A stretch of DNA of 64,000 bases from an uncultured Thermoproteaceae archaeon. Lineage in GTDB: Archaea > Thermoproteota > Thermoprotei > Thermoproteales > Thermocladiaceae. Position 1 is the first letter of the stretch. Each line of letters begins with the position of its first letter. Under the pieces are notes generated by a model, which saw only the letters and a program-made list of their open reading frames with translations, searched no databases and was not told the origin of the DNA. A program made the position numbers and the translations under genes. Below are positions 1 to 64,000 of the stretch, piece by piece. The stretch lies in NCBI GenBank assembly GCA_964575955.1, contig CAZNTG010000006.1:352001-416000 (forward strand), given 5' to 3'.

Positions 1-920
1 GCTATGTCGTCAATACCCTTTGTTGTGAATACTACATTTGCACCAACACTCTTCAACTTCTCAACATATTGTCTAAGTATGTTTTCTTCTTCTTCAATAA
101 ATGCTCTTACCTGTTCTGGACTTGTAATTCTAATCTCAGCATCAATCTCAGGCTTTTCAACCTCTAGTGGACAGTCTAGTAGTACAATTCTAGCATCTAC
201 AACTCTCTTAGGCATTGCTGCATGTACAACTTCCTTGTCGATAACTATTCCATATACTAGCTGTGTATCGAATAGACTACCGCCATGCTTCTTAACTATC
301 TGTATCCAGTCTATATCTGCAACCCATCTACCTGGCTCTCTCTCCTCAGCTACCTGTACTACAGCCTTTGCTGCAAGTTCTGCGAAGTAGTCTTTAACGG
401 CTTCACTAATCTTACCATGCATTGCTGTTGCTGCAATCTTCTTCAATGAATCAATATCATCTCTTCTTACAGGTATTGCAATCTTCTTTAAATGTTCAAT
501 TACTGCATCTAGTGCTCTCTTATATCCTGAGATTATTATTGTTGGATGAATATTCTTCTCTAATAGCTTCTCTGCCTCTTCTAGAAGAGCTCCAGCTAAG
601 ATTACTGCCGTTGTTGTACCATCACCAACCTCATCATCCTGTGTCTTAGCAACTTCTACAAGAAGCTTACCAATTGGGTGTTGTATATCCATCTCATCTA
701 GAACTGTTGCACCATCATTTGTTATTGTTATATCACCAAGACTGTCTATGAGCATCTTATCCATACCTTTTGGACCTAGTGTTGATTTTAGTACTTCAGC
801 AATTGCTTTTGCAACCATTATGTTTATTCTCATTGCCTCTTTACCAAAAGCTCTCTGTGTACCCTCTTTCAATACTAGAACTGGTACACCACCAACCTGT
901 GTTAGATATGCTGTTGACAT
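1..920 (-). CDS. ths: Thermosome (group II chaperonin) subunit, 3' part outside window
   Basis: Manual translation from ATG at 920 (absent from ORF track): [46 protein letters not shown]; open to the window edge. Confidence 0.97.
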
Positions 921-1008
921 GGCTCTCGTATTAAGCTGTGAGAACCACTTCTATAAAAACCTTTCTCTATCAATGCGGCATGTTTAAAGACCCTAAATAT
1001 TAGAGATA

Positions 1009-1251
1009 GTGACGATGGGTAAGGTAAGGCCAAGATATATTAAAAATCTTGCAAGAAAACTGCTAGAGCTATATCCTGATAAGTTTACAACAGACTTCGA
1101 ACATAATAAGAAGATGGTAATGGAACTTGCAGATATACCTAGTAAGAAGGTTAGAAATCAAGTTGCTGGATATATAACACATCTAGTGAGAATGAAACTT
1201 GAAGAAGAAAAAGCTAAAGAAGAAGAGCTTGTTGAAGAGCTAGGTGAGTAA
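1009..1251 (+). CDS. rps17e: 30S ribosomal protein S17e
   Basis: [32 protein letters not shown]...[12 protein letters not shown]; true start may be ATG at 1015. Confidence 0.97.
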
Positions 1252-1256
1252 TAGAG

Positions 1257-1976
1257 ATGCCTCTTCAAAAGGGAGATTACATACTCGTAGACTACACAAT
1301 AATGATTAAAGATGAGAATAGGATTGTACAGACAACAAATGAGGAGAGAGCAAAAGAGGCAGGTATTTACAGTCCAGACAACATATATGAACCAATGCTC
1401 ATAATATTAGGAGAGACAAAACTTCTAGAACCTGTAGAACAGGCACTATACAATGCAGAAGAAGGACAAGAATTAACAATAGAAGTACCACCAGAGAAGG
1501 GATTTGGTGAGAGAGATCCTAAGAAGATTAAGACTGTATCAATAAGAGAGTTCTATAGAATTGGAAAGATACCGAAGATTGGAGATACAGTTGAGATAAA
1601 TGGTCAACAGGCAAGAGTTATAGATATATCTAGTGGTAGAGTAACTCTAGACTTCAATCATCCACTTGCAGGTAAGACATTGATAGTGCAGTTGAAAGTT
1701 TTGAAAAAGCTTGAAAAAGATGAAGATAAGATTAGATATCTAGTCAAGAGATTTATCCCACACATAAAGCCTGAGAATATAGATGTAAAGATTGAAGATA
1801 ATGGATCAAAAGTAGTTATAAAGTTACCAATTGAAACTATGCTAATTGAACGTATAGGAGTTATCAAGGCATCTATAGCAGAGGAGATTGGTAGAAGATT
1901 GCAAAATGTTAGAAAGGTAGTATTTATTGATGAGATTGAGATTAAGAGAGAACAATCTCAACAATCTCAAACTTAG
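1257..1976 (+). CDS. FKBP-type peptidyl-prolyl isomerase, long archaeal SlyD-like form
   Basis: KGDYILVDYT, VPPEKGFGERD, VTLDFNHPLAGKTL. Confidence 0.93.
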   Translation: MPLQKGDYILVDYTIMIKDENRIVQTTNEERAKEAGIYSPDNIYEPMLIILGETKLLEPVEQALYNAEEGQELTIEVPPEKGFGERDPKKIKTVSIREFYRIGKIPKIGDTVEINGQQARVIDISSGRVTLDFNHPLAGKTLIVQLKVLKKLEKDEDKIRYLVKRFIPHIKPENIDVKIEDNGSKVVIKLPIETMLIERIGVIKASIAEEIGRRLQNVRKVVFIDEIEIKREQSQQSQT

Positions 1977-2008
1977 AAAGATTTTAAACTTACACATATT
2001 GAAACAAT

Positions 2009-2725
2009 TTGAGAAGTATGTTTGAGTATTTTGATAAGAGAATATTTCAATTCCCTGAAACTTTCCTAAGTGGAGATGACATACTTAAGAGATTGAACAT
2101 ACTTAAGACAGGTACAACAACAGTCGGAATTGTCACTAAGAATGGTGTAGTACTTGCAACTGATAAGAGAGCAACAGCAGGATACTTCATAGCTAATAAG
2201 AATGTTAAGAAGATATGGAAGATTGATAATCATGTTGCAGCAACAATGTGTGGATCTGTTGCAGATGTTCAAAAACTTCTAGATGAACTTACAAGAATAG
2301 CACATTCTCACAAGATTGATACTGGAAAACCGATAAGTATAAGATCACTTGCAAATTATGCAAGTCTCGTACTATTCTCAACAAGACCATACCTACTTAT
2401 AGTACATATAATAATTGGAGGATACGATCCTGATGAAGGACCTGTACTATATGCATTAGACTGGTTTGGAACTGTTACAAGAGAGACAAAGTATACATCT
2501 ACAGGAAGCGGTTCTCCAATAGCTTTTGGAGTTCTTGAAGATGGTTATAGAGAAGATATGAGTATTGACGAGGCTGTTAGACTTGCTGTTAGAGCTGTAT
2601 ATGCAGCAATGATGAGAGATCCAGGATCTGGTGAAGGTATTATAGCAGTGACGATTACTAGAGAAGGTTATAGAGAGATTCCTGAGAGTGAGATTAGGAC
2701 GATGTTAAAAATAGGACAAGCTTAA
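2009..2725 (+). CDS. psmB: Proteasome subunit beta
   Basis: Propeptide then KTG/TTTVG catalytic Thr, ATDKRATAG, GSGS, RDPGSG. Confidence 0.96.
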   Translation: MRSMFEYFDKRIFQFPETFLSGDDILKRLNILKTGTTTVGIVTKNGVVLATDKRATAGYFIANKNVKKIWKIDNHVAATMCGSVADVQKLLDELTRIAHSHKIDTGKPISIRSLANYASLVLFSTRPYLLIVHIIIGGYDPDEGPVLYALDWFGTVTRETKYTSTGSGSPIAFGVLEDGYREDMSIDEAVRLAVRAVYAAMMRDPGSGEGIIAVTITREGYREIPESEIRTMLKIGQA

Positions 2726-2757
2726 TAAAGTTCTAGTAATACTATTAGCGATTCTTT

Positions 2758-4692
2758 GTGCCTTTTAGAGAAGATATTCAGAAGAAGATAATAGACACAT
2801 TATCTCCACACGTTGGAGTAGCTAAGATAGATTTTGAAGGACCTAGTATTGTTGTTCTAATAGATAATTCAAAGAAATTCTATACTGAAGGTTGTGATAA
2901 ACTTATAAAACAACTTGCTAAAGATTTAAAAAAGCATTTAATAATTAGATGTGATGTTAAGGGAAGGAAGAATAAGAAAGAGGCACAGACAATAATTAAG
3001 GAAATTATAGAGAGTAATGTTGGTAAAGATGTTCTAGATAGTGTATATTTTGACGATAATCTTGGTGATGTATACATATACTTGAAGAGACCTGTCAGAA
3101 ATAAGAAGAAGCTTGAACATATGATTTTTGCAGAGACAGGTTGGAGAGCTATAATAACACCAACAGCTCTTGAAATGGCTAAAAAACTTCCAAGACAAGA
3201 AATTGAATATGTTAGACAGATACAGATAACAATGTCTAAAGAAAGGTCAGACTTCTTGAAAAATCTTGGTAGAAGAATTCATAGAGATTCCATATTTAGA
3301 GATACATACATAAGAGTTACAGTACTTGGTGCAGGTTTTGAAGTTGGTAGAAGTGCAATACTTGTAGAGACTAGAGAGAGCATGGTACTTCTAGACTGCG
3401 GTATTAAGCCTGGATATCCAACAGATGAGTACCCATTCATAGATTTGATAGATATCGATAGACTAGATGCAGTCATAGTATCTCATGCACATATGGACCA
3501 TATTGGATTCATACCATACCTATACAAGTATGGTTATAGAGGTCCTGTATACATGACAGAGCCTACAAAATACCTGATGGAGATACTAGTATCAGACTAC
3601 ATAGAACTATGTGAGAGAGAAGGTAAACAACCACCATTCTCTAAGAAGGATTTAACAACAGCACTATGCCACACGATAACTATAGATTATGAAGATACTA
3701 CAGATATAGCACCTGATATTAAACTCACATTTACAGATGCTGGACATGAAATTGGATCAGCAATAGCACATATGCATATTGGGAACGGTCTATACAACAT
3801 AGTCTACACTGGAGATTTTAAGTATGGAACCACAAGATTGTTAAATGTTGCTAATAGAAAGTTTAAGAGAGTTGAACTATTGATAATGGAGAGCACTTAT
3901 GGAGGTAAGAATGATGTACAGGAAAGTAGAGATGAAGCTGAGAGAAAACTTATTGATTGTATTAGAAGAACAATTGAGAGAGGTGGTAAAGTTCTAATTC
4001 CAGCATTTAGCACAGGTAGAGCACAGGAAATATTACTCATACTTAATGATGCAATTGAGAGAAAATTAATACCAAAAGATGTTAAGATATATGTTGATGG
4101 TATGATATTAGAAACATTAAATGTACATCTAATGTTTCCAGACTATTTAAATAGAAATGTTAGAGAGTTAATATATGATGGAATAAATCCATTCTTAGGA
4201 GATAATGTTATACCAGTTGAAAGACCTAAAAAACCTGAGAAAAGATATGAACAGGTAGAGAGTATTGTTAGAGGAGACCCATGTATAATACTTGCACCAC
4301 ATGGAATGTTGAATGGTGGTCCAATACTAGACTACTTCGTTCATCTTGCTGATGATGAGAAAAGTACACTACTATTCGTATCTTATCAAGCTGAGAATAC
4401 TTTAGGTAGAAGAATATTGCAGGGTGAGAGAAGATTTGTAATAAAGTACTATAATGAAGATGTTAAGATAGATTTGAAGATGCATGTTGAAAGTATTCAA
4501 GGATTTTCAGGTCATAGTGATAGAAGACAACTATTAGCATATGTTAGAGATATTGAACCTAGACCAAGTAAGATAATGCTTGTACATGGAGAACAGGGAA
4601 AGATACTGAGTCTAGCATTGACAATAGAGTTAAGCATGAAAATACCAGTAATAACACCTTCAAATCTTGAAAGTGTACGTCTTATACCATAG
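2758..4692 (+). CDS. fttA: Beta-CASP ribonuclease aCPSF1 / termination factor FttA
   Basis: N-terminal KH-like region, SHAHMDH, AGHEIGSA, MESTYG, FSGHSD, VHGE; usual position after psmB. Confidence 0.93.
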   Translation: MPFREDIQKKIIDTLSPHVGVAKIDFEGPSIVVLIDNSKKFYTEGCDKLIKQLAKDLKKHLIIRCDVKGRKNKKEAQTIIKEIIESNVGKDVLDSVYFDDNLGDVYIYLKRPVRNKKKLEHMIFAETGWRAIITPTALEMAKKLPRQEIEYVRQIQITMSKERSDFLKNLGRRIHRDSIFRDTYIRVTVLGAGFEVGRSAILVETRESMVLLDCGIKPGYPTDEYPFIDLIDIDRLDAVIVSHAHMDHIGFIPYLYKYGYRGPVYMTEPTKYLMEILVSDYIELCEREGKQPPFSKKDLTTALCHTITIDYEDTTDIAPDIKLTFTDAGHEIGSAIAHMHIGNGLYNIVYTGDFKYGTTRLLNVANRKFKRVELLIMESTYGGKNDVQESRDEAERKLIDCIRRTIERGGKVLIPAFSTGRAQEILLILNDAIERKLIPKDVKIYVDGMILETLNVHLMFPDYLNRNVRELIYDGINPFLGDNVIPVERPKKPEKRYEQVESIVRGDPCIILAPHGMLNGGPILDYFVHLADDEKSTLLFVSYQAENTLGRRILQGERRFVIKYYNEDVKIDLKMHVESIQGFSGHSDRRQLLAYVRDIEPRPSKIMLVHGEQGKILSLALTIELSMKIPVITPSNLESVRLIP

Positions 4693-4757
4693 CTAAAGAT
4701 CTACATGGTAAAGATAAATTTTATAACCAAAGTAAGATGACTGAGACGGAGGTATAG

Positions 4758-5003
4758 ATGTCTCGATGCCTTGAAACTGTAGGTGAAGAAATGAAGAAAG
4801 CACTAAATAGAACAGTACTAATAAAGTTGAGAAATGGAGTAGAGATTAGAGGTAGATTGAGAGGATTTGATATACATCTAAACATACTTCTAGACGATGC
4901 TGAAGAATTGATAGATAAGGATATAGTTAAGAGAGGAGTTGTACTAATTAGAGGAGATACAATAGTTCTAATAAGTCCACTAGAGACACCACCATCTTCA
5001 TGA
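4758..5003 (+). CDS. Sm-like (SmAP/Lsm) RNA-binding protein
   Basis: VLIKLRNGVEIRGRLRGFDIHLNILL and IRGDTIV (Sm1/Sm2 motifs); GGAGGT upstream. Confidence 0.95.
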   Translation: MSRCLETVGEEMKKALNRTVLIKLRNGVEIRGRLRGFDIHLNILLDDAEELIDKDIVKRGVVLIRGDTIVLISPLETPPSS

Positions 5004-5701
5004 ATGATTGCAGAGTTGAATACTACAAACATAATATACACATATCAATATGTAGAAGAGAGAGAAAGTATGAAAAATATACACTACAGGGAGGATTGAT
5101 AGTAATTCCTGAATACTCAATATACATACTCACATCAGACATAGTTAAGCTATACAAACCTCTAGATAGATATGATAGAGATTCAATATATAGATCTTAC
5201 ATAATCGAACCAATAGACTTTACAAAAATAATTGTGAGAGATCTGAATCACGGCATTAGATTTAGAAATTTTCTAAATAGAGGAGAGATATTGATAATAG
5301 ATATAAGACTTGCAAAATTTAGAAGAATTTATAATCTTAGTAAGTTAATTTCAAAACAAATATTTAAGATAGTAAATTTAGAAGAATTTAAGATACAGTA
5401 TGTAGACTTTCTATGTCAAGTATTTAGAGGTAGATTAGATAAAAAGATTCAAAGTATTAGACCTGCATGTAGAAGTTCTATTGTTGAGTTATATTATCAA
5501 AATACTAAAGTACTCTTAGATGGAAAATTTAGATGCATATTAACAAAGTTTGGTGATAAACCAGTACTCTACATATTTGGTGTAGGTAAGATTAAGATAT
5601 TTGCAATATATCCAACACTTGGTAGAGAGTTGAATGTTGTTGATGTAGGCAGTAGAGTTGAAAATGATGTTACTATAGTAGTTGGATCATTTAGAGTTTA
5701 G
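5000..5701 (+). CDS. Hypothetical protein
   Basis: 233-aa ORF coupled (ATGA overlap) to the Sm gene; no motif recognised. Confidence 0.6.
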   Translation: MNDCRVEYYKHNIHISICRRERKYEKYTLQGGLIVIPEYSIYILTSDIVKLYKPLDRYDRDSIYRSYIIEPIDFTKIIVRDLNHGIRFRNFLNRGEILIIDIRLAKFRRIYNLSKLISKQIFKIVNLEEFKIQYVDFLCQVFRGRLDKKIQSIRPACRSSIVELYYQNTKVLLDGKFRCILTKFGDKPVLYIFGVGKIKIFAIYPTLGRELNVVDVGSRVENDVTIVVGSFRV

Positions 5702-6315
5702 ATTGCTGTTAGAATTTCCTTATAGAGAAGTCTAGTTCTCTCAACGGGTATTGTTATTAATGGTGTATATAGTTGAAATGTTAGTTCTCTCAATGCAGCT
5801 ACTCTAAATATCTCAATTATGGAATCTGCATCTTCAATTTGAGAATCAATATCTAGTTTTTTAGCAAGTTTTCTAAGTTCTCTACAACACTCAATCTTTC
5901 TATCACACTCATCTGGACAATTCATAAATTTTATAATTTTTCTTCTAAATCTTAGTAGAAGTGTCTTACAGTGTGGAACTATTACACATACATTATCATC
6001 CGATATTACAAGTTTATTATTTTCAACATTATAACATAGGTATATTAAAGCTGTAGGTATATAATACGTCTTTTTCATAAATTTATCTTTTATAGGTTTA
6101 ATCCAACCGTACATGTGAAGTTTCTTTAGATGTCTACAGGTACTTGATTTTGCAATACCGAGAATTTCAGAAAGTTGTGTTAATGTTAATTGAGATTTTG
6201 CTAATGTTGATAATATGTGTATTCTCTCTGTAGATGAGGAGAGAATTTCAAATGATAATTCAGGAAGTATTGCAATAGCATTTATACAATTTGCCATACC
6301 TGTAGCAATACTCAT
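5698..6315 (-). CDS. ArsR-like winged-helix regulator with Cys-rich C-terminal part
   Basis: RIHILSTL...LTLTQLSEILGIAKSSTCRHLKKLHMYGWI. Confidence 0.75.
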   Translation of the reverse strand: MSIATGMANCINAIAILPELSFEILSSSTERIHILSTLAKSQLTLTQLSEILGIAKSSTCRHLKKLHMYGWIKPIKDKFMKKTYYIPTALIYLCYNVENNKLVISDDNVCVIVPHCKTLLLRFRRKIIKFMNCPDECDRKIECCRELRKLAKKLDIDSQIEDADSIIEIFRVAALRELTFQLYTPLITIPVERTRLLYKEILTAI

Positions 6316-6374
6316 TACTCTGCTATATAAGGTAGCTGAGAAATATAAACCTATCTAAGATATATTGTATGTAA

Positions 6375-7457
6375 GTGTCAAATATTGAAATATCTACACG
6401 TAGAGGAAAACGTAGATTCAGTAGAAAGATTGTTAGAATAGAGGATAGAATACCGATGGTTGGAGTTAGAGCATTTGGAATAGTAGACATGGGTACGAAC
6501 ATACTTGAGCTAAGACCAACAAGTCTATGCCCACTCTCATGCATATTTTGTAGTGTTAATGCAGGTCCATTAAGTAGTGTTAGATGGTGTGAATATGTCG
6601 TAGATAAAGATATTCTAGTAGATGCTGTTAGAGAAATTGTAAAGTATAAGAATTATGATAAAATTGAAATACATATAGATGGCATGGGTGAACCAGGTAC
6701 ATATCCAAAACTTGTAGAACTTGTACAAGATATTCGAGATATTAGTAATGTTAAAGTCATATCAATACAGACAAGATTAGTAACATTTAATGAGAGAAAG
6801 TTAGAAGAACTTTCAGAAGCAGGTTTAGATAGATTTAATGTTAGTATCGATGCTATAGATTCCGAACTAGCTAGAAAGCTCTCAGGAACCTCATGGTATA
6901 ATGTTGAAAGAATTCTAAAACTTGTAGAGTATATAGTGAGAAATACTAGAAGTGATGTTGTATTAACACCAGTATGGTTACCTGGAATTAATGATGAAGA
7001 GATTGTGAAAATAATTCAATGGGCTAAGAAGATTGGAATTGGTAAGAGATGGCCACCTGTACTAATTCAAAAATATATACCACATAGACATGGTAGAAAG
7101 ATAGATACTAAACCTATGTCTTGGAAAGAATTTTATAATAAACTTAGAAGACTTGAGAAAGAGTACAATATAAAACTCATACCTAAGTGTGAAGATTTTG
7201 ATATAGTTAAAGTTAGACCATTACCAACAGTCTATAAATGTGGTGATGTTATTAAAGTTAAGATTATTGAGAGAGGAATATTCGTAAATGAGTACATAGC
7301 TATACCGCTAGAATTGAAAGGTAGTAATATATATGATAGAGTTATAACAGTTATAGCTGATTCAAAACTTGAAGATCTAATAATTGGACAGAAATTGAAG
7401 GTTAGAATTATAGAGAATAGAAATAACATATACATAGCTAAACCTGTAAAATTGTAG
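6375..7457 (+). CDS. Radical SAM protein with C-terminal TRAM-like domain
   Basis: CPLSCIFC (CxxxCxxC), DGMGEP, C-terminal GQKLKVRII. Confidence 0.88.
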   Translation: MSNIEISTRRGKRRFSRKIVRIEDRIPMVGVRAFGIVDMGTNILELRPTSLCPLSCIFCSVNAGPLSSVRWCEYVVDKDILVDAVREIVKYKNYDKIEIHIDGMGEPGTYPKLVELVQDIRDISNVKVISIQTRLVTFNERKLEELSEAGLDRFNVSIDAIDSELARKLSGTSWYNVERILKLVEYIVRNTRSDVVLTPVWLPGINDEEIVKIIQWAKKIGIGKRWPPVLIQKYIPHRHGRKIDTKPMSWKEFYNKLRRLEKEYNIKLIPKCEDFDIVKVRPLPTVYKCGDVIKVKIIERGIFVNEYIAIPLELKGSNIYDRVITVIADSKLEDLIIGQKLKVRIIENRNNIYIAKPVKL

Positions 7458-7482
7458 AACCTGTAAAATATCTAGATATAAC

Positions 7483-8190
7483 ATGCTATCAATTGAAGAT
7501 ATGAAGATTAGAGTTGCAAAATATGCAATCTCAGTAGTTAGAGATGATATCGTACTTGGAGTTGGTTCAGGATCTACATCAATGTACTTCTTAAAAGAAC
7601 TTGCACAATATTTGAAAGATGGAAAGTTTAGAAATATAGTAATTGTACCAACATCATCTGAAGTTGAATATTTTTCAAAAATTTTAGGAATAGATTCATA
7701 TCTAAAACAGCCATGGCAAGTTGATAAAATCGATATTGCTATTGATGGTGCAGATGAAGTTGATAAGAATAGAAATTTATTGAAAGGTGGTGGAGGTGCA
7801 CTTACAGGTGAGAAAATTATTGATTATAATGCTAAAGAACTCTACATAATTATTGACGAGAGAAAACTTGTTGACTATATTGGAATGAGAACTCCAATAC
7901 CTATAGAGGTCATACCTAAGTATTGGAGTATTGTTGCTAAGAGAGTGATAGAGAAGTATGGTGGAGATATTAATTTGAGAATTTTAGAAAAAGCGAAAAG
8001 AGGTCCTCTCATAACTGACAACTTTGGATACATTTTAGATTGGAGAAGAATCTTAAATGATGTAGATCCTGAATATGTTGAAAAAGAGGTTAAACTTATT
8101 CCAGGTGTTGTTGAGGTTGGTATATTTGGTAGAAGTCATGTTACTAAAGTATTTGTATGTCAATCTAGTGGTGAGATATTAGAATTGTAA
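7483..8190 (+). CDS. rpiA: Ribose-5-phosphate isomerase A
   Basis: GVGSGST, DGADEVD, LLKGGGGALTGEKI, ITDNFG, PGVVEVGIF. Confidence 0.96.
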   Translation: MLSIEDMKIRVAKYAISVVRDDIVLGVGSGSTSMYFLKELAQYLKDGKFRNIVIVPTSSEVEYFSKILGIDSYLKQPWQVDKIDIAIDGADEVDKNRNLLKGGGGALTGEKIIDYNAKELYIIIDERKLVDYIGMRTPIPIEVIPKYWSIVAKRVIEKYGGDINLRILEKAKRGPLITDNFGYILDWRRILNDVDPEYVEKEVKLIPGVVEVGIFGRSHVTKVFVCQSSGEILEL

Positions 8191-8236
8191 TTATTTTAAA
8201 CGGTACATATATCAGGGGGGTTTACGTACAGTCTTC

Positions 8237-10300
8237 TTGAGACTAATGAACCCTAGAATTATACTAAGCCTAGCAGTATTGATATGTGTAGTGTTGTCAT
8301 TAGCTAGTCTAGTATTTATAACAAATGTAATATATGCATCAAATATTGAGATAGTTGGACCACTAGTACATGTAGCATATATTGATGAGATAAGTATGAC
8401 AAAAACAATAGCATTACAGCCAGGTCAGAAGTATACAGTACAGTTTGGTCTACCTCCAAGTAATGAGTATAGTAACTACATGATAGTTGTGAAGTTCCTA
8501 AAGCCAAGTCCAGTACTTCAAGTAATTTGTAGAGGAGAATGTACATATGTTAAGAGTGAGAGTGGTGTCATATCTGAAGTATATTCAGAAAGTGGAAATG
8601 TAACAATTGTAAATGCAGGAACATCAACATATGTTGGTCGTATAGAGATAATGTATGTGTATAGGAAGTTGGAAGAATATACAGCATCTAGTAGTATTGT
8701 TAAGATTAGTTTGAAAATACCAGACACAACAATAAATGAGGTTAGTAAACAGATTGTTAAGATATGGATTGACAATACTGCACCATATGTGATAAGTGAT
8801 GTGATACTTCCTGGAGGAAAATCTTTAGAGAAGTTGATGGAGATTGGAGAAGTTCCAAAATATGTGAAGATGGAACCTAAGAGAGTTCTAATATATGCAA
8901 CACAGGCACCTAAAGGTACGTACACTATAGTCTTAACATACGATAAGTCATCTATAATGCCTATAACATTCCTCGTGAAGGCTCTAGAATATCTAAATAA
9001 GACTATAGCACCAGAGAGTGTTGGTGTAATATCATCAAGCGAGTTTGGAATACCACATGGATGGACATTGCTTGGATATGTTGTTGCAGTTGCAGCAATA
9101 CAGCCAGTAATAGTTAATGAGAAGGTTGGTGGTATAACTATAGAAGGTAAGCTTGTTGTTCCTGCATCAGCAGAGAGTGGTATAATTAATATTAAAGCGA
9201 TAAGCTATCTAATACCATCATTAATAAAGTTCAAGTATGTTGTAGGTGCATACATTGTCTATGGATCATCATTCAAGGTTGTTAATAACATGACAGTTCC
9301 AGTAATGATATACTACATACCACTCGTATATAGACCAGTTGGAAAGATAGTAACTATAGGTAATAAGACTATAATATATGCACTAGTATCAGAATCAGAC
9401 CTAGTTGGAGGTATCTGGACTACACTAGTAGTACAATTGCCAAGCTATGCAAAGATTAGTAAGATAGTAACTCCTGGAGGTATGGTGTATAGTGAAGTAT
9501 CTAACTCACTAGTTCCATGGGGTACAACTCTAAGACCAATATCAATATCACCTGATAGACATGAAGCATATATAGCTGTAGCTCTTGAAGATATGAGAGA
9601 AGCTGGACTATATAGGATATACGTCAATGTAGAGCCTTTAAGAATGTACATAACAGATCAATATGGTAGACCTATAAATTGTAGAGTAGTATTTCAGATA
9701 AGTCCAGAAACAAAGATTGTTGTAGAACCTCAAGATAGTGTTGTCATATTTAGAATACCATCACTAATGTTTAAACCGATAACAGCATATGTTATGTATA
9801 GAGGTGTTAATGTTGCCACACTCATACTAAACACAATACCTGAAAAGCCTATACATGTGATTGTTAAATTATACAACTTGACTATCGTTGTTACAAAGTT
9901 TAGAGGAGCACCACTAAGTGGTGCTGAAGTTACGTTGAGATTGATAGGTACAAACTTCACAACTGTTGAAAAGACTGATAGTAATGGTGTTGCAAAATTT
10001 GTAGAATTACCAGCAGGAATATACGATGTTGAAGTTAAGGTTGGATCTACAGTAGTTGCAAGAGGTCAAATACAGCTTAATGAAACTAGAATAGTTAAAT
10101 TGAGTACAAATGTCGTATTTGTACTAACTATAGGAAGTATGACAATACCAGTAACAGTTCTACAGTTAGCAAGTATGATAGTTGCAGTAGCTATAACCGC
10201 TGTAGCAGTCGTGCTAATACTCAGATTTATTGGTAAGAATAGAAGAGTAGAATATGAGATATATAGTGAGAGTGATGAGGAATTACAGACACAGAAGTAG
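8237..10300 (+). CDS. Secreted, C-terminally anchored cell-surface protein with Cna-B/carboxypeptidase-regulatory-like beta domains
   Basis: Signal peptide, many N-x-S/T sequons, GAPLSGAEVTL...TDSNGVAKF..LPAGIYDVEV, C-terminal TM plus charged tail. Confidence 0.8.
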   Translation: MRLMNPRIILSLAVLICVVLSLASLVFITNVIYASNIEIVGPLVHVAYIDEISMTKTIALQPGQKYTVQFGLPPSNEYSNYMIVVKFLKPSPVLQVICRGECTYVKSESGVISEVYSESGNVTIVNAGTSTYVGRIEIMYVYRKLEEYTASSSIVKISLKIPDTTINEVSKQIVKIWIDNTAPYVISDVILPGGKSLEKLMEIGEVPKYVKMEPKRVLIYATQAPKGTYTIVLTYDKSSIMPITFLVKALEYLNKTIAPESVGVISSSEFGIPHGWTLLGYVVAVAAIQPVIVNEKVGGITIEGKLVVPASAESGIINIKAISYLIPSLIKFKYVVGAYIVYGSSFKVVNNMTVPVMIYYIPLVYRPVGKIVTIGNKTIIYALVSESDLVGGIWTTLVVQLPSYAKISKIVTPGGMVYSEVSNSLVPWGTTLRPISISPDRHEAYIAVALEDMREAGLYRIYVNVEPLRMYITDQYGRPINCRVVFQISPETKIVVEPQDSVVIFRIPSLMFKPITAYVMYRGVNVATLILNTIPEKPIHVIVKLYNLTIVVTKFRGAPLSGAEVTLRLIGTNFTTVEKTDSNGVAKFVELPAGIYDVEVKVGSTVVARGQIQLNETRIVKLSTNVVFVLTIGSMTIPVTVLQLASMIVAVAITAVAVVLILRFIGKNRRVEYEIYSESDEELQTQK

Positions 10301-10301
10301 A

Positions 10302-10817
10302 CTATTTTAATCTTCTATAAAATTCAGCTCTAAGTTCAGACATAAGTTTATTAAGTCTATCAAAAATACTATGCTTAATATCAAATACTTTGTGAAATTC
10401 TACAATTTTCTTAAAACTCTCCTCAATTTCTTGAAGAGTCTTTCTCAACTTTCTAACTTCACGAGGTGATGTAGATCTAACCTGTTCTAGAAAACTTTCA
10501 ACTCTACTAATCATAGATTGACATAATACTTCAAGCTTTTTAGCTACAAGATTTCTAACAGCCTTATACTGATCTTCTGTAAGTTCAACTATTGAGTATA
10601 GAAATTCAACACCTTCATAACCTTCTTCTAATCTCCTAATTATAACATCTTTCAATCTTAATAATCTACGCTCAAGATCCTCTCTATCTCTCCAAGATAT
10701 AACAACACCTCTAGTTATCCTAAGACCAAGTTCTTCAATAATTCTATCAATATCTTCCTGTATCTCTTCAGATTCTTCAGGAAGAGATACATATGTTAAT
10801 ATTAGGTAGAACGTCAT
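10302..10817 (-). CDS. Hypothetical protein (possible ferredoxin-like N-domain plus coiled coil)
   Basis: 171-aa ORF with host-like codon use, overlapping the stop of the upstream ORF. Confidence 0.7.
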   Translation of the reverse strand: MTFYLILTYVSLPEESEEIQEDIDRIIEELGLRITRGVVISWRDREDLERRLLRLKDVIIRRLEEGYEGVEFLYSIVELTEDQYKAVRNLVAKKLEVLCQSMISRVESFLEQVRSTSPREVRKLRKTLQEIEESFKKIVEFHKVFDIKHSIFDRLNKLMSELRAEFYRRLK

Positions 10818-11245
10818 AACTTAGACTCCCCATAATACTTTCTAAATATGTTAAGTATTTTTCGATAATAGTTAGGTGAGTATTTCTGAATTAAATTTTC
10901 TATAAACATCAAAATCTCATTATCAGAAATTCTCCTATTTAGGATAGCTTTAATACTTATAATTTCACACTTATCTTCACCATATATGTATAGTGTACCT
11001 AGTATTTTAAAATCTTCATAACTATCAAATACTACATTTAGAATTCTCCTATTATCAATACTTACTTCGCTAATTATTTCAAACTTTGATACGTTATTAA
11101 TATTGAACTTCTCTACAACATCAATATCTATGACAACACTATTTTCAAAATTTATAATTCTAGCAATCTTAACCTTATGATCTCTACTGACAACTTCTAT
11201 AATATTATCATTTTTAAGTAATGTTAAATATTCTATTAATGACAT
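10814..11245 (-). CDS. Hypothetical protein
   Basis: 143-aa ORF in a co-directional string. Confidence 0.6.
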   Translation of the reverse strand: MSLIEYLTLLKNDNIIEVVSRDHKVKIARIINFENSVVIDIDVVEKFNINNVSKFEIISEVSIDNRRILNVVFDSYEDFKILGTLYIYGEDKCEIISIKAILNRRISDNEILMFIENLIQKYSPNYYRKILNIFRKYYGESKL

Positions 11246-11298
11246 ATCAGCGACCAGAAACCAACATCACTTTTCAGAGCCCTGGGCATCATCATTTT
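11245..11298 (-). ncRNA. C/D-box sRNA
   Basis: Minus strand: C ATGATGA (11295-11289), guide TGCCCAGGGCT, D' CTGA, C' GTGATGT, guide TGGTTTCTGGTCG, D CTGA (11250-11247). Confidence 0.85.
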
Positions 11299-11301
11299 TA
11301 A

Positions 11302-11904
11302 CTATTCGATATATATTCCACATTTCAATATCCTCCTATATATTGATTGTCTTTCATCTTCTGGAAAGTATTCTAACGCCTTCTTTAGATATGTCTTATT
11401 TAACTTTAAATCATATTTTTCTTCTGCTAAATATTCAGCAATTTTATTTAGAAATTCTTCACCTTCCTGAGTTGCCTCTCTAGCTTTTAATACTATTAAA
11501 TCTTCAAGTCTTATATGTCTAATATCTAGATCTTCTATTCTCTTAGTTGGAGTATTTTTTAACATCTCTTCAGGTATGTATATGTCTAATATATTTTCCA
11601 TGAGGTCTACTCTAACTACATCACCATTAACTAGAACTTCATAGTATATTAAACCGTGCATTGTTGTACCAATATCCCAATCATTTTGTCTTGCAATTTC
11701 TTCGAAAAATTCACTCTCGGCGAATACACATTTATTTGTTATGAAGAGATCTACATCATGTACTTCCCAAGGTACGTTGTATACTAGTGGTAGTATTAGA
11801 CTTCCAATAAGGACAAATTCAACGCCATTGTCGTGGAGGACCTTACCTACGCGTATCAGGGCTTTCTTAAATGGTTCCACTTTTTCAAGCTCTTTCCTTC
11901 TCAT
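11302..11904 (-). CDS. Pol-beta-superfamily nucleotidyltransferase (DUF2204/COG4914-like)
   Basis: FVLIGS, HDVDLFI (DxD), VRVDLMEN, LEDLIVLKAR. Confidence 0.8.
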   Translation of the reverse strand: MRRKELEKVEPFKKALIRVGKVLHDNGVEFVLIGSLILPLVYNVPWEVHDVDLFITNKCVFAESEFFEEIARQNDWDIGTTMHGLIYYEVLVNGDVVRVDLMENILDIYIPEEMLKNTPTKRIEDLDIRHIRLEDLIVLKAREATQEGEEFLNKIAEYLAEEKYDLKLNKTYLKKALEYFPEDERQSIYRRILKCGIYIE

Positions 11905-11954
11905 ATTAGATCAACTGCTAGCAGTAACATAAATATATAAAATCTTTTAAGGTT

Positions 11955-12422
11955 ATGTGTGTGAACATGCAGGAAACACAGATGCCATCATTACCACCTC
12001 TAAAGGCTGTGCAATTTAGACTAGACTACATACACGCTGAGAGATTACCAATACCACACTCACCTTCACAACCTGTAAACATGATGTTTAATTTAAATAT
12101 ACTGAATACAAATGTGACATCTCAAGATAGTACGGTAGAAGTTCCATTTGTAGTTAACATATCTTCAATGCCCTCAATAATATCTGTAACATTGAAAGGT
12201 GCATTAATACTACAATTTGAGAAGAAGAGTGATGCGGAAGAGATGTTGAAAAACATATCTGAGGGTAAGGTTCCTGACGCTATAAACATGGTGATAATGC
12301 AGTATATAATATTTGAAGTTAGTCTAATTATGAGAGAACTTGGTATGCCTCCAATGATACCTATACCACAGATACAACCTCAAAAACCTGGAGATAAAAC
12401 TACAGAAATGCACTATGTGTAG
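11955..12422 (+). CDS. Conserved archaeal hypothetical protein, possible SecB-like fold
   Basis: Four predicted beta strands then helix ending MRELGMPPMIPIP. Confidence 0.6.
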   Translation: MCVNMQETQMPSLPPLKAVQFRLDYIHAERLPIPHSPSQPVNMMFNLNILNTNVTSQDSTVEVPFVVNISSMPSIISVTLKGALILQFEKKSDAEEMLKNISEGKVPDAINMVIMQYIIFEVSLIMRELGMPPMIPIPQIQPQKPGDKTTEMHYV

Positions 12423-13381
12423 CCTATAAAATATTGCCAACCTCTATATTTAAGTTGTACATCTCTATAAAATACCTGTACATTGTTGATCATAGATACT
12501 GATCCAATAATTATGAAACCAAGATCTTGTAAGATATCTATAAGCTCTCTATCATTTTTATCAACTATAAATACTGGAACATACTCTTCACCACCATTAA
12601 AAACAACTTCTAAAATATCAATATTATTTTCTTGACAGAATGATATAATATCACTTGTTGTTGGTAACGTATCTATTCTTATACAACATCTAGAATATTC
12701 AGCAATATTCCATAATGTAGCTCCAAGACCATCACTAACATCACTTGAAGCAATTATCCTATCTACATACTGTTCTAATATGTTCACAATATTGAAATCT
12801 ATCATAGGCTTCTTAATGAATGATAAACCTCTCCTAACTACTTCATTATCAATATATTTATTTAAAACTCCTCTATAGTTAAGATGAAATACTAGACCAG
12901 TATATCCAAATATTGGTTTTGTCATTATTATACCATCTCTATAACACTTAAGTGGTATTTCTCTCTTAGCCATTCCTATTCCAGCTATAGTTATTGAATT
13001 TTCTATACCCTCATTTGTATCGATCTTAGATATTTCAATATTGTGTTTAGTGCAGAAGTCTAATATTCCTCTAATTAATTCTTCAAGATTTTCAAAATCT
13101 TCATTGGAGTTTAATGATATTGATATAGATATTGAGATTGGTCTACATATCTTAGCTATTAGATCACTAATACATCCAGCAACAGCTCTCCAACCACAGT
13201 CATACCATGTTGTGAATTCTAATTTCCATCTTGAGAATGTATATCCTTCGATGTTTATTGCTAATATTCTATCATGAATTTTTAAGTAGTGAACATCGTT
13301 ATATTCATATTGTAGATATTTTCTTATAAGTTCTATACATCTTCTAACTATTTCTCTCTCACCAAGTTTATAAAGTTTCAC
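12413..13381 (-). CDS. thiL: Thiamine-monophosphate kinase (PurM/ThiL family)
   Basis: LGEREIV, GWRAVAGCISDL, ASSDVSDGL, GGEEY, GWQYF. Confidence 0.85.
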   Translation of the reverse strand: MKLYKLGEREIVRRCIELIRKYLQYEYNDVHYLKIHDRILAINIEGYTFSRWKLEFTTWYDCGWRAVAGCISDLIAKICRPISISISISLNSNEDFENLEELIRGILDFCTKHNIEISKIDTNEGIENSITIAGIGMAKREIPLKCYRDGIIMTKPIFGYTGLVFHLNYRGVLNKYIDNEVVRRGLSFIKKPMIDFNIVNILEQYVDRIIASSDVSDGLGATLWNIAEYSRCCIRIDTLPTTSDIISFCQENNIDILEVVFNGGEEYVPVFIVDKNDRELIDILQDLGFIIIGSVSMINNVQVFYRDVQLKYRGWQYFIGYT

Positions 13382-13387
13382 AAAATA

Positions 13388-13756
13388 CTACTCTACTATC
13401 TGTTTTAGAAGTTTAATTACTTCTTCAGGACCTGACGTTTTGCATAGTTCCCATAGTGGATTTTTATAATCTTCACTTACCTTATCTTCTTCACATATCA
13501 TATATTTACATATTCTATACCTATTATCACATTTTTGTAATATTCCTTTCTTTACAAGTTCGTCAAGTACATATTTTATTAATGTTAATTTTATCGGTTT
13601 TACATTTCCCTTCTCTCCAGCATATTCTGAGAGTCTACGTGGTGTAAAGCTGACACAGTTTCCTCTAGCTTCTTTAACAGCTTTCCAAATTCCAATAGCT
13701 ACTTCCTCAACTATTAAGCTAAATTTCTCATATGAACTTGTTCTTGATGTCATCAT
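13388..13756 (-). CDS. Small putative winged-helix DNA-binding protein
   Basis: ARGNCVSFTPRRLSE...YVLDELVKKGIL; similar to 31424-31885. Confidence 0.65.
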   Translation of the reverse strand: MMTSRTSSYEKFSLIVEEVAIGIWKAVKEARGNCVSFTPRRLSEYAGEKGNVKPIKLTLIKYVLDELVKKGILQKCDNRYRICKYMICEEDKVSEDYKNPLWELCKTSGPEEVIKLLKQIVE

Positions 13757-13885
13757 GTGTTCAAGCTGTACACGATATAAAAATGCGATATTTACTAATG
13801 TATACGCATGTCCTGATACTAGTGGTCTACTTTTAACTATATTGATGCTGGTTATGTAGAACGTTGTTTTTGAACTATCCTGATA

Positions 13886-14746
13886 TTAAAAGTGTAAGCT
13901 TAGTATTGCTAGACAGGTTATTGCTGATATTAGTTGAGAAATCATATTTATATACTCACCTCTGAATTTTCCAAAACCCCATAAACGTTCTGTCTCTTCA
14001 CCGCAGTGAATATGAGATTCACATATTATACCACATACTCTACATCTTCTCTTCTCCTGTAAGATGTAGCCTAGTATGCTGTCAGAGATCTCTCCAACAA
14101 TTCCCGATATGAATATTGATATGCCTATCAAGATAACATTACCTGATCTACATATTAGAATCGTGTTTGGAATAGTGAACATTGCTAGACAGGTTATGAT
14201 TGCTATAGTTCCTGCACCAGCTATAGATGCTGCAATACCGAGTGGAGATACAGCACCTGAAGTTCCAGGTTCAGCTTTTTTATAAGGTTTCAATATTAGT
14301 CTTGGATATCCTCTATACAGAACACCAATTTCAGAAGCCCATGTATCAGCGTTAGATGTCGCAATCATAGCTATTGGAAGTATTGCTAATTTCTCAGCAA
14401 AATTTTTCAAACCAACAATATACATAACCATGCTTGACGTACCTAGAAGTCCTGGAAGTAGACCAACACCTAGAACTTGAATTCTAGTTCTTCCAAATAT
14501 GTCTGTTGATGTTAATCTCGAAAGTTTGTAATTCTTTCCTAATCTTGTAAATATTGAGGATAATATTACAAATGTTATATATGTTAAAAATTGTACAATT
14601 CCTGGAATTATATTTAATATTGATACTAGTATAGCATCTCTAATAGCATCGTTAGTAATAATTTTAAGCTTTGCAGAATGTTTAGATAATGCTAATACTA
14701 ACAGTATCGATACTACTACATATGTTGTATAGTAGATAGTGTTCAT
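13886..14746 (-). CDS. DUF92/TMEM19-family membrane protein
   Basis: ADTWASEIG, PGTSGAVSPLG, DSILGYILQ, multiple TMs. Confidence 0.88.
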   Translation of the reverse strand: MNTIYYTTYVVVSILLVLALSKHSAKLKIITNDAIRDAILVSILNIIPGIVQFLTYITFVILSSIFTRLGKNYKLSRLTSTDIFGRTRIQVLGVGLLPGLLGTSSMVMYIVGLKNFAEKLAILPIAMIATSNADTWASEIGVLYRGYPRLILKPYKKAEPGTSGAVSPLGIAASIAGAGTIAIITCLAMFTIPNTILICRSGNVILIGISIFISGIVGEISDSILGYILQEKRRCRVCGIICESHIHCGEETERLWGFGKFRGEYINMISQLISAITCLAILSLHF

Positions 14747-14749
14747 CTA

Positions 14750-15160
14750 CTACTCTCCCAATACTTCAACAATAACTCTACGTGCTCTAGGTCCATCCAT
14801 ATCTACTAGTAGTATTTCTTGCCATGTACCTCTAACAATTCTACCATTAACTAATGGAAATATTCTTGAAGAACCTACCATAGCACTTGCTAGATGCGCA
14901 TTTGCATTATCGTCAATCCTGTTATGTAGATATTGACCATCTCTTGGAAATACTTGAAGAAGTTTACTTAGATAGTCTGTTCTTAGTCCAGGTTCATCTT
15001 CATTAACTATTAGTAGTGCTGTTGCATGTGGTACATATACTAGAACTATACCATTCTTAATACCACTCTCAGCTACAATCTTCTCAACTTCTCTAGTAAT
15101 ATTCACAATATCTTCTCTAGATTTTGTAGATACTGTAAACTCCTTTACAAATACCTTCAC
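14750..15160 (-). CDS. yjbQ: YjbQ/UPF0047 family protein
   Basis: PHATALLIVNEDEPGL, HNRIDDNANAHL, GTWQEILLVDMDGPR. Confidence 0.93.
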   Translation of the reverse strand: MKVFVKEFTVSTKSREDIVNITREVEKIVAESGIKNGIVLVYVPHATALLIVNEDEPGLRTDYLSKLLQVFPRDGQYLHNRIDDNANAHLASAMVGSSRIFPLVNGRIVRGTWQEILLVDMDGPRARRVIVEVLGE

Positions 15161-15223
15161 AATAGTTAGAAAAGCCTGAACTATAAATAACTTTTATTAT
15201 TTAGTTTCTAAGCTGAGAACAGT

Positions 15224-16270
15224 ATGACAACTCTAAGTACTATCATAGATACACTATCTAGAAGATATGTCGAGTATGTAGATTCAAAATTGAGAGATTA
15301 CCTATCTAGAAGATGTGATAGAGAATTTCTAGATGTAGTGTTATATCAAATTGAGACTGGAGGTAAGAGAATTAGACCAATAATAACACTACTATTCACA
15401 GAAACTCTAGGTAAAGACTTTAAAGAAGCACTACCTGAAGCATGCATTGTAGAACTTATACATGAATACTCATTAATATTTGACGATATCATAGATAGGT
15501 CAGTAGTTAGGAGAAAGAGAAATACCGCGTGGAGAGAATTTGGTCAAAATTTTGCAATACTTGCAGGACTATGGTATAGAGAGGCAATTGAAGAAGCAAT
15601 ATTAGAAACAAAAAATCCAAAAATAGTATCAAAATTAGTATCAGAAACAATAAGAGAAATTATTGAAGGAGAAAGACTAGACATACTACTAGAAGCAACA
15701 GGAAGAGAAGATCCATACTATATGAAGTATAGGATAATTGATAGAATAAATATTGAAGATATAGAGAATATATATCTAAAGATGATAGAGAAGAAAACTG
15801 TAGCACTATTCAAACTATCATCAATACTAGGAACATTAGCAGTAGTAGATAATTTAGAAAATGAATATGTATATGCAGCATGTAGATATGGTGAAAATAT
15901 TGGAAAAGCATTTCAAATGATAGATGACCTACTAGATATTTATGGAGAATTTACAAAATTTGGTAAAGAGATTGGTAAAGATATTAAAGAACATAAAATT
16001 GGAAATGCAGTTGTAGTATACACACTTAAGAACTGTTCAAAAGATGATAGAGAATTGATATTAAATACATTGAAGAAAGATAATATAGAGAGTGAAGATA
16101 TTAAGAGATTGATAGAGATATTCAATAAGTATAATGCGAAAAATGTGGTATTTGAAAAAGCTAGATATTACGTAGCTAAAGCTATAGAAGCAATTTCAAA
16201 ACTTCCTGAGAATGAACATAGGAAGAATTTAGAAGAGATAGCGAGATTTATAGTTGAACGTGAGTTCTAA
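15224..16270 (+). CDS. Short-chain polyprenyl diphosphate (GGPP) synthase
   Basis: GGKRIRP, FARM LIFDDIIDRSVVRR with Tyr at -5, KKT, SARM QMIDDLLD, GKDIKEHK. Confidence 0.92.
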   Translation: MTTLSTIIDTLSRRYVEYVDSKLRDYLSRRCDREFLDVVLYQIETGGKRIRPIITLLFTETLGKDFKEALPEACIVELIHEYSLIFDDIIDRSVVRRKRNTAWREFGQNFAILAGLWYREAIEEAILETKNPKIVSKLVSETIREIIEGERLDILLEATGREDPYYMKYRIIDRINIEDIENIYLKMIEKKTVALFKLSSILGTLAVVDNLENEYVYAACRYGENIGKAFQMIDDLLDIYGEFTKFGKEIGKDIKEHKIGNAVVVYTLKNCSKDDRELILNTLKKDNIESEDIKRLIEIFNKYNAKNVVFEKARYYVAKAIEAISKLPENEHRKNLEEIARFIVEREF

Positions 16271-17027
16271 ATTAGTACTTCTAAAGATAGGTGGAAATTT
16301 AGCAAGTCCTAAAGATAAGTTTAGAGAAGTAGATTATAGAAACATTGAAGAGGTAGTTAAAGTCATTAAATATAAATTTAATCAAGGTTACAACTTCATA
16401 ATACTACATGGAGGAGGTTCACATGCACATACGCCAAGTAGATGTTATGGTTTAACAAGAATTTTATATAAAGATAATGCTTTAGGATTATCATTAACAA
16501 AATTACTATTGAAAGAACTAAATTTAGAGATATGTAAAATATTTATAAGATATGGTCTTCCAATACTAATGTTCGATACCTGTAGTCTTATTAGACATGA
16601 CAATACTCTAGATCTACATGTTATTGATGAAGCTATAAAATCAAGATTTATACCTATACTTCACGGAGATATAACAGTTATAGAACATAGATCATTTATA
16701 ATTAGTAGTGATGATTTAGCATTAATACTTGCTAAGAAGTATAGACCTGACATTACGATATTTATAATTAGAGAGAGAGGTATAGTTGATAGGTATGGAA
16801 ATACTATACGTAGAGTAACTCCAGACATATTAAAAGATTTAATGAAAACCGAAGAGAATATGAACTATGTAGATGTTACAGGTGGTATTATGAAGAAATT
16901 GAATGTGTGTTTTGAAATTTCTAAAATATGTAAAGTCTATATATGTCCTCCAGAATTTGAATGCCTATGTTCCTGTATTGATGGTTTTGAATGTGATAGA
17001 TGTTCACTTATTGAAACATCTAATTAA
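16254..17027 (+). CDS. ipk: Isopentenyl phosphate kinase (amino-acid kinase fold)
   Basis: LLKIGG, HGGGSHAH, PILHGD, SSDD, DVTGGIMKK; adjacent to GGPP synthase. Confidence 0.88.
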   Translation: MNVSSKLVLLKIGGNLASPKDKFREVDYRNIEEVVKVIKYKFNQGYNFIILHGGGSHAHTPSRCYGLTRILYKDNALGLSLTKLLLKELNLEICKIFIRYGLPILMFDTCSLIRHDNTLDLHVIDEAIKSRFIPILHGDITVIEHRSFIISSDDLALILAKKYRPDITIFIIRERGIVDRYGNTIRRVTPDILKDLMKTEENMNYVDVTGGIMKKLNVCFEISKICKVYICPPEFECLCSCIDGFECDRCSLIETSN

Positions 17028-17993
17028 TAATTTTTCTAATTCTTCAACACTTCTGTAGTTAAATATTAAACATTTAATAGATCTTGAATACTTATCACCT
17101 ACTAAGATGAGTGGTCTATCAAATCTGTATATGTAATATCTAGCTTCGACATATTTGAGAATTGGTGAACCAATCTTCAATAATAGTGTTGCATTTCCAT
17201 GAACTAGGTATAGTGCTGCTATGTTTAAGATTATTGAATTATCTTTCATCTCTACTACAGTGCCTCTCAATATCCCATATCCTGTCTCAGTCTTATTTTT
17301 AGTTTTATACATAGCCTCTGCTAATACTTCTAAATACTTCTCTAACTGTCTTCCTGATATCGATTTTGTAAATGTTAAATTTACCTGTGCTAACATAAGT
17401 GCAATTCTCAGTTTTTTCGAAGTTATATTTACACTAATAGTAGTATTTCCATATGATGAAGTTATATTTCCTTTTTGAGGTGTTATGAAGTATTTGGGAA
17501 TTGTTAATATTATCAAGAGTAGTGATGTGAATATTGTAAGATTAGATATTGGATATATGTTAAACTCTTCTAATGTTAATGTTCCATTTAGAGTTTTATT
17601 TAGCATATCTACAATTTTCATATACTTGCTACTCTGCATACTTTGAGGTATGTAATATACATCTACTAGAGGTTTTGAAATGTTTAATAGTTTAAGTGCT
17701 TGAGTGTATAGATATGTAATATTTTTAATATATTCAAAGTCTACTATCCTAATAATCTCATACCTATATTCTGGATATGCTGATACTAATTTTGAAGCTA
17801 CATCTCTACACATATATATGTTTCCTCCAGCAGCTCTACATATTACATCTAGAGTAAATGTTAGAAGTTGTGGTTTTGAAGTTCCACCTCTAAAGAATAG
17901 ACCAAATGAGTATAGTATATACCCAGCTTCAGCTATGATTATTGCTAGTAGTGCTATTATTAGAAATCTCTTTCTCTTTCTTTTAGCAGCCAT
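17004..17993 (-). CDS. Membrane-anchored extracellular hypothetical protein
   Basis: KRKRKR followed by a TM segment; many N-glycosylation sequons. Confidence 0.7.
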   Translation of the reverse strand: MAAKRKRKRFLIIALLAIIIAEAGYILYSFGLFFRGGTSKPQLLTFTLDVICRAAGGNIYMCRDVASKLVSAYPEYRYEIIRIVDFEYIKNITYLYTQALKLLNISKPLVDVYYIPQSMQSSKYMKIVDMLNKTLNGTLTLEEFNIYPISNLTIFTSLLLIILTIPKYFITPQKGNITSSYGNTTISVNITSKKLRIALMLAQVNLTFTKSISGRQLEKYLEVLAEAMYKTKNKTETGYGILRGTVVEMKDNSIILNIAALYLVHGNATLLLKIGSPILKYVEARYYIYRFDRPLILVGDKYSRSIKCLIFNYRSVEELEKLLIRCFNK

Positions 17994-18100
17994 ATTTACG
18001 CATAGACTATTTTATGTAACTTTTAACATTAACACTAGCAATATTTTGCAAAGCGTGAAGCGAGTACTATTTTTAAATCTATCGGATAATTTAAAGATAA

Positions 18101-19078
18101 GTGAAGATCATACTAGGCACACCTATAAATGGTATTCCTAAACCATGGCATCACTATACTATTGATGGAATTATGATTAATGCATTTGAGATTCTGAGTA
18201 AGAATTATCATAGAAGATTTGAGAATGCTCATGAGATTGTAAGTGCAGATATAAGTTATTCAATATGGATTGATAGTGGTGGATATCAATTCCTTAGACA
18301 TGGAATGGTTCCTAATGTTGATAAGATATGTGAAATATATACAAAGTTCGAAGATGCTCAATACTGTCTAAATCTAGATCTACCACCATCTCCAACAGAT
18401 AGTGTAGATTTAGCTAGAAAGAAGATGTATCTAAGTTTTGAAAATTTTCAAAAATTGAGAAGTAGATTGAAAGATAGAGTCATACCTGTACTACACTACT
18501 ACCATAGAGAAGATTTATGTTTTGAATTTTTAAAGAAATATCTAGACTATTCATGTGAAGTAATTGCAATTGGAGCATTAGTACCATATGTATTAATATT
18601 GAAAGGTGTTAAAGGAAGTAGTAGATTAGACGCAATGCAATTTTTAATGAAAGTTAAAGATATATTGAGAGATTATAAATGTAAGATACATGTACTAGGA
18701 TTAGGTAGTCCTGTAGTAACACCAATACTTGAAATAATTGGCATAGATTCAACAGACTCATCTACATGGAGAGTTAAGGCAGCGTACGGTAAGGTCGTGC
18801 TTCCAGGTGGTGGTGAAGTTCATGTAACTTCTAGAACTGTAAATTTTGGTAAGAGAAAAGCAACTGAGAAAGATTTAGAATATCTAAAAAACTTCCTTAT
18901 AAGAACAAACTTTCCACTAATACACAGATTTGAAAGTATTCATACAAGTTTTGAATATAGAGCATTAGTAAATGCATATGTCATAAGTAGAAGTAGAGAG
19001 AAACCAAGATCTCAAGTATTTAGAAAGATCTATGATATAATCTCTAGAAAAATAGAAACAGATATTACCAAGCTATAA
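18101..19078 (+). CDS. Short tRNA-guanine transglycosylase (TGT/DpdA)-family protein
   Basis: IDSGGYQ, LDLPP, IPVLH, AIGALVP, IHVLG, DSTDSSTW. Confidence 0.82.
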   Translation: MKIILGTPINGIPKPWHHYTIDGIMINAFEILSKNYHRRFENAHEIVSADISYSIWIDSGGYQFLRHGMVPNVDKICEIYTKFEDAQYCLNLDLPPSPTDSVDLARKKMYLSFENFQKLRSRLKDRVIPVLHYYHREDLCFEFLKKYLDYSCEVIAIGALVPYVLILKGVKGSSRLDAMQFLMKVKDILRDYKCKIHVLGLGSPVVTPILEIIGIDSTDSSTWRVKAAYGKVVLPGGGEVHVTSRTVNFGKRKATEKDLEYLKNFLIRTNFPLIHRFESIHTSFEYRALVNAYVISRSREKPRSQVFRKIYDIISRKIETDITKL

Positions 19079-19091
19079 GCATACTCTAATA

Positions 19092-19427
19092 GTGAGTTTA
19101 GAAATATTGAAAAAAGAAGCATTAGAAATAGCTAAAACATTTAACAAAGGAAGATCCTGGATTAATAGAGTAGTTATTAGAGTATTGAGAAATACTATAA
19201 TTGAAGTAGTACCTGAAAAATTGTGGATTGTAAAAGGACTACCTGAACTAGGAGATAAATATACCACATATGAAGTATTTAGAAAAGACGAAAAATACTA
19301 CGCATGCACCTGTAGAATACATCTATGGGGTCATGCTAGAACTATCTGCACACATATTGGTGCAGTAATGTTATACCGAAAAATTAGGAAAGTGGAGCCG
19401 GGGCCGGGATTCGAACCCGGGAAATAA
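19092..19427 (+). CDS. SWIM zinc-finger protein
   Basis: YACTC...ICTHIGAV (CxC-xn-CxH). Confidence 0.8.
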   Translation: MSLEILKKEALEIAKTFNKGRSWINRVVIRVLRNTIIEVVPEKLWIVKGLPELGDKYTTYEVFRKDEKYYACTCRIHLWGHARTICTHIGAVMLYRKIRKVEPGPGFEPGK

Positions 19428-19470
19428 CGGGTCTGCAGCCCGCCGCCTTAGGCCGCTCGGCCACCCCGGC
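19393..19470 (-). tRNA. tRNA-Cys(GCA), CCA encoded, intronless
   Basis: GCCGGGG acceptor, anticodon arm GCGGG-CT-GCA-GA-CCCGT, GTTCGAATC T-loop, U73-CCA. Confidence 0.97.
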
Positions 19471-19515
19471 TTCTAAGAGAGACGTATAGTATACGAGTTA
19501 TAAAGATTTCTCAAT

Positions 19516-20661
19516 CTACAATACGCCTAGTTGATACATTGATATAAGTAGAAGTATTGGTATAATCATTAATCCTAGACCAATACTATACATAGACTTT
19601 CCTGTCACAATTGATGTAACTATACTTCCAAGTATTGAATATATGTATAGATTAATCTTCTCTCTAAAACTAATCATAGCGTTAATGATGTAATACATGA
19701 AGGGTATGTTAGTTTGTTTTAAATTCATAATGACAATCTTACCTAGACTTACACTATGTACTATACATAGAGTATATAGTAGAAGTATATAGCCTATAGG
19801 TATGAAAATTCCATACATAAAATTATTCTTAAGTATTGATAGTATTGTTGAGATAAACATATCTATTAACCTGTTAATTCTAGCTATAAACCATGGTGCA
19901 CCAATCTTCTTACCAAGTTCAACAACTCTATTAATCTCACATTCAAGTCTAGTCATTTCGATGATTTTAACATTCATAGGATTCCACATCAATTCATGTA
20001 GAGGGTTTAAGATTCTAGTCTTAATATTTAATAGTAGTCTAAATATTTTAAATAGCTGAGGTGTATAGAATATTGAAAATGTTATTGAAAATATTAGAAT
20101 TGATATTAAGATCATCACAGGTACATCAATATGAAGTATATAGCATATCAATACACATGGTATAGATGATGAGATAGATATTGTAAGTGGCTTAGTATAC
20201 TTATAATAGTCTATATCAGGTTGATATGTATGAACTATTGGTAAGAAAGCTAGAGGAATTATAAGTGTAAGAATCTTAAGCAATATATTAGATACTAAAA
20301 ACATTACAATTATAGAGAATAGGTATATTCCTATAACCCCTGTCAATAATGCTGTATATAGATCTGTTACACTCTTCTTTAAATTTCCTAAATATTCCTC
20401 AAGCTTCATAAAGAGGTATTCGAAGTGTATTGAAGATTCAACATTTGAAATTTCATAATTTCTAGATATAGATATTAAATACTCTTCTATAGATTTTGGA
20501 GAAAGATAACCTCTCATCCTTAAACTCATCAATGCTGTTAAGAACTTTCTATCTTCCTTATCCTCGCCTGATGCTATATATCTACAAGCTTCTTCATGAC
20601 CTACTACAGGTGCAAGTAAGACGTAAATTATTAGATTTATAATTCTCCTTATCTTAACCAC
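19516..20661 (-). CDS. Polytopic membrane protein, possible TadC/ArlJ-like pilus platform
   Basis: Two cytoplasmic-domain plus TM-cluster units; divergent from pilin-like genes. Confidence 0.5.
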   Translation of the reverse strand: MVKIRRIINLIIYVLLAPVVGHEEACRYIASGEDKEDRKFLTALMSLRMRGYLSPKSIEEYLISISRNYEISNVESSIHFEYLFMKLEEYLGNLKKSVTDLYTALLTGVIGIYLFSIIVMFLVSNILLKILTLIIPLAFLPIVHTYQPDIDYYKYTKPLTISISSSIPCVLICYILHIDVPVMILISILIFSITFSIFYTPQLFKIFRLLLNIKTRILNPLHELMWNPMNVKIIEMTRLECEINRVVELGKKIGAPWFIARINRLIDMFISTILSILKNNFMYGIFIPIGYILLLYTLCIVHSVSLGKIVIMNLKQTNIPFMYYIINAMISFREKINLYIYSILGSIVTSIVTGKSMYSIGLGLMIIPILLLISMYQLGVL

Positions 20662-20752
20662 AGTTTAAAATATTTGAAAAATTATTTAAAACATGTAGCT
20701 CATATACACCCATTAAAAACGATTTATAAATTAGATAGAGAAGCATCATAAC

Positions 20753-21118
20753 ATGAATTTCAGGAGAAGTTCGAAATATTGTAGAGGTATAAGTTCTATA
20801 GTTAGTATACTCATACTAGTTCAGATGTTTCTAATATCAATATTCACAATATATCTAATATTCATAGGGTATGGTAGTATTTGTTATCAAAATCATATAG
20901 AGGGTAGTATAGTTGGCAAGATGTTTGAAGTTGAGAGATATATAAAGAACGTTAGTGGTTATTACGATATTGAAGGTAATTGTGAACTGATAATTCATGG
21001 TAAGATTCTATACATACCCCCAAATTCGTACACCATATTTAGAAATATCTTACTTATAAAATGCATAAATGGTATAGCTTACATGGCATTTCCATCAACA
21101 TCATTTATCTGGGGTTAA
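20753..21118 (+). CDS. Type IV pilin-like protein (class III signal peptide)
   Basis: RRSSKYCRG/ISSIVSILILV hydrophobic stretch. Confidence 0.65.
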   Translation: MNFRRSSKYCRGISSIVSILILVQMFLISIFTIYLIFIGYGSICYQNHIEGSIVGKMFEVERYIKNVSGYYDIEGNCELIIHGKILYIPPNSYTIFRNILLIKCINGIAYMAFPSTSFIWG

Positions 21119-21121
21119 AAC

Positions 21122-21535
21122 ATGCTTTCAGAAGCTATATCAGTCATAATTATTCTCACGGTAATTGCAGTTATAGTATCGGGAACGTATATAGTTGCTA
21201 ATCAACTTCTATCTGCTTCAAATGTAATACAGGAATCGTCAATGTTGTATGCATTAGTGTGGTTTATTGATACTCCATCTGGAAATTATCTAGTAGTTAA
21301 AAATGTTGGTTCAATACCCTTCAAAATATCGTCAATATACTGTAAGCATGGTATTATAGTTAATGAAGATAGACTAGTTAATCCTACTAATACAGTAGTG
21401 ATCTATCTAGGACTGAATGTTCCTGAGATTGTACAACTATGCTCTATTGATGGAAAGTTGTGTAAATATGTTATTGTTAGAAGAGGCCAAGTCATTCGTT
21501 TGAAGTTGAATGTTGTGAAATGTATCATATGTTAA
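21122..21535 (+). CDS. Pilin-like protein
   Basis: MLSEAISVIIILTVIAVIV N-terminus; YLVVKNVGSIP..ISSIY as in archaeal pilin beta domains. Confidence 0.6.
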   Translation: MLSEAISVIIILTVIAVIVSGTYIVANQLLSASNVIQESSMLYALVWFIDTPSGNYLVVKNVGSIPFKISSIYCKHGIIVNEDRLVNPTNTVVIYLGLNVPEIVQLCSIDGKLCKYVIVRRGQVIRLKLNVVKCIIC

Positions 21536-21544
21536 GGTGATAAT

Positions 21545-21943
21545 ATGGATTACCTAGTGTGGTGTGTTATATGTGCTATTATAGTGTTGACATTATCCAT
21601 ATTTTTGATATACCTAGTGAGTAACTATGGGTATGGTATGTATAAGATGAGTATCGTATGCTATAAATATGATAAATTTCTCATAATTATTATTAGAAGT
21701 TTTGGAATTTATAGATCGTATACTATTCCTAAAGTAGTGCTAGTTGGAGAGGGAGGTCATGTTAGATGTAGACTTGTTAAAGTAGAATTGAATAATGCTC
21801 TATCTAGCAATTCTACAATTCAAATTCATCCAGGAGATGTTGTGAGAATGTACTATGTAGGTGAGAGTTGCTCTGATGTTTATAGAGTATTTGTAGATAT
21901 TGGAGATATGAAGTATGTTGTAAATTGTATGTCATTAAGTTAA
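21545..21943 (+). CDS. Membrane-anchored pilin-like/hypothetical protein
   Basis: N-terminal TM, IHPGDVV beta motif, co-directional with pilins. Confidence 0.5.
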   Translation: MDYLVWCVICAIIVLTLSIFLIYLVSNYGYGMYKMSIVCYKYDKFLIIIIRSFGIYRSYTIPKVVLVGEGGHVRCRLVKVELNNALSSNSTIQIHPGDVVRMYYVGESCSDVYRVFVDIGDMKYVVNCMSLS

Positions 21944-21980
21944 TATCTAAAAATTCTTAGGATCTTCTCATTAGATAGTT

Positions 21981-23000
21981 GTGAAGAAGTTTTGTATATG
22001 TGTAGATGTTGGAGCTACAAGATTGAGAGTTGGTTTAGGTATGTATAATGGCGAGATTATAGATGTACTAGAGGAGAGTACTCAGAATGTTGTTTTGAAG
22101 TATAGAGATTCTAATGCAATATCTATAGAAATTTGCAATTTAGTAGATAAATTATTAACGAAGCATAACTTATCTATTGAAGATATTGAAGGTATTGGAA
22201 TAGGATCTATAGGACCTCTAGATATTAAGAGAGGTATTATAGTAAAACCTCCAAACTTGCCTATTAGTGACATTGAGTATGACATTAAGAACTACATTGA
22301 AGATAAGTATAGAGTAAGAGTAGTGGTCTTGAATGATTGTGTAACAGCAGTATGGGGAGAGAAATGGTTTGGAGTTGGGAGAGATTATAAGAATATTGTA
22401 TATGTTACATTCAGCACAGGAATTGGTGGTGGAGTAATTGTAAATGATACACTCCTACTAGGTGCTGATGGAAATGCTCATGAAGTTGGACATGTAGTAG
22501 TTGACACTAGTGAAAATGCATTAAGATGTGGTTGTGGAGGACTTGGACATTGGGAAGCGTACTGTTCAGGTGTAGGAATACCTAAGTTTGCTGAAAAATT
22601 AGCAAGAGAAGAATTAGCAAGAGAATATCAAAATAGTCCTATTAAAAAATTCAAATTTGAAAAATATGATGAATTTACAAGAGCATTCTTCAAATATCTA
22701 AATGATGGAGATGAATTTTGTTTAAAGATGTTTGAAAAAATTTGTAAATTTAATGCTATAGGTATATCAACAATAATACACTACTACAATCCTGAGATAA
22801 TAATTCTAGGTGGTAGTATAGCTTTGAACAATCCTGATAAGATACTACAATTCAGGAAATATCTAACTCAATACCTAATGAGGGGAATCAGAATTCCTGA
22901 AATAAGAATTACATCACTTGGAGACTATGCGATACTTAAAGGAGCAATTGCATTAGTGTTCAATACACCACTAACCTATACTCAATTTGTCACAAAGTAA
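21981..23000 (+). CDS. glk: ROK-family ATP-dependent glucokinase/hexokinase
   Basis: VDVGAT, LND, STGIGGG, HEVGH, CGCGGLGHWEAY. Confidence 0.92.
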   Translation: MKKFCICVDVGATRLRVGLGMYNGEIIDVLEESTQNVVLKYRDSNAISIEICNLVDKLLTKHNLSIEDIEGIGIGSIGPLDIKRGIIVKPPNLPISDIEYDIKNYIEDKYRVRVVVLNDCVTAVWGEKWFGVGRDYKNIVYVTFSTGIGGGVIVNDTLLLGADGNAHEVGHVVVDTSENALRCGCGGLGHWEAYCSGVGIPKFAEKLAREELAREYQNSPIKKFKFEKYDEFTRAFFKYLNDGDEFCLKMFEKICKFNAIGISTIIHYYNPEIIILGGSIALNNPDKILQFRKYLTQYLMRGIRIPEIRITSLGDYAILKGAIALVFNTPLTYTQFVTK

Positions 23001-23441
23001 TCTTTCTACAAGTTGTCTCAATGATAAACCTTTCTTAACTACTTCAGGATGAAGCGTTACATATCTACTATCAATATGTCCATCATTATCTTTTACAAGT
23101 TCTTTAACATCTATAAAACGCCACTGAGAACCACTATATTTAACTGCAACATATGCATAACCACCAGCTCTTCTTGAAAAATCTAGCAGTTTTAGTAATC
23201 TATCAACACTTATGCTTATGCTCTCCTCTTTAGATCTATACTTAACTTCCAGTACTAGTATCTTTCCATTCTTCATAGCTACTATATCAGGTGCAAATCT
23301 CTTTCTAACACCACCACCTGAAGATCCAGAACGGACAACAGCAAAGCCTAAACTCCATAGTTTATTTGCAAGCTCTCTTTCAACTTTAACACCTTTAATT
23401 TTAGACTTCACTACATATCTATTAGCTAAGTCTAATATCAA
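22971..23441 (-). CDS. hjc: Holliday junction resolvase Hjc
   Basis: KGVKVERELANKL..GFAVVRSGSSG...PDIVAMKNG.ILVLEVK; start may be a later GTG. Confidence 0.92.
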   Translation of the reverse strand: MILDLANRYVVKSKIKGVKVERELANKLWSLGFAVVRSGSSGGGVRKRFAPDIVAMKNGKILVLEVKYRSKEESISISVDRLLKLLDFSRRAGGYAYVAVKYSGSQWRFIDVKELVKDNDGHIDSRYVTLHPEVVKKGLSLRQLVERLLCDKLSIG

Positions 23442-23487
23442 GATTATTAGTAACGCGGCTTCTATACACCTCTGTGAAAATATATAT

Positions 23488-24207
23488 CTACTCTATATTA
23501 ACCTCAACCTTAACATCTCCCTGTAGATATAGCTGTGTTAGGATATTATATATTTGTGAAGTATTAGTTTTATCTAAAATATCTTGAAGTACTAATATGT
23601 CTTTAATAGAGTTATAGATGTATATAGATGATGATAGTAGTATTAGATCTTTAACTTTCTCATATATTTTGATATCAATTTTCGATAATATGCTACCAAG
23701 TACTATGTGTCTATTTCTCAATATTCTATTTAGACAATCTCTAATATATGTTACATTTCTGTCAATTATGTTGATATTAACTCTCTTTCCATATTTGGGA
23801 GGTTTGTAATTTATTATTATTGAGTCTATAGTAGGCAAGTTTATTAAACTTATAGATTCTATACTTCTAAATATGTCAATTATTGGTATAATCTCGTGAA
23901 TGTATGTTAGTGAGTTTATATATTCTTTAATAGCTCGAGATATGTTAGATTTATCTATGTGTAGTAGTATTTTGAAACTATTAATCTCTGTTAATTTTCT
24001 TACAAGGTCTGTGTTGAGTATATTATTAAGTCTTAGATAAATTCCATCAATATCTAACATCTTCATCATCTTTACTATATTCGATAATTCTTTCTTAGAA
24101 TCTATTTTTAGATATATTTTTACACCTCTTATCTTTCCTATATTCAGTATTGGTAGTTTGTCTATGTCAAGTATTAGGTTTAGTTTTATTGGTTGATAAA
24201 GCATCAC
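23488..24207 (-). CDS. Hypothetical protein (alternating beta/alpha pattern)
   Basis: 239-aa ORF between tbp and hjc; no firm motif. Confidence 0.55.
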   Translation of the reverse strand: MMLYQPIKLNLILDIDKLPILNIGKIRGVKIYLKIDSKKELSNIVKMMKMLDIDGIYLRLNNILNTDLVRKLTEINSFKILLHIDKSNISRAIKEYINSLTYIHEIIPIIDIFRSIESISLINLPTIDSIIINYKPPKYGKRVNINIIDRNVTYIRDCLNRILRNRHIVLGSILSKIDIKIYEKVKDLILLSSSIYIYNSIKDILVLQDILDKTNTSQIYNILTQLYLQGDVKVEVNIE

Positions 24208-24239
24208 TATGTGTCACTGTTACCTATACATCATTATAT

Positions 24240-24854
24240 CTATTCTTCAATTTCTTCAACTTCCTCTAATTCTTCAACTTCTTCAGTCCTCTCTTCACGA
24301 GATTCTTCATAGAGTGCTCCAATCTCCTTGAGTATGTTGTATATCTTGTTTATTGCTTCCTGTACTTGAGATTCTTTTTTCGCTCCTGTACACACTATCT
24401 TACCTGAGCTGAATATTAGTAGTACAACTTTTGGATTATCCATTCTATATATGAGACCAGGAAACTGCTCAGGTTCGTACATTGCGTTTTCGAGGAGTAG
24501 TGCTGCTTTTTCAATATCTACATCTGCTTTTAAATTTCCTGATGCAACAATGTTCTGTATCTGTATTTCTGGTGGTTTAGTAATTTTTACACCATGATCT
24601 CCAAGAATCTTCACTATATGCTTAACAGCCTTCTTCAACTCTTCTTCACTTTTAGCACCAGTACATACCATCTTTCCAGTTCTAAATATAAGAGCAGAGA
24701 CTTTAGGTCTCTGAAGTCTAAGTATGAGACCTGGAAATTGATCTGGATTATATTCAGCTGCTGGAAGTTTCTCAGCAAGTTTCTCTAGATCTAGCTCTAC
24801 ACCAAGGTTGACTGTTGCTACCACATTTTCAATTCTGTAAGTTGGTTTAGCCAT
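24240..24854 (-). CDS. tbp: TATA-box binding protein
   Basis: Two repeats: [22 protein letters not shown] and [22 protein letters not shown]; acidic tail. Confidence 0.98.
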
Positions 24855-24986
24855 GAGTAGCTCTATGTTAAGACTTTTAAACCTTTAAAAAGCCTTACTC
24901 ATAAAGATTTCCCCAAATATTCGACACTTTCTAACCATAAACTAACTCTTAAATATCTTCAGAAAACTAGAACATTTTGAAGAGGT

Positions 24987-25325
24987 ATGGGAGGTAAGAA
25001 GAAGCCAACATTATCACAGCTTGTTAAGAGAATGGAGAAAGAGAAAGAACAACAGAAGAAGCAGGCAGTAGAGGAGAAGAAACAGACTAAAGTTCTCGTA
25101 GTAGATTCAAAGCTGCTTGAAGAAATTAAGAGAGATGTCATGAAGATGGACTGTGTAACACCATACGTGATAGCTAGTAAGTATGGTCTTAAGATGAGTA
25201 CTGCAATGAACATTCTGAGAAGTCTAAAAGATCAAGGAATACTATACCTAGTATCTAAAGGTCATAGAACAGAAATATACGTACCAGTAAATAGAGCTAA
25301 GGACCTAGGACTTCTAAAAGTTTAA
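24987..25325 (+). CDS. rps25e: 30S ribosomal protein S25e
   Basis: MGGKKKPTLSQL...VTPYVIASKYGLKMSTA..ILRSL...GIL. Confidence 0.93.
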   Translation: MGGKKKPTLSQLVKRMEKEKEQQKKQAVEEKKQTKVLVVDSKLLEEIKRDVMKMDCVTPYVIASKYGLKMSTAMNILRSLKDQGILYLVSKGHRTEIYVPVNRAKDLGLLKV

Positions 25326-26166
25326 CACGTGTTGGACTTATAGCTAGATCTCTCTTAATTAGATTAACAATACCAGGTTCAACAATTTCGATAATTCCCA
25401 CTCTCTTCAAAACTTTCAACACTTTACCAACAATTTCAAATAACTCCTCTTCAGGAATATTTAACTTGTGGGCCAACATCTTAGATATGTCTAATCTAAG
25501 TCTAATCTCTCCAACACTCCAATACTTTGATAGATATGTCATAATCATGTTAAATATATCATCTATATGTGGAATATTTTGAAATTCTGATACTACAACT
25601 TTCCTAATCTTATCAATAGAATCTTCAATAGATCTATCTTCACCTTGTCTTAATCCACTCTCTAACTCTCTACTTCCTGTTCCTGTCTCTTCCCTCAATT
25701 TCTGGTCTGTTGTAGATTTCTCAATATCTCTCTTCTCAACTTGTTCAACTTTCTTCTCAGAAATCTCTACTTTTGCTTCAACCTTCTTCTCTTCAACCTT
25801 ATGCTCAGTTTTGTGTATATCGACTTTCTCTTCCTTCTTTTTCTCCCTCTTTTCAACTCCTAATATTGAGTCTAGGATTGTCTTCTTAACTTGACGTTTA
25901 GTAACTACTTTATGAGTTGTGTATGCTGATTCTACTAGTGTTGGAATTTCTATTAGATATTCTTTACCGTTAATACTAATTTTTGTTATAGTCTTCTTGT
26001 CTATAATCTTTATCTTCTTCTCTTTCTCAAGCTCTCTTATTAATAATCCTAAGAGTATTATTCCTATTGAATTCTCTCTAGCCCATTTGATAAGTCTTGA
26101 GTAATCTACTCTACCATTTCTAACTATAAAAGTGTATAAATTTTCTTTTAATGCTAACAAGCTCAT
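25297..26166 (-). CDS. Hypothetical protein: two putative wHTH-like domains joined by a charged linker
   Basis: K/E-rich central linker; terminal segments ending LEKEKKI and LKRVGIIEIVEPG. Confidence 0.65.
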   Translation of the reverse strand: MSLLALKENLYTFIVRNGRVDYSRLIKWARENSIGIILLGLLIRELEKEKKIKIIDKKTITKISINGKEYLIEIPTLVESAYTTHKVVTKRQVKKTILDSILGVEKREKKKEEKVDIHKTEHKVEEKKVEAKVEISEKKVEQVEKRDIEKSTTDQKLREETGTGSRELESGLRQGEDRSIEDSIDKIRKVVVSEFQNIPHIDDIFNMIMTYLSKYWSVGEIRLRLDISKMLAHKLNIPEEELFEIVGKVLKVLKRVGIIEIVEPGIVNLIKRDLAISPTRVKLLEVLGP

Positions 26167-26231
26167 TATCTCTAACCCTCAGAGTTATCTAGGTAACATA
26201 CCTTAAATATACTTTCCACAATTAAAGCATA

Positions 26232-27038
26232 GTGTCACTCTCAAGCATATATTTAGCAATATCTAGTGAGAGAAGACTTGGCATATTAGCAGCTTTAAGA
26301 CAATCACGATGTTTATCATTTGAAGAGTTATCTAGACAGTTAAATCTAGATATAGCAACACTACTCTATGAGGTAAATTTACTACAACATGGTGGTCTAG
26401 TATCAACATGTGAAGGTTCTGTCTGTCTAACTGATAGAGGTCAATATGTAATTTCTAAAATAATTTCTCTAGATCAAGATCTACTATCTAGAATATCTTC
26501 AAGAAATTCAATTTTAAGAAGATTTTTCAATTTTATAACATTTAAAACACTTGCAGTATATATTGCAGCATCAGGTTCATTAAGCATACTACCACTCATA
26601 CTTCTATCATTTCTAGGACTGTCACTATTCTATAAGTTTAAGATAAATTTAATACTTTTAGTACCTCTAGAATTTCACACGTTCAATATAATGACAGTTA
26701 TATCAAGTCCTATAATACTCTTCATATATTTCACATTACTCTCATGGATTATATCTAGAAAAGTCTTGATAATTCAATCATTAGAGGCAACACTATTTAC
26801 AATATGTATAATATCTCTAAATACATTAGTATACTATATACTCATAGTGATTATTGGTATAAATACTATAACATTAATGTTACTTGAAGCTATGAAGTTG
26901 ATAATAGCAACTATAGCTATAATATCAACTTCAACATTAATATCATACTATATTGGTAGGACATACGAATCTATATTTTTGATAGAATCTTTAACATTAT
27001 TAATACCATGCTTAATACTATACGCATTATCGAGATAG
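26232..27038 (+). CDS. ArsR-type HTH fused to multi-TM domain
   Basis: ISSERRLGIL..LSFEELS..L.YEVNLL..GGLV..LTDRG followed by about five TMs. Confidence 0.7.
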   Translation: MSLSSIYLAISSERRLGILAALRQSRCLSFEELSRQLNLDIATLLYEVNLLQHGGLVSTCEGSVCLTDRGQYVISKIISLDQDLLSRISSRNSILRRFFNFITFKTLAVYIAASGSLSILPLILLSFLGLSLFYKFKINLILLVPLEFHTFNIMTVISSPIILFIYFTLLSWIISRKVLIIQSLEATLFTICIISLNTLVYYILIVIIGINTITLMLLEAMKLIIATIAIISTSTLISYYIGRTYESIFLIESLTLLIPCLILYALSR

Positions 27039-27655
27039 AGAATGTGTATAAACCGAGAGAAGATACATACATAACATTAAGAGGAATAGATGTAGCATTA
27101 AGTCTAGAAGTTCTCAAAAATTTAAAAGACAAACTATTGAAAATATGTGATGTCGGTTCAGGAACAGGAATATTAGGACTCTACATAACTAGTAAACTTA
27201 TACAGAATAATATTAGAAATATAGATATTATTAGTGTCGATATAGATTTTAAAGCCTGTATATGTACTTTAACAAATTTTAAATTAAACAATCTAGATGT
27301 TTATGTAGATGTTATATGTTGTGACCTGTTAGAATGTATTAAAGATACTTGCAAATTGCATATATTGATATCAAACCCTCCATACCTACCTGAAGATGAG
27401 TACTGTGACCACACAATATGTGCAGGACCTGATGGTAGAGGTGTTATTGATAGAATACTAATGGAGTGTTTTAATAGAAAAGTCAGGATGTTAATATTAA
27501 CACAATCATCACTATCAGATATAGGTAAGACTATACGTATATTAAAAAGTTTTAAATCTGATATACTAATTGTAGGACTGATACACATACTATTCGAAGA
27601 TATTATAACTATCTTAGCAATAAACTACATAGAGAAAGACTTAAAAAATCCATAG
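27008..27655 (+). CDS. HemK2/MTQ2-family protein methyltransferase
   Basis: VYKPREDT, DVGSGTG, SNPPYLP, GPDGRGVI. Confidence 0.9.
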   Translation: MLNTIRIIEIENVYKPREDTYITLRGIDVALSLEVLKNLKDKLLKICDVGSGTGILGLYITSKLIQNNIRNIDIISVDIDFKACICTLTNFKLNNLDVYVDVICCDLLECIKDTCKLHILISNPPYLPEDEYCDHTICAGPDGRGVIDRILMECFNRKVRMLILTQSSLSDIGKTIRILKSFKSDILIVGLIHILFEDIITILAINYIEKDLKNP

Positions 27656-27677
27656 TCTAGGCAATTATTAAGAGAAA

Positions 27678-27755
27678 GGGCCCGTAGCTCAGCCAGGTCA
27701 GAGCGCCCGGCTCATAACCGGGTGGTCCCGGGTTCAAATCCCGGCGGGCCCACCA
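27678..27755 (+). tRNA. tRNA with CAT anticodon, most likely tRNA-Ile2 (agmatidine type)
   Basis: GGGCCCG acceptor typical of archaeal tRNA-Ile, CCCGG-CT-CAT-AA-CCGGG, GTTCAAATC, A73-CCA; not initiator-type. Confidence 0.93.
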
Positions 27756-27790
27756 AATTCTAACTCCTTCTTCATTCAATAATTCATGAC

Positions 27791-27846
27791 TAATGATGAG
27801 GCACGAGCGTTTCTGACATTATGATGTAACTGCGCCCATCCTGAAC
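27791..27846 (+). ncRNA. C/D-box sRNA
   Basis: C ATGATGA 27793-27799, guide GGCACGAGCGTTT, D' CTGA 27813-27816, C' ATGATGT, guide AACTGCGCCCATC, D CTGA 27841-27844. Confidence 0.88.
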
Positions 27847-27898
27847 ATGGTGCGTACTATTAGGTGGTTTTATAAATAAGTCTTCACTTCACGTTTTA

Positions 27899-28291
27899 AT
27901 GATGGCAGATACTCACGTTAAGATAGAACCTCTACTTTACAAGTTTATTAGATGTTGTTTAAATAGAGCATATGCAATGTTAGATGATTCACAACTATCT
28001 GCAGAAGAGAGGTATAGTCTTGAAACACTACTACAGAGAGTTAGATCAAGTGAAGATTCTTGGAAAGATATTGAAGATCTCATAAGATTTATCAAGGGAG
28101 AATTCTTAACAATATATGAAGATGGTTTAAAAAGACTTCCAAAAGAGCTTGTTAGAGAGTTATTCATAAAAACTGTAGATTTATGTCTACAACTACCTGA
28201 GGTGTATACTAGAGAAAATATTAAAGAAGCATTCCTAGAAGTTAGGAAGAAGATTGAAGAAATTTACGAAAAATTAAAACAAGAAACTTAG
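27899..28291 (+). CDS. Hypothetical helical protein
   Basis: 130-aa ORF with TTTATAAA box ~25 nt upstream. Confidence 0.7.
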   Translation: MMADTHVKIEPLLYKFIRCCLNRAYAMLDDSQLSAEERYSLETLLQRVRSSEDSWKDIEDLIRFIKGEFLTIYEDGLKRLPKELVRELFIKTVDLCLQLPEVYTRENIKEAFLEVRKKIEEIYEKLKQET

Positions 28292-28343
28292 ATTAAATAT
28301 CTAGGCATACCTAGGTTATAAATTACTTAAGTATAGTCTTATT

Positions 28344-29912
28344 GTGAAGAGTGATAGTCTACTTGAAGAAATTGAGAAGCTCATAGATGAAGGTATAGGT
28401 AAAATACTGATATCAGCATATCCAGGGTTTGGAAAGACTAGATTAATACCAAAAATCGTAGATATTTTAGCTAGAAGAGGTATTAATAAGATTCTGATAT
28501 TTGTAAGATCATTAGCAGAGATAGAAGAAGTTTATAAATTTTTCAAAAATACAAGATTAAAAGCTACATGTCTGGTAGGTAGAGAAAAATTATGCCCATT
28601 CAATGCAAAGAACATAAATGAGTGTACACAATTTAGAGATAGAGGAATCTGTCAATTAAATAGAGTTAGAGGACATGTAAACATACACATTAAAAACATT
28701 TTAAACTATAGAGATATTGTAGAATTATCAAAGACTTTAAATACATGCCCTTACGATCTATCATTTACAATAGCACTACAGTCACAGGTAGTGATTACAA
28801 CAATAACATATCTCTCAAATATGGAATTATATAGAATAGTGAAGCAGATAGTACAAAATTGCGAAAATTATGGTGTCATAATTGATGAAGCACATACGGT
28901 AATTACAGGTATAGAGCAGAATGTTGAAGTTAGTAGAGAATCTTTGAAAATATTTAGAGATCTTTCAGAAAATGAGGAGATAGTCATCATAAAGCCTAGA
29001 TTTAATATCGATAATATAAAACAATCTTCCCATATAGATATTGAAAATATTCTATATACGATATTTACAGATTTACTATACATTAAAAGTTTAAGTGACA
29101 AATTTATAATTAAAACCTTAACAATAAGCTCAGTTCAAGATCTTATAGATAACTCTCAAATATGTATTTTATTGTCAGCATCTATAACGGAAAAGTTTAA
29201 AAATTTAAGCAAGCTTATAGATAACTTCTATAAAATATTTATAGAAGATGTGCCTAGTCATATAGATAATTTGAAAGTCTATATAGTCTGTGATGTTGAA
29301 TTTAATGAGAGATTTAAGTATACTAGAATGTGTATAAATATATTACAGAGAATTTTATCGAGTATTATAAAGTGTTCTCCATTAGTTGGAGGTATCGTAA
29401 TACTGTTTTCAAGTAAGAAATTTCTAAAATATTTCATAGATAATTCAGCAAGTTTTCTAAAATATTTAGATGTTCGATATTTCATACTTATGGATAGTGA
29501 TGTAGATATCGTAGATAGGTATAGAGAGATTTCTCATGAGGATAGGTGTATACTATTTTCATATGTTGGTAGTCCAATTTGTGAAGGTATTAACTTTCTT
29601 GGTGATGAACTTGTAACTTTAGTACTTGTGGGGTTTCCATTTCCTGAATTTTCTAGATGGAATTTCTATAAAATGAACTTTTTGAAGAGGTATTGTGAGA
29701 ATAGTTTTATTGCAACTTTTCTATTTCCTGCAATTTCAATAACAATACAGACTGTAGGTCGTGCTATGAGAGATCTTGATAAGAGAGTTAAGAGAGTTTT
29801 TCTTATTGATAGAAGGTTTTTAAAATATTCTAACTACTTCCCGAAGTGGTTTCCAAAGCCGCATATTATGAGTATAAGTGACATAACTGAAAGTTTCGGT
29901 CTACTATTGTGA
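28344..29912 (+). CDS. xpd: XPD/Rad3-family Fe-S DEAH helicase
   Basis: AYPGFGKT, GREKLCP and CPY Fe-S cysteines, DEAH, EGINF, QTVGRAMR, LIDRRF. Confidence 0.85.
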   Translation: MKSDSLLEEIEKLIDEGIGKILISAYPGFGKTRLIPKIVDILARRGINKILIFVRSLAEIEEVYKFFKNTRLKATCLVGREKLCPFNAKNINECTQFRDRGICQLNRVRGHVNIHIKNILNYRDIVELSKTLNTCPYDLSFTIALQSQVVITTITYLSNMELYRIVKQIVQNCENYGVIIDEAHTVITGIEQNVEVSRESLKIFRDLSENEEIVIIKPRFNIDNIKQSSHIDIENILYTIFTDLLYIKSLSDKFIIKTLTISSVQDLIDNSQICILLSASITEKFKNLSKLIDNFYKIFIEDVPSHIDNLKVYIVCDVEFNERFKYTRMCINILQRILSSIIKCSPLVGGIVILFSSKKFLKYFIDNSASFLKYLDVRYFILMDSDVDIVDRYREISHEDRCILFSYVGSPICEGINFLGDELVTLVLVGFPFPEFSRWNFYKMNFLKRYCENSFIATFLFPAISITIQTVGRAMRDLDKRVKRVFLIDRRFLKYSNYFPKWFPKPHIMSISDITESFGLLL

Positions 29913-29945
29913 TGAGGTTTATATATCTTATAGACCTAGTCTTGG

Positions 29946-31271
29946 ATGATAGAGCTAGCCTTGATGGGCTTAATGCTTGCTGCATTAGCTGTTACTTTAG
30001 GAACATCTGATAATTCTAGCATAGTTATAGGTAGGAGAGGAATATTACCATACTCACTATCATTGAATAGACATATATGTGTGTATGGACCAACACGTAG
30101 TGGTAAAACAGGATTTGTGAGATATCTAGTTAAGAAGTTGTCTAGGAGAGGCATTGTCACAATATTAGATTGGCATGGTGAGTATACAGATCTTGATCTA
30201 CTTTCTATAAGTTATGATATGGTTCAAATAGACATTTCTAAGATACCTCTAAAACTATTAACAGAAATTATTGGACATGGACTTGGATTGAATGAGCCAA
30301 GTATGTACATGTTGTATAAGATTTTGAAGAATAGTAAACCTGAAACTGTTAGAGATGTTGTAAATGCAGTTGAAGAATATTTTGCAACAACTAGGACTGA
30401 GGCTGAGATGAAGGCAGCAATATTGAGAAGATTAGAATATGTTCTCTCATCAATGTCGAGAGGAGTATTAGAGCCGGAGATTTTGGTGAAAGAGTCTTGC
30501 TGTATTGATTTGAGTAATCTTACAGTTATAGAGGAGAAGAAGCTTGCAGCTTCACTCATACTAGCTATGATATACGTATACTATATGCATAGTGGAATTG
30601 TTCGTAAAAATCCTACACATTTCATAGTTATAGAGGAGGCACAAAACTTACTAAAGGAGGATAACACAATTCTACACCACATAATACTAGAACTTGCAAA
30701 ATATGGTGTTAGAGTCATATTAATAACAAACGTACTTCCAGATACGACAATACTTACACACTGTACATTACTTATGTTTAAAATAAGACCAGAATATACA
30801 AAGAATATTGTTATTAGTGAAGATTTATACAAAATTATGAATAGTATGAAGGATAGTGAGATGTTAGTAATAACTCCTAGTGAAATTTCTAAAATAGTTC
30901 CATGTAGAGAGAAGAATTTTGAAAATTATATAAGACCGGTAAAGGTAGTAGAAGAGTATATCGAATCGAAAGAGGATTATGTAAAGCAAAATACTGATAG
31001 TGTAAGCTCAGAAAGAGAGAATGTACAGGTAAGAGATTTTAATCAAGTTAAGAGACGTGACTACATGACTATGTCTAATTCTGATTATAGTGAGACTAAG
31101 ACTGTTAATAATGTGAGAATAGACGTTACTAATTATTTAAAAAAGGTTGAAGATATTGAGAGTAGACTGGCAATAATAAGAGAGAGACTAGATGAAATAG
31201 AAAGAATGTTAGTATATGAAGATGAAGTGTTGAAGAAGATAGTCGAGAAGATATTGGAGGAAAGAGAGTAG
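29946..31271 (+). CDS. Membrane-anchored HerA/VirB4-like (DUF87) ATPase with C-terminal coiled coil
   Basis: N-terminal TM, GPTRSGKT, ILDWHGEY, IVIEEAQN. Confidence 0.82.
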   Translation: MIELALMGLMLAALAVTLGTSDNSSIVIGRRGILPYSLSLNRHICVYGPTRSGKTGFVRYLVKKLSRRGIVTILDWHGEYTDLDLLSISYDMVQIDISKIPLKLLTEIIGHGLGLNEPSMYMLYKILKNSKPETVRDVVNAVEEYFATTRTEAEMKAAILRRLEYVLSSMSRGVLEPEILVKESCCIDLSNLTVIEEKKLAASLILAMIYVYYMHSGIVRKNPTHFIVIEEAQNLLKEDNTILHHIILELAKYGVRVILITNVLPDTTILTHCTLLMFKIRPEYTKNIVISEDLYKIMNSMKDSEMLVITPSEISKIVPCREKNFENYIRPVKVVEEYIESKEDYVKQNTDSVSSERENVQVRDFNQVKRRDYMTMSNSDYSETKTVNNVRIDVTNYLKKVEDIESRLAIIRERLDEIERMLVYEDEVLKKIVEKILEERE

Positions 31272-31423
31272 TATACGTGAATTTAATGTAGAATCCATAT
31301 TTAGAATTAATGAGAATCTAACCTGTACTCCATGTGTAGTTTCCGGAAAATCTCCATGTAAAATTCGTTGTAGTTCATATTACTCAAAATTTAACTTTTG
31401 GGTGTGCATATACTGCACAGTTC

Positions 31424-31885
31424 ATGTCCAGAAACAATGGAACTTCAGTTATGGATAATAGGAAGATAAAAATGCTCGTACTACAGTTCCTTAAAGAGAT
31501 AATTTCAAATGCAAGAGGTCAGTTAGTAACTTTCAGACCAGCTAAAATAGCTCAGGAAATATCATCAATAACTAGGAGAAGTCCAAGAGCAGAGTCTGTC
31601 GTTATTAGAAACTTCTTCGAGGAGCTTGTTGAGTATAAACTTATTCAAGTTATTAAGAAGAGTGCACGTGGAAAGGTGTATGGAATCTATAGGAATAGCA
31701 TGTTGTGGAACCTGTTAGAACATTATGATGTTGGTAGTGTACTTGCAATAATTGAGAATATAATGAAGAGTGAAGGTAGTATAATGGTGAACACTATGAC
31801 TGGATTAAACAATACCTCAAAATTTACTCAAAGTGAAGAGACTAATGTAAATGAGAGAACAAACGTCTATACTGAAACTGTTTGA
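31424..31885 (+). CDS. Putative winged-helix DNA-binding protein
   Basis: ARGQLVTFRPAKIAQE...FFEELVEYKLIQVIKKSARGKVY. Confidence 0.7.
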   Translation: MSRNNGTSVMDNRKIKMLVLQFLKEIISNARGQLVTFRPAKIAQEISSITRRSPRAESVVIRNFFEELVEYKLIQVIKKSARGKVYGIYRNSMLWNLLEHYDVGSVLAIIENIMKSEGSIMVNTMTGLNNTSKFTQSEETNVNERTNVYTETV

Positions 31886-33122
31886 TCTCATAGCTAGAAC
31901 TGTAGATAAACCTGATAAATTTATACAATTTCTTCTACAGTATCTATCAGATACGAATTTAAAGATTGAGAAGTATGAAGGAGTTGTAAAGATATGCGAA
32001 GATTCTAGATGTACTAGATATGTAGTAATAACATACAATCCAACTATAGAAATATTTTCAACATCTAGAAAAATTTCTAAACTTATAATTGACATAGCTT
32101 TGAAATACTTAGCTACAAGTGGTGAGAAAAAGCTAGTACTACTCTACATGAATATTGGAGATAGTAGATATGTTAAACTTACAAAAATACTAAGACATAG
32201 GAGTGATAGTTTTTATATAATAAGTTCTAAACTTTGGAATTTTATTATAGCTTTAATTGCGATATTTGTAGCATTTCTATCGTCAATAGTGTTTAAAGAC
32301 TTACTTCTAACAATGGTATTTGTAGTAATGTCATCAATATTTATGTCAACACTATCATTACTAAATGTGTATAAGTCCTCTCGTGGTATAGATATATTTT
32401 CGAGAGATATATTGAAAATTTGTATATCATGTAGATTTGATACTCCTGAATCTAGAATTAGATCTCTCTTAAGGATTCTTAAAAATTTTGATGAAATATC
32501 TAGAGATACTGTACATACTATAGATGCAATATCTAGGATAGTTTTAGGAGAATACTATCAGAATTTTAATATTGATAACATCTCGCTTGATATAAATGTT
32601 GTTAATTTGTTAGATAAGTTGAAGACTAAGGTCTTATTAGTGAATTCTGATTATTGTAATGCGTTTACATTACCAATATTTAGACGTATTATAATTACTA
32701 CTAAGCTATTAGCAGTCTTAAATAATCAGGAAATTAGTGCTGTAATTGCTCATGAGATTGGTCATATTGTTAATAATGACTTTATAAAATCTTTAATATT
32801 GTTCATATTAAATTCATTCATTATATATCTAATTGTTAGGTATATGATATCTACATTCATGTCTATAATATTTATACTTTCAACAATGTTATTATACATA
32901 TCGATATCTATACTCTTGTTCTTTGCTATTTTTAGAAAATTTGAAATTTATGCAGATAAGTATGCTGAGAAGATTGTAGGATCTGATAGTCTTGTGAATG
33001 CTTTGATTAAGGTTGGTTGGAAGTCTCTAATTTTGGAGATTGATAAACCTATAATGCTTATGTTGGCTAGAATTATATCAACACATCCACCTATACTTGA
33101 TAGAGTTCTAAGAGTCGTTTAA
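31851..33122 (+). CDS. M48/HtpX-family membrane zinc metalloprotease
   Basis: NAFT, AVIAHEIGH, EIYADKYA, STHPPILDRV. Confidence 0.88.
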   Translation: MREQTSILKLFDLIARTVDKPDKFIQFLLQYLSDTNLKIEKYEGVVKICEDSRCTRYVVITYNPTIEIFSTSRKISKLIIDIALKYLATSGEKKLVLLYMNIGDSRYVKLTKILRHRSDSFYIISSKLWNFIIALIAIFVAFLSSIVFKDLLLTMVFVVMSSIFMSTLSLLNVYKSSRGIDIFSRDILKICISCRFDTPESRIRSLLRILKNFDEISRDTVHTIDAISRIVLGEYYQNFNIDNISLDINVVNLLDKLKTKVLLVNSDYCNAFTLPIFRRIIITTKLLAVLNNQEISAVIAHEIGHIVNNDFIKSLILFILNSFIIYLIVRYMISTFMSIIFILSTMLLYISISILLFFAIFRKFEIYADKYAEKIVGSDSLVNALIKVGWKSLILEIDKPIMLMLARIISTHPPILDRVLRVV

Positions 33123-33149
33123 ATAGTCTATACGAATTATTACACCTGA

Positions 33150-33548
33150 ATGTCTCTATATTCACTTATTAACCAGATTATACATCTTGCAGAGGCTAGA
33201 GGTGAGAGAGATATTCTATCTCTAGTTCTAGAACTTGAACGTGAGATGACTAAGATATTGGCTAAGTTGATAGAGCTTAGAATGGTTATTGATGATGTGG
33301 TTGGTGAATATGTACAACTTGATAAGACTCAATTAACTAAAGTTGAGCTAGATATAGTAGATATGTTAAAGGAACAGAATTGTAGATGCGTTGATATTAA
33401 TACTATTATAAGGAAGTTGGAAGGTTATACTCCTATAACTGTTATAACTGCTTTAAAGAGATTGAAAATTATGAAGATAGTTGATATTGATGTGGATGTT
33501 GACCAGAATGGTAAACTTAGTGTACGTGCATGTCTTAGAGTGAAGTAA
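33150..33548 (+). CDS. Hypothetical coiled-coil plus wHTH-like protein
   Basis: LTKVELDIVDML...VITALKRLKIMKIV. Confidence 0.6.
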   Translation: MSLYSLINQIIHLAEARGERDILSLVLELEREMTKILAKLIELRMVIDDVVGEYVQLDKTQLTKVELDIVDMLKEQNCRCVDINTIIRKLEGYTPITVITALKRLKIMKIVDIDVDVDQNGKLSVRACLRVK

Positions 33549-33607
33549 TTTGACAGGTAGTAGAAGAACATTTTAAACCTCTACCACGTTTAAACATAAA
33601 TAGAGTT

Positions 33608-34285
33608 ATGTACGACGTACCTTTCGTACCATCACCTGAAGTTGTAATACGTAGAATGCTTCAACTTGCAGATGTTAGAGAGAATGAGATAGTGTACGAC
33701 CTTGGATGTGGTGATGGTAGAGTACTCATAATTGCTGCTAAGGAATTTGGAGCTAGAGCTGTAGGTATTGAGATTAGGAGAGATCTATACGAGCAATGTG
33801 TACGTAGAGTAAGAGATCTAGGACTTGAAGATAGAGTAAAAGTTTATCATGGAAACTTCTTCGAATATGATCTATCTGATGCAGATGTCATAACACTATA
33901 CCTACTAACTAGCGTTAATGAGAGGTTGAGACCTAAGCTTGAGCGTGAACTTAGACCTGGAACTAGAGTTGTTAGTCATGATTTTGAAGTACCAGGATGG
34001 AGACCTATAATAATTGAAGATCTATATGAAGAATGGAGAAGTCATAAACTCTACCTATACAAGATACCTGGAGCAGAGATACCAATACCTGGAAATGTAG
34101 AGCCAAATACTGACATGTTGACAGATATCGAGAAGAAAGTTATAAAGTATATTGATGGAAGTACAAGTATTGAGGATATTGCAAAGAAGCTTGGAACAAC
34201 ATTGAGAACTGTTAGAGAGATTGTAAATAAATTCTACAAGATGGGTGTAGTTAAAGAGATTAAAGTTGTAAAAGGTACACCATGA
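33608..34285 (+). CDS. Archaeal protein-lysine methyltransferase (aKMT-like) with extra C-terminal HTH
   Basis: VPFVPSPE.VIRRML, YDLGCGDGR, LRPKLERELRPGTRVVSHDF; C-terminal SIEDIAKKLGTTLRTVREIVNKF..MGVV. Confidence 0.88.
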   Translation: MYDVPFVPSPEVVIRRMLQLADVRENEIVYDLGCGDGRVLIIAAKEFGARAVGIEIRRDLYEQCVRRVRDLGLEDRVKVYHGNFFEYDLSDADVITLYLLTSVNERLRPKLERELRPGTRVVSHDFEVPGWRPIIIEDLYEEWRSHKLYLYKIPGAEIPIPGNVEPNTDMLTDIEKKVIKYIDGSTSIEDIAKKLGTTLRTVREIVNKFYKMGVVKEIKVVKGTP

Positions 34286-34289
34286 GGAT

Positions 34290-35243
34290 TTGAAATTAAT
34301 GGAGGTATACGAAGTTGGTAATCCAACGTGCAATATACATACCATAGAGGAGCTAGTTGAAACATATAGACAATGTGGAGGGTATATGGCAAAAAATGTC
34401 TATAAAGCATGTCGAATAATGTTAGACATGTTTACTAGTAATGAAATAGTAATACTCTCATTTCCTGCAGATATAATAGCGACAGGAATTAGATCAATAA
34501 TAGCAGACTTCTTAAGAAGAGGATTCGCAGATATAGTAATAACAACAGCAGGAACATTAGATCACGATATAGCTAGAGCATTTGGTGGAAAATATATATC
34601 ACATAAATTTGATGTTGATGATTCTAAACTTAGAGATGAAGGATTTCATAGAATTGGGAATATACTAGTCAAAATAGAGCATTATGGACCTATAATTGAG
34701 AATTTTATACATAACTTCTTAAGCAAATTAACTAGAGATGGTATTACTAAACTTGGAATTAGAAGACTACTATACCTAATGGGTAGACATATTGAAGACG
34801 AAAATTCCATAGTTAAGATATGCTCAATAAATAAGATACCGATATACGTATTTGGATATGTAGATGGTGCATTTGGTACAGCAATTCTCACATATAATGA
34901 AGTTCAGAGAAGTAGGGTTGACAGTAAGAAAGTAATTATAGATCTATATGAAGATGAGAGAGAGCTAGAGAAGATATTTAGCAATTTTAAAGATGTTGGA
35001 TGTATTATTATTGGTGGTGGTGTTAGTGGAAGACATGTCGAGTACATAATTGACAGATATGTTAGAAATATTAGACACTTAGTAACGATACTATCAACAC
35101 CATACGAGAGAGTAAACGTAAGATGTGAGAAAGGTACTACAATATACTCAGATGCAACAATCATAATACCAATACTATTCTCATATATCGTAGCCAAACT
35201 TAAAAATAGAGAGAGGAAATTGCTTGAGTGTTTAGAGTGGTAG
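34290..35243 (+). CDS. Deoxyhypusine synthase homolog lacking the catalytic-lysine segment
   Basis: LSFPADIIATGIR, ITTAGTLDHDI, RIGNIL, DGAFG, GGG, YSDATI present; EAxSWGK absent. Confidence 0.82.
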   Translation: MKLMEVYEVGNPTCNIHTIEELVETYRQCGGYMAKNVYKACRIMLDMFTSNEIVILSFPADIIATGIRSIIADFLRRGFADIVITTAGTLDHDIARAFGGKYISHKFDVDDSKLRDEGFHRIGNILVKIEHYGPIIENFIHNFLSKLTRDGITKLGIRRLLYLMGRHIEDENSIVKICSINKIPIYVFGYVDGAFGTAILTYNEVQRSRVDSKKVIIDLYEDERELEKIFSNFKDVGCIIIGGGVSGRHVEYIIDRYVRNIRHLVTILSTPYERVNVRCEKGTTIYSDATIIIPILFSYIVAKLKNRERKLLECLEW

Positions 35244-36214
35244 ATTTATCACTCTACTACATTCTAATACTACTAACTTCTCTAATATCTGTTCTATGTG
35301 TATCTAAATTACGAAGTAGCAAGATCTTAGCTATAGATGTTCATAAGCCAAATAAGGTTGAAATACCTAAAATTGGAGGACTATGCCTTCTAGCTAGCTC
35401 ACTCATTTCAATACTGCTAGACTATTTTCTCAATGTCATAAAGCTAGAACTACTACTCATAATTCAGCTACCTGCTATCATAGTTGGTATAGTTGGTCTT
35501 CTAGATGATCTTTATGATATAAAACCAATATTTAGAATACTGACCTGTATACTGACATCTATAGTACTTGTAGTACTTGTAACACCTACAGACTCATTTC
35601 TGATAGTGGGATCCGTTAGAAATGTATTCTTTTTAGATTCTCTATCTTGCATACTTATGATTATAATGTTCAATGCTGTAAATATGTTAGATGTTATGAA
35701 TGGTGTTGTATCTGGAGCATGTTTAATAATATTTACAACAATGTTAATATTAAGCATATTTTACGGCAATATAGATAATTTAAAGATATATCTACTACTA
35801 CTATGTCAAATAATTCCATTATTCCTATTTAACAAGTATCCAGCTAGAGTATTTTTAGGTAATGTTGGTTCATATATGCTTGGTGTATATATTGGAATTA
35901 CAGCATGTTATTGTGGGATGTTTGTAGAAACATTATTAGCATGTTTACCATTCATAATAAATGGTCTTCTAATTCTTGCATCAACTAGAGGTAGAGTATT
36001 TATTGGAGGTAGAAAATATGCATCAAGACCAATAATATGTAATGGAGGCATATTGTATCCAAATCCTGATAAGAATGCTACACTTAGTCTAGCAAGGATA
36101 TTTGTCATATATGGTTCAAATACAGAACCTAAGGTTGTCAAAAGAATATTAACACTATTCCTCATATCGTGTATCCTGACATTGATAATAGTTTTTATAT
36201 ATAGACTTATTTAA
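35228..36214 (+). CDS. GT4/MraY-family UDP-GlcNAc:dolichol-phosphate GlcNAc-1-P transferase (AglH-like)
   Basis: DVHKP..IPKIGG, GLLDD, NAVNMLDVMNG, NKYPARVFLGNVGS. Confidence 0.88.
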   Translation: MFRVVDLSLYYILILLTSLISVLCVSKLRSSKILAIDVHKPNKVEIPKIGGLCLLASSLISILLDYFLNVIKLELLLIIQLPAIIVGIVGLLDDLYDIKPIFRILTCILTSIVLVVLVTPTDSFLIVGSVRNVFFLDSLSCILMIIMFNAVNMLDVMNGVVSGACLIIFTTMLILSIFYGNIDNLKIYLLLLCQIIPLFLFNKYPARVFLGNVGSYMLGVYIGITACYCGMFVETLLACLPFIINGLLILASTRGRVFIGGRKYASRPIICNGGILYPNPDKNATLSLARIFVIYGSNTEPKVVKRILTLFLISCILTLIIVFIYRLI

Positions 36215-36221
36215 AGACGAC

Positions 36222-36506
36222 ATGTCTAGAATATCCCTAAATCCATACATAGCCTTCATAATATCATTTCTATTACTACTAGCTTTGATAAGTATTGCAG
36301 CCTATGTTAGATCAACATTTCTAGAAGAACTTCCAGGAGTTGTTAGAGCTATCTCATATTTAGCATTTGTATGCTTTATAGTCTGTGTATGGTCGTACAT
36401 TACCTATAAGATCTTTAGAACGGTTGAAAGAAGGGGGTTAAAAACTTCTCAAATATATTCTATACATGAAGATAAGGAGGGAGAAGAGAGGAAGTCTCAT
36501 ACTTGA
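36222..36506 (+). CDS. Small two-TM membrane protein
   Basis: Two hydrophobic segments. Confidence 0.55.
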   Translation: MSRISLNPYIAFIISFLLLLALISIAAYVRSTFLEELPGVVRAISYLAFVCFIVCVWSYITYKIFRTVERRGLKTSQIYSIHEDKEGEERKSHT

Positions 36507-36684
36507 AGAGATTTTACTGATTGCAGTGTCTATAGCTGTACTTATAGCTTTGATAAGTATTGTTGGAGGTATACTAAGTCACATGACTAAGGGTATAGAG
36601 ATGTTGAATGTTGATATTGGAAAGGCTTTCCAAAATTTTACTAGTAAGATATGGCATGTGATAACGAGAGCATTCAAGATTTAG
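36466..36684 (+). CDS. Short Flp-like pilin with class III signal peptide
   Basis: MKIRREKRG/SLILEEILLIAVSIAVLIAL (Glu at +5). Confidence 0.65.
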   Translation: MKIRREKRGSLILEEILLIAVSIAVLIALISIVGGILSHMTKGIEMLNVDIGKAFQNFTSKIWHVITRAFKI

Positions 36685-36812
36685 TTAATCGAGTTAGAAA
36701 GCTTTTGAGAGAGATTACTGAGATTGAGCATAGAGTATTGATGTTAGAGAATATGATTGAGAAGAGGAGGAAGATTATCGATATATTGAGAGAAGTTTTG
36801 GAGAAAAAGTAA
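36651..36812 (+). CDS. Small coiled-coil protein (53 aa, not in ORF track)
   Basis: MACDNESIQDLVNRVRKLLREITEIEHRVLMLENMIEKRRKIIDILREVLEKK; fills the gap before pyrG. Confidence 0.55.
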   Translation: MACDNESIQDLVNRVRKLLREITEIEHRVLMLENMIEKRRKIIDILREVLEKK

Positions 36813-36839
36813 ATACTAGTTAGGGTATATCTAATCTGC

Positions 36840-38465
36840 GTGGTAAAATACGTCTTCATTACAGGAGGTGTATTGAGTAGTGTTGGTAAGGGGGTTATTA
36901 CAGCATCTATAGCTAAGATATTGCAAGCTAGAGGATATAGAGTAACTACGATAAAGATTGACCCATACTTCAACGTTGATGCAGGAACAATGAATCCATA
37001 TCAGCATGGTGAAGTGTTTGTTACAGCTGACGGTGGTGAGACAGATCTAGATCTTGGTCATTATGAGAGATTTCTAGATGTTGAACTTACAAAGGATCAT
37101 AATATAACTTCAGGTAAGGTATATCTTAAAGTTATAACTGATGAGCGTGAAGGTAAATATCTTGGACAGACAGTACAGCTTATTCCACATGTTACAGATG
37201 AGATTAAGCGTGAGATTAAGTATGCTGTAGAGAAGTCGAATGCTACCATTGGAGTTGTAGAGATTGGTGGTACTGTTGGGGATTACGAAAGTCTACCATT
37301 CTTAGAAGCTATTAGACAGATGAGACTTGAAGAAGGTTATGACAATACTGTGTTTGTACATGTAGCTCTAGTACCTATAATTGAAACTACTGGGGAACCT
37401 AAAACAAAACCTCTTCAGCATAGTGTGTTTGAATTGAGGAGAATAGGTATACAGCCTGACATAATTATTGCTAGATGTAAAACATGGCTTGATAATGAGA
37501 TTAAGAGGAAGATTGCATTGTTTACAAATGTTCCATCAAGTGCAATATTTACAGCACCTTACGTAGATACTATATATAGGATACCTCTAATACTTGATGA
37601 GGAAGGTCTAGGAGATTATCTAGTTAAAAGGTTGAAACTTGAACCTCGTAGACCTGACCTTTCTGATTGGTGTGATTTTGTTAATAGACTTTCAAGTCCT
37701 AGAGATAGTGTTAAGATTGGTCTATGTGGAAAGTATGTTAAATTGAAAGATTCCTATCTGAGTGTTCTGGAGGCTTTAACACATGCAGGTGCAAAACTTA
37801 GAATAAAACCTGAAATTGTGTGGATTGATGCAGACTCTATAGAGAAGGGATCTGAAGAAGAACTTGAAAAACTTAATGATGTTCATGGTGTAATTGTACT
37901 ACCAGGATTTGGTATTAGAGGAGCAGAAGGTAAGATTAGAGTTATAAAAGAGGTTAGAGAGAGAAAGATACCATTTCTAGGAATTTGCTTTGGAATGCAG
38001 CTTGCAGTTGTTGAATTTGCTAGAAATGTACTAGGTTTAAAAGATGCTAATAGTACAGAGATAAATCCTGAAACACCACATCCTGTTGTTGATCTAGCAC
38101 CAGAACAGAAGATGATAGATAAGAAAGGTGGAACAATGATGCTTGGTAATAAGCCTGTTAAAATTATGAGAAACACATTAGCTTATAGGCTATATAACGT
38201 AGAGCTAGTGTATGAGAGACATAGACATAGATATATTATAAATGAGAAGTATATACCAGATCTAGAGAAGGCAGGTTTGAAAATTTCAGGAATAAGAGCA
38301 GATACTGAATACACTATAGTTGAGATAGTAGAACTTGAAGATCATCCATTCTTCATAGGAACACAATTTCACCCTGAGTTCAGAAGTAGACCATTGAATC
38401 CACATCCACTGTTTGTTGGACTTCTAGATGCAGCACTACGATTTAAATATGGTGAAAAGATATAG
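36840..38465 (+). CDS. pyrG: CTP synthase
   Basis: GGVLSSVGKG, KIDPYFNVDAGTMNPYQHGEV, KTKPLQHS, GICFGMQ, QFHPEF. Confidence 0.98.
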   Translation: MVKYVFITGGVLSSVGKGVITASIAKILQARGYRVTTIKIDPYFNVDAGTMNPYQHGEVFVTADGGETDLDLGHYERFLDVELTKDHNITSGKVYLKVITDEREGKYLGQTVQLIPHVTDEIKREIKYAVEKSNATIGVVEIGGTVGDYESLPFLEAIRQMRLEEGYDNTVFVHVALVPIIETTGEPKTKPLQHSVFELRRIGIQPDIIIARCKTWLDNEIKRKIALFTNVPSSAIFTAPYVDTIYRIPLILDEEGLGDYLVKRLKLEPRRPDLSDWCDFVNRLSSPRDSVKIGLCGKYVKLKDSYLSVLEALTHAGAKLRIKPEIVWIDADSIEKGSEEELEKLNDVHGVIVLPGFGIRGAEGKIRVIKEVRERKIPFLGICFGMQLAVVEFARNVLGLKDANSTEINPETPHPVVDLAPEQKMIDKKGGTMMLGNKPVKIMRNTLAYRLYNVELVYERHRHRYIINEKYIPDLEKAGLKISGIRADTEYTIVEIVELEDHPFFIGTQFHPEFRSRPLNPHPLFVGLLDAALRFKYGEKI

Positions 38466-38471
38466 TCATTA

Positions 38472-38524
38472 GAGTGATGATGCAGTTCGCATATGATAGA
38501 TGATTAAGCCCTCGAATACTGACT
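38472..38524 (+). ncRNA. C/D-box sRNA
   Basis: C GTGATGA 38474-38480, guide TGCAGTTCGCAT, D' ATGA, C' ATGATTA, guide AGCCCTCGAATA, D CTGA 38519-38522. Confidence 0.75.
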
Positions 38525-38528
38525 TAAA

Positions 38529-40277
38529 CTATCTAATCTCTATGACATCCTCATCCTCAATATCCTCTCTCTTCCTCACTCTGAGTTTTTCATTATGAAC
38601 TTTAAATATTCTCAATAATCCAAAAACTATGAGACATATTACACATATAACAAACATTATGATTATAATACTACCACAACTAAATGTTGGTATTGATATA
38701 GTTATAGTAAATTTACTAGAATTTACATAGATATTATTACTAACACTATACTCATCATGAACAATATTAACTCTATGATAACCACATAATACAACACATC
38801 CACCTCTACATAAATTACCATCAATATATACTCTAGCATTAATTGGAAGTCCAAACATGTCTACAGTATTAACATAGATTTTAGATAGACATAAATTTAC
38901 AACTATTCCATTTTGAGTATATACATAGGGTAGCTCTATCCTCTTTCCATCAACGACTGTGTATATTCTAAACTTAGATTTACAATATTGTAGATATGCA
39001 ATATTGAAAGTATTATTAAACTTATACACATAATATCTATAGTTTTTACCACATACATCTACAATTAATGGACAACCACTTTTACAAATACCTCCAAGAT
39101 TTATATGAACACTCATCTTAACAAATGGTAATTTCAATTCTACACCTCTCGTAATGTATATTTTCCCTAAACTTATCGTTCTATTATTAAACTTTAGATA
39201 TGCCGTGTATACACCTTCAACAACACATACATCTGGTCTATATGTCACTGTTATAGGTCCTGATAGTATTATTTTTACACTTCTGCTAATAGTCTTATAT
39301 GAGAGTGGAAGACCGTTCAGATCTGTAAGTATTACCGAACTTAGTGGTACTATGTCATTACTAATCTTAACACTATTACTAATTATTGAATCTAGATAGT
39401 ATGTCCTTACAGCTATATTATCAATTGTTAAATATATGAAACTCTTCTCATAACTAACAATAGATGATGAACATTGAGTGTTATTACATATCTGTACGTT
39501 ATTACAAATTTTCAATACATCATTACTTATATAAACCTTCACCTTACGCATTTTGTAGGTATTGTTGCTCTTCTCTACAGGTATTATGTAGTATGCTGTT
39601 ACATTAACTCTAGCTGTACCTTCAATACTTATCTCAATATTATGCATATAAGATTTTAAACATTCTACATATAACTCACCTGTATATTTCTTCTCTACAA
39701 TTTCTGTAAATAATTTTGGTCTATATGTTAGATTTATTGGTGCAATACTTACAATACATATCTTATAGTATAGTAAATACCCTAACTTACCATTTATTAT
39801 TGCTAAATTTGGAAATGTTGTTGACGATATGTTTAGTATATTATTATTCAATACGTACTGTCTAGATAAGCCGCTTAAAACTATTCCAAAATTATCATTC
39901 ATATCCGTCTTATATAGTAGTATTTTTATACAATTTACATAGTCTGGTACATATAGAACAACATCTCTAAGATTATACTTCTTCAATACAATATTATCCT
40001 CCTTATTTCCTAGAATTGTTATATATTCAACATTTCCTATAGCAAATTTTGAATTGTTTGATAAGTATATCTCTACTAGTCCATGTATATTACAAATTTT
40101 AAATTCAAATTTCGTATAGTTGTATGGTATGTATAGTGTTTTTACAATATTTTTCTCACTAGTTTTTATACCTATCTGCTCTATGTAGTATATTGATTGT
40201 TGACAATGTACTAGTTGAATGCTTGATGATATTAGTAGACATATGGCTAGTGTAATTATTATTAATGATATTCTCAT
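38529..40277 (-). CDS. Secreted, C-terminally anchored cell-surface protein
   Basis: Signal peptide, TDLNGLPL and VDMFGLPINARVYIDG beta motifs, sequons, C-terminal TM plus charged tail. Confidence 0.72.
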   Translation of the reverse strand: MRISLIIITLAICLLISSSIQLVHCQQSIYYIEQIGIKTSEKNIVKTLYIPYNYTKFEFKICNIHGLVEIYLSNNSKFAIGNVEYITILGNKEDNIVLKKYNLRDVVLYVPDYVNCIKILLYKTDMNDNFGIVLSGLSRQYVLNNNILNISSTTFPNLAIINGKLGYLLYYKICIVSIAPINLTYRPKLFTEIVEKKYTGELYVECLKSYMHNIEISIEGTARVNVTAYYIIPVEKSNNTYKMRKVKVYISNDVLKICNNVQICNNTQCSSSIVSYEKSFIYLTIDNIAVRTYYLDSIISNSVKISNDIVPLSSVILTDLNGLPLSYKTISRSVKIILSGPITVTYRPDVCVVEGVYTAYLKFNNRTISLGKIYITRGVELKLPFVKMSVHINLGGICKSGCPLIVDVCGKNYRYYVYKFNNTFNIAYLQYCKSKFRIYTVVDGKRIELPYVYTQNGIVVNLCLSKIYVNTVDMFGLPINARVYIDGNLCRGGCVVLCGYHRVNIVHDEYSVSNNIYVNSSKFTITISIPTFSCGSIIIIMFVICVICLIVFGLLRIFKVHNEKLRVRKREDIEDEDVIEIR

Positions 40278-40351
40278 TGTGACGATATTGTTGACTTATC
40301 TTAATAGAGTAACTTTTAAATTAACGTAATAGAGAACTTCACCACATATAC

Positions 40352-42022
40352 ATGGTTAAGGAACATTGGATTGAATTGTTAGCTTCTAGGATTGCTGAAA
40401 GATGTTCTCGATTAGGGAAGGATGAGTGTGTTCTAAATGGTGGTTTAAGTGTTTCAGGACTTCAACATGTCGGTAGACTTAGAGGTGAAGTTGTTATGAA
40501 TGATGTATTAAGGAGAATTCTAGAGACTAAGTATGGTCTCAAGGTTAGACAATACTTAACATTATACACAATGGATCCGTGGAAAGGTAAGGATAGACAA
40601 TTGAGAGAGTTTAAAAATGTTGAAGAAGCTCTAAGATATGTAGAGTGGCCTCTTGAGTACGTTCCCGATCCATATGGATGTCATAGGTCATGGATTGAGC
40701 ATTATTGGGAAGATTTTGGTAATTATCTCAAAGATTTTGCACATGATATACAGATAGTAACTACAGGCGAGATGTATAGAAGTTGGAATTCTATGAGAGA
40801 ATTTATATTGAAAACATTAGAGAAGAGGATTGAAATAATTAAAGTCTTAAATAAGTATAGAGGTAGAAATCCATATCCTGATACGTACATACCGTTTGAG
40901 CCTAGATGTAGATCTTGTGGTAGAATTGGAAAAGCTAAAGTTATAGATATAGATGTTCATAAAGATAGAGTAGTGTATAGATGTGAATGTGGATATGAAG
41001 GTGAAGGTAGACTCAGCGAGGGTAAGCTACCTTGGAGAATTGAGTGGGTTGCTGTGTGGTATGTTCTTAAAGTTGATTTTGAACCATTTGGTAAAGATCA
41101 TGCAACACCAGGAGGTTCTAGAGATTCAGCTAAAGATCTTGCAGAGACTGTCTACGGTATAGAAGCACCATTAGGTGAATGGTATGAATGGGTTGGATAT
41201 GTTAAAGGTGGTAAAGATGTTGGAGATATGGGTAGTAGTGACTTCATAGGATTTACACCTAGAGAATGGCTTGAAGTTGCAGAACCTGAAGTATTGAGAT
41301 ACTACTACATATTTCATGAACCTCACAGAAGACTCGTTCTTGGAATTGAAAATGTTTACCAGTACGTAGATATGTACGATAGAGCTGAAAGACTGTACTA
41401 TGGAATTGAAAAGCCTAGTCCTGCAGAGGAGGAGTATATTGATCTAATTAAGAAGAGCTACATATATGCACAACTTAGACCACTGCCGAAAGAACCACCA
41501 TTCCAACTACCATACTTACATGCAGTTGCACTAGTGCAAACACTACCAGAGACAGATAATGTAGACGTAATGCTTGAACATGCAATTAAGAGATTAAAAA
41601 TGACTAAAATACTTCAAAAAGAGCTTGATGATTACTCAATAGAGAGATTGAAGAGAAGATTGTTAAATGCTAAGAACTGGGTTCAAAAATATGCGCCTGA
41701 AACATATAAGATTAAGCTAGTTGAAGATATTGAAGTAGATAAGGTTAAGACATTTTCAGAAAAGGCTATAGAGAAGATAAAGATTCTAATTGATAAACTT
41801 GAAAGTATTGATAGATGGGATGATGAAAGTATTAAAGAAGCTATGAAATCAATACCTAAAGAAGATAAGAAGATTGAAAGAGAGTTCTTCAAAGCAATAT
41901 ACATAGCATTCTTCGGTAAAGATAGTGGACCTAGAATTGCACCATACTTCGCAATTTTAGGTAGAGAATTTGTTATAAATAGATTAAGAAGATTAATACA
42001 GGTATGGCAAAGTACCAGATAA
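40352..42022 (+). CDS. lysS: Lysyl-tRNA synthetase, class I
   Basis: SVSGLQHVGRLRG, KLPWRIEW, FEPFGKDHATPGGS, MGSS, SGPRIAP. Confidence 0.95.
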   Translation: MVKEHWIELLASRIAERCSRLGKDECVLNGGLSVSGLQHVGRLRGEVVMNDVLRRILETKYGLKVRQYLTLYTMDPWKGKDRQLREFKNVEEALRYVEWPLEYVPDPYGCHRSWIEHYWEDFGNYLKDFAHDIQIVTTGEMYRSWNSMREFILKTLEKRIEIIKVLNKYRGRNPYPDTYIPFEPRCRSCGRIGKAKVIDIDVHKDRVVYRCECGYEGEGRLSEGKLPWRIEWVAVWYVLKVDFEPFGKDHATPGGSRDSAKDLAETVYGIEAPLGEWYEWVGYVKGGKDVGDMGSSDFIGFTPREWLEVAEPEVLRYYYIFHEPHRRLVLGIENVYQYVDMYDRAERLYYGIEKPSPAEEEYIDLIKKSYIYAQLRPLPKEPPFQLPYLHAVALVQTLPETDNVDVMLEHAIKRLKMTKILQKELDDYSIERLKRRLLNAKNWVQKYAPETYKIKLVEDIEVDKVKTFSEKAIEKIKILIDKLESIDRWDDESIKEAMKSIPKEDKKIEREFFKAIYIAFFGKDSGPRIAPYFAILGREFVINRLRRLIQVWQSTR

Positions 42023-42369
42023 CAACTTTTGCATTAAGTTCAATATTACTAGCAGCTACACTACACATATACTTCAAAAGTCTTGATAATGTAGTTCAAT
42101 TATCATCATTAGTGTTTGGAGGATTTAGAAATTATCTCTCAATACTACTATGGTTAAGCATAATACTTTTTGCAACTAGTGCAATAACAAATCTCCTAGC
42201 TAGAGCAGACATTGAACATCACATATCTACAATGCATCCATATAGAGAGGAAGAGGAACTAACTATCATAACTATAAAGAGAATATTAACGTACAGTTCT
42301 ATAGGTATGATATTGACAAGTCTTGTGATACTACTATTAGCACTACTTAGAGCTTCAGTAATGTTCTAA
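42004..42369 (+). CDS. Three-TM membrane protein
   Basis: Three hydrophobic segments. Confidence 0.6.
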   Translation: MAKYQITTFALSSILLAATLHIYFKSLDNVVQLSSLVFGGFRNYLSILLWLSIILFATSAITNLLARADIEHHISTMHPYREEEELTIITIKRILTYSSIGMILTSLVILLLALLRASVMF

Positions 42370-43778
42370 CCTCTAGTTAATTCCTCTAATCTTCTTCTCA
42401 ACTCATCTCTCTCCTTCTCAAGCTCTTCAACATATCTTCTTAATCTCTCAATCTCCTGCTTCTCCTGCATTAACCTATCTCTAAGTTCGATTAATGCACT
42501 TTCTCTAACGACTAGAGCTCTCTGATAGTTTATTAGCTCTCGCTCCTTCTCTAACAGCTTTCTTTCCCATTCAACAAGTCTTCTTTCTTCTTCTACAAGT
42601 TTTGTCATTAATGGTTCGATTTTTTCGAATAGTTCTTTCCTTCTCATACTTATCTCAGCATCTAACTTTCTAAGCTCCTCTTCACGCTTCTTCAACTCTT
42701 CTTCGATCTTCTCAATTTCCTGTTTCTTAGATTCAAGCTTCTGCTCTAGAATTTTCAACTCTTCTTCACGTCTCATAAGTTCAAGCTCTTTTTCAGCTAA
42801 CTCTCTCTCCTTCTTGAGTAGTTCTTCATATTTAGCTTTAATTTCTCCTTCCCTCTTCAATAATTCTCTAACACGTGCATTATCAGCTTCTAATCTAGCT
42901 GCTTCAATCTCTAGTCTTCTCTCAAGAGCTTTCAGGTTAGCTTCCCATTCTCTAAGCTTAGACTCCTTTTCTGAAAGTTCTCGCTCCTTCTCTATTAATC
43001 TACTTAAGGTTTCATCAAATTTCACTATCGTCTGTGACATTTGTGAAGATAAGTTTCTCAATTCTGAAAGCACGTTCCAAGATTCTGATAATCTCTTCTC
43101 TAATTCTTCAAGTCTTCTTCTGTCTTCTTCAATCTTCTGTCTCTCTCTTTCAATCTCCTCAGTCCTTATCCTAATCTCAGTCTCCTTCTCTGCTATTTGT
43201 CTAATCTTACTCTCAAATTCTGAATACTTCTGTAGTATCTCGTCTAGAGTCTGTTTAAGACCTTCAGATATTGAGCTTATCTTAATTATGTGTTCTGAAA
43301 CACTTTCCATCCTACTAAACGTATCTCTTAACTTCTCATCAAGTTGTGATAGTGTTGATGATATTGATTCAACACTAGTCTTAATACCTTCAAAACTTTG
43401 TGAAATATCTCTTGAAATGTTTGATAATGATGTATATGCTTCTGATAGCTTATTCATAATTTCTTTAAATGTGTTTGTTAAATTCTCTGTCAATTGTTTA
43501 AATGATTCTAAATATTGTGCAACACTTACAACTCTACTCTCAATATCTCTAACCATGTCGTTAATAAGTCTAACTAGATCTTGCAGAGTCTTGTCACTTC
43601 TACGTGATGCTTCTACTAGAGATTCTGCATATTTTTGAAGTATTGAAAGTCTGTTAGAGATGTCTGTTATAGTTGATATCTGAGTATTTGTTACGTTAAG
43701 AATCTCATCAAGACGATGAAGTATTGTGCCTATAGCAGTCTCTACATCTACTCTCCTACTACCTCTAAAAAATGACAT
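42366..43778 (-). CDS. Long all-coiled-coil protein (no ATPase head)
   Basis: Continuous heptad-like pattern; S/T-rich N-half, E/K/R-rich C-half. Confidence 0.8.
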   Translation of the reverse strand: MSFFRGSRRVDVETAIGTILHRLDEILNVTNTQISTITDISNRLSILQKYAESLVEASRRSDKTLQDLVRLINDMVRDIESRVVSVAQYLESFKQLTENLTNTFKEIMNKLSEAYTSLSNISRDISQSFEGIKTSVESISSTLSQLDEKLRDTFSRMESVSEHIIKISSISEGLKQTLDEILQKYSEFESKIRQIAEKETEIRIRTEEIERERQKIEEDRRRLEELEKRLSESWNVLSELRNLSSQMSQTIVKFDETLSRLIEKERELSEKESKLREWEANLKALERRLEIEAARLEADNARVRELLKREGEIKAKYEELLKKERELAEKELELMRREEELKILEQKLESKKQEIEKIEEELKKREEELRKLDAEISMRRKELFEKIEPLMTKLVEEERRLVEWERKLLEKERELINYQRALVVRESALIELRDRLMQEKQEIERLRRYVEELEKERDELRRRLEELTRG

Positions 43779-43819
43779 TCTCAGCTATATATGTGACATG
43801 AGGTATATAATACTTTTGT

Positions 43820-44377
43820 TCAAATGCTTTTTTGAGTAAATACTCTAGTTAGAACATCTTTAAGTGTATCAATAGATTCTCTTAACTTTCTAATTTCAAG
43901 TTTAATATCTTCTAAAAGTGTTAACATATCTTCTCTATACCTATTAATCTCATTTACAGCAGTCATAACTTTCTCTTCAACATCTTTCAAATATACTGTG
44001 AGGAGTGTCTTAACATCTCTGATATCTGTAGCATATGTTGACAAGTTTGTCATTAGTGAAGATATTGAATCTCTTATAGATGTTAAAAATTCTCTATGAG
44101 CTATTAGTGAAGTCTCTAATCTTCCAATAGATGTTGATAGTGATCTCAGGAATACAGAAACATCAGAAGACCTCTCTCTAGTCTGCACACCTGAAGATAG
44201 TTTTCTAACCTCATCTTGAACCTCTCTAATATTTTCACGTAATTCCTGTATAGACTTAGCCAATTCTTGAATAGTTCCAGAAAGTGTAGCTATATTTCTC
44301 AAAATTTCTTCTAAAAGTTCGATTGAAGATGACATATCTAGAATTTGAGATACTTGATATATAGATATTTCTATCAC
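43820..44377 (-). CDS. Coiled-coil protein
   Basis: LEEILRNIATLSGTIQELAKSIQELRENIREVQ heptads; start may be MSSSIELL. Confidence 0.72.
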   Translation of the reverse strand: MIEISIYQVSQILDMSSSIELLEEILRNIATLSGTIQELAKSIQELRENIREVQDEVRKLSSGVQTRERSSDVSVFLRSLSTSIGRLETSLIAHREFLTSIRDSISSLMTNLSTYATDIRDVKTLLTVYLKDVEEKVMTAVNEINRYREDMLTLLEDIKLEIRKLRESIDTLKDVLTRVFTQKSI

Positions 44378-45378
44378 TTTCTAGAAAATAGGAGCATAAT
44401 TTCATCAGGTATATCTCTATCAACTATGTATATAGTATCTCCACCTTGTCTATCTAGAACTCTGACATGTGGATTTTCTACATAATCTATAACTCTTCCA
44501 ATAATCTTAATCTCATCTTCAGGAACATACCTCTTGACAATCTCAACTACCTGATCAACATTCTTCTCATTAACTACTGCTAATAGACATCCTGAACTTA
44601 GAGATTTTAATGGATCTAGATTTACAATATTTAGAACTTTCTTAACATCTTCTCTAATCGGTATTTCTGATTTCCACAATTCTATACATGTTTTTGAAGC
44701 TTTGGAAATTTCAAAAACTCCTTGAATAATACCACCCTCAGTAGGGTCATGCATTGAATCTACATATGGAGTTATCTCTCTAGCTATCTGGACTACTGAA
44801 AGTTCTTTATAATAATTTTTAACTCTATCAATAACTTCACTATCAACGCTACCTAACACCCTCTCTGCAAAATCTGTAACAACTATCATAGATGCCTCTA
44901 TAGCGACACTTCTAATAGCTAGTAGTAGATCTCCAGGTTTTGCATTTGCTGTAGATATCGGTCTAATACTTGTGCCAATACATGTAGATACTATTATTGG
45001 TCTGTCAATACCTGGACAATACTCTGTATGACCACCAACTATGTCTATATTTAACATATTACATGCATCATTAATTTGTCTAAATATCTTCTCAATACCA
45101 TCTTCAGGATATTTTTCAGGAAGTAGTATACATGTACTAATCCATCTAGGATCACCACCCTGAACTGCAACATCGTTAGATGGTACAACAACACTAAGCC
45201 AACCTGCTAGAGATGTTGATCCAGTTATTGGGTCAGTATGAACAACTATGTATGGTATACCTCTAACATCTATTATTGATGCATCTTCACCAATTTTAGG
45301 ACCTAGAATACATCTTACATCACCTCTATGTACAATACCTATCAATTTTTCTAGAAGGTTACTCTCAAGCTTAACCAC
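44374..45378 (-). CDS. AIR synthase-related (HypE/PurM fold) protein
   Basis: GPKIGEDA, HTDPITG, NDVAVQG, VGGHTE, MHDPTEGG. Confidence 0.9.
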   Translation of the reverse strand: MVKLESNLLEKLIGIVHRGDVRCILGPKIGEDASIIDVRGIPYIVVHTDPITGSTSLAGWLSVVVPSNDVAVQGGDPRWISTCILLPEKYPEDGIEKIFRQINDACNMLNIDIVGGHTEYCPGIDRPIIVSTCIGTSIRPISTANAKPGDLLLAIRSVAIEASMIVVTDFAERVLGSVDSEVIDRVKNYYKELSVVQIAREITPYVDSMHDPTEGGIIQGVFEISKASKTCIELWKSEIPIREDVKKVLNIVNLDPLKSLSSGCLLAVVNEKNVDQVVEIVKRYVPEDEIKIIGRVIDYVENPHVRVLDRQGGDTIYIVDRDIPDEIMLLFSRK

Positions 45379-45418
45379 ATCTACATATATAAATGTTTAA
45401 CTATTTTAGAGTTAAGTA

Positions 45419-46126
45419 ATGAACTACATATCACAGAAGGCTGTTGTTAAAACTAAATACATATCTAGAAATGTCATGATATTTGGAAGAACTTATATAG
45501 GATATAGATGTATAATCTACCCAAATGTTATTATAGGACTACCTGTGAGAAGTAAGATTTTGAATATAGATTTAGAAAAGTTTGAAAGTATTGAAGAATT
45601 TTTTGATAATGTTAGTGAGGGATCTACTATAGGTGATAATACTATAATTAGATCTGGATGTATAATATATGAACGTGTTAAGATTGGTAATAATGTGGAG
45701 TTTGGACATAATGTTCTTGTTAGAGAAAATGTAGAAATTGGAGATAATTGTAAAATTGGTAGTTATGTAATTCTCGACTCAGATATTAAGATTGGTAATA
45801 ATGTAGTTATACAAAGTGGTGTGTACATACCTAAAGGTGTTGTAATAGAAGATGACGTATTTATAGGTCCATGTACAGTATTTACAAATGATAAGTATCC
45901 TCCAAGCAGGAAGCTTGTAGGTTCTAGAGTATGTAGAGGATCTATACTAGGTGCTGGATGTGTAGTACTTCCAGGTGTTAGAATTGGTGAGTATTCTGTT
46001 GTTGGTGCTGGTTCTATAGTTTCTAGAGATGTTCCTGATAAATGTGTTGTGTATGGTATACCTGCTAGAGTAGTCTATACCTATGAGGAGTATTTGAGAA
46101 AGAGGAAGATCTACGAGATGTCTTAA
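45419..46126 (+). CDS. Hexapeptide-repeat sugar N-acetyltransferase
   Basis: IGDNTII/IGNNVEF repeats, FIGPCTVFTNDKYPPS, VGAGSIVSRDVP..VVYGIPAR. Confidence 0.9.
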   Translation: MNYISQKAVVKTKYISRNVMIFGRTYIGYRCIIYPNVIIGLPVRSKILNIDLEKFESIEEFFDNVSEGSTIGDNTIIRSGCIIYERVKIGNNVEFGHNVLVRENVEIGDNCKIGSYVILDSDIKIGNNVVIQSGVYIPKGVVIEDDVFIGPCTVFTNDKYPPSRKLVGSRVCRGSILGAGCVVLPGVRIGEYSVVGAGSIVSRDVPDKCVVYGIPARVVYTYEEYLRKRKIYEMS

Positions 46127-46145
46127 GTATACGTTTACTACACGT

Positions 46146-46616
46146 CTACTTCTTTTCTTGAGATTGTTCTCCAATAACAATTACTTCTCTAGCTTTCTGC
46201 TTAGCTTCCTGTAATTTTCTTAAGAATTCTTCTCTAGCTTTTCTAATTCTTTCAATCATCTCTCTTCTCCTTGGATCTGATAGATCGAGATCAACTATAA
46301 CCACTTTAGATGGGTGGATTGGGTAGTACACTACTTCACCGTTAGCTTTTCTTAAAGTTGCACCTTCAACATATATTCTATATCTCTTCAAGTCTACTCT
46401 AATCACCTTACCTTTAACACCTTTGAAATCTCCTCTAACAATCAGTACTGTATCACCCTTCCTGACAGGTAGTCTCTTAATTCCATATTGCTTCTGAAGC
46501 TCTTTAGATAGTGGTGCTACCATGAGCTTCTGTCTCTTATGTAGTGGTGCGTTGTATAGTGCTTTCCTCTGCTTCCTAGGTTGACTAGACTTTACCCAGT
46601 TTATCATGTTTCTCAA
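46146..46616 (-). CDS. rpl24: 50S ribosomal protein uL24
   Basis: [39 protein letters not shown]. Confidence 0.97.
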
Positions 46617-46712
46617 CTTGAATGTCTTATTGGATTATTAAACTTTAGTCTACACATTCAACTTCAAGTAGAATGACTTATAAGTAGGAAAGTACATACC
46701 ACATACTTACCA

Positions 46713-47273
46713 ATGAGTAGTGATGTAGTATTACCAGGAGATGAGCTATGTGTAATTGAGGAATTCCTACCTGGAAGATACGCATATGCAGATGATAGAG
46801 GTATTGTCAGGTCAAGTGTTGTTGGTCTAGTTAAAAGAGACTTAAAATCTCACGATATTGATGTCATTCCAGTAAGAGGTAAACTCTTACTATCTTATGG
46901 AGATGTTGTGTATGGTAAGGTTGTAGCTATGTTAAACGAGAAAGTTGCCGTAGTTAAGATATGTGCTATACATGGTGATAATGGTAAGTTGGTAAGTCTA
47001 AAATATACATATACAGGTCTTCTACATATATCACAGATAAGTGATCAACCAATATCAACAATAAGAGAAGTATTAGGTATTGGAGATGTTGTTAGAGCAA
47101 GAATAATATCTAGATGGGGACCACCATACCTAATATCGATAAAATCTCAAAATCTTGGTGTAATATATGCAATATGCCCAACCTGTCATGTAGAAGCTAG
47201 AAGGAGAAATAGATTTTTCCAATGTCCATCATGTGGACAAGTTCTTAAACGTAAAGTTCCCATAACAGACTAG
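46713..47273 (+). CDS. csl4: Exosome RNA-binding subunit Csl4
   Basis: VLPGDELCVIEEF, S1 domain, GDVVRARI, LGVIYAICPTC...CPSCG..RKV. Confidence 0.93.
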   Translation: MSSDVVLPGDELCVIEEFLPGRYAYADDRGIVRSSVVGLVKRDLKSHDIDVIPVRGKLLLSYGDVVYGKVVAMLNEKVAVVKICAIHGDNGKLVSLKYTYTGLLHISQISDQPISTIREVLGIGDVVRARIISRWGPPYLISIKSQNLGVIYAICPTCHVEARRRNRFFQCPSCGQVLKRKVPITD

Positions 47274-47284
47274 AAGTGTAGATA

Positions 47285-48112
47285 ATGAGTAGACAGAAGT
47301 ACTACTATAAAAGTATAAAATTAACATTTGGAAGTAATGAAGAGGTAGTTAAGTTTCTAGAATTAATATCTAGAAAAATTAAAGTATTTCAAATGTATGC
47401 AAGAACTAGAGGTAGTAATAATGTTGAACTAATACTTCTAGGAGATCCATATGAAGTTAATCTAGCAATTTCAGAAATTAGAAAAATTGCAAAAATTGTG
47501 AAAGAAATGTATAGAAAGGTTAGAGGATTAGCAACATACGACCAGAGAATAATATTAGACACAGCTAAGCTAGAAGCTGCGATACCTCTAGATGTTGCTT
47601 ATAGAGTATTAGAATTTCTTGGATATCGTGTAGAGACTACTAGAGATGGTAAGTTACGTACAGATGCAACACTTAGAGAAATTGTAAATGTTGTAGAACA
47701 AGTATCTAGATTGTATAAAGAGATGATGGATATGGACATAACACCACAAGCTAAGAGAATAATAGCTATATATAGCATAGTTATGGATAGAGATATTGAT
47801 GAAGCAATATCAGATTTATTAAAATTTGAACTATTGAAAATATTTGAGAGTGAAGAACGTAAATTAATAGTCTTAGCATATAGTTATGAGAAAGCTCTAG
47901 AGAAACTTAAAGAAATTATAGCTAAAATTAAAGAGAAACCTGAACTACTTGAACATAAGGTTGAGATTGTTGAAAAAGTTGAAGAGGAAGAAGAGGAATA
48001 TGAGAAAATTCAGGAAATTAAAAAGAAAATTCTTGGTGAAAATGAGATTAAGCTTGAAGATATTGTAGAGTTTAGAGAATCTGATAAGGAGGGTAGTGAA
48101 GGTAGAGAGTAA
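47285..48112 (+). CDS. DUF2067-like protein
   Basis: Usual position between csl4 and rpoL; plausible length and pattern. Confidence 0.7.
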   Translation: MSRQKYYYKSIKLTFGSNEEVVKFLELISRKIKVFQMYARTRGSNNVELILLGDPYEVNLAISEIRKIAKIVKEMYRKVRGLATYDQRIILDTAKLEAAIPLDVAYRVLEFLGYRVETTRDGKLRTDATLREIVNVVEQVSRLYKEMMDMDITPQAKRIIAIYSIVMDRDIDEAISDLLKFELLKIFESEERKLIVLAYSYEKALEKLKEIIAKIKEKPELLEHKVEIVEKVEEEEEEYEKIQEIKKKILGENEIKLEDIVEFRESDKEGSEGRE

Positions 48113-48143
48113 GTACTTTAAGGATCGTTTATCTATCTAACAC

Positions 48144-48419
48144 ATGTTAACAATATCCATAGTTAAGTATGAGAAGAATTATCTAGAACTTCAAGTTAAA
48201 GGTGAGACACATACATTATTTGCCCCTCTAATCGAATATCTACTTAAACATCCTGATGTTGAATACGCAATGTATGATGTTGATCATCCACTTCTACAGA
48301 ATGTTAAGTTTAGATTAAAAACTAAGAGTAGAGATCCTGTTGAGGTTATTAAGGAAGTTGTTAAACAAATTTTAAATGATGTAGACACATTAAAAGAAGC
48401 TATTCTAAGTCAACTATGA
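48144..48419 (+). CDS. rpoL: RNA polymerase subunit L (Rpo11)
   Basis: LQVKGETHTL..L..HPDVEYAMYDVDHPL. Confidence 0.95.
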   Translation: MLTISIVKYEKNYLELQVKGETHTLFAPLIEYLLKHPDVEYAMYDVDHPLLQNVKFRLKTKSRDPVEVIKEVVKQILNDVDTLKEAILSQL

Positions 48420-48961
48420 TCCGTGTCGCAGTTGGTTCGAAAAATCCTTCTAAAATTGAAGGTGTTAGAAGAGCTTATGAATATCTAGGTATCGATGTTG
48501 AGATAATTCCTATTGAAGCACGTAGTGGTGTATCTAGACAACCAAAATCTATCGAAGAGACTGTCAAAGGTGCTTTAAATAGAGTACTATACTCTAGAAA
48601 TGTTGTAGATGCTGATGAGTATGTTGGTGTTGAGTCAGGACTTATGTATATACCGTACGTTGACAGAGTTGTAGATGTTACTGTTGCTATTATTGCAGAT
48701 AGAAATTTGAGAATTAGTATTGGTCTAAGTCCTGCATTTGAAATACCTCCAGACATAGTTAGAAGATTGTATGGTGAAGATTTAGAACTTGAAGATATCG
48801 TAGTTGAAATATCGGGAATTGAGAATATTGGTGAGAAAGGAGGTTTCATAAGTTATCTAACAGGAGGTAAGTATGAACGTAGTGAACTTGTTAGACAGGC
48901 AGTACTCATGGCTTTGACTCCAAGATTAAGCCCTATAAAAAGAATGTACAGGTTGGAGTAG
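48416..48961 (+). CDS. yjjX: Inosine/xanthosine triphosphatase (YjjX family)
   Basis: VAVGSKNPSKI, SGVSRQP..EETVKGALNR, VGVESGL, GGFISYLT. Confidence 0.9.
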   Translation: MIRVAVGSKNPSKIEGVRRAYEYLGIDVEIIPIEARSGVSRQPKSIEETVKGALNRVLYSRNVVDADEYVGVESGLMYIPYVDRVVDVTVAIIADRNLRISIGLSPAFEIPPDIVRRLYGEDLELEDIVVEISGIENIGEKGGFISYLTGGKYERSELVRQAVLMALTPRLSPIKRMYRLE

Positions 48962-49064
48962 TGCAATACTTTTAATGGTGAGTGGTATTTAAATCGTTCG
49001 CTTGATAACCCATTGAGATTAACGACACTATGCTTATAAGAGCACTAATACTCAGTTATGTCAT

Positions 49065-49568
49065 ATGTGGAGTAGAATAGCAAAATACTTCATAAACTAT
49101 CCAGCACGTGCAAGAGTGGCTAGACTTCTCTTCGAGAGAGGCTTTCAGGTAAAAGAACCCTACAGAGTAGTCAGTGGTAATATAGAGATTCCACATACAC
49201 AGATAGCTAAAGAGGTAGGTGTTGATAGAAGAGTTGTTAGAGAAACTGTAGAGATGATACTTGCAAATGAAGAACTTAGAAAGATATTTGAAAATCTTAG
49301 ACAGGTATGTCTTCTCTCTGAAGTTGCTAGATACCTCAACATGGATACTATAGTCATAGTTCCTGAAGATGCTAAAAAGCCAGGAATAATATCAGAAGTA
49401 ACTTTGAGAATATCTAAGAAGGGTTTAAGCATTAGACAACTATTTGCTGAAGATCCTGAAGCATCAGAAGAACCAAAACTCATAATTGTAGTTGATGGTA
49501 GAGTACCACCTGACTTAATAAGTGAATTACGATCAATGCCAGGAATAGCAAGAGTCATACTACAGTAA
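49065..49568 (+). CDS. ACT-domain predicted regulator of amino acid metabolism (COG2150-like)
   Basis: YPARARVARLL, IAKEVGVDRRVV, PGIISEV..ISKKGLSIRQ.FAEDPE. Confidence 0.88.
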   Translation: MWSRIAKYFINYPARARVARLLFERGFQVKEPYRVVSGNIEIPHTQIAKEVGVDRRVVRETVEMILANEELRKIFENLRQVCLLSEVARYLNMDTIVIVPEDAKKPGIISEVTLRISKKGLSIRQLFAEDPEASEEPKLIIVVDGRVPPDLISELRSMPGIARVILQ

Positions 49569-49613
49569 CGTAGAGTGGGTAGAGATAGGTAACGTACATA
49601 TTCAACATATAGT

Positions 49614-52475
49614 CTACTTATTCCAAAATCTTCTTGTTTTTACATACTCCCTCTCAGCTTCTACAATAAGCATGAATAGTTCTTCATCAGATTTAGCTTT
49701 AGAAAGTACTTTCCTAATAGCAGTTCCTGCACCAATACCATGTGCTGAAAGTGCATATAGCCCTCTCTTACCATATTGTAGAATTACGTTAGCCCTCTCT
49801 TTCAACTCCTTAAATATCTTCTCTTCTTCACTAGTCAACTTCTGCTTTATCTTAACTTTATTAAGAATTTTCAAAACCTTATCTAAACTCTCATCTCTAT
49901 ATTTCAACATCGTTATAATTCTCATACCACAGACAGGACAGTACAGATCATCAGGAACATACTTCAACTTACCTTGAAAAGTCCAACCACATTTCAGACA
50001 TATTAATGTTATCTCTCTTTCTTCAAGTCTCTTCTTTACAAGTTCAATAATTAGACTTTTTGGAATACTTGTAAATGTAAATTCAAGTCTTGAATATAGT
50101 ACTTCCTCTGAAAGTGCTAGTAGTGAAAGTTCATCTCTTCTATCAATAACAACATCTACATAACCACTCCTGATATCTCTTATAAGTTTTAGTAATGCAT
50201 TATGATCAACCTTATCTACAAGTATCTCTCTAATAGTCTCATCTTCAATAATAGTATTTCTAAACATTTCACATATCTTATATGGATTTACTTCACTAAT
50301 CTTATCTCTAGATACTACTCCAAATCTACGAGCTACATGTACAATCCTATATTTAAACAATTTACTACTCTTAATAGCTTCTATAAGTGTTTTCATAACA
50401 TTATCCTCATCTTCTCTAAATGCTGATAATATTATATCTGGATTAAATGGTTTTGAAAATATTAATATTACTCTATATGGATCTGACCTATATGCAACAC
50501 CTATAAGATACTTCTGATTTAGATACTTTGTAAGGTATAGTCCAAGTGCTTCATTACCTTTACTACCAAGTCCAACATGAATTACGGCAATTCTACTACT
50601 ACACTCGATAACTATCCTATCTCTCCTAGGTATAACAATTTTAGAATCTTTAATCTTCTTTACATAATCTTTAACATATTCTATAAACTGTCTCTCAATT
50701 ATAAGTCTAGGATTATCTACATACTTTCTCAATATATTGTCAATATCTTCAGGATTTTCTAATAATCTAGCTCTTAAATCAACAACTTCTTGAGCAATTT
50801 CATATGGTACTGGTATCTCTTCACCAATCCATGCAGGTATTGCACCATGAATATCAGATACTGGCTCTATATATACTATCTTTTCGCTTGTATTAACATC
50901 TACAAGTCTCCAAACTCTACCACCAAGAACTATGTGAGTTCCAAGTTCTATAGACATTACAAATTCAGCATCAAGTTCACCAATCTTCTTCCTACTTACA
51001 ATATCTATTGCACTATACTTAACTTCATCAGGTATTGTTGAAGCATTTTCAATATAGTATATGTATGATCCTCTTCTAGGTTTAACATAATTATCTTCAA
51101 TCTTTACATAACCTCTCTCTTCTAAAAATCTTAAAACTCTAATAATATCTTCAACTGTTATATTTCTATATGGATGTGCTCTTCTAACAATATTATATAT
51201 ATCTTCAATTGTCACATTCTTATTATCAAGTCTTGATTCTAGTACAATTCCAACTATTTGATGTGAAAGTACATCAAGAGCTTTCTCATGATATTCTACA
51301 TCTTTTTCTAAATATCCTTCAACAGCTTTCTTAGCTATCACAAGACTTTCTAGAGAGTCATCTAGATCTGACGTTATTACTAGTCCTTCAGAAACTTCAC
51401 CAATCTTATGCCTACTCCTACCAACTCTCTGTACTAGTCTTGTAACTTGTCTAGGACTCATATATTGCATTACTAAGTCTATTGTTCCAATATCTATACC
51501 CAGTTCTAGACTTGAAGTTGCAATAACTAGTCTAACTTCACCATTTCTAAGTTTTTTCTCCAAACTTTCTCTCTCTTCTCTACTTAAAGATCCATGATAT
51601 ACTCCTATAGGATTTCTTGTTAATCTCTGTAATCTACTTCCTAGAAGTTCTGCTGTATCTCTAGTATTTGTGAAGAGTAGTACTGATTTTCTATTTTCAA
51701 TCTCTTCAACTATCTTTCTAAGTCTAGCTATAACGTCTGGATGAATTTTCAATTCTTCACTAATTCTATAATCCTCCTCTCTTGGTATTGGTCTATCTAT
51801 TCTTACTCTAAGATCTTTATGTCCTGATATAGATATGATTTTACATTTTCTAAAACTTCCAGCTATGTATTGAGCTGCTAACTCAACATTACCCACTGTT
51901 GCTGAAAGTCCAATTCTCTGAAAACCACCTGTCAATTCTGTAAGTCTCTCTAAAGTTATTGAGAGTTGAACACCTCTCTTATCATTTATAAGTTCATGAA
52001 CTTCATCAACTATTACAAATCTCACATTTCTTAACCATCTACGCATCTTAGGTGCTACAAGTAGAAATTGTAATGTTTCAGGTGTTGTTACTAATATATG
52101 AGGTGGTTCTTCACTCTGTCTTCTTCTCTCACTTTCAGGAGTATCTCCATGTCTAATACTCATTTTAAAATTAAGTCTTTTACAAATATTACTAATTCTA
52201 ACATATATATCTCTATTCAATGCTCTCATTGGTGTTATATATAGAACTTTAATACCTCTCAAATCTTTATTAAAATCTCTAAACTCTAACAACCTACTCA
52301 AGATTGGAAATATTGCAGCTTCAGTCTTTCCAGTTCCTGTTGGTGCTGTAATAAGAACATTATGACCCCTTAATACTACAGGTATAGCCTCTACCTGTAC
52401 TGGCGTTGGCTCTACATATCCAAACTCTTTGATAACTCTTCTCAAGTCTGGATGTAGAAGTTCAAATACATTCAT
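49614..52475 (-). CDS. lhr: Lhr-family SF2 helicase with C-terminal Zn ribbon
   Basis: APTGTGKT, TPMRAL, DEVHEL..KRG, LSATVG, SSLELGIDIG, QRVGRSRH, CLKC/CPVC. Confidence 0.93.
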   Translation of the reverse strand: MNVFELLHPDLRRVIKEFGYVEPTPVQVEAIPVVLRGHNVLITAPTGTGKTEAAIFPILSRLLEFRDFNKDLRGIKVLYITPMRALNRDIYVRISNICKRLNFKMSIRHGDTPESERRRQSEEPPHILVTTPETLQFLLVAPKMRRWLRNVRFVIVDEVHELINDKRGVQLSITLERLTELTGGFQRIGLSATVGNVELAAQYIAGSFRKCKIISISGHKDLRVRIDRPIPREEDYRISEELKIHPDVIARLRKIVEEIENRKSVLLFTNTRDTAELLGSRLQRLTRNPIGVYHGSLSREERESLEKKLRNGEVRLVIATSSLELGIDIGTIDLVMQYMSPRQVTRLVQRVGRSRHKIGEVSEGLVITSDLDDSLESLVIAKKAVEGYLEKDVEYHEKALDVLSHQIVGIVLESRLDNKNVTIEDIYNIVRRAHPYRNITVEDIIRVLRFLEERGYVKIEDNYVKPRRGSYIYYIENASTIPDEVKYSAIDIVSRKKIGELDAEFVMSIELGTHIVLGGRVWRLVDVNTSEKIVYIEPVSDIHGAIPAWIGEEIPVPYEIAQEVVDLRARLLENPEDIDNILRKYVDNPRLIIERQFIEYVKDYVKKIKDSKIVIPRRDRIVIECSSRIAVIHVGLGSKGNEALGLYLTKYLNQKYLIGVAYRSDPYRVILIFSKPFNPDIILSAFREDEDNVMKTLIEAIKSSKLFKYRIVHVARRFGVVSRDKISEVNPYKICEMFRNTIIEDETIREILVDKVDHNALLKLIRDIRSGYVDVVIDRRDELSLLALSEEVLYSRLEFTFTSIPKSLIIELVKKRLEEREITLICLKCGWTFQGKLKYVPDDLYCPVCGMRIITMLKYRDESLDKVLKILNKVKIKQKLTSEEEKIFKELKERANVILQYGKRGLYALSAHGIGAGTAIRKVLSKAKSDEELFMLIVEAEREYVKTRRFWNK

Positions 52476-53317
52476 AATTTTGGCACATGATCACCATATA
52501 TCTTTCTCATATTTTCAACACATATCACATATATAAGTTCTCTATCAAGTTTTTGCAATTTTCTAGCTAATGACCATGGTGGTATTACAGCTCCCGGTCT
52601 TTTTGGATCATCGAGATAATCACTTTCAGGAACGTATAATGGTCTACATCTTAATGCATCTTCAAAATCTTGTCTCTTTCCTACAGGTATTGATGGTACG
52701 AGTTTTCTATTCCATGCTTCTTCTATTATTATTGCTTCAGCATGATGAATAACTACACTATAATCTCTATTACCGATAGTATGTACAATATTTGAAATAT
52801 ATTCTAAAGTTTTCATACCATTTCTATCAAGGTGTAGATGTACTGGTACATCTAGATCTTTAGCATATTGTAAACATATTTTTAAAACTTCTTCATGAAT
52901 TTTTAAATCTCTCTCAGAAACATTCCAGTGAGGTCTACCTACTTCTCCAATGCCGTGAGCTTCACCATTTTTAATATGTTTTTCTATAATTCTTAAGCAT
53001 CTATATACGAAGTCTATAATCTTATCTAAACTCCATCCATCATCTATCATTTTTTGAATTTCTGCAGGATGAATACCTAACATGCATATAGCTTTAACAT
53101 CTTCACTATTAAATATTCTACATGATTTTATAGTAATTTCATAAAGTTTTTCAAAACTTTCAATCTTCATAGGTTCTAAATCTAGACTCCATGTTAATAA
53201 TGATACAATTACTGCAAATTTACCACCTTCCTTTCTAAATCTTCTAGCTACTTCTTGAGGTCCTAATCCTCTTATAGGATTTACATGTAGATGATTGTCT
53301 GATATGAATATGTCCAT
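52472..53317 (-). CDS. TatD-family metal-dependent hydrolase
   Basis: DNHLH, GIHPAE, GIGEVGRPHW, HLH, ESDYLDDPKRPG. Confidence 0.9.
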   Translation of the reverse strand: MDIFISDNHLHVNPIRGLGPQEVARRFRKEGGKFAVIVSLLTWSLDLEPMKIESFEKLYEITIKSCRIFNSEDVKAICMLGIHPAEIQKMIDDGWSLDKIIDFVYRCLRIIEKHIKNGEAHGIGEVGRPHWNVSERDLKIHEEVLKICLQYAKDLDVPVHLHLDRNGMKTLEYISNIVHTIGNRDYSVVIHHAEAIIIEEAWNRKLVPSIPVGKRQDFEDALRCRPLYVPESDYLDDPKRPGAVIPPWSLARKLQKLDRELIYVICVENMRKIYGDHVPKL

Positions 53318-53318
53318 T

Positions 53319-54422
53319 TTAGCTATATATTTTAATTACTCTATAAAAGTTATCTCTTTCAGCAGGTATTTGACCAATATCTCTAATAATTTTAACTATG
53401 TCCTCTCTAGTTAGTATTTTCATTTTAAATCCTGTTGATGGTATAACTTTCTCATTATATAATGTTCCTCCAAAATCATCTGCACCGTATAGTAGTGCTA
53501 TTTGTGCTATCTCTACACCATTTGTTAACCATGATGCCTGTATGTGTGGTATTAAATCTCTAAATACTATCCTAGCTGTTGCAACTATCTTTAGAAGCTC
53601 TATTGGTCCTGTTGGATATTTTAGATCTTTAACATACTTGTCTAGTTGTGTATTTCCAGGTTGGTAATTCCATGCTATGAATGAGTTGAATCCTCTAGTC
53701 TTTTCCTGTAATTTCAATATCTTGTATATATGTTCAGCTCTTTCCCAAATATTTTCAACATGTCCATACATCATCGTTGCAGATGTCTTAATACCTAGAC
53801 TATGTGCAACTTCCATAACTCTAATCCACGTGTTAGAATCAATTTTGGATGGTGATAATACTCTACGTACATTATCTACAAGAATTTCACCACCACCGCC
53901 AGGCATCGAGTCAAGTCCACTATTTTTCAATCTATCTAAAACTTCTCTATAACTCATTCTCTCTCTAACACTTAGATAATGAATTTCAAGTGGACTAAGA
54001 CCATGAATAGCTACATGTGGTAATGAATTTTTAATACTTTTAAACAAATCTTCAATATATTCAATAGTAACATCAGGATTAATACCACCTTGAACAAGAA
54101 CTTGCCTCACAGGACCATATACATAGTCTATATACTTCAAAATCTTAACAACATCATCAAAATTGAGAAGATAACCACTAGACTTATCACGCCAAAAAGC
54201 ACAAAACTTACAACGAATAACACAAACATCAGTATAATTCAAAATAACATTAACAACAAAAGTAGAAACATTACCAACAACACTAAGCCTAACAAAATGA
54301 GCAAACCTACCTAAAACATGAACATCAGTAAAAGTAAGAAAACGATAAACATCACAAACACCCCTAACACCCCTAACAAAAACATCCAACAACCTATCAA
54401 AATCACACTCCCAAACAACCAC
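53319..54422 (-). CDS. mqnC: CofH/MqnC-family radical SAM protein (probable cyclic dehypoxanthine futalosine synthase)
   Basis: NYTDVCVIRCKFCAF, QGGINP, PGGGGEIL, SATMMYGHVE, HIQASW, GADDFGGT. Confidence 0.88.
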   Translation of the reverse strand: MVVWECDFDRLLDVFVRGVRGVCDVYRFLTFTDVHVLGRFAHFVRLSVVGNVSTFVVNVILNYTDVCVIRCKFCAFWRDKSSGYLLNFDDVVKILKYIDYVYGPVRQVLVQGGINPDVTIEYIEDLFKSIKNSLPHVAIHGLSPLEIHYLSVRERMSYREVLDRLKNSGLDSMPGGGGEILVDNVRRVLSPSKIDSNTWIRVMEVAHSLGIKTSATMMYGHVENIWERAEHIYKILKLQEKTRGFNSFIAWNYQPGNTQLDKYVKDLKYPTGPIELLKIVATARIVFRDLIPHIQASWLTNGVEIAQIALLYGADDFGGTLYNEKVIPSTGFKMKILTREDIVKIIRDIGQIPAERDNFYRVIKIYS

Positions 54423-54459
54423 AAAAACAATAAGACAAGCAAAGAAAATAAAAATATAC

Positions 54460-54515
54460 AGATGATGAAGGCTGTCGGGACGACAGAAAAATGACGAACA
54501 CCTGGAGGACTGATT
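54460..54515 (+). ncRNA. C/D-box sRNA
   Basis: C ATGATGA 54462-54468, guide AGGCTGTCGGGACGA, D' CAGA, C' ATGACGA 54491-54497, guide ACACCTGGAGGA, D CTGA 54510-54513. Confidence 0.8.
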
Positions 54516-55584
54516 GAAAGAATAACAAACACTCCACCCCTCAAACGCTAAACACCGTGATTAACAGGAAGTTGAAATACATTAAGACTCACTATCACGA
54601 TGTTGAGAAACGACCGAGAAGTGAATTACCTAAGATACCTAGCCAATTCTGCAACATAGCTAATCTCCAATAATAAGAGAGCAATCGTCAAGGGCATGAA
54701 ATATGCATCTATCCTAGAATGATAAGAAACTTCCTAAAATACTTCGACAAGCAGAGTATCGAAGATATTTACGAAAATCTATAAAGACATAATTCACAGT
54801 AACTTGAAGAGAATAGAATTATAAAAAAGTCAACAGAAAGACTCTGCAAAATGTTCGGAGTTTCCGAATTTTCTAATTGAAAAGGAGATCCATCCAAACG
54901 AGAAGCTCAAGCAAATGTATGAGTGAAGAATCCCTATCGCTACAACAAGCGCTATATGTACAATGACTAGCTCCAGAGTACGTAACATAGTGAATATATC
55001 TGTGTAGAATCACCTCTACGGAAGAAAGTGGAGAGTAGTCTTGCAATTGCTGGAGTAGTAGCATTATTACTAGATCTACAGGACAGACATGTTGTAAACA
55101 GGATGACATCAAAGACGGCAAACCACCATAGGACAACATAGTTCGTAAATTATTAAGGAAACTCTACAATGTGTGCCATGACTACTTGGATGGTTATTTA
55201 CCTCATTTAAAGCAGGACGTTGTCCTAAGTTTTGACGAAGGTTTCGGATATTGGTGACCCTCCACGTATGCGTTGCGTGCCAGGAATATCGTGTATGCAA
55301 ATCTAGATGAGACATGGCATTTGTTAAAACTAATCTGTACATAACACATGCCTGAGCTAATTTTCAGAACATTTAGTCGCAAAACATTGAAGTAGTGTTC
55401 ATAACATAAGACTATGGAGACCTATATGAATCGGAGATAGGTCATGTCCTACTAAACAATAGCGACATTACATGTCATAACGAGGCAGAGGTCTAAATAA
55501 GACTATTTAAGGACGAGTATACAATACTATGCAGACTAGTTTGTATATGCGAATCTTTATTAGGGTATGAGACTTGTGTGAACT

Positions 55585-55915
55585 GTGGTTAGGGCAGCCG
55601 ATATTGAGGCACTGTTTGATAAGTATTTAGAGGAGCATGACCTAGCACGTGCTGATACGCTTCGTCTCGTTCTAATGTACGGCTTAGGCTGTGGTGATAC
55701 TATACTGATACGATATGGCAAGATATCTGTGCTGAATGATGTTTTAGCGGAGCTAAAAGATAGGGATATCGATACATCAAGATTGGGAGATCATCTTGGA
55801 CACTTCGAGGACGTACCTATGACTATTAGAGATACCGTCTCAACCATGTTTAAAGTACGATTTCTCGATATATTACGTGAGCATCTAGTGAAAAATATTG
55901 CAGATCTACCTGTCT
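55585..55915 (+). pseudogene. Truncated hypothetical gene (N-terminal fragment)
   Basis: Protein-like to ...HLVKNIADL, then reads as the antisense of the HNH gene. Confidence 0.45.
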
Positions 55916-56424
55916 TCCATATCTTAAATACCCCACTTACGACTTTACGTCCTTTGTTCTCATCTATACTGTTCACTCTTAGAAACCATGAGAATGCTTG
56001 GTCGAACTTTCCTGTAACAGTCGCATATCCCAGGTGCTTAGCTTTATGGCATAACTCGCATACTGGCCTAATATTGACAAGTACTGCTGTACCATGTTTG
56101 TCCTCTTCATGGATGTAATATCTCCAGTCTTCATCTAAATGTTTTGCATCATTGATGCTGCATATGGAGCATTTGCTTTGGCGAAAACTTGTGAAACCAT
56201 AATTCATATAATGCATCTAGAGCCTCTGCATAACTTTCATACTGATCCTCGGAGATCTCGCCTAGCTTTACAAGAATTTTCGATAGCATTGGGTCAAGTC
56301 TAGCAAGCGATGCAAGAGAGATATTCCATAACGGTGATGGTACAAGCCTAGGACATAGCCTAAATCCGTTGCAAATATTCTCATATGCTTCCATTACTAA
56401 CGAACATGTATTCAACCATTGCAT
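55900..56424 (-). pseudogene. Frameshifted, truncated HNH-type endonuclease
   Basis: Frame A LCPRLVPSPLW...ELW; frame B KCSIC..HLDEDWRY..RPVCELCHKAKHLGYA; shift near 56180-56200. Confidence 0.7.
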
Positions 56425-56700
56425 AAATACGTTTTCTTAGGTAAGAAGCAGTTCTCTCTAGAAAAAACAGGGTGTTTAGACATCCAAGCAAGTATGTGAG
56501 ATCTGGCTAGCATACTAAATGAGTGAAATTACATTATGTGACATAGCTTTACGTGAAGACCACGCATTGTAGACAGAGCTCTATATCTCAGCCAGGCTAG
56601 TGTATTAGGAAATTTGTCTTCACATAACCGTAGTTACGAGCTAGTACTGTCAGGAGAAATTTTAGGTATGTGTACAGTCTCGTGAAGAGCTATATCGATA

Positions 56701-57222
56701 CTAACGTATTCCAAGTGTAGACCGTATCTCGTTGATAGTACTCTCCACACTACGTCTATCTTTAGTACAGAAGGTCAGTTCAATTTGAGGATATCCTTTC
56801 TCAGACCTTTGCTGAAGAGTCTGTACAGTCCTTATTCCTCTGGGTCTAATTACGTGTATGAACGCCCTTGTGAACTCAACTTGTACTCCTCCAAGAAGTA
56901 TTCTCGTTATTTTTCCACAAATTGCATTTATTTCATTCTGTACCTGTTTTAATTTCTTATTAAGATGCTTTCTAAGTCTCTCACCACGTGCAAATACGTT
57001 AGGGTCAGGTTCGTAGAAGTCGACTATAGCGACTTGTACGGTGGATCTTTCGGCTTGGCGGTATACGACAACATCTGGCACAGATATGCCTCTTGATTGA
57101 CCAACTTTGTCTAGAGTGTTAACATCAAAACACCATACACCTGGTACGTTGCTTAGCTGTCTGCAAATTTCTTCCGATAAGTCCTTTTCAAGTCGTCTTC
57201 TTCTCCCTGTATCTCCCACCAT
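56701..57222 (-). CDS. Putative PD-(D/E)xK-like nuclease partner of upstream ATPase
   Basis: LEKDL helix, VPDVVVY, AIVDFYE, KLKQV; starts 3 nt after the ATPase stop. Confidence 0.55.
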   Translation of the reverse strand: MVGDTGRRRRLEKDLSEEICRQLSNVPGVWCFDVNTLDKVGQSRGISVPDVVVYRQAERSTVQVAIVDFYEPDPNVFARGERLRKHLNKKLKQVQNEINAICGKITRILLGGVQVEFTRAFIHVIRPRGIRTVQTLQQRSEKGYPQIELTFCTKDRRSVESTINEIRSTLGIR

Positions 57223-57225
57223 GCG

Positions 57226-58968
57226 TTAAGCTTCTGAGCCTGTTTCTGTTGATTCTTCTCCTAACTTGGACAATAGTTGCAGTAATTTGTAGTGTTCTTG
57301 GATGAGCTTTTCTGCCTCGTATGCGAAGACTATGTCATCGTAAACTCCAGTGTCAGTAATTGGCAATTTTTCAACTATTACTCTTCGTCTGTCATCACGA
57401 TAGGTAAACTCGTACGCTACCATCAATGTAGATGGATCAAATTTTGTCTCAGCGATGGTACTTAATATCTCAGTAATGATATTGCGTTCTTTCTCTGACA
57501 ATTCTGTGAGTGTGAGTAGTGTGTCTTCTATACATGCTTGTACGTTATTGGGAGACTTATCGATACAAAGTCTAAGTAGTCTTAGTCTAAGAAGTTCATT
57601 ATTTAGTTGACATAGCAGGAATTCGCTATGTGTAGCAAATGTCATGAATAGTGGTCCTATAGATGTGATACCGTGTCTAAGCGCTAGTGCATGTCTATAC
57701 GCTATTATCAGCGTTATCACTCTTGCAAACTTACGTATAGCTGCTGGGTGTAGATGAATTTCAGGTTCGTCAATAAATACTAGCGGTGGTGTCCTTTCGA
57801 GTGCTGTTAATAGCAGTAGTGGTCCAATGAGTGCTCTAGAGCCAGAGGGAGCATTAGCAACATCAGTTTCAGCTAAGCCAGGTCTATAGCTCAGCCATGC
57901 ATCCCACATGTATAGATCCTGACCAAGACGTACAACCTGTGGATAGACGTCTGTTAGACCAAGCTCTTGCAAGACTTCTCTCAGTAGTTCGATAAGTACG
58001 CATTCTGGACGTTTAGAGAGCTGAGTATCCCAAGTTTCAGAGTACCGGCATAGTAGCATCATATTGTGGACTGTATGTGCAGCTTTGCCAACACGTGAGT
58101 AGGCATAAAACTCGGATATGTCGTGAGGCCAGAACGTTACTCTCGTGTCTGGAATGAGCACAACATTTCCTGGTCCAGCTCCTAGAATAGGAAATGATAC
58201 TCCAAGTAGCTCTGTAGCCAGCCCTGATATAAGCCTGGCAAACTGTGCAATACAGTTCTCCTCCGTTATCACGTAGTCTTCGGATCCCAAGCACGTCAGG
58301 ATTGGTCTATACTCAAGTAAGTACTTACCCTCTCGAACTTTAACGACATTAACGTTCTTTGTTAAGTAATTCTCCACAAGGCTGTGTGCATTTTCACTAA
58401 GTATATACACATTGCATTCCTTGAGGGAAACACGCTCTTCTTTCTTGCCAAGCTCAATCACAACCTTAGACTCAGCACCCTCATGCTCTACAATGAGCTC
58501 TATCGAACCTCTATCTCGATCTCTTCTAACAATAATGTCTACCAGAGGACTTGACCTTACTAGTGCTTGCACCCATGCTGTGGGATATCTGCACAGCACT
58601 GTGTAGCCAATAGCTAAGAAGAGACTTCCAAAGTTCGCAAATAGTTTATTCAAGAAGTTCAGTGTTAACTCAGTGAGAATCTTGCAAAGATTATCAACTT
58701 CGCCCTCTGCAGCTAACTTGAGAGCATTTATCAGGTCAGTAGCTTTCTGCATAGGCTCACTAGCTATGAAGACATCGACAAGCCCTGGCACTATTGTTGG
58801 TGCTGAAAGAGCGAGAGCATACAGCAGCCTTAGCAGGAAAGATTTACCCGTCGCATTTTTCCCCGTGAATATTGTTATTGATCTCAGCTCAACCTCTGTA
58901 CCATCATCAAATGGTCCAATCCCATCCAGTTTAACCTTGACACTTTTCGCAGTTATAGTGCTTAGCAC
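57226..58968 (-). CDS. ABC-type AAA_21/OLD-like ATPase (defence-associated family)
   Basis: GIGPF, Walker A FTGKNATGKS, signature APSG, Walker B/D-loop FIDEPEIHLHP, H-loop ATHS. Confidence 0.88.
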   Translation of the reverse strand: MLSTITAKSVKVKLDGIGPFDDGTEVELRSITIFTGKNATGKSFLLRLLYALALSAPTIVPGLVDVFIASEPMQKATDLINALKLAAEGEVDNLCKILTELTLNFLNKLFANFGSLFLAIGYTVLCRYPTAWVQALVRSSPLVDIIVRRDRDRGSIELIVEHEGAESKVVIELGKKEERVSLKECNVYILSENAHSLVENYLTKNVNVVKVREGKYLLEYRPILTCLGSEDYVITEENCIAQFARLISGLATELLGVSFPILGAGPGNVVLIPDTRVTFWPHDISEFYAYSRVGKAAHTVHNMMLLCRYSETWDTQLSKRPECVLIELLREVLQELGLTDVYPQVVRLGQDLYMWDAWLSYRPGLAETDVANAPSGSRALIGPLLLLTALERTPPLVFIDEPEIHLHPAAIRKFARVITLIIAYRHALALRHGITSIGPLFMTFATHSEFLLCQLNNELLRLRLLRLCIDKSPNNVQACIEDTLLTLTELSEKERNIITEILSTIAETKFDPSTLMVAYEFTYRDDRRRVIVEKLPITDTGVYDDIVFAYEAEKLIQEHYKLLQLLSKLGEESTETGSEA

Positions 58969-59551
58969 AGTATCCAGATGTAAAATTTACTGTCAATCTT
59001 ATTAGCTTTCTAGAGATGTAAACTCTACGCTACGTTACAGATTCAACATTTCATGCAGACACTACTCATCTTTCTAGATTCATATTACCATAATGTACGA
59101 CCTCGTTGGTCTAGTTCTTGGAGTATCTCTTCAATCTAATCTCTATGCTCGATGTTGTATACGTAGACTTTACGTTAAAGAGCTCTTTTTACGAATAGTG
59201 AGAATTCGTAGAAAACATGACATCAACATTTTACATAAATCGCATTTTCAGAGCTTTCAATAAGACTTCTAAAACAGCGTGACATCACATCTTGAGGACT
59301 CTATGACAAACGCGAGAGAGATCGTAAACACACTAATACCGCTAGCACAATGATAGTCACGCAATCATCACAATTTTGAACTAGAGTATGAAAAGGAGAG
59401 GTCATAAGGATTTGAAGACGTTCTTACATAAAGATGTTAGGGACTCATAACAAAAGTACAGCCTCTATGATTGAAAGAATTTAAAATCGGCCTAAATGTC
59501 GGAAAGTTCTTCATACCTCTTAAATCGAAGGTAAGTACTGTTTAGACTATA

Positions 59552-59644
59552 TTGCTAAGTCTCGTATTAGGTTTAGTGATAGGTTACATAATAGGTACTA
59601 GAAGAGCAAGAAAGAGGAAAACTGTACATACAGTACGATTGTAG
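59552..59644 (+). pseudogene. Orphan membrane-anchor fragment or micro-protein
   Basis: LLSLVLGLVIGYIIGTRRARKRKTVHTVRL*: TM plus basic tail in host-like codon style, no upstream frame. Confidence 0.35.
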
Positions 59645-59724
59645 ATCTCTATATAAAAATTAATAGGTGATAAGTATGATGAGACTAGAATAAAGAATTT
59701 AAATTTCCATTAGGGATCTATACT

Positions 59725-60558
59725 ATGAATATCAGTTTTTTATCAAGTAAGTATTTGATTATTTTTACATGTCTAGTGTTTGTTGTAGGTATGTTTGTTG
59801 GATGTTTTGTTAGTTATATGTTTTTCTTATGTAAGTATCATGGTTATGGCTCGATTAGTTATTCTAAATTTGATTTTTATTTTTTGTCAAATTCTAAGAT
59901 GTTTAATAGATGTTCTACATATAGAGACTTTTTGAATAATTTTGTTGAGTGTTATTCTGTAATTCTCATACTTTTAAAGTATTTGACATATTTAAAATAT
60001 AGTTATCTTAAACTTGAGAAATTGTATAATTCTCTTAAGGTTAATTGTAGTAGTATTATTGAGAGATGTATTAAATATGGTTGGTCTAATTTGAGTGTTA
60101 AAGTTCTTTTTGATAGAGAGTATTATTATAGTCTTATTAGAGATATTGAACATGCTAATAAGAGTATATATGTTGCTATGTATGTTGTTAAGTACGATCC
60201 TCACGATGTTCATGATTGGGCTAATGATCTGATTAAAGCTCTTGTAAGAGCTAAGAAGAGAGGTGTTGTTGTTAAGGTTCTTCTTGAATATAGGACTTAC
60301 TTTGGTTATGTGAAGTATAACTATCTAGCTTATAGATATTTGAAAGATCATGGTGTTGATGTTAGACTTGACTTTAATCCTGATACTGAGCATATGAAGA
60401 TTGTTATTATAGATGGGAAGATTGTGTATATTGGTTCTCATAATTGGTCTGAAGCATCACTATACTACAATCATGAGGTATCTATAAGGATTGTTTCTAG
60501 AGATATTGCTAAAGAGGTTGAAAAATATTTTAACTATCTATGGAACAGGGCAGGCTAG
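59725..60558 (+). CDS. Membrane-anchored phospholipase D/Nuc-family protein (single HKD motif)
   Basis: HMKIVIIDGKIVYIGSHNWS..NHE; ANKSIYVAMY; N-terminal TM. Confidence 0.88.
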   Translation: MNISFLSSKYLIIFTCLVFVVGMFVGCFVSYMFFLCKYHGYGSISYSKFDFYFLSNSKMFNRCSTYRDFLNNFVECYSVILILLKYLTYLKYSYLKLEKLYNSLKVNCSSIIERCIKYGWSNLSVKVLFDREYYYSLIRDIEHANKSIYVAMYVVKYDPHDVHDWANDLIKALVRAKKRGVVVKVLLEYRTYFGYVKYNYLAYRYLKDHGVDVRLDFNPDTEHMKIVIIDGKIVYIGSHNWSEASLYYNHEVSIRIVSRDIAKEVEKYFNYLWNRAG

Positions 60559-61244
60559 TTGCTATAGTTACAGGTGGTTCTAGAGGTATTGGTTTTGCTA
60601 TTGCTAGAGAATTTGCTATTAATGGTATAAATCTCCTAATTACTGCTAGAAATGTTGAGAGACTTGAAAATGCTTGTAGAGAACTTTCTAAATATGGTGT
60701 TGATGTTATATATGTTGCATGTGATATTAGAGATAGAGAATGTTGTAAGAAAATTGTTAAAAGTTGTCTAGATCACTATGGTAGAATTGATATACTTGTC
60801 AATAATGCAGGTACTGCTGTAAGAAAGTATTTTCATGATATGAATTTTGAAGAAATTGACGAGATTATAGATACTAATGTTAAAGGATTGATGTATCTAA
60901 CTCTTGAAGTTGTTAAAATAATGATTAAACAGAGAAGAGGAATTATCATTAACATATCTTCAGGTGCTGGTAAATCTGGAATTCCTCAACTTTCTGTATA
61001 TTCAGCATCTAAAGCTGCTGTAAACATATTTACAGAAGCATTAGCTAGAGAATTATCAAGATATGGAATTAGGGTATATGCTGTATGTCCTGGTGGTACT
61101 GATACAGAACTTCATAGAAAACTATTTCCTGAACATAGATCTGAATGGTTATTAAAACCTGAAGAAGTTGCAAGACTAGTATTTAGACTAGTTAAGGAAG
61201 GTGGAATTGAAGGTTATTGCTATGAGATCTACAGACTAGTCTAA
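60540..61244 (+). CDS. Short-chain dehydrogenase/reductase
   Basis: TGGSRGIG, LVNNAG, YSASK, PGGTDT. Confidence 0.95.
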   Translation: MEQGRLVAIVTGGSRGIGFAIAREFAINGINLLITARNVERLENACRELSKYGVDVIYVACDIRDRECCKKIVKSCLDHYGRIDILVNNAGTAVRKYFHDMNFEEIDEIIDTNVKGLMYLTLEVVKIMIKQRRGIIINISSGAGKSGIPQLSVYSASKAAVNIFTEALARELSRYGIRVYAVCPGGTDTELHRKLFPEHRSEWLLKPEEVARLVFRLVKEGGIEGYCYEIYRLV

Positions 61245-61253
61245 CATTTTCAA

Positions 61254-61646
61254 TCACAGATACTTACTATACTCTTTCTCACAACCTTCTCTAAAATCAC
61301 AGGTTGAACAGTACTCATCAATCCAAATCTTAAGCTTAGACTTATCAGTAAGAATCCTACTCTTAACATCACTCCAACTAACCTTCATACCTACATTAAG
61401 ATTGAGTAATTCTAGAGCCTTCCTATCCATTTCACGAATCTCCTCTTCAGCATTTTCAGAATATCTACATACACCATCTTTAAAATATGGACATGATGTA
61501 CATACATCATCAGCACCTTCAACAATTTCAATCTCTTCACCCTTCTCAGCACGTGATACAACTTCAAGAACTTTATCTCTAAGCTTTTCAGGACCATCTC
61601 TAAAGAATTGTAGACATATTAAATGATGACCTCTTAACTTAATCAT
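61254..61646 (-). CDS. DUF1284 family (Cys-rich, putative Fe-S) protein
   Basis: LRGHHLIC, GADDVCTSCP, CSTCDF. Confidence 0.88.
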   Translation of the reverse strand: MIKLRGHHLICLQFFRDGPEKLRDKVLEVVSRAEKGEEIEIVEGADDVCTSCPYFKDGVCRYSENAEEEIREMDRKALELLNLNVGMKVSWSDVKSRILTDKSKLKIWIDEYCSTCDFREGCEKEYSKYL

Positions 61647-61727
61647 ACAGATACTACATATCTAGACATGTTAAGAAGTATTATCATAAACGTAAAATCT
61701 ATACAATATGTACATCTACACCACAGT

Positions 61728-62096
61728 ATGAGCTTGATAGATTATATAATCACATCAATAGCATTCGCATTCTTCGTAGTATGTCCAAGAATGGCAGGTA
61801 TGTGCTCAGTTGTATCAAAGATAAGGTCACTAAATCCATACATAGTATCCTGTCTTGGCACAGTAATATCAACACCATTAATAATATTGATGATGTATTT
61901 AACAACACAATTTGGAATAACCTCAGCAATAATATTAGCAGTATTGACAGACATAATATCATCAATAATAATGGGAATATTCAACATAAAATATGCTATA
62001 GAGATAGTGATAATAGCAATATTTGTATGGATTGGAGTTGTAGTAGCATCAAAGACATCAACAATGATAGTAAACATAATTAAAAAGATGTTATAA
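61728..62096 (+). CDS. Small four-TM membrane protein
   Basis: FFVVCPRMAGM...; the ORF track starts at 61668 but ATG at 61728 is more plausible. Confidence 0.7.
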   Translation: MSLIDYIITSIAFAFFVVCPRMAGMCSVVSKIRSLNPYIVSCLGTVISTPLIILMMYLTTQFGITSAIILAVLTDIISSIIMGIFNIKYAIEIVIIAIFVWIGVVVASKTSTMIVNIIKKML

Positions 62097-62105
62097 GATA
62101 AATAT

Positions 62106-63068
62106 ATGAGTATACTGATAGTAGGTTTAGGATTTGTAGGTTTAAATTTAGCACTATATCTGAAGAAGAAAAATTTCAACATAAAAGTCATAGTTAGAAA
62201 ACCTAGAAGTAGTATTAGAAAATACTTCATACACATAGCTAAGAAATATAATATTGAAATTTTTGAAGTAGATACTCTAAATAGAGATAACATATTGAAA
62301 ATATTGAAAGAATACGATATTAAATATGTAATTAACTGTGTAGGAGCTTTAAGAGGTAGTTATGAAGATCTATATACTTCAAATATTAAAGTTCCATTAG
62401 AAATAGCTAACTCTATACTAGAATCAGGTAGAGATATATATCTAATTCACATAAGTACTGCATACCTATCTCAAACATCTAAAGAAGTTTTTGAAGAAGA
62501 TAATTATCTAGATGAAAGATTTTTCAAACCTAAGACAAATTATGAAAAAACTAAATATCTATGTGAGAAATATCTATATGAATACTCTAGAAGGGGTTTA
62601 AGATTAATCATCTTAAGACCTGTAATGATGCTTGGTAAATATTGTTATCATGACGAATCTAACATATTCATATACATGCTTAGAAGATTTAAATATATTC
62701 CGATAATTGATAAAGGCTTCAATATTCTAGATGTTGAAAATTTCTGCTATGTTGTTGAGAATGTAATTTCAAAAGTGTATAATATAAATTTTGAATTTAT
62801 GTATATTCCAGGAACATACTATACTTTAACTGAAATTTTAGAAGCTTTTTCAAATGCTTTAAATATTGAGCCTAGATATGTTAAGTTACCTCTAATTAGT
62901 AAGATCTTACCCATACTTACTCCTAGTGTTGTTAGACCTTACTTAAAGTATCTCGATGTTAAATTTATGAGTAAGAGATTGAGTAAGTATGTTTCAATTC
63001 CTAGAGATGATATATTGAAAATTGCTAACGATCAGGTAAGCTTTCTTAGAGAGTTGAGAGTTTTGTAA
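62106..63068 (+). CDS. NAD-dependent epimerase/dehydratase
   Basis: GLGFVG, HISTA, YEKTK, ILRP. Confidence 0.88.
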   Translation: MSILIVGLGFVGLNLALYLKKKNFNIKVIVRKPRSSIRKYFIHIAKKYNIEIFEVDTLNRDNILKILKEYDIKYVINCVGALRGSYEDLYTSNIKVPLEIANSILESGRDIYLIHISTAYLSQTSKEVFEEDNYLDERFFKPKTNYEKTKYLCEKYLYEYSRRGLRLIILRPVMMLGKYCYHDESNIFIYMLRRFKYIPIIDKGFNILDVENFCYVVENVISKVYNINFEFMYIPGTYYTLTEILEAFSNALNIEPRYVKLPLISKILPILTPSVVRPYLKYLDVKFMSKRLSKYVSIPRDDILKIANDQVSFLRELRVL

Positions 63069-63190
63069 TAAGTAATGCATATATACTTAACAACATCTAC
63101 GTGATTAGCGATACTTAACATACTTATATTCAATGAGAAGACTAGAAGAATATTCATAACATTTCCAGGACCCAATCTATGCCATATACC

Positions 63191-64000
63191 CTTTCAATCC
63201 TCTTTTTGAGATTCAGGTTATAGACCACCTCAACGATATTGGTCTCGAAGAGTTTAGTCTTTCAATCCTCTTTTTGAGATTCTGTAGGTACCCCAGACAC
63301 AGGTTGCCAATTTGTCCAAGTCTTTCAATCCTCTTTTTGAGATTCTGCAGCTAAGTATTCAAATCTACCACTACCAGGACAAATAATGCTTTCAATCCTC
63401 TTTTTGAGATTCCTTTAATGGTCGCACGTTGGTAGGCATGTAATAGTATGAGCACTTTCAATCCTCTTTTTGAGATTCATCTTGCACATGTTTAACATAT
63501 GCGTTATGTAGTTGATAGTGCTTTCAATCCTCTTTTTGAGATTCCTCCCCAGTCTGAGGGTGGCAGTTTTATGTTCATTGCAATGTCCTTTCAATCCTCT
63601 TTTTGAGATTCGAAAATACAAAGCAGTTATGCTTCGATATTATATACGATATTACTTTCAATCCTCTTTTTGAGATTCCAGTACTGCATATACTACATCT
63701 GCATACTCGACACTGACATTGATGCTTTCAATCCTCTTTTTGAGATTCTGCAATATGTGACAAAACGTATGTCTACAATAGTCGTAGAGTACAACTTTCA
63801 ATCCTCTTTTTGAGATTCAATCAAACAAAATAAACAGCACTTATAATTATTATAAAATTGTCTTTCAATCCTCTTTTTGAGATTCTAATAAACGCATTCA
63901 ATGAGGTTGCCTCGAGCGGCGCAAAGTTGCTTTCAATCCTCTTTTTGAGATTCATAGTAGGAACTGTTGGTGATAGAGATGTTGAAGTTGTACGTAGCTT
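63191..64000 (-). CRISPR. CRISPR array: 12 complete identical 24-bp repeats plus start of a 13th; continues past window
   Basis: Plus-strand repeat CTTTCAATCCTCTTTTTGAGATTC at 63191, 63259, 63322, 63389, 63455, 63521, 63588, 63655, 63725, 63795, 63862, 63930 and (partial) 63998; spacers 39-46 bp; reverse complement ends in the ATTGAAAG handle. Confidence 0.99.

Follow-up and report, generated by a model that had tools for sequence, protein, structure and literature searches.

Do two adjoining open reading frames, left intact in an eroded stretch of foreign DNA, make up a working antiviral module, and is that module of a type already described? The question is raised by a locus of a hot-spring archaeon within the window (the whole stretch of 64,000 nucleotides analyzed here). 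In the first-pass annotation, a 580-aa ABC ATPase and a 173-aa ORF starting 3 nt after it were read as a sensor-effector pair kept under selection in a foreign, decaying island, and the effector was suggested to be of an unnamed type. Both ORFs are located on the minus strand where the annotation had placed them, the junction reads TAA-CGC-ATG with 3 nt between the ATPase stop and the start of the 173-aa ORF, and all ATPase motifs quoted in the annotation are present in the translation. The island and its genes are as follows.

54535-59700, no strand assigned: foreign single-copy island with the pair, delimited by GC profile and synteny break; the right edge is approximate.
57226-58968, minus strand: ABC ATPase gene, 580 aa, GTG start, OLD/PD-T4-4_A-like.
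56701-57222, minus strand: small ORFan, 173 aa, ATG start, candidate PD-(D/E)xK-fold partner.
55791-56424, minus strand: HNH-HhH-Bles03 fusion pseudogene, frameshifted and truncated; context, outside the pair.

The island is foreign and decaying, as had been claimed from the sequence, and both its GC profile and the broken HNH gene bear this out. It is ~5.2 kb long (5166 nt) and has a GC content of 0.398 compared with ~0.32 for the genome; along the window, GC values of 0.39-0.44 extend across 55-59 kb, and both flanks are at ~0.31. Ten stretches with GC of at least 0.40 were found in the 1.52-Mb genome, the island being one of them, and a genome-wide scan revealed no second copy. Across the phylum, 400 other genomes were without a match to the island DNA. 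Synteny with the sister genome (G012:C70) stops at window position 54534, and the right-flank gene is present in only one of the six other genomes of the genus. A clean insertion site is not definable, as at the left boundary the sister genomes lose synteny or their contigs end. Searches for an integrase, a tRNA or flanking direct repeats that might mark the island were negative. About 2 kb of the island is devoid of any ORF matching a family. One independent DNA sequencing run contains identical low-depth fragments of the locus, without variation, and no RNA run is listed as containing it.

Judging from its profile matches, the 580-aa protein is a defence-type AAA_21/AAA_15 ABC ATPase of the OLD type, in agreement with the annotation. 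The Pfam domains AAA_21 (1.1e-12, 49.1 bits, cut-off 27) and AAA_15 (1.8e-11, 44.7 bits, cut-off 32.1) were both detected above their cut-offs. The best PADLOC models are AriA (1.6e-16) and PD-T4-4_A (PDLC04033, 9.6e-16), of which AriA scores slightly higher and PD-T4-4_A has its best stretch at residues 369-458 only. Other PADLOC matches include HEC-02A (1.3e-11), PtuA (5.5e-9), PDC-M01A (1.8e-7) and the GajA models. The only match in a search of PDB sequences is the retron Eco8 OLD nuclease (7.8e-4), and phage records as well as viral, metagenome and genome contigs yielded short ABC-motif matches only. The protein carries a Walker A motif (GKNATGKS, residues 36-43), a signature motif (APSG, 373-376, with PSG at 374-376), a Walker B/D-loop (DEPEIHLHP, 400-408), an H-loop (ATHS, 445-448, with THS at 446-448) and a C-terminal extension from ~450 to 580.

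Relatives of this ATPase are found in the Thermoproteales. Compared with a profile of 13 such relatives built without it, the ATPase scores E 3.4e-37 (114.6 bits), its residues 8-459 and 524-563 being matched to profile positions 6-385 and 418-456 of 460. By this measure, the window ATPase is a divergent member, with insertions, of a Thermoproteales PD-T4-4_A-like ABC ATPase family. It is the most divergent member of the family (21-26% identity) and differs from its ~470-aa relatives by four insertions, one of them strongly hydrophobic, which together account for ~110 extra amino acids. Two scanned family members match PD-T4-4_A at 2e-33 and 5.9e-24. In the alignment of 14 sequences, residues G36, G41, K42, S43, S375, E401, P402 and E403 of the ATPase, as well as H405, H407, T446, H447 and S448, fall into invariant columns, and the C-terminal extension keeps the conserved positions L484, Y519, G541, F548 and E558. 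The description of the ABC motifs as full thus holds for the motif residues and fails at position 263, which is Gly in the window ATPase and Arg in 13 of 13 aligned relatives, where it forms part of a G-R-A-G motif at the Q-loop position. Of 19 near-invariant columns in the alignment with these 13 relatives, 7 have the window ATPase as the outlier.

In 13 of the 14 family loci, a small restriction-endonuclease-fold partner is encoded directly downstream of the ATPase. The usual partner is a ~125-aa protein with a K-x-A-D...EE motif (alignment A4), and one pair of a ~470-aa ATPase and a ~125-aa partner is present in the same genome as the window pair (G000:C7), likewise in a raised-GC stretch. 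The window pair has the same ATPase family, gene order and tight coupling as the other Thermoproteales pairs; however, the 173-aa ORF is 40-60 aa longer than their ~125-aa partners and non-homologous to them by any test run, including hhalign against the partner family (probability 0.14%) and hmmsearch with filters off (--max, 0.3 bits).

The 173-aa ORF is a real gene, beyond chance. We take it as such because chance frames are rare, a six-frame open frame of at least 173 codons arising in 5 of 2000 (0.25%) first-order Markov simulations of the 5166-nt island, and because its GC at the three codon positions (0.52/0.40/0.32) is like that of the ATPase gene (0.55/0.38/0.36); the GC3 of six host genes is 0.12-0.22. 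As judged by similarity searches, it is a true ORFan, and the pair is confined to one species. A word-seeded search of 5.8 billion proteins recovered only its own 99%-identical cluster, and an exhaustive phmmer search of 1.84 billion representative proteins found no homologue outside this cluster. The ORF is present in none of the 61 other genomes of the order, has no match in metagenome contigs, and finds nothing better than E 0.1 among PDB sequences. A second phmmer match (P0004) was rejected as spurious: its score is summed over six weak stretches of a tandem-repeat protein, and BLASTP gave no alignment.

In the 173-aa ORF, E17 and E18 lie in a predicted N-terminal helix and are followed by P49-D50-VVVY and AIVD68-F-Y70-E71, so that D50 and D68 are present, position 70 is Tyr, and no Lys is found at the (D/E)xK position. 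The ORF has no Pfam or NCBIfam match above cut-off. In the PADLOC check proposed for the pair, the ATPase matched AriA and PD-T4-4_A, and the small ORF gave only a marginal match to SduA of Shedu (E 0.0064, 13 bits) over residues 51-102, which is the motif region. The ESM Atlas model of the protein has a pTM of 0.80, and 6 of 10 rows of its Atlas structural neighbours are McrC/McrBC, DUF2357, PDDEXK_7 or GAPS4 (TM 0.58-0.66, by query). All named matches in a language-model feature scan belong to the PD-(D/E)xK clan, each with a sub-threshold score below 0.9. Since the single-sequence AlphaFold2 model (pLDDT 43) is too poor for a fold search, the fold assignment rests on the Atlas ESM model and the sub-threshold scores, which we count together as one source of evidence. 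In the low-confidence AlphaFold2 model, the predicted secondary structure is alpha-beta-(alpha)-beta-beta-alpha-beta, with D50 starting one strand and D68 ending the next. These leads favour PD-(D/E)xK as the fold, with a motif that departs from the canonical one, much as the annotation had proposed. Complex prediction for the ATPase (alignment A3) and the 173-aa ORF gave an ipSAE of 0.00 in both runs and counts neither way.

The lysine missing from the motif would also fit a module that works with a 173-aa protein that is not a nuclease, acting instead as a REase-fold adaptor, a DNA binder or an ATPase regulator, with the effector activity located elsewhere or in the ATPase. Catalytically dead PD-(D/E)xK folds exist, and no nuclease family passes the threshold for this ORF. 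Nevertheless, we regard such a role as improbable: the acidic residues that metal binding would call for are present (E17/E18, D50, D68, E71), the island is without any other intact effector gene, and, as far as the published descriptions go, the small protein is the nuclease in all described modules of an ATPase and a small REase (PD-T4-4, WonAB and HEC-02).

Modules of an OLD-type ABC ATPase and a small PD-(D/E)xK nuclease have already been named. The suggestion of an unnamed type is not borne out, because PD-T4-4, WonAB and HEC-02 are systems of this make-up that, according to the accounts published so far, have been described and shown to defend (PMC12137116; bioRxiv 10.1101/2025.07.10.664194; 10.1101/2024.01.29.577857). 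PD-T4-4 of E. coli is reported as a PD-(D/E)xK nuclease-NTPase system (bioRxiv 10.1101/2025.07.10.664194). Its two genes form an operon, a P-loop/ABC ATPase joined with a small (~190-206-position) PD-(D/E)xK partner, which resembles the window pair with its candidate PD-(D/E)xK protein; as a difference, the window ATPase is ~110 aa longer owing to the four insertions, is without Arg at position 263 and belongs to an archaeal host. No PADLOC match to PD-T4-4_B was found in the 173-aa ORF at E up to 1, and the two models PDLC04034 and PDLC04035 (PD-T4-4_B) matched nothing genome-wide at E up to 1.

[quoted passage not shown] The likeness to the window pair and its candidate nuclease-fold ORF lies in an OLD-type ABC ATPase and, behind it, a small variant PD-(D/E)xK protein, carried by a mobile element, and in the variable inserts and C-terminal extension of WonA, where the nuclease is modelled to dock. 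As for the differences, WonB is described with a catalytic Lys (K71), whereas this place in the motif is taken by Tyr in the 173-aa ORF. Judging by spacing, the family-invariant Arg at ATPase position 263 probably corresponds to WonA R182, so the window counterpart of this reportedly essential residue would be Gly263. This likeness is drawn from the published description and not from sequence, and defence has been shown for WonAB, whereas for the window pair it is a proposal. PADLOC 2.0.0 is older than WonAB, so its models omit this system.

HEC-02, for which both genes are reported to be required for defence (bioRxiv 10.1101/2024.01.29.577857), combines an ABC ATPase with a NERD-type PD-(D/E)xK protein and, as described, has the two-part make-up that is proposed for the window pair. 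The HEC-02A match on the window ATPase is confined to residues 11-54, and the 173-aa ORF has no HEC-02B or NERD match in Pfam or PADLOC. The window ATPase shares its broad OLD-type ABC clade with the ATPases of PARIS (AriA), Septu (PtuA) and Gabija (GajA). The effectors of these three systems, however, are TOPRIM or HNH proteins, and the window ATPase has neither a TOPRIM nor an HNH gene in intact form as its partner: neither AriB nor TOPRIM was detected among four island ORFs scanned against PADLOC and five scanned against Pfam, no PtuB match was found with PADLOC, and the nearby HNH gene is broken and of another family.

This HNH gene would be the effector in another reading of the island. 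Two ORFs, ORF91 (56149-56424, frame -1, N-terminal part) and ORF141 (55791-56216, frame -2, HNH part), are pieces of one broken gene with a frameshift between 56281 and 56204 and with the C-terminal ~190 aa gone; in an alignment with a 410-aa frame from genome G020, residues 15-66 are placed on 56415-56281 and residues 82-214 on 56204-55794. The pseudogene matches the phrog_5200 HNH endonuclease (7.7e-14), and ORF141 has no match among PDB sequences. It follows the small ORF on the same strand at a distance of 276 nt and weakly matches PDC-M01B (4.3e-4 and 0.0036), while the ATPase matches PDC-M01A and PtuA. It can be speculated on these grounds that the island once bore a Septu- or PDC-M01-like system, with the HNH protein as effector and the 173-aa ORF as accessory, which died when the HNH gene broke. 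In genome G013, HNH fragments share a contig with an ATPase pair, and in G020 the distance to such a pair is 13 kb. We consider this history very improbable. The full-length relatives of the HNH gene are 365-410-aa proteins with HNH, HhH or Bles03 (PF08939, 6.9e-7) domains, and these HNH-HhH-Bles03 fusions have no PADLOC match. They form no operon with an ATPase, the G013 fragments being on the opposite strand ~4.5 kb off and the G020 gene at a distance of 13 kb, and in genome G015 no ATPase match reached E 1e-5. Finally, the nearest family of the ATPase pairs with REase-fold and not with HNH proteins.

The function of the pair is uncertain. [quoted passage not shown] For the 173-aa partner, we infer the fold, the binding to the ATPase, the nuclease activity and the role in defence. 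By analogy with the described systems, the ATPase would dimerise head to tail through its Walker A and signature motifs, its variable inserts might sense an infection cue, and its C-terminal extension might hold the 173-aa partner. An ATP-dependent rearrangement would then license the partner to cut nucleic acid, so that the virus is stopped, possibly at a cost to the cell. In favour of this explanation are the family and motifs of the ATPase, the open co-directional frames, the leads on the partner's fold, the foreign island near CRISPR-Cas genes, the gene order of the relatives and the precedent of the described systems. What speaks against this explanation is a partner that has neither detectable homology nor the catalytic Lys, the Gly263 and other outlier positions of the ATPase, the confinement of the pair to one species, and the dead state of the rest of the island.

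The same features would be expected if the pair were a non-functional remnant, the last open cargo of a dying island, in which the frames survive only through recent acquisition, a key catalytic Arg has gone from the ATPase and the partner has diverged too far to be recognised. Gly263 in place of the Arg of 13 of 13 relatives, the 7 outlier positions among 19 near-invariant columns and the absence of Lys at the (D/E)xK position all fit this view. So do the frameshifted and truncated HNH-Bles03 gene next to the pair, the ~2 kb of island without a family-matching ORF, and a GC3 not shifted to the host value, as for a recent arrival. Homologues of the small ORF were found nowhere among the collections searched, and the contig searches with the ATPase gave short ABC-motif matches only. 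On the other hand, 753 codons in two adjoining frames are free of stops and frameshifts in spite of the broken neighbour gene, and all other ABC motif residues and the conserved positions of the C-terminal extension are kept. The confident Atlas ESM model of the small protein (pTM 0.80) would be unusual for a drifting frame, and an identical copy is present in the second, independent run. On balance, we find the remnant a serious explanation, yet an unlikely one. The claim that the pair is kept under selection is not supported: there are neither homologues nor DNA variation to bear it, and the ATPase deviates at a family-invariant Arg.

Within the favoured reading of an acquired antiviral module, a more specific proposal can be made. 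The pair may be a working defence module in which a lineage-specific, Lys-less D...D-x-Y restriction-fold protein has replaced the usual K-x-A-D...EE partner, beside a PD-T4-4_A-like ATPase that lacks the Arg at the Q-loop position and has gained four inserts. We hold this to be a long shot. If it were true, the pair would represent a new catalytic and regulatory configuration in the ABC-ATPase/REase class and a natural case of one partner being swapped for another while the C-terminal docking extension is conserved. If the pair is active, it would illustrate the extent to which ABC-ATPase/nuclease antiviral modules tolerate divergence of both the partner and the ATP site without loss of function; the known effectors would be joined by a very small one from a hyperthermophile, with a nuclease fold and an unusual active site. 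As a case, the window pair is of modest value, being a single decaying and species-specific locus. The wider and firmer point is that PD-T4-4/WonAB-like pairs are common in the Thermoproteales and that their small partners match no Pfam or PADLOC model. These partners are missed by the defence catalogues, and the defence content of archaea is therefore under-counted.

The surroundings of the island are those of a defence region, in line with the antiviral reading of the annotation. About 4 kb separate the island from a CRISPR array that is accompanied by type I-A cas genes:

63191-64000, plus strand: start of a 34-repeat CRISPR array, which continues past the end of the window towards a cas cluster of type I-A; context.

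According to Rfam (CRISPR-DR45), 12 of the 34 repeats are within the window. The cas cluster, as identified by Pfam, includes Csa1, Cas1, the Cas3 HD and Cas3 helicase proteins, Csa2, Csa5 and Csa3. One further element was noted upstream of the ATPase gene:

58981-58990, minus strand: A/T-rich TAAATTTTAC box (minus-strand reading), ~13-22 nt upstream of the GTG start.

The TAAATTTTAC box is a possible archaeal TATA element, which would serve a leaderless or near-leaderless transcript.

The foreign island occupies ~54.5-59.7 kb of the window, with a GC content of 0.39-0.44 against ~0.31 on its flanks in the GC profile of the window, and sister-genome synteny ends at window position 54534. Ten stretches of the 1.52-Mb, 15-contig genome reach a GC of at least 0.40, this island among them; a search of the genome for a second copy returned none, so the island is single-copy. 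A second, independent sequencing run yielded identical island fragments, including one contig spanning the left boundary, with no variation. The island includes the following frames:

57226-58968, minus strand: ATPase ORF, 580 aa, GTG start
56701-57222, minus strand: small ORF, 173 aa, ATG start
55791-56216, minus strand: 141-aa ORF (ORF141), HNH endonuclease (phrog_5200, E 7.7e-14)
55585-56118, plus strand: 177-aa open frame, antisense to the HNH pseudogene, no family matches

In two sister genomes, the relatives of this HNH gene lie in open frames 365 and 410 aa long. Residues 15-66 of the 410-aa frame align to 56415-56281 in frame -1 (ORF91) and residues 82-214 to 56204-55794 in frame -2 (ORF141), and its last ~190 residues are without counterpart in the window. 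According to the domains of the full-length relatives, the ancestral gene product was an HNH-HhH-Bles03 fusion; the window's gene is frameshifted and truncated. The 177-aa plus-strand frame is most likely a shadow frame of this gene. In the rest of the island (~2 kb), no ORF matches a family. The first-pass annotation described an eroded island of foreign DNA in which the pair alone is intact, and this description holds. We regard it as very improbable that the HNH gene, before it broke, was the core of a Septu-like system in this island. The HNH-HhH-Bles03 (PF08939) fusions of the sister genomes (365-410 aa) lie at L043 2-1096 and L044 859-2025 (minus strand), and the frameshifted, C-terminally truncated copy spans window 55791-56424 (minus strand); a Bles03-like domain joined to an HNH nuclease is unusual among archaea.

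In the window sequence, the junction of the pair reads TAA-CGC-ATG, the 173-aa ORF beginning 3 nt past the ATPase stop. All motifs quoted from the first reading were recovered in the translations: GKNATGKS, APSG, DEPEIHLHP and ATHS in the ATPase; an acidic N-terminal helix, P49-D50-VVVY and AIVD68-F-Y70-E71 in the 173-aa ORF (translation and model). When the island was simulated 2000 times with a Markov model, 5 runs gave a frame of at least 173 codons, so a chance origin is not expected. The codon-position GC (GC1/2/3) follows the same pattern in the 173-aa ORF (0.52/0.40/0.32) and the ATPase (0.55/0.38/0.36), and GC3 of six neighboring host genes is 0.12-0.22. Given the simulations, the codon-position GC and the raised GC, the two ORFs have the look of true genes that came from a foreign source.

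The ATPase matches Pfam AAA_21 (1.1e-12) and AAA_15 (1.8e-11), both above cut-offs; its top models in PADLOC, a set of defence-system profiles, are AriA (1.6e-16) and PD-T4-4_A (9.6e-16), followed by PtuA, GajA, HEC and PDC models. Close relatives were found nowhere in the material searched, including phage records and viral, metagenome and genome contigs; distant relatives of 450-490 aa occur in 15 of the 61 other genomes of its order, which is Thermoproteales to judge by the source names of related proteins. Aligned with 13 of them, the ATPase matches end to end at 21-26% identity, and a profile built without it recovers residues 8-459 (E 3.4e-37) and a weak extra stretch, 524-563. Four insertions account for its extra ~110 residues. 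One of these, residues ~101-123 (about 23), is strongly hydrophobic and missing in all 13 relatives.

The same alignment shows that the ATPase keeps all invariant ABC residues and the conserved positions of the C-terminal extension, and that it is an outlier in 7 of 19 near-invariant columns. Its residue 263 is Gly; in each of the 13 relatives this position is Arg, part of a G-R-A-G motif. With insertions removed, this Arg lies ~116 residues before the Walker B Glu, which precedes the H-loop His by ~34; in WonA the spacing R182-E300-H333 is 118 and 33, and the R182A mutant no longer defends (PMC12137116). Judging by this spacing, the Arg of the relatives would be the equivalent of WonA R182.

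Directly downstream of the ATPase, 13 of 14 full-length relative loci carry an ORF of 113-136 aa, including one locus in the same genome:

G000:C7:115786-117635 (L002 583-2058, 2067-2432), with further loci L005-L018: Thermoproteales ATPase (~450-490 aa, PD-T4-4_A-like) and partner

The partner ORFs share a K-x-A-D ... EE motif, have no match in Pfam and PADLOC scans, and are annotated in databases only as 'hypothetical'. Given 15 sequences, AlphaFold2 modelled this partner family with confidence (pLDDT 85, pTM 0.80). The structures that match the model best are domains of the restriction-endonuclease fold; it resembles the NucS and FokI nuclease domains, with further matches to Cdn1, Can2, XPF and several restriction enzymes. 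The Thermoproteales thus have a conserved two-gene module whose small partner would escape defence catalogues.

The 173-aa ORF is sequence-unrelated to this family (hhalign probability 0.14%; 0.3 bits in hmmsearch with all filters off). A word-seeded search of 5.8 billion proteins matched only one 99%-identical copy, which exhaustive phmmer against 1.84 billion representatives also recovered; the other phmmer match, a tandem-repeat protein with six weak stretches summed and no BLASTP alignment, was rejected. The ORF is found in none of the 61 other genomes of the order, and neither PD-T4-4_B model matches anywhere in the genome. By these searches it is a true ORFan.

The single-sequence AlphaFold2 model is poor (pLDDT 43), with the order alpha-beta-(alpha)-beta-beta-alpha-beta, D50 opening one strand and D68 closing the next. 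The ESM Atlas model of the exact sequence has pTM 0.80 and pLDDT 0.77, and 6 of its 10 structural neighbor rows are McrBC, DUF2357, PDDEXK_7 or PDDEXK_GAPS4 (TM 0.58-0.66 by query). The named language-model neighbors (PDDEXK_18, Shedu SduA_C, MunI, PDDEXK_1, NucS_C, XisH) are leads only, since all score below 0.9; PADLOC also gives a marginal match to Shedu SduA (E 0.0064) over the motif region, residues 51-102. The protein probably has a restriction-endonuclease fold. Its motif is non-canonical, Tyr70 taking the place of the expected (D/E)xK Lys. That the protein serves as a non-catalytic adaptor is unlikely.

The first-pass annotation had further proposed that the pair may be an unnamed type. 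This does not hold for the architecture, since modules that couple an OLD-type ABC ATPase to a small PD-(D/E)xK protein are already published and tested (PD-T4-4, WonAB, HEC-02). One preprint places PD-T4-4 among PD-(D/E)xK nuclease-NTPase systems and gives a P-loop NTPase as the accessory protein of PD-T4-4 (bioRxiv 10.1101/2025.07.10.664194). In HEC-02, according to another, the ABC ATPase is joined by a NERD-type PD-(D/E)xK protein, both genes being required (bioRxiv 10.1101/2024.01.29.577857). WonAB likewise requires both genes and is inactivated by WonA K34A, R182A, E300A and H333A and by WonB K71A; WonB is modelled upon the dimerised C-terminal extensions of WonA, and the authors note kinship with PD-T4-4 as well as with 'OLD-ABC ATPase + novel REase' operons, 'in some cases with a distinct nuclease' (PMC12137116). 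The window pair shares this composition, the fold of its partner being predicted, whereas it has Gly263 at the putative equivalent of WonA R182 and a Lys-less motif where WonB has K71. What sets it apart, as far as sequence comparison indicates, is a Lys-less, sequence-unrelated partner together with an ATPase more divergent than any other member of the family.

We give roughly even chances to the reading that the pair was gained by horizontal transfer and is a variant, peculiar to this species, of the ABC-ATPase/REase-fold defence module; entirely by analogy, it might work like WonAB or PD-T4-4. The main alternative, less probable, is that the island is dying and that the pair is what has so far stayed open in it; the absence of the Arg from the ATPase and of the Lys from the 173-aa ORF would then be early signs of decay.

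Among the surroundings of the island are two features on its right side:

59725-60558, plus strand: PLD-like protein, 277 aa (PLDc_2, 5.5e-28), hydrophobic N-terminal segment
63191-64000, continuing to G000:C6:417440 (L049 3174-12892): CRISPR array and complete type I-A cas cluster

The array (34 repeats, Rfam CRISPR-DR45) starts ~4.2 kb right of the island and is followed by Csa1, Cas1, Cas3 HD, Cas3 helicase, two unassigned ORFs, Csa2, Csa5 and Csa3. The PLD-like gene adjoins the island, has host GC and is present in one of six other genomes of the genus; its product could act on lipids or be a nuclease of the Nuc type. Elsewhere in the assembly, the strongest compositional outlier is a 23-kb stretch (G000:C8:35501-58500) with GC up to 0.52 against ~0.33 for the genome.
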